Below, piece after piece: positions 1 through 20,000 of a DNA stretch of 20,000 bases. A model generated the notes under the pieces. It saw only the letters and a program-made list of their open reading frames with translations. It did not search any database and was not told where the DNA came from. The stretch spans positions 14,928,098 to 14,948,097 of the forward strand of contig NC_057751.1 of assembly GCF_004010195.1 (NCBI RefSeq), written 5' to 3'. The position numbers and the translations under genes are program-made. How positions within the stretch are numbered: the first letter of the stretch is position 1; every line of letters begins with the position of its first letter. The stretch comes from Chiloscyllium plagiosum (Eukaryota).

Positions 1-841
1 TCAGTGGTGGGTAAGTTGTTGGAGGGGATTATGAGGGAGAGGATTTACATGTATTTAGAAAAGCAAGGACTGATTAGGGATAGTCAACATGGCTTTGAGT
101 ATGGGAAATCATGTCTCACTAACTTGATTGGGTTTTTGAAGAAGTGACAAAGAAGAGTGATGAAGATAGAATGGTGGACGTTGTCTATATGGACTTCAGC
201 AAGGCATTCAATAAGGTTCTTCATGGTAGACTGGTTGGCAAGGTTAGATAACTTGGAATCCAGAGAGAAGTAACCATTTGGATACAAAATTGGCTTGAAG
301 GGAGGAGATGGAGGGTAGTGCTGGAGGGTGGCTTTTTGGACGAATGGTCTGTGCTGCGAGGAAGGTGCTGGGCTCACCACTTTTTGTTATTTATGTAAAT
401 GAATTGGATGTGAATGAGAGGACGAATTGTTAGTAAGTTTGCAGAGGACACAAAATTGGTGGTGTAATGGAGAATGAGGAAGTTTATCTCAGAGTAGAGT
501 GGGACCTTGTTCAGATGAGCTGAGAAGTGGCAGATGGAGTTTAAGATGGCGATAATGTTGAGATGTTGCAATTTGGTAAAGCAATCAGGGCAGGACTTTT
601 ACACTCGATGATAATATCCTGCTGAGTGTTACCAAACAAAGAGACTTTGGGGTGCAGGTTCACATTTCCTTAAAGGTGGAGTCACAGGTCGATGGGGTAA
701 TGAAGAAGGCATTTGGTACACTTGCCTTTATTAGTACGTGCATTAAGGAAAAGAGTTAAAATGTCATATTGTGGCTTTACAAGACATTGGTTAGGCTACT
801 TTTGGAATACTGTGTTCAGTTCTGGTCTCCATGACATAGGA
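1..841 (+). mobile_element. CR1-clade (HER1-like) LINE, decayed reverse transcriptase region
   Basis: Frame 1 reads SVVGKLLEGIMRERIYMYLEKQGLIRDSQHGFEYGKSCLTNLI. Further on are VDVVYMDFSKAFNKV, SKFAEDTKIG (FADD-like) and LEYCVQFWSP, broken by frameshifts. These are typical CR1 ORF2 motifs. Confidence 0.92.
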
Positions 842-1349
842 AACTGAAGAACTCAACATGGAACATTGTTCCAAGTTAATGAGTTTGCTAGTTCAATAGA
901 GCCCAGTACCATATCACACTGTTATTGACTGAGCTCATTGGAGAGGAATGGGCAGGAGTTTGAAATTAGGGTCAAAATAAGAAGCTGCACACAGCAGAAA
1001 TGTACTCACTAACCTATCATGTTGCTTATCTGTTATCTGGACTGAAACCTCAATAGCCATGTTCACTGTCTATCTTATCAGTTCTGCAGTTTATGTACCT
1101 TAATCATCGGGGTCATCATATTTTTCTAGCAGTGGCTTGATATCATTTGACTGATCTTCACAGCAGCTATAATTTTCTGAACCACCCTCAATGAGGAACA
1201 GAACATGACGATCTCAATTTCTCTCTTTTCATCCTGTGTGGTTTGCACTATGAAGTTCTGCAGTATCCCAAAGTCAAACATTACATTTCACTGCTTACAG
1301 TGAAATACAAGTGCTATTGAACAGAAGGTAGTTCCTCGAGTCTACTCTG

Positions 1350-1420
1350 TTATTCAATAAAATATGATTTTGGCCTTATTTCCACTTCCCTGTCTGCTCT
1401 CCCACAACCATTGACTTCCT
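1350..1420 (-). mobile_element. Short CR1-type 3' tail remnant
   Basis: TTATTCAATAAAATATGA...TTCCACTTCCCTGTCTGCTCTCCCACAACCATTGACTTCC resembles the minus-strand CR1 tail at 16390-16460. Confidence 0.4.
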
Positions 1421-1874
1421 TGAAGGTCAGTGTCCATTGGCATCCTGTGCCAATGTTCTCCCCATCTCCACACCTTGCATCCTTTACCAGTCTTGCTGTT
1501 TTGAGCATACAACAGATGCTGGGATTCAGGATCCAACTCTGGTCTGTTGTCACAACTGCAGCATCTACTCCATTTCTCGTGCATTAATTTTGATTGCCAT
1601 GAATATAGTGAAGGCCCAGGCCACAGGCTGCTGTCGTGTTGACCGCTGTGGTTCCTGCCATGTAACTCAGCTAGTTTGCCCTTTGACTTCCAGTAATCGT
1701 TCACTCTGCTTGACCATGGCTCATCCTCTCATCCAATTGGCTGATAAACATTCTCCCTCTATTTCCTGCCCTTATAACTACAAAAAAGAGAGTAAAAAAG
1801 TGGTCAAGATGTCCTGAAAGGCAGAGTAGCAGTGGATATATAAAGGTGCTGCTACTGGGAAATACAAAGTGTTC

Positions 1875-2032
1875 GAACATAGAACAGTATAGCACAATAA
1901 TGGCCCTTTGGCCCTCGATGTTGTACCGGCTTTTTATTCTACACGAAGATCAGACTAACATACATATTCTTCATTTTACTAACTTCCATGGACCTAGCCA
2001 AGAGTTGCTTAAATGCTCCTAATGTATCTGAC
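1875..2032 (-). mobile_element. CR1-type LINE 3' end
   Basis: GAACATAGAACAGTATAGCACA...GGCCCTTTGGCCCTCGATGTTGTACCGG is the reverse complement of a CR1 3' tail ending in TTCTATGTTC. Confidence 0.7.
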
Positions 2033-2416
2033 AATAGTTTCCCTTCCAAGATAATGTACATGATCTTTGTACATCTTCTTTGCATCTTCTCCAGCATCTC
2101 TGCATTCTTTTTAATTACAAAGTAAGGAATAGCAGGAGTAGGTAATGTGGTCTTTCTAAGCCACTCCAATATTCAGTAACAGCAAAGCCAATCTTCAACT
2201 TTTACTTTACTTTTTTATGTCATCCTTATCTTTTTTGATTCCCTTAAAGGCCAGAGATTGTTCACAATCATTGATCTCGGTTTTGATATACTAACAAAAA
2301 ATCCATAGGTGACTGTAATAGAGAATTCTGAAAAATCCATAACTCTCTGAATGAAGAAACATCTTTTCATCTCAGTCTTTTATAGCAGTTCCTGAAACTT
2401 GACACTAATTTCGCAA

Positions 2417-2528
2417 GGAGAAAGTGAGGAATGCAGATGCTGGAGACCTGAAGAAGGGCTTAAGCCCGAAACGTCGATTCTCCTGCTCCTCAGATGCTGC
2501 CTGGCCTGCTGTGTTTTTCCAGCAACCA
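2417..2528. mobile_element. Penelope-like element terminal-repeat remnant (tip of one arm fused to the opposite arm)
   Basis: GGAGAAAGTGAGGAATGCAGATGCTGGAGA is joined to CCTGAAGAAGGGCTTAAGCCCGAAACGTCGATTCTCCTGCTCCTCAGATGCTGCCTGGCCTGCTGTGTTTTTCCAGCA. The second part matches the reverse complement of 13883-13960. Confidence 0.75.
2439..2486 (+). ncRNA. Minimal type I hammerhead ribozyme motif (Penelope type)
   Basis: CUGAAGA 2448-2454, an extra A, stem II GGGC-UUAA-GCCC 2456-2467, GAAAC 2468-2472, GUC cleavage triplet 2473-2475. Possible stem I: GGAGAC 2442-2447 with G..UCUCC 2476-2483. Confidence 0.7.
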
Positions 2529-3949
2529 ATTTCTGCAACACAGAGACAGGGACACAGTAAATGTGGTTGAACTAAATTTCACTTAAGTACCCTGTATTTC
2601 AATTCTGCTCCTCTCAAAATCAGCCCCAAAATGCTGTTTCCATTTTTGGTGGCCCTTGTTCATCCAATTACTTAGTTTTCATATATTCAACCTTGTTACT
2701 CTGAAACATAATTCTGAAGAAGGACATTGAAAAAAAAATTGGATTATTACTTTTTTACATTGCGCTGGTGTCTGCAAATTGTCGAGTTTAATCTTGCCTG
2801 ATTTGTGATTGCAAATCCTTCATTACTATTAAATTTCTGTTTGCTAAATAATGTTCAGAGTCTTGAGTACTCAAAGAGTCAATATACACAACTACAGCCT
2901 CAGTTGTGGATGTGATGTGAGTTAGAGGAAAGACAGTAGCAGTATATTGTGTTACAAAAGTCAAAAAAAGCTTGCAAGGCTGAATAGCTGTTGAGGCTGA
3001 ATATAGAATCCATGCACAATTCGCAAAACACAAGGTGCAGCGGTATGACCATGGCTGCATCACTCTGGGAACAACCTGAGTGGAGACTTGATACAAGATG
3101 CAGAGATCCATAATTATTAATGGCCTGAGTTTCCTGAACAACGAACAGGATGGTTATTTACTTTCCAGCTCGTCAAACCCATTCTATAACATGTCATCAC
3201 TGCCTTGCCCACCAAGACCACAGAGCTGGTATTGAGGTCACAATCCTGACCATCCAAATGTGGTACATTTCACACCCACACTCAGTAGATGAGTCACCTG
3301 ACAGCAGAACTGTGTCAAAGAAAAATAGCCCAAAAGTTAATGCAGACAATGAAAGACTGAGAAGATATGTTTATGATTGAAGATACCAAACCTCTGTGAT
3401 CATCACTGAAGATACAAAGTCAAGGTTGGTAAGCGATTTGAATCAGTTTCTGACCATCCTTTTGCAATTCCTATAGGTTTGTTTCACTGTGATCTCTATT
3501 ATATGTTCTGCCAAGAACAATCTAATTTGAACTTGTGTCTGTCACCATTATCTTCATGACTAACAATAACAGTATCTTGTGTCTTTAAAATGCCAAACAA
3601 TGGGGCTGGTGTTCTGATGTCAGATTACTGCACCATGTTGGGGACAGCAATTGATGTAATCTACCTGGAGGAATGGATGATGTTGAATTACACAAAATGC
3701 TTTGCTTTTTATTGATCACTTTCATGAATAAGAAAATCAAGTTCAGGAAAATAAAAGTTGGTGGGTTTTCCAATGACACCTCTGAGTTTTTAATCTCCAT
3801 AAGTAATTCTCAGATAGCAAAAATCAAAGTTTTAGGGATTTTAGAAATCTTAGCAGGCGATCTGTGCAGAGTGATTTAATCGTGATGAAGAACAAATAAA
3901 TAGGAAAGGATATAGTAATCTTCATAATTATCTTCAATGTCGTCATCTC

Positions 3950-4238
3950 TAGTCTGTGGGGTGTGGGCATCATTGGCAAAGATGGCAATTGTTCCCCATC
4001 CCGAACCTCCCTTGAAATGGGCAGCTTAGCCATTTCAGAGGGCAGTCAAAAGTCAATCTCCTCAGTGGTTATGAGTCACACATAGGCCAGGAAAGGATGG
4101 CAGGTTTCACTCCTTAGGAAATTAGTGAACCAGATGTCTTTTGTTAAAGCATCAAATCAATGACAGTTTCGTGGCCACCATCAGTTTCAATTCCGGGTAT
4201 ATTGATTGAATTTAAAGCTCAGCAGCTGCAGGGGTGGG
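3950..4238 (-). mobile_element. Decayed SINE of the same family as 19250-19738 (MetaSINE-like core, tentative)
   Basis: GAGTCACACATAGGCCAGGAAAGGATGGCAGGTTTCACTCCTTAGGAAATTAGTGAACCAGATG is the reverse complement of the core CATCTGGTTCACTAATGTCCTT...CTGCC...GTGACTC found at 19430-19702. Confidence 0.7.
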
Positions 4239-4381
4239 TTAATCACTTACTGTGCAATGTCACTTGATCGTTAAACTTCACGAAAAAATCCCCTCCCTGA
4301 ATCCAGAGGCAGGATGGCATTATTAATGGAGTACTTGAGTAGATATCCTTACCTGTGGCATATCCATATCCTGTGCCACTA

Positions 4382-4510
4382 AACATAAGAAATTTGCCAA
4401 TTTGATTCCTGGAACATGCTCTGTTATTCAGTCAGATCATGAGTGAACTGGTTGCAGTCATTATTCCAACTTCCTGCCCAGCTTGACTTACCCCATAATT
4501 ATTGATTTCT
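4382..4510 (-). mobile_element. Old CR1-type 3' end
   Basis: AACATAAGAAAT...TTATTCAGTCAGATCATG...CCCCATAATTATTGATT parallels the minus-strand tail at 16340-16460. Confidence 0.5.
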
Positions 4511-5487
4511 TTTTAGATTGTTTTGTCTGTATTGTCTGCCGCTGTTATCCTTCTATAATAATCTTACTCCTCTGTATATCCAGGATCAGACTGAGGGAGA
4601 AAGTGAGGGACAGCCAACTCACCCTCAGATCATTGTTTAGTACAGTTCTCGCATGATGTTCTTACTCAATCGACTTTTGTACTGACGTTGGTTAGCGATT
4701 GTTCATGATTCATTGATGGGTTACTAGTGTAATTTATCTCTGTACTGCAATGTTATTGCTATAGATTTAACTGTTGGAATCCATTTCCCTGCAGTGAGGA
4801 TGAACAAAGCCTCTGCTTCATGCGCATTCCTTAAGTTCCAGCCCTCACACATCATTGCTCAGAACCCCGTACTGCAAATACTTAGCTGGAATTTGTCTCA
4901 AGTTGTCACTTGAATTGCTCAACAGTGTTCTTTCAGTATGCGCAGAGGAAACAACTGTGACTGCATGCTTAGGTCCAGCATTACCAGGTTAACAGCTCCC
5001 GCTGAAATACAGACTATGCTAACTTAACTTGGAATGATTGCTGAGATGGGTGTGGAAGGCTGCTTAGATTGAGTGAGGGAGAGGTATGATCCTCAAGTTC
5101 TGGTCTCCACTGTTGCTGAGTCAGTTATTGTCTGATAGGCAGGAGTTTGGCCTTTGTGCCTTTTATTCCAGATAGGATAATCTAGGCTCCTGCTCCTAAT
5201 GGAGATCACAGCGATTTGGTGGCTGTACCTCATGCATACTCCCCTCACTCCAATAGTGTGCAGACAATATGGGCCCATACATGAAAAATGGACACAATGG
5301 TGGGCTATCAAAAGGTGGCTGGTGTCCCAGGGGCTCAGAACGTGAGGCACTGCGGACAGGACAGGAGGACAACCTGCAGGAGATAATGGCTCCTTGTGCC
5401 TGTATCTTAACTCACACCAAGTCCCATTTGCCCATCACAATACGTATTGTCTTTTTGATCGAATCATACACTTAACTTGGAGGCATG

Positions 5488-5972
5488 TGTCGTGAAGATT
5501 CATTAGATTGCTTCCTGCAAAAGAGGGTTTCCAAGGATGAGAAGTTGAGTAAATTGAACTGATACCTGAGCAGTTCAGAAGTTTTCGAGGTGATCTGTTT
5601 GAACATAGATGACTCTGAGGAGGCTTGATTGGATAAAGGGTATTGCCCTTGGCTGAGGAATCCAGAACACAGAGCACAGTCGAAGGATAAAAAGTCACAG
5701 AGTCATACGGCACTGAAACAGACCCCTCAATCCAACCTGTTCATGCCGACGAGGCATCCTAAACTGAACTAGCAAAATCTGCAACTTCATGGCCTGGCAT
5801 ATTCCCATTCTACCATTATCATCAAACCAAAAGGCTGATTCATCGTGGATGGGGATGAGGAGAAATACCTTCACTCAAAGGATCATGAATCTTTGGAATC
5901 GTCTTCCCCACAGTGCTTTGGATATTCAATTGCTGAGCATACTCAAAGCAGGGGATGATAAAATTTTTAGAC
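5488..5972 (+). mobile_element. Old CR1 ORF2 3' fragment interrupted by a minus-strand HER1 tail
   Basis: CGAGGTGATCTG (RGDL) near 5586 and the ORF segment MRRNTFTQRIMNLWNRLPHSAL, the conserved CR1 C-terminal FTQRVVNLWN motif. Confidence 0.75.
5695..5810 (-). mobile_element. HER1-like LINE 3' tail nested in the older CR1
   Basis: TCACAGAGTCATACGGCACTGAAACAGACCCCTCAATCCAACCTGTTCATGCCGAC matches the tail at 9859-9910. Confidence 0.7.
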
Positions 5973-6004
5973 TTTGACTCTCATCAAATCCTGATTGGGA
6001 AATG

Positions 6005-6292
6005 ATTCTCTTTTAAAATTTTCATCCTTGTTTTCAACCATCTCCATCGTCTTGTCCCAACTTATCTCATCTCAAAATCCACAATCCTCCAAAATATTTG
6101 CACTCTTCCAATTGCAGGTTCTTGTGGGCTTCTGAACACAGCTCCATTGGTGACTGTGCCACTGGTATCCTCAGCTCTGAGCTCTGTAGTTCTCTCTGGA
6201 AATATTTTGATGTCTTTCCTCCTCTAAGGTGATCCCTCTAACCTGTGGCCAAGCCTTGGGTCACTTGCCTCCTTGGGTGGTTCAGTATCAAT
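6005..6292 (+). mobile_element. L2-like LINE 3' region, 5' part (continues at 7090-7166)
   Basis: TTTAAAATTTTCATCCTTGTTTTCAACCATCTCCATCGTCTTGTCCCAACTTATCTC translates as FKIFILVFNHLHRLVPTYL, resembling the L2 motif FKILLLVFKALHGLAPPYL. Confidence 0.6.
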
Positions 6293-7092
6293 GTTTGATT
6301 TGATTTATTGTTGTCATATGAACTGAAATACAGTGAAAAGTGTTGTTTTGTGCGCTCTACAGGAAGATCGTACCATACAAAGTGCATCAGCCAGCAAACC
6401 AGAGTGTAGAAAATAGTATTACAGCTGGAGGAAAGATGTAGAGAGAGAGATTATGTGTTTGTGGGAGAGAAAGAGAGAGAGAGAGAGAGACAGAGAGATG
6501 GCAATATTAACATTCGAGATGTCTGTCCAAAAGTCTGATAACAGTGGGAAAGAAGCTGTTCTTGAATCCGTGTAAGTGTATTCAAACTTTTATATCTTCT
6601 GCCCAACAGAAGAGGATGGAAGAGAGTATAACTGGGGTGGGAGGGGTTTTTGATAATGTTGGTTGATTTCTTGCAGCAGTGGGAAGTGCAGCTGGAGTCA
6701 ATCGATGGAAGATTCGTTTGTCTGATGGATTGGGTTGTACTCACAACTCTCTGTAGTTTTTGGGGTCTTGGGAATAGCAGTTGCCATACTACCCTGTGAT
6801 GCATCCAGATAGAATGCTTTCTGTCCTGTACCTGTAAAAATCAGTAAGATGTTTTGTGGATATGCTGAATTTCCTTAGCATCCTGAGGAAGATGAGGCAT
6901 TGTTGTGCTTTCTTGGGTGTTGTGTTGATGTGGGTGGACCAGGACAGATTGTTAGTGATCATCATTCCCGTGATGCTCTGGACAATCTCCACCTTAGCAC
7001 CATTGACGCAGACAGGGGCATGCCAACCACTCTACTTCCTGAAGTCAAAAACCAGTTCCTTCATTTTGCTGAAGTTGATGAAGAGATCATTG
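6293..7092 (-). mobile_element. Rex1/Babar-clade LINE, 3' fragment
   Basis: ORF 6789-6992 ITNNLSWSTHINTTPKKAQQCLIFLRMLRKFSISTKHLTDFYRYRTESILSGCITG and ORF 6451-6804 KLQRVVSTTQSI...IIKNPSHPSYTLFHPLLLGRRYKSL match Rex1 RT C-terminal motifs. There is a TTTGA-repeat tail at 6294-6306. Confidence 0.88.
6465..6498. repeat. (GA)n microsatellite, imperfect
   Basis: GAGAGAAAGAGAGAGAGAGAGAGAGACAGAGAGA, seen directly, inside the Rex1 3' UTR. Confidence 0.9.
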
Positions 7093-7166
7093 TCTGATAA
7101 ACATCCCTGTGAAGCATCTTGAGCAATTTTATCATAATAGGGGCACTACACAAATACAAGCTGCTG
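7090..7166 (+). mobile_element. L2-like 3' tail, continuation of 6005-6292
   Basis: CCTGTGAAGCATCTTGAGCAATTTTATCATAATAGGGGCACTACACAAATACAAGCTGCTG resembles the L2 tail TGTGAAGCGCCTTGGG...AAAGGCGCTATATAAATGCAAG. Confidence 0.6.
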
Positions 7167-7538
7167 TGACAGTCAGTGTGAGACAGGTGTAATTGCTGCA
7201 TGAATTTATCTCGCCCATTGTCTTGTTTAGAATCTCAACATGAGTAGTTAGAGAGATTTTCTGAGCTTGTCCTAACATGCTATCAGAATGGATCAATCAT
7301 TGCTTTGGCCTGGGGATGATGATGCTGCTGACTCTTGGATCTCCATTTGTGCCAGCCAGTGAAAACTTGTTTTTAAGTTTCTTTGAGGAATTCTAAGCCT
7401 TTGAAATATGGGCACCCAGGCTAACCAGATCATACCCATAGTCCTGAAGGTCTCTCTCTCTTTCTCTCTCTCTGACTGTCTCTAACTAGGCACTCTCCAC
7501 TGGTCCAGCAAAGGTACATATACTTGGATCACTAAAAA

Positions 7539-8055
7539 TGCTTTTCATCTTGCACTCTTTGTCAGGAAAAATATGTAAGTGCCAAATTTCAAACAACGAT
7601 GATAATTAATACTACAGGAAGAAAGAGTACTAATTGTTTGGCAAGTTAACTCTGATGTGTCAAGGCATGGAGAAATCACCAAGGAACTATAGGCTCACCG
7701 AGTTCTCAGGTAATATTAAATAGCTCAAGCCTTGATCACATGCTTCATGTTTGCAAAGAATGGCTCCCTATTAATGAATGTGTCACTTTCACCAAGCATA
7801 AATGATCAACATTATGAACTCAACAGATTACCTTTAAATTGATTATTGATGTAGTTATTAGCACACTAAGGATTATTCAGCAACAGCTGCTGAATCATGA
7901 AACTGCTTCCAACAATTTTGCAAAAATGAGTTACTTGAGTATGGTCTGTACTCTGCCGATTATGAACAAGCAAAGGATAATTCTGTTTGAGTCATGCAGC
8001 CATTTGTTGGGTGTCCATTGTCTATACCATACATATCCAACAAGGATACATTTTT
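7539..8055 (-). mobile_element. Decayed Penelope-like element (GIY-YIG C-terminus plus terminal region)
   Basis: The minus strand ends CCTGACAAAGAGTGCAAGATGAAAAGCA, a degenerate hammerhead-type CTGATGAGTGCAAGACGAAA. Upstream remnants TTCTTTGCAAACA (LCKQ-like) and TATGTA..CAAACAG (YVG...KQH-like) also fit. Confidence 0.5.
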
Positions 8056-8102
8056 ATCCTTGTTATGTTTAAGCCTGGGCTTGTTCTAGTTGGCGAACTG
8101 AG

Positions 8103-8447
8103 ATCATAGAATAGAATCCCTATAGTGTGGAAGCAGGCCCTTTGTCCTGTCCAGTCCACATCAACCCTCCGAAGAACATCCCACCCAGACCCACCCCCTT
8201 CTCTATCCCTGTATTTCTAATGGCTAATCCACCTGGGCTGCACATCCTTGGACATTATGGGCAATTTAGCATGGCCAATCCACCCAAACTGCATATCTGT
8301 AGTCTTTGGGAGGAAACCAGAGCACCCGGAAGATACCCACGCAGACATGGGGAGAATGTGCAAACTCCACAGAGCTTGTTGCCTGAGGGTGGAATCGAAC
8401 CAGATCTTGTGAGGCAGCAGTGCTAATCATTGAGCCACCATGCTGCC
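8103..8447 (-). mobile_element. HE1-type V-SINE, near full length
   Basis: The minus strand starts GGCAGCATGGTGGCTCAATGATTAGCACTGCTGCCTCACA, has B box GGTTCGATTCC, V-domain GGAGTTTGCACATTCTCCCCATGTCTGCGTGGGT...TCCTCCCA and a HER1-shared tail ending TTCTATTCTATGAT. Confidence 0.92.
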
Positions 8448-8972
8448 TATTGGAGGAGACATAATAGAACAGGAAAATGTAAATGATAAGAACAATATAA
8501 TTTATGACAACAAAAGGGGCATTGTATCATGAGCCTTTCCCAGTTATAGGAACAAAAGAGGAATTCTTGGTAAAGATAATGAATAAAACCTGAAATGTTG
8601 GACCTTTGAAATGAAAATTGAAAATGCTGGGGTGCACAATGGGCGTGGAACATCAGAAGTATTGCAAATGACGAGAGAGCCCAGAGGAAGAAGTAAAGGA
8701 ATTTTGCAGAAATCGAGTTCCTGCACAATGAATTTGCATAATTGCGTGGCATTACAACCAGGCTGAACACAGTCACTGCAGCCAAGAACAGCTTCCCTGT
8801 GGCATTTGGACTCTTTGAACTTGTTCAGTGTGTCATCCACTCGAACAACTTCCCATTCATAAATTCAAATCACTCCAATGATGTCACTCATATTGTTGAT
8901 ATTGGACTGTGAGTCACCGCACTGGAATCTAATTGGCAAAGCTGCTATCTTTCCACAAACAGCAGTAAGGTT

Positions 8973-9034
8973 GATCAGCCATGATCCTATTGATGACCAG
9001 ACCAGCAGCTTACTCCTGTTACTATTTCTTATGG
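8973..9034 (+). mobile_element. CR1-type 3' tail remnant
   Basis: GATCAGCCATGATCCTATTGATG...TACTCCTGTTACTATTTCTTATGG resembles the reverse complement of the tail at 16340-16416. Confidence 0.6.
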
Positions 9035-9164
9035 CCTCCTCGTAAACCATGACCAGGATGGATATAACCACACGACACTTATGCCTTAATCCTGACCATT
9101 AAGACATTACCTTTGGCAGCCTCAAGTTTTGAAATTCCAATCCTTCCATGAATTCCATGTAGAT

Positions 9165-9575
9165 GTGTTCGAGAAGGTTCTGAAAAGTTTTGTATGAGTG
9201 TTTCCAAGGATGAGAGGCTTCAGAAATGGAGATAGATTGTGGAACTTAGGACTATTCTCTTCATTTCTCGAAGATTGACAGGAAATTTAATAGAATGTGT
9301 AAAACCAAGAGGAGTTTTGACAAAGCAAATGGTGAGAAAATGTTCCTATTGGCATAAGGGTGGTGAACTTGATGAAAGAACCAGAGGTGATCAAATGTTT
9401 TATGTTGCAAGTAGTTACCAGCTGGAAAACACTGCATTAGAGTGTAGTGGAGTATAAATAATTAAGGCTTTCAAAAGGGAATTGGAACACTATCTGAAGA
9501 CAAAAGATAAGGTTTTGTGAAAGGGCAGAAGAGTGGGACTAATTCAGTTACTGTGGCAGACAGCCAGCACAGACA
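9165..9575 (+). mobile_element. Old CR1 3' fragment
   Basis: The ORF segment RRLTGNLIECVK (RRLRGDLIEVYK-like), TTCAAAAGGGAATTGGA (FKRELD-like) and a GAGTGGGACTAATT tail. Confidence 0.7.
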
Positions 9576-9855
9576 TTTCATCAGATGATCACTGGTACAT
9601 TGTGCTGTTTATCACATCTCCTGGTGTGTAGTACTGGGTAAGGATTGTTTAAGGTCAGCCATTGCCACCAATACTTCTTTGTTTTTGCTTTGTCTTGGGC
9701 CTAACTAGTTATTAGTGGTAGATGATATACCATTGTAGAATGTCTGCTGAAGAGGCACTCTTCTCAGATAACAAGAGGGATTTTTTGCATAAGCATTATA
9801 AGTACATTTATTAGGCATAATCACTTTGACCTGAGGGAGCTGGGACGGTTACAAA

Positions 9856-10564
9856 GAGTCATAGAGACGTACAGCATGGAAACAGACCCTTTGGTCCAGC
9901 TTGTCCATGCCATCCAGATATCCGAGATAAATCTAGTCCCATTTGCTAGCATTTGACCCATATCCCTCTAAACCCTTCCTAGTCATATCGCCATCCAGAT
10001 GTCTTTTAAATGCTATAATTGTACCAGTCTCCACCACTTCCTCTGGCACCTGATTCCATACACACACCATCTTCTACATTAAAAAGTTGCCCCTTAGATC
10101 CCTTTTAAATCTTTTACCTCTCACCTAAAACCTGTGCCCTCTAGTTTTGGTCTCCTCTACACTGGGAAAAAGATCTATGGTTATTTGCCAAATCCTTGCC
10201 CCTCAAGATTTCATAAACCTCTATAAGGTCACCCCTCAGTCTTTGATGCTCCAGGGAGAATAGTCCCATCCTATTCAGCATCTCAGTATAGCACCAACCC
10301 TTCAACCCTGGCATCATCCTTGGAAATCTTTCCTGAATCCTTTCAAGTTTTGCAATATCCTTCCTACAGCGGGGAGACCAGAAATGCACACAGTATTCCA
10401 AAAGTGGCCTAATCAATCCTGTACAATCGCAATGTGACCTCCCAACTCCTATACTCAATGCGCTGACCAATCAGGTCACGCATACCAAATGCCTTCTTCA
10501 TTATCCTATCTACCTGCGAATCTACTTTCAAGGAACTGTGAGCATATACTCCAAGGTCTCTTTG
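9856..10564 (-). mobile_element. HER1/CR1 LINE, 5'-truncated 3' portion
   Basis: ORF 10141-10470 contains LIRPLLEYCVHFWSPRCRKDIAKLERIQERFPRMMPGLKG...RLRGDLIEVYEILRG. The tail is the reverse complement of the tail at 18345-18478. Confidence 0.92.
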
Positions 10565-11516
10565 ATGTGCCCTCTCCGAATGCATGACAACTCCCTGACT
10601 CCACCCACAGCGTGTGACATCAGAAGATTAGGTGGAACCAAAGTAATATGAACATTAAGCCTTTCAGAACCATCACCAAATATGATAGATATCCTGGGCT
10701 GAATGGTCTCCTACTGTGCTATAACCATTCCATCATTTATCATCTCCAAGTCCAGATTATTGCCGTCTTCTGAAACAGTCTTTTTGTGCCTGTCTTGGCT
10801 CTTTACTGAGCCCTCAATGGCTCAGCTTTTAGCTGTCTTTGCCCTATGTTCTAAATTTCCTTTGCTGAACCTCTCCACCTCCCCCCTCCCCCATAACACC
10901 CTCCATTTAAGGTGTTTGATGTCATTTTCTAATTATATATGGATTCTGCTGCAATAGTGAAGGTGAATAAAGTGCAGCCTCAGATTCTTGGCATTTTTCT
11001 GCATTGACTAATGAAGTGGCACTTGCTGAGCTACAGGCACATGCTTTAAACAAAGGTGCAGCTCAGTCAATGTGTTGATCAATAACGAGTGAATGGTATC
11101 GAGGGAGGAACATCTGTTGTTGCGAAATACTCTCTGTTCACTGCCTGCTGGGTGTGGCTGGTTTCTGTGGTTTGCAGCTTGCCACACAGTACAAAACAGT
11201 GTGGTCAAGAAATACAGGGTGGGCAGATATCACTTGTCCAGCTGGAACATATGGTGTCACACTCGGTAAATGGTTTGAAATCCTGACCGACTCTTGCTCA
11301 TGATAAGATTTGGCAGGTGGTGGAGGTGCTGGGGGTTCATAATTCATTTGTTTTCTCGTTCTTCACATTTCCACAATGCCTTTTCCCACTTCAGGATGTC
11401 TCAAAGCTCTTTTCTAGTCAAGTTGTAATGTAGGAAATACGGTACCCATTTTGTGCACAGCAAGCCCTCACAAACAGCATTGAAATAAATGGTCAGATGT
11501 TCTTTGTTAGGTGGTT

Positions 11517-11802
11517 GGCAAGGTGGCACAGTGGTTAGCACTGCTGCCTCACAGTGCCAGAGACCTGGGTTCAATTCCTGTCTCAGGCAACTGTCTGTGT
11601 GGGTTTCCTCCGGGTGCTCCGGTTTCCTCCCACAGTCCAAAAATGTGCAGGTTAGGTGAATTGGCCATGCTAAATTGCCTGTAGTGTTAGGTGAAGGGGC
11701 AAATGTAGGGGAATGGGTCTGGGTGAGCTGCTCTTTGGAGGGTCGGTGTGGACTTGTTGGGCCGAAGGGCCCGTTTCCACACTGTAAGTAAGTTAATCTA
11801 AT
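11517..11802 (+). mobile_element. HE1-type V-SINE nested in the DeuSINE, with an internal deletion
   Basis: A box TGGCACAGTGG 11524-11534, B box GGTTCAATTCC 11568-11578, GGGTGCTCCGGTTTCCTCCCACAGTCCAAA core, tail TAATCTAAT. It lacks the GGAGTTTGCACATTCTCCCC segment present in the 8103-8447 copy. Confidence 0.92.
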
Positions 11803-11898
11803 ATCCTGTTCTTCTTCAAATATTATCCATTTTCACCCATTGAGCGGACAGATGGGATGTTTGATCCCAGTGTAATGTTTGATCCACAATTCAGTGCA

Positions 11899-12745
11899 TC
11901 CAATAGTGCAATCTTCCCTCAGTGCTGTCCCAGGAACAGTGCATTGTTCCATCAGTGCCGACCAGCAATAATGAGATGTTTCCTCAAAACTGACCATCCA
12001 GTTGTGCAACACTTTCTCAGGACTAACTTTCCAACACTGTAGCACTCCCTCAGTACTGTATCTGCAACAATGAAATGTTGCCTCGGTACTACTCCTCCAA
12101 CAGAGCAATACTTCCTCAATGCTATCCTTGCAACAATGCGATGCTCCCTCAGACTTCTACTTCAACAGTACAGCAATGCCTCAATGCCTCTCTTCGCACA
12201 GTTCAGTCCTCATGGTACGTTCCCTCAATCCTGCCCTCCGAAGATTGCAACACTCCCTCAAACCGTTCCTGCAACATTGCTCTTCCAATACTTTATTCTG
12301 AGAGTGCACCATTCCCAAAGTGCTGGTCAGGGATGAGGACAAAGGTATATCAGGGTCCAATAACTGGAACGTGGGGCTATTGGGGCCTGTTGAGCTTGGA
12401 TTGGGGCCAGGACTGTTGTGCTCAGCTTGTGGACAGGGCCACTTGGCTCATGCTGGTTTGGGGCCAAGGCTGGAGATCTGGGCCTTTAGCAGCACCAGGC
12501 CCCATGATTTCTGTTTCTGCACTTACAATGGTTGTGTGCTCCCTCAATGCTGCTCCTGTAACGGTGCAGCATTCATTGAGTACTGTCACTGCAGTAGAGC
12601 AGATCTCCCTTAATACTCCCTTCGACACTGTAGTGTTGGCTAGATACTGATCCTCCAAGTGTGTAACACTCTTAATATTACTCCTCCAACAGAGCAGCAA
12701 GCCCTCAAAACTGACCTTCTGACAGCAGTATTCTCTCAGTACTGT
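11899..12745. repeat. Degenerate minisatellite of about 32 bp (about 19 units), split by a GC-rich insert
   Basis: The recurring unit approximates CCTCCAACAGTGCAGCACTCCCTCAGTACTGA, e.g. CTTTCCAACACTGTAGCACTCCCTCAGTACTGT near 12027 and TCCTCCAACAGAGCAATACTTCCTCAATGCTAT near 12093. Confidence 0.85.
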
Positions 12746-13867
12746 TGGAATATCAGCCCAGTACCTCTGTTGTAGTTGCTGGAACTTGAATCTACAACCT
12801 TTTAGTTCAGCAGTTAGAAGGCTATCAACTGAGCCACACAGGGACAATGCTGCAGTCCTAAGATCTTGACAGTCAGTGGTCTCTCTCTGTCGCTTGGAAG
12901 GATAAATTTCCCTTTTCATTCTCCTTTGGCATGAAGTCTTTATTCTGCAGGATAAACTGCATACCCCTTTCTCTTGCACTCTTTCTACTGCAGCTTCTCT
13001 GAAAAGTCCTCTTTCTTCCTGCCACCTCATCCAGTTGTCTCAATTTTCTTGCAGCACTATCATCAATCACTACGCTCATTAACAGGTTACCGGAGATGGA
13101 GCGGAAGAAGCGGAGATGGTTGTATCATGAGTAGTCCTAGTAACTCACTGATTGGACATTTACATGTTAGTCATCATCAAAGTAGAGACAATGCTACAGC
13201 AATATTTCTTTGCTTAATATGGGCAGGAATGAGACTGGGGTTGTGGTCTGTTAAAGTGTGACTGTGTTGTGTACTCACACTGTCAACCACATCTTGCAGT
13301 GGTCTGGCTTTCTGTTCTGTCAGAAAATGTTACTAAATGAGGGCTGGGTATGGAACAATGAAAACCCCTGAGATATAAGGGGATCTCCATTCATTCAATC
13401 ACCTGAGATTAGAACTCAAACTCAGAGCTTTTGACTCAGGGACACTGGTTACCCACTGGTTCAATGAGTAAGCTACCTAATTCTGCTATAGGTAGAACTT
13501 ACTAATAACCATTACTTGATATATTTCTAACACCATTATAATTTGGCACATTACCTTTATGATTTCTCAATAAGTCAATGATCAACTTTGAATCTATTGG
13601 AAGTCACTTGCCAAATAGATTCGGTTTCTGTTCATCTCCTTCTCCTCCTTTTATTTCACCATGGACAAACTTGATTTCAGGAATTCTCTCCTGTTACATC
13701 TCTCTTTTCTCTTTTAAAAACCTGTTCTCAAGGCCTTAAGTTGTGGAATTCTCCCCCTTCGCATCTCTCTCCTCTCCCTTTAAAGCTAAATTTCACCTAA
13801 ATGCCATTGTTGGTATCCGTTTTTTTTAGCTTCTTTGAACATCACCTCAGCTATTAATGAACCACCG

Positions 13868-13964
13868 TCAAGATTAGAGTGGTGCTGGAAAAGTACAGCA
13901 GGTCAGGCAGCATCCGAGGAGCAGGAAAATCGATGTTTGGGCAGGAGCGCTTCATCAGGAATCC
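13868..13964 (-). mobile_element. Penelope-like terminal remnant with degenerate hammerhead
   Basis: The minus strand reads GGATTCCTGATGAAGCGCTCCTGCCCAAACATCGATTTTCCTGCTCCTCGGATGCTGCCTGACCTGCTGTACTTTTCCAGCA, the same family as 2447-2528. Confidence 0.75.
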
Positions 13965-14447
13965 ACTGCCTTGTGACATTGTGTTGGTGGAGTCGCTGGT
14001 TTGTGAGTTGCAAGAAGCGTGATCCATCACCAACACTTCACAATGGATCAGCTGCAGGACCTCAACAACCATCTCCAGGAACATAAGCTATTCAGTTTGA
14101 CTTTTAATCAAACTGAGGTCACTGCAGCCACAACAGAGTACTAACCAATGTATTATTACAATATCCCTCATTTGCCCCAGTCATAAATTATTTAGAAGTC
14201 AGATGACACCAGGTTTATTTGAAATCACAAATACATTGATTGCTAATTTGGCTTCTTTGTTTCATAGCAGAACGCAACATCTGAGTAAGAAGAGAATAAA
14301 GAATATCCTTTTTTGTTTCCGGTTGCAGCATGATCTCTGTAGACCAATGGTGTGGATCTTGTCAGGCACGCACTGTCCAGATCATGCAGGTGGCCGAAGA
14401 CCTTCCACACTTTCATCATTGGTATGGTAATTATTCTCACACTTCAC

Positions 14448-14654
14448 TAGATTAGATTTCCTCCAGTGGAAACAGGCCCTTTGGCCTAACAAGTCCATGC
14501 TGACCCTCTGAAGGACAACCCACCCAGACCAATTCCCCTACTTTCCCCTGACTAATGCACCTAACACTATGGGGCAATTGAGCATGGCCAATTCACCTGA
14601 CCTGCACATCTTTGGATTGTGGGAGGAAACCAGAGTACCTGGAGGAAACCCACA
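14448..14654 (-). mobile_element. HE1-type V-SINE, 5'-truncated
   Basis: Reverse complement of 11600-11800 (TGTGGGAGGAAACCAGAGTACCTGGAGGAAACCCACA; TAGATTAGATT tail). Confidence 0.9.
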
Positions 14655-15151
14655 ATTGTGGTGACTTCAACTGTCAAACGGTAATGTTTTAGCCAGGTGG
14701 CGTACAGTGCAGGGAGGTACAACCGGACATTAAAGGCCAACCATGTTGAGCCTGGCCCTGTTTATACTTGGGAGATTGTGAGTCAGGGTTAACGAGCTCC
14801 TCAATCAATCTAGTAACTGAATAGATTTTGCAACAGTCAGGTATCTAAGCATTATTTCCTCCTGTAATAATAATGTTGGCCTGGTAGTTTGAAATTAGTA
14901 GGAGATACATGACAGGCCTCACACTGAACACATTTACAAACATTAAGAATCTACCTTAGGCCAAGCCTTTGCTGCCTGGAAATGGTTGGGTGAGCAGAAG
15001 AGTGTCGATTCAGATAATCCGGGTGAGTTTACCTCTTCTGAGTTAGTTTAAATACCAGTTAGATTGGGATTAAATCAGGTAACCCAGGTAACCAGAGCCA
15101 CAGCAGTAATTTCGCTCCTGCAGGGAGTTTGGTTGGCCTTCATTCGTTGGG

Positions 15152-15321
15152 ATCAAAAACAGAAATTACGGGGAAAAAAATCAGCGCCTCTGGCAGCATC
15201 TGTGGAGAGAAATTAGAGTTAACATTTCGGGTCCAGTGACCCTTCCTCGAATAATTCTCTGATTTCTCTCCACAAATGCAACCAGACCTGCTGAGTTTTT
15301 CCAGCAATTTTTGTTCTGATT
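15152..15321. mobile_element. Penelope-like inverted terminal pair forming a foldback, with degenerate hammerhead on the minus strand
   Basis: The left arm CTGGCAGCATCTGTGGAGAGAAATTAGAG pairs with the right arm CTCTGATTTCTCTCCACAAATGCAACCAG. The minus strand has TTCGAGGAAGGGTCACTGGACCCGAAATGTT. Confidence 0.7.
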
Positions 15322-15349
15322 CTCGCACCCACATTTTGTTCTGATTTTA

Positions 15350-15600
15350 TTTAGTTAATCGGGATGATTTTAGCTTGCCGGATTTGGTGGAAACAGACCA
15401 GATTAGTTGAATAATTAACCCGGATTTGTTAATATAGACTATTTTAGTTAGCTCGAGTTGTTTGATGTGAACCGGGTTAGTTTAGGCTGGCCAGTAAGTT
15501 TAACCCGGATTAGTTTCGTTTGCTAGCGTGCGTTTACCATGTGATGACATTTCCTCGGGCAGGAACCCGGAAGTTGAGTTTGGGGAGAATTACAAACATT
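15350..15600 (+). promoter_or_regulatory. Probable Pol II promoter (CpG-retaining, ETS/ELF site)
   Basis: Local CpG enrichment in non-repeat DNA, a consensus ELF/ETS site AACCCGGAAGT 15564-15574, IRF-like AGTTTCGTTT 15512-15521, and a splice donor about 170 bp downstream. Confidence 0.6.
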
Positions 15601-15741
15601 CCGGGGGCAATTCGAGGAGGGCAGCAGAACCGATCAGAGGCACCACCTTGGAAAAGGATCAAATCCAAACCCTCTGTTCCGAAGCTGCCAGAAAAAGCGA
15701 AGCAGACACACAGAAAGACCTGAGCCCGCAGCGTGCTTAGG
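15575..15741 (+). other. Candidate first exon (likely 5' UTR) of an unidentified gene; start approximate
   Basis: A purine- and CpG-rich stretch follows the ETS site and ends at the donor GG|GTAAGC (GT 15742-15743), followed by pyrimidine-rich intron-like sequence. There is no ATG in 15575-15741. Confidence 0.5.
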
Positions 15742-16039
15742 GTAAGCGACCCTTTCATTTCCCCCACCTCACTTTGCACTTTCCTCTTTTCCCAGGATTG
15801 GACTAAGTCTCCACTTCATCCCTGGTTTACTGTAAATCACTGCGGAGAAAATCACCGCCTACTGTGTATGCACAAGGGAAAACGGTCAAAGGGCTTATTG
15901 GTTTGTTTTGATTTCAAATTCAGCGTATCCAGAGGGAAGGTTCACAGGAAGTGACAGTGAACTTTTTCACTCTGTCAATGTGTCCTGTCTGAGTCAGCCA
16001 GTGATTCCCAGAATCAGAGTCTGCAGTGTGGCCATACCT

Positions 16040-16320
16040 CTTAGCCTGCCAGTGGGTTCCTATTTGTCAGTGTCTCAGCCTGCCAGTGGGTTTCCCCCTC
16101 TGTCAGCCTGCCAGTGGTCCCTGAGTCTCCCATTTGCCAGTGTCACCCTATTTGTCAATGTCTCACTCTGCAAATCTGTCTGTGTCTGCTAGTGTTGCTG
16201 TGTCTCAGTCTACTAGTATGCCTTTCTATCTTATTCTGTTACTCTGCCCTTGTCTCTCAGTCTGCAAATACGTCTTGACATCGCTGATTGCCAATGCATT
16301 CCTGTTTGTCAGTCTGATAT
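16040..16320. repeat. Degenerate low-complexity repeat
   Basis: AGCCTGCCAGTGG occurs three times (about 16043, 16077, 16105), followed by recurring TGTCAGT/TGTCTC units. Confidence 0.7.
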
Positions 16321-16335
16321 CAGGCAGTCACAGTT

Positions 16336-16929
16336 TAGAGAATAGACAATAGGTGCAGGAGAAGGCCATTCTACCCTTCGAGTCAGCACCACCATTCATT
16401 ATGATCATGGCTGATCATCCTCAATCAGTATCTTATTCCTGCCTTATCCCCATAACCCTTTCAAGAAAAAGAAGGAAGCATTTGTCAGGTATACACAACA
16501 GAGATGGAGTGAATCCTTAGAGTATCAAGGATCCTTAAGAACTCTATCCAACTCTTTCTTGAAAGTATCCAGAGACTTGGCCTCCACAGCCTTCTGTGGG
16601 AGAGCATTCCACACACCCACCAGTCTCTGGGTGAAGATGTTTCTCCTCAACTCTGTTCTAAATGGCCTATCCCTTATTTTTAAACTGTGTCCTCTGGTTT
16701 GGCACTCACCCATCAGCGGAAACATGCTTCCTGCCTCCAGAGTGTCCAATCCATTAATAATCTTATACATCTCAATCAGATCCCCTCTCAGCCTTCTAAA
16801 CTCAAAGGTATACAAGCCCAGTCGCTCCAATCTTTCAACGTAAGATAGTCCCGCCATTCTGGGAATTGACCTCATGAACCTACGCTGCACTCCCTCAATA
16901 GCCAGAATGTCTTTCCTCAAATTTGGAGA
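16336..16929 (-). mobile_element. Relatively young CR1 LINE 3' fragment
   Basis: Uninterrupted frame SPNLRKDILAIEGVQRRFMRSIPRMAGLSYVERLERLGLYTFEFRRLRGDLIEMYKIING...FTQRLVGVWNALP...FKKELD, followed by the 3' tail. Confidence 0.93.
16461..16523 (+). repeat. 63-bp exact direct duplicate of 17413-17475
   Basis: TCAAGAAAAAGAAGGAAGCATTTGTCAGGTATACACAACAGAGATGGAGTGAATCCTTAGAGT is identical at both positions. Confidence 0.95.
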
Positions 16930-16944
16930 AGGTATTGTTACAAC

Positions 16945-17162
16945 CAAGGCTATGGGCACTGTCAATGTTCCAATAATAGTGCTAAGCACTTGTGTTTTGG
17001 AATTAACTGTTCCAGTCCAGCTGCTACACTGACGACATGGAAAGTTGTCCAGGTAGGTCTTGTGCACTAAAAGCAAAACAAACCCACCTTGGTCAATTGC
17101 CACCACCCCCAACCCTCATAAGCGTCTGCTCAATCTTTAACAAATTGATGGAATGTGTCATC
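16945..17162 (+). mobile_element. Old LINE (CR1/L2 group) RT fragment, first part
   Basis: TGGAAAGTTGTCCAGGTAGGTCTTGTGCACTAAAAGCAAAACAAACCCACCTTGGTCAATTGCCACC resembles WKIAQVCPVHKKQDKSNPANYRP, followed by AACAAATTGATGGAATGTGTCATC (KLMECVI). Confidence 0.6.
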
Positions 17163-17274
17163 GGTTGTCATAGCTATTGGCAGGGAAAGCTAACAGTGCA
17201 TTAGTAGTTATTTGAAATTATAAAACATTGCAAAAATTACATTTTTTAAAAAGGCTGAAGATGGATGTTTGCAG

Positions 17275-18478
17275 GTAAAGGGTCAGCTGGAAAATGGGAA
17301 GCCTTCAAAAATAAGGTAATGAAAGTATAGAAACAGTATGTTCCTGTTAGGGTGAAAGGCAAGGCTGGTAGGTATAGGGAATGCGGGAAGACAAGAAAAA
17401 TTGAAGTATTGGTCAAGAAAAAGAAGGAAGCATTTGTCAGGTATACACAACAGAGATGGAGTGAATCCTTAGAGTGTCAAAGCAATAGGAGTATACTTAA
17501 GCGGAAAATCAGGAAGGCAAAAAGGGTCACGATTTATCTTTGGCAAATAGGGTTAAGAGAATCCAAAGGGATTTTATAAATATGTGAAGGACAAAAGGGT
17601 AACTAGAGAGAGAATAGGGCCCCTCAAAGATCAGCTCGGCAGCCTGTGTGTGGAACCACAGAAGATTGGGGAGATACTGAATGAGTGTTTTGCATCAGTG
17701 TTGACTGTGGAAAAAGACATGGTAGATATAGAATGTAGGGAAATAGATGGTGACATCTTGAAAAGTAAAGATGCTGGTTGTCTTAAAGTGCATAAGGGTG
17801 GATAAATTCCCAGGACCTGATCAGGTGTACCCTCGAATCTTGTGGTAAGCCAGGGAAGTGTTTGCTGGGCTTATTGCTGAGATATTTGTATCATCAATAG
17901 TCACAGGTGAGGTGTGGGAAGACTGGAAGTTGGCTAATGTCGTGCCACTATTTCAGAAAGTTAGCAAGGAAAAGCCAGGGAACTATAGACCGGTGAGCCT
18001 GACATCGGTGGTTGGCAAATTGATGGAGGGAATCCTGAGGAACAGGATTTACATATATTTGGAAAGGCAAGGACTGATAAGGAATAGTCAACATGGCTTT
18101 GTGTGTGGGAAATCATGTCTCACTAATTTGATTGTTACTTCTTCAGTCCTCTTTGTGTTTTATTTCATGAGGGCTGAGCGGTGGATGTGATCTCTATGGA
18201 CTTCAGTAAGACATTTGACAAGGTTCCTCATGGCAGACTGGTTAGCAAGGTTAGATCTCATGGGATACAGGGAGAATTATCAGTTTAGATACAGAACTGG
18301 CTTGAAGGTAGAAGGTGGTGGTGTGGAGTTGCAAAGGTGGTGGTATATGAATAGGAAAGGTTTGGAGGGATATGGGCCAGGTGCTGGCAAACGGGACTAG
18401 ATTAATTTAGGATATCTGGTTGGCATGGACGAGTTGGACAGAAGGGTCTATTTCCATGCTGTATATCTCTATGATTCA
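17275..18478 (+). mobile_element. HER1/CR1 LINE fragment with large internal deletion
   Basis: ORFs carry NPKGFYKYVKDKRVTRERIGPLKD, PGPDQVYPRIL and WKLANVVPLFQKVSKEKPGNYRPVSLTSVVGKLMEGILRNRIY...SQHGF. The sequence jumps near 18320 from mid-RT to the 3' tail ending CTCTATGATTC. Confidence 0.92.
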
Positions 18479-18479
18479 G

Positions 18480-18745
18480 TGACCACATGGCCATATTTAA
18501 AGTAACGAACAAGAGAACATAATAAAAAATCTTTTTGCAATAACTGTTTAGGGTTTGAAATGGACAGTCTTAGGGTCTGGTATAAACAGAATCGATAGTT
18601 TTCTTCATAAGAGAATGAGATAGTTACTTGGACAAAATATTTGAGGACTATTGTTAAGGAACGGGGAATAGGAGTAACTGGATTTTCAAAAGAGCTGGCA
18701 CAAACTTGAGCTGAATGGCTGTGCTACACTCTTCAGTGATTCAAT
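18480..18745 (+). mobile_element. Old CR1 3' end
   Basis: A decayed FF.Q.V...WN region and the tail TTCAAAAGAGCTGGCACAAAC...GCTGAATGGC..GTGCT...TGATTCAATGA. Confidence 0.55.
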
Positions 18746-19217
18746 GACAGTGCTGTTGAATGGCATGTCCTCACCAATAATCAATCTTCTTGCCAATGTT
18801 TCATTAGGATTCCACCAGGGCCATTTGGCTCCAGTTCACATTGCCGCCTTGCTCGAAATGTGCACATGGATTGAAATCAAAAGTGAATTTGAGAATGACT
18901 GCTCCTGACATTAAGGCAGCATATGACTGACATTGCATCAAGGAAACCTTCCAAAATAGAAGTTAACGGAACATTCTCCATTCGTTGATGTCCTACCTGG
19001 CACACAGAAGTATTATTGTATTTTTACCTTTTTTTTTAATTTCACTCCCACACTACTGCCAAACAGCGGTCGTACTTATTTTTCTCCAGCATCCATGTTG
19101 TGTGTGTGCAGGTGGAGGGAGAAGTACTGTTATATTTGTTGGAGCCAATTATCTTTGTTCGAGGACATCATTGAAGAAGCTCCTTGCTGGAGTCCTTCCC
19201 AGGGCTATGCTACAGGG
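18746..19217 (+). mobile_element. Old LINE RT fragment, continuation of 16945-17162 (with an insert at about 19012-19130)
   Basis: GGATTCCACCAGGGCCAT (GFHQGH), GACATTAAGGCAGCATATGAC (DIKAAYD, i.e. DIKAAFD), TCCTACCTGGCACACAGA (SYLAHR) and GCTGGAGTC..CAGGG (GVPQG-like). Confidence 0.65.
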
Positions 19218-19249
19218 TAGATATTTTCTAAATAACTGTTGATACATAT

Positions 19250-19738
19250 AGGGGAGCTGACGGCCTAATGGTATTATTGATAGATTATTAATTCAGAGAC
19301 ACAGACAATGTTTTCAAAACTTGGATTTGAATCCCACCAAGGTAGATGGTGGAATTTGCATTCAATAAAACTTTGGAATTAGAAGTCTAATGATGACTGT
19401 GAAAGCATTGTTAATTGTCTGAAAGATCCCATCTGGTTCACTAATGTCCTTGAGGGAGGGAAACTGCCATCTTGTGCGGGTTTGCTCCGGTTTCCTCCCA
19501 CAGTCCAAAGATATGTAGGTTAGTTGGATTAGCCATGCTAATTTGCCCATCGTGTTAGGTGCATTAGTCAGACAGAAATGGGTATGGGTGAGGTTACTCT
19601 TTGGAGGGTCGGTGTGAACTTGTTGGCCGAAGGGCCTATTTCCACACTGTAAGTAATCTCATCTAATTGCTGTCTTTACCTGGTCTGAACTAAATGTGAC
19701 TCCAGACCCACAGCAATGCGATTGACTCTTAACTGACC
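19250..19738 (+). mobile_element. tRNA-derived SINE (MetaSINE-like core, tentative), split by an HE1 insertion
   Basis: Head GGCCTAATGGTA...GGATTTGAATCCC. The core CTGGTTCACTAATGTCCTTGAGGGAGGGAAACTGCC resumes after the insert as TACCTGGTCTGAACTAAATGTGACTCCAGACCCACAGC. Confidence 0.75.
19474..19667 (+). mobile_element. HE1-type V-SINE, 5'-truncated, nested
   Basis: TGCTCCGGTTTCCTCCCACAGTCCAAAGAT...TTTCCACACTGTAAGTAATCTCATCTAAT matches 11615-11802. Confidence 0.9.
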
Positions 19739-19746
19739 CGAATGAA

Positions 19747-20000
19747 TGTAATGAACCAGACTTTATAAAAAATCTTAAAGTAAGGGAACACTTAGGAAGC
19801 AGCGATCATAATTTGGTAGAGTTCAGTCTGCAGTTTGAAAGAGAGAAGGCAAAATCGGATGTAATGGTGTTACAGTTAAATAAAGGTAACTATGAGGGCA
19901 TGAGAGAGGAACTGACGAAAATAGACTGGAAGCAGAGCCTAGCTGGGAAGACAGTAGAGCAAAAATGGCGGGAGTTTGTGGATAAAATTGAGGACACAGT
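19747..20000 (+). mobile_element. CR1 LINE ORF2, end of the AP-endonuclease domain; runs off the window
   Basis: Open frame CNEPDFIKNLKVREHLGSSDHNLVEFSLQF...GNYEGMREELTKIDW...VEQKWREF, containing the catalytic SDH motif and no stops. Confidence 0.9.

Follow-up and report, generated by a model that had tools for sequence, protein, structure and literature searches.

A minimal hammerhead core of the Penelope-like kind in a 108-bp, 5'-inverted terminal-repeat insertion that is most likely inert

Hammerheads of Penelope-like elements and the core at 2448-2475

Minimal hammerhead ribozymes have been described in Penelope-like elements (PLEs), where they lie in the pseudo-LTRs, mostly as solo motifs from truncated elements, and number thousands per genome (Cervera and De la Pena 2014, PMC4209133). 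In the accessible parts of that source, the Fig. S3 alignment gives the metazoan consensus CUGANGAH-G...C-GAAAN-NUH, its helix I rows have, as printed, 2-6 contiguous bp beside the core, and a second copy, lying at the 5' end on the opposite strand, is described in the Fig. S4 legend. Cleavage was absent for a single S. mansoni motif and weak for dimers, and in D. virilis the 5' end of helix I coincides with the end of an intron. The alignment has no shark row, and one supplement file mentions neither shark nor skate.

In the Poseidon element PAc of Anolis carolinensis, the hammerhead lies near the end of the terminal repeat, and two RT start sites flank an optional tail of 30-40 bp (Frangieh et al. 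2024, PMC11167929, accessible part). At AT-rich sites that carry an ATT motif, the PAc enzyme cleaves both strands of the target and extends them. In the same source, the Anolis motif cut only when the element protein was present, insertion did not depend on the motif, and no RNA-seq ends came from it. Non-LTR retrozymes were reported in the one chondrichthyan genome sampled (bioRxiv 10.64898/2026.07.22.740005, accessible part). In a literature search that was thin on subscription papers, we found no published description of the particular family presented here.

We analysed a window of 20,000 nt (the whole stretch of DNA under study; all positions refer to it). A first reading, made from the sequence only, had listed all the elements of a hammerhead core in order, and we located each of them in its place. 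Stem II carries a predicted pairing probability, and the other rows were read directly from the letters:

2439-2447, plus strand: GCUGGAGAC, directly 5' of the core
2448-2454, plus strand: CUGAAGA, the CUGANGA box (C3 to A9), which matches the consensus CUGANGAH
2455, plus strand: the extra A, a nucleotide that is unpaired and sits between 9 and 10.1
2456-2467, plus strand: stem II, GGGC-UUAA-GCCC, with 4 bp and a UUAA loop, closed by G10.1-C11.1 (G2456-C2467, P=0.99-1.0 in the folding model)
2468-2472, plus strand: GAAAC, the GAAA box
2471-2474, plus strand: the ACGU palindrome, a loop-less stem III
2473-2475, plus strand: the GUC triplet, with the predicted cut 3' of 2475
2476-2486, plus strand: GAUUCUCCUGC, directly 3' of the predicted cut site

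The stretch 2448-2475 agrees with the published PLE minimal hammerhead consensus at all core positions, the extra A included, and the CUGANGA and GAAA boxes and the UH cleavage site stand in type I order. Judged by its motif features, the core is really present and of the PLE minimal hammerhead kind. This bears out the proposed minimal type I hammerhead, whose stem III is vestigial and palindromic. In the accessible part of PMC6155905, G12 and G8 are the base and the acid for cleavage 3' of C17. In the core described here, C17 is position 2475, the predicted scissile position.

A descriptor search had also been proposed. Using a descriptor of core, stem II and zero-loop stem III on both strands of the 20 kb window, we obtained a single match. 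In 2000 dinucleotide shuffles, the same descriptor, which did not require stem I, gave a mean of 0.0265 matches per window, and this expectation fell to 0.0125 with a stem of at least 4 bp. Since only ~0.027 matches are expected per shuffled window, the hammerhead motif is not a product of chance. Rfam was searched with the whole window and with 2380-2560 at E values up to 10, and no hammerhead family was among the 7 and 3 matches, as expected for a motif that has no helix III. An Rfam match to SNORD123 (18.8 bits, against a gathering value of 45) was rejected as chance.

The insertion and its repeat family

Three DNA runs (organisms A, B, and C) and one RNA run were aligned to 1850-3049 at 85% likeness. 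The DNA runs matched with 49,320 of 23.6 million, 43,507 of 22.5 million, and 23,649 of 35.4 million contigs, and 26,568 of the 49,320 matched contigs of run X1 were 90-95% alike. Summed depth, which like the counts of matched contigs is not a copy number, was 0.9-8.1 million in the three element bins (2410-2529) vs. 7-22 in the right flank (2570-3049). The family carrying 2417-2524 is plainly very abundant. The RNA run (X22) gave 0 of 8,328,510 reads even on the high-copy repeat, and it is uninformative on expression.

The motif lies in an insertion with two arms between decayed direct repeats:

2404-2416, plus strand: 13-nt left copy of a target-site duplication, now decayed (identical to 2525-2538 in 12 of 14 aligned columns)
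2417-2446, minus strand: inverted 30-bp distal end ('tail') of the element, from opposite-strand contig joints
2447-2524, plus strand: sense arm with the hammerhead core and downstream terminal-repeat sequence, without the last ~50 nt, from loose-end pile-ups and paralog identity
2525-2538, plus strand: 14-nt right copy of the same decayed duplication, the counterpart of 2404-2416

The insertion consists of the inverted 30-bp tail and a sense arm of 78 bp. It had been proposed as a 110-bp remnant; a remnant it is, with a length of 108 bp (2417-2524) by the bounds of the direct repeat. The length of the ~50 nt missing from the sense arm was taken from consensus rows of low agreement. Random flank pairs equalled the direct-repeat score in 1 of 5000 draws from the window and 3 of 5000 local draws. 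As the decayed direct repeat stands at both outer ends, 2417-2524 is one insertion that duplicated its AT-rich target, and AATTT lies inside the duplicated target.

Contigs connect 2446 to 2516-2524 on opposite strands in the three DNA runs (6, 9, and 11 contigs). Thus, 2417-2446 is the far end of the element in inverted orientation, which supports the fusion of two terminal arms suggested by the sequence-only reading. Loose ends accumulate before 2447 (836, 765, and 513 contigs in the three DNA runs) and behind 2524 (642, 706, and 568 contigs).

We regard it as extremely improbable that the motif is a chance one or that the assembly made a chimera at 2446/2447. The lack of an Rfam hammerhead match would fit with such an origin, and so would the coverage of the junction: among the pieces listed (118,301 more are unlisted), no contig crosses 2446/2447 or spans the core, so the junction is read from the window assembly alone. 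However, the expectation in shuffled windows is far below one, the core is common to the whole repeat family, and the direct repeat at the outer ends places both arms in one insertion. Moreover, other family contigs present the tail and then the core, with letters between them (1, 2, and 2 contigs in the three DNA runs).

From 2498, one contig of organism C extends across the right flank and differs at 38 of 552 letters (~7% flank divergence). On the element side it has 27 letters, under the 31-letter bridging rule, and it ends short of the core. One contig of organism B stops at 2528. The organism C contig suggests that the insertion is shared and old, and it may predate the species split.

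This possible age is one of the points that would speak for a domesticated ribozyme, with a host that selects the core and uses it to cut a host transcript. The other is the core itself, which is intact and keeps all three of its CpGs (2467, 2472, and 2475) in a window with a CpG o/e of 0.25, while the two other copies in the window are decayed. We find domestication hardly credible. Similar contigs number tens of thousands and are mostly 90-95% alike, so neutral lag would leave many cores of 28 nt intact, and the contig of organism C does not reach the core. Pfam, run on 22 of the 45 open frames of at least 80 aa, revealed no host gene family, no GIY-YIG, and nothing within 4 kb of 2439-2486; its matches were RVT_1 at 17849-18190 (24.6 bits, below the cut-off), ALKBH8_N at 6789-7031 (35.3 bits) and, weakly, APH, all more than 4 kb from 2439-2486, and short exons may escape such a screen. 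Known domesticated hammerheads have a canonical helix III and loop-loop partners, and neither is present at 2439-2486. Selection deduced from CpG retention was rejected: three core CpGs are kept and one outside the core differs from the paralog, which are too few. CpG retention together with the possible age leaves a little room for selection.

Two other copies lie in the window, with decayed cores on the strand opposite to that of 2448-2475:

~13867-13964, minus strand: same-family copy, with 66 of 77 aligned letters (13883-13959) identical to 2447-2524
~15160-15315, arms on both strands: back-to-back copy of a second subfamily, with 44-nt arms that are 82% complementary

The same-family copy has lost G12 and has an altered G16.2. 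It extends ~16 nt beyond the point equivalent to 2524 and seems to end before the tail. In the back-to-back copy, the minus-strand arm presents a core damaged in the CUGA box and a stem II of 5 bp; its plus-strand arm starts ~2 nt past the predicted cut site, like a copy of a self-cleaved RNA, and this is a single case. The descriptor found no second intact core on either strand of the 20 kb, and none of the best 20 of 54 direct-repeat families covers 2417-2524.

In all three DNA runs, family loose ends at 2447 share only ~7 letters upstream of the core, which suggests that for most family copies the start lies immediately 5' of CUGA and not at the cut site. The best 18 of 868 loose-end rows include none at 2476, which weakly indicates that the family is not dominated by cut templates. 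Family joints lead from 2478, 2485, 2489, and 2522 back to 2447, and some genomic copies repeat the core head to tail with short spacing. Such short-spaced tandem copies are better candidates for cleavage as dimers than the solo copy at 2417-2524.

Going by its repeats, the window resembles DNA of a cartilaginous fish, and it is rich in SINE and LINE fragments. LINE fragments and copies of one SINE-like repeat lie at 1-840, 8100-8445, 11515-11805, 14460-14655, 16330-16925, 17330-18480, and 19480-19670, and a degenerate array of ~33-nt units (10 copies, 60-77% identity) lies at 11890-12745. The left flank holds further repeats at 1875-2030 (high depth, 10,000-34,000 in X1 and X9) and at 2330-2409 (moderate depth, 270-530). 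By eye, the tail has short matches at approximately 2090-2101 (12 nt, inverted) and 4597-4609 (13 nt, direct), possibly by chance.

Pairing and folding of the fused arms

The fusion placed a new strand directly before the core and, with it, a helix that the folding models form with high probability:

2439-2486, plus strand: adventitious helix of 2442-2446/2479-2483 plus 2439-2440/2485-2486, created by the fusion (5-bp helix, P=0.95-1.0)

The loose ends before 2447 end in the same seven letters in the three DNA runs; therefore, the 5' strand of the family is known, and a paralog in the window shows the same start of stem I. In register, and as read from consensus rows with 0.36-0.37 overall agreement, the family strand gives two contiguous pairs beside the core, a U.U, and one more pair. 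The copy at 2417-2524 can take two forms. In one, a single pair is followed by an A.A mismatch and then by four pairs, of which two are G-U; in the other, a 2-nt bulge follows the single pair, and after it come five pairs, a mismatch, and two pairs. The fused strand has 8 possible pairs vs. 3 for the family strand, and a duplex energy of -11.0 vs. -0.3 kcal/mol. The suggestion that the fusion may yield a longer stem I was thus right for the total pairing but not for the part that adjoins the core: the second core-proximal pair is lost, and one pair with a bulge or mismatch is left.

Pairing as good as that of the fused strand was found for 156 of 5000 random 15-mers of the window. Each of the 17 other break points in the inverted tail likewise gives pairing (-6.2 to -11.7 kcal/mol), because the tail is purine-rich and the downstream stretch is pyrimidine-rich. 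The copy at 15175-15300 displays the same effect of complementary arms, over 44 nt. The extra pairing is a by-product of composition. Since inverted PLE insertions routinely place complementary sequence before the core, with 15175-15300 as a second case, an 'extended stem I' alone should not be taken for a gain of function.

At the level of folding, the 5-bp helix (2442-2446/2479-2483) reached its P of 0.95-1.0 in four contexts, from 48 to 801 nt, and the core-closing pair 2447-2476 had P=0.003 with the tail in the four contexts. With the tail, U4, G5, and A6 pair with G1.1, C17, and U16.1 in a fold that traps the core (0.83-0.98); without the tail, this trap drops to 0.10-0.16 for 2447-2524 and 0.35-0.57 for 2447-2486. 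The probability of a free core with stem II formed was 0.013 with the tail vs. 0.048-0.17 without it. For two molecules, the double hammerhead was predicted at -25.5, two monomers at -33.8, and the best dimer at -46.2 kcal/mol, which leaves the double hammerhead 8.3 kcal/mol above two monomers and 20.7 above the dimer via the palindromic stem II.

In this copy, stem II and its loop (2456-2467) are a perfect 12-nt palindrome, which favours a non-catalytic duplex of two molecules; loose-end rows of the family have TTAT or similar in the loop.

Nearest-neighbour folding ignores Mg2+ and tertiary contacts, is known to mispair hammerhead cores, and was used here with no active-hammerhead control. 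Thus, the models rank forms and do not prove inactivity. In these models, the new helix clamps the core-trapping fold and looks more likely to jam the core than to improve it. The sequence-only reading had named folding that sequesters the core as a result that would speak against it. Such folding is what the models predict with the tail, although they only rank forms, and the trap also appears without the tail, at 0.10-0.57.

These results bear on the idea that the fusion made a longer working stem I, which would let the copy, in dimeric form or in trans with a family transcript, outperform its parent in cleavage. We consider this idea quite unlikely. In its favour are the gain in pairs and in duplex energy, which few random 15-mers equal, the possible in-register form with four pairs behind the mismatch, and a fold of the 48-mer better than that of 196 of 200 shuffles (z-score -2.26, with 4 of 200 as good). 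However, the pair adjoining the closing pair is lost and the closing pair itself hardly ever forms in the models, and disruption of the closing pair is the mutant control of Cervera and De la Pena according to the Fig. S6 legend (PMC4209133, accessible part). In addition, the helix raises the core-trapping fold, the double hammerhead is costlier than both two monomers and the palindromic dimer, and the 20 kb hold no second intact core to act as partner.

Origin of the insertion and comparison with known systems

We consider it highly probable that 2417-2524 is a solitary, 5'-truncated, 5'-inverted terminal-repeat insertion of a very high-copy Penelope-like family, with an inherited core that has not yet decayed and is most likely inert. 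The 'Penelope' label is taken from motif and layout, because no PLE reading frame was seen attached to the family; pattern scans of viral and metagenome contig collections gave 0 loci.

To make this insertion, the PLE enzyme would have nicked both target strands ~13-14 nt apart. Copying of the RNA would have started twice, at the tail and at a point slightly short of it, and head-to-head joining of the two copies would have given the inverted tail and the sense arm. A later internal deletion within a longer inverted pair gives the same picture and is about as possible. We discarded a ribozyme-cut template as the source of this copy, because the arm of the copy contains the core and crosses the cut site.

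The loop-less stem III means that the motif needs a second copy. In the parent, cleavage would require a double hammerhead, formed by pairing of two ACGU palindromes, and probably also the assistance of the element's protein. With no intact partner nearby and one core-closing pair only, 2417-2524 is therefore most likely inert. The extra helix would be an accident, with a purine-rich inverted tail placed before a pyrimidine-rich downstream stretch.

A different outcome, which we hold to be very unlikely, is that of an old insertion whose core was kept and whose host transcript pairs in trans with family transcripts, via the ACGU palindrome and the 5-bp helix, as a conditional cut site triggered by the repeat. 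If true, dead PLE fragments could become working ribozymes by accident, and every inverted copy in the genome would have this route available. Cellular cleavage by a copy of this type, if shown, would matter for the in vivo role of PLE hammerheads.

Under the preferred reading, that of an undecayed and most likely inert insertion, 2417-2524 is probably an ordinary relic, one of very many, of the class described in 2014. Its anatomy is intact (duplicated target, inverted tail, and tail-less arm), and this compact case from a genome agrees with the priming from two start sites and on both strands observed in vitro for the lizard PLE.

When compared to the PLE minimal hammerheads in the accessible parts of PMC4209133, 2448-2475 shares CUGANGAH, the G10.1-C11.1 pair, GAAA, a palindromic 15.2/16.2 without loop 3, and UH. 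The extra A, G10.1-C11.1, and the palindrome are three of the four typical features, and the C-G-U-C columns are as in the fugu, Xenopus, and Acropora rows of Fig. S3. It also belongs to a large family within its genome (23,649-49,320 contigs per DNA run and two more copies in the window). The difference lies in helix I, which in those rows is contiguous over 2-6 bp and here has one pair with a bulge or mismatch, followed by a foreign helix. Helix I of the family strand (two pairs, U.U, and one pair, from rows with 0.36-0.37 agreement) is at the low end of the same range.

With canonical type I hammerheads (Rfam; S. mansoni Sm-alpha type), the motif shares the catalytic boxes and the topology. 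Unlike them, 2439-2486 lacks a 6-bp helix I, a helix III loop, and recognisable tertiary contacts, and it has no Rfam hammerhead match at E up to 10. Its identity as a canonical type I hammerhead, which would have full helices I and III, was discarded. Animal non-LTR retrozymes are also non-coding, derived from PLEs, and endowed with a type I hammerhead (bioRxiv 10.64898/2026.07.22.740005, accessible part). They are tandem, with at least two complete units, whereas 2417-2524 is single and inverted-fused; one core in 20 kb rules out a tandem retrozyme.

Regarding the layout, the insertion resembles the PLE insertions of Craig et al. 2021, with an inverted copy at the 5' end and a tail of 30-40 bp at one end only, as given in the accessible part of PMC8557442. 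It differs from them in its extreme truncation, to 108 bp in total, and in an inverted part that is the tail alone. Finally, PAc is autonomous and tandem, unlike 2417-2524, which has no reading frame (PMC11167929, accessible part). Nevertheless, the PAc scheme fits 2417-2524 in its inverted 30-bp tail at one end, its tail-less arm at the other end, and the AATTT in its target.
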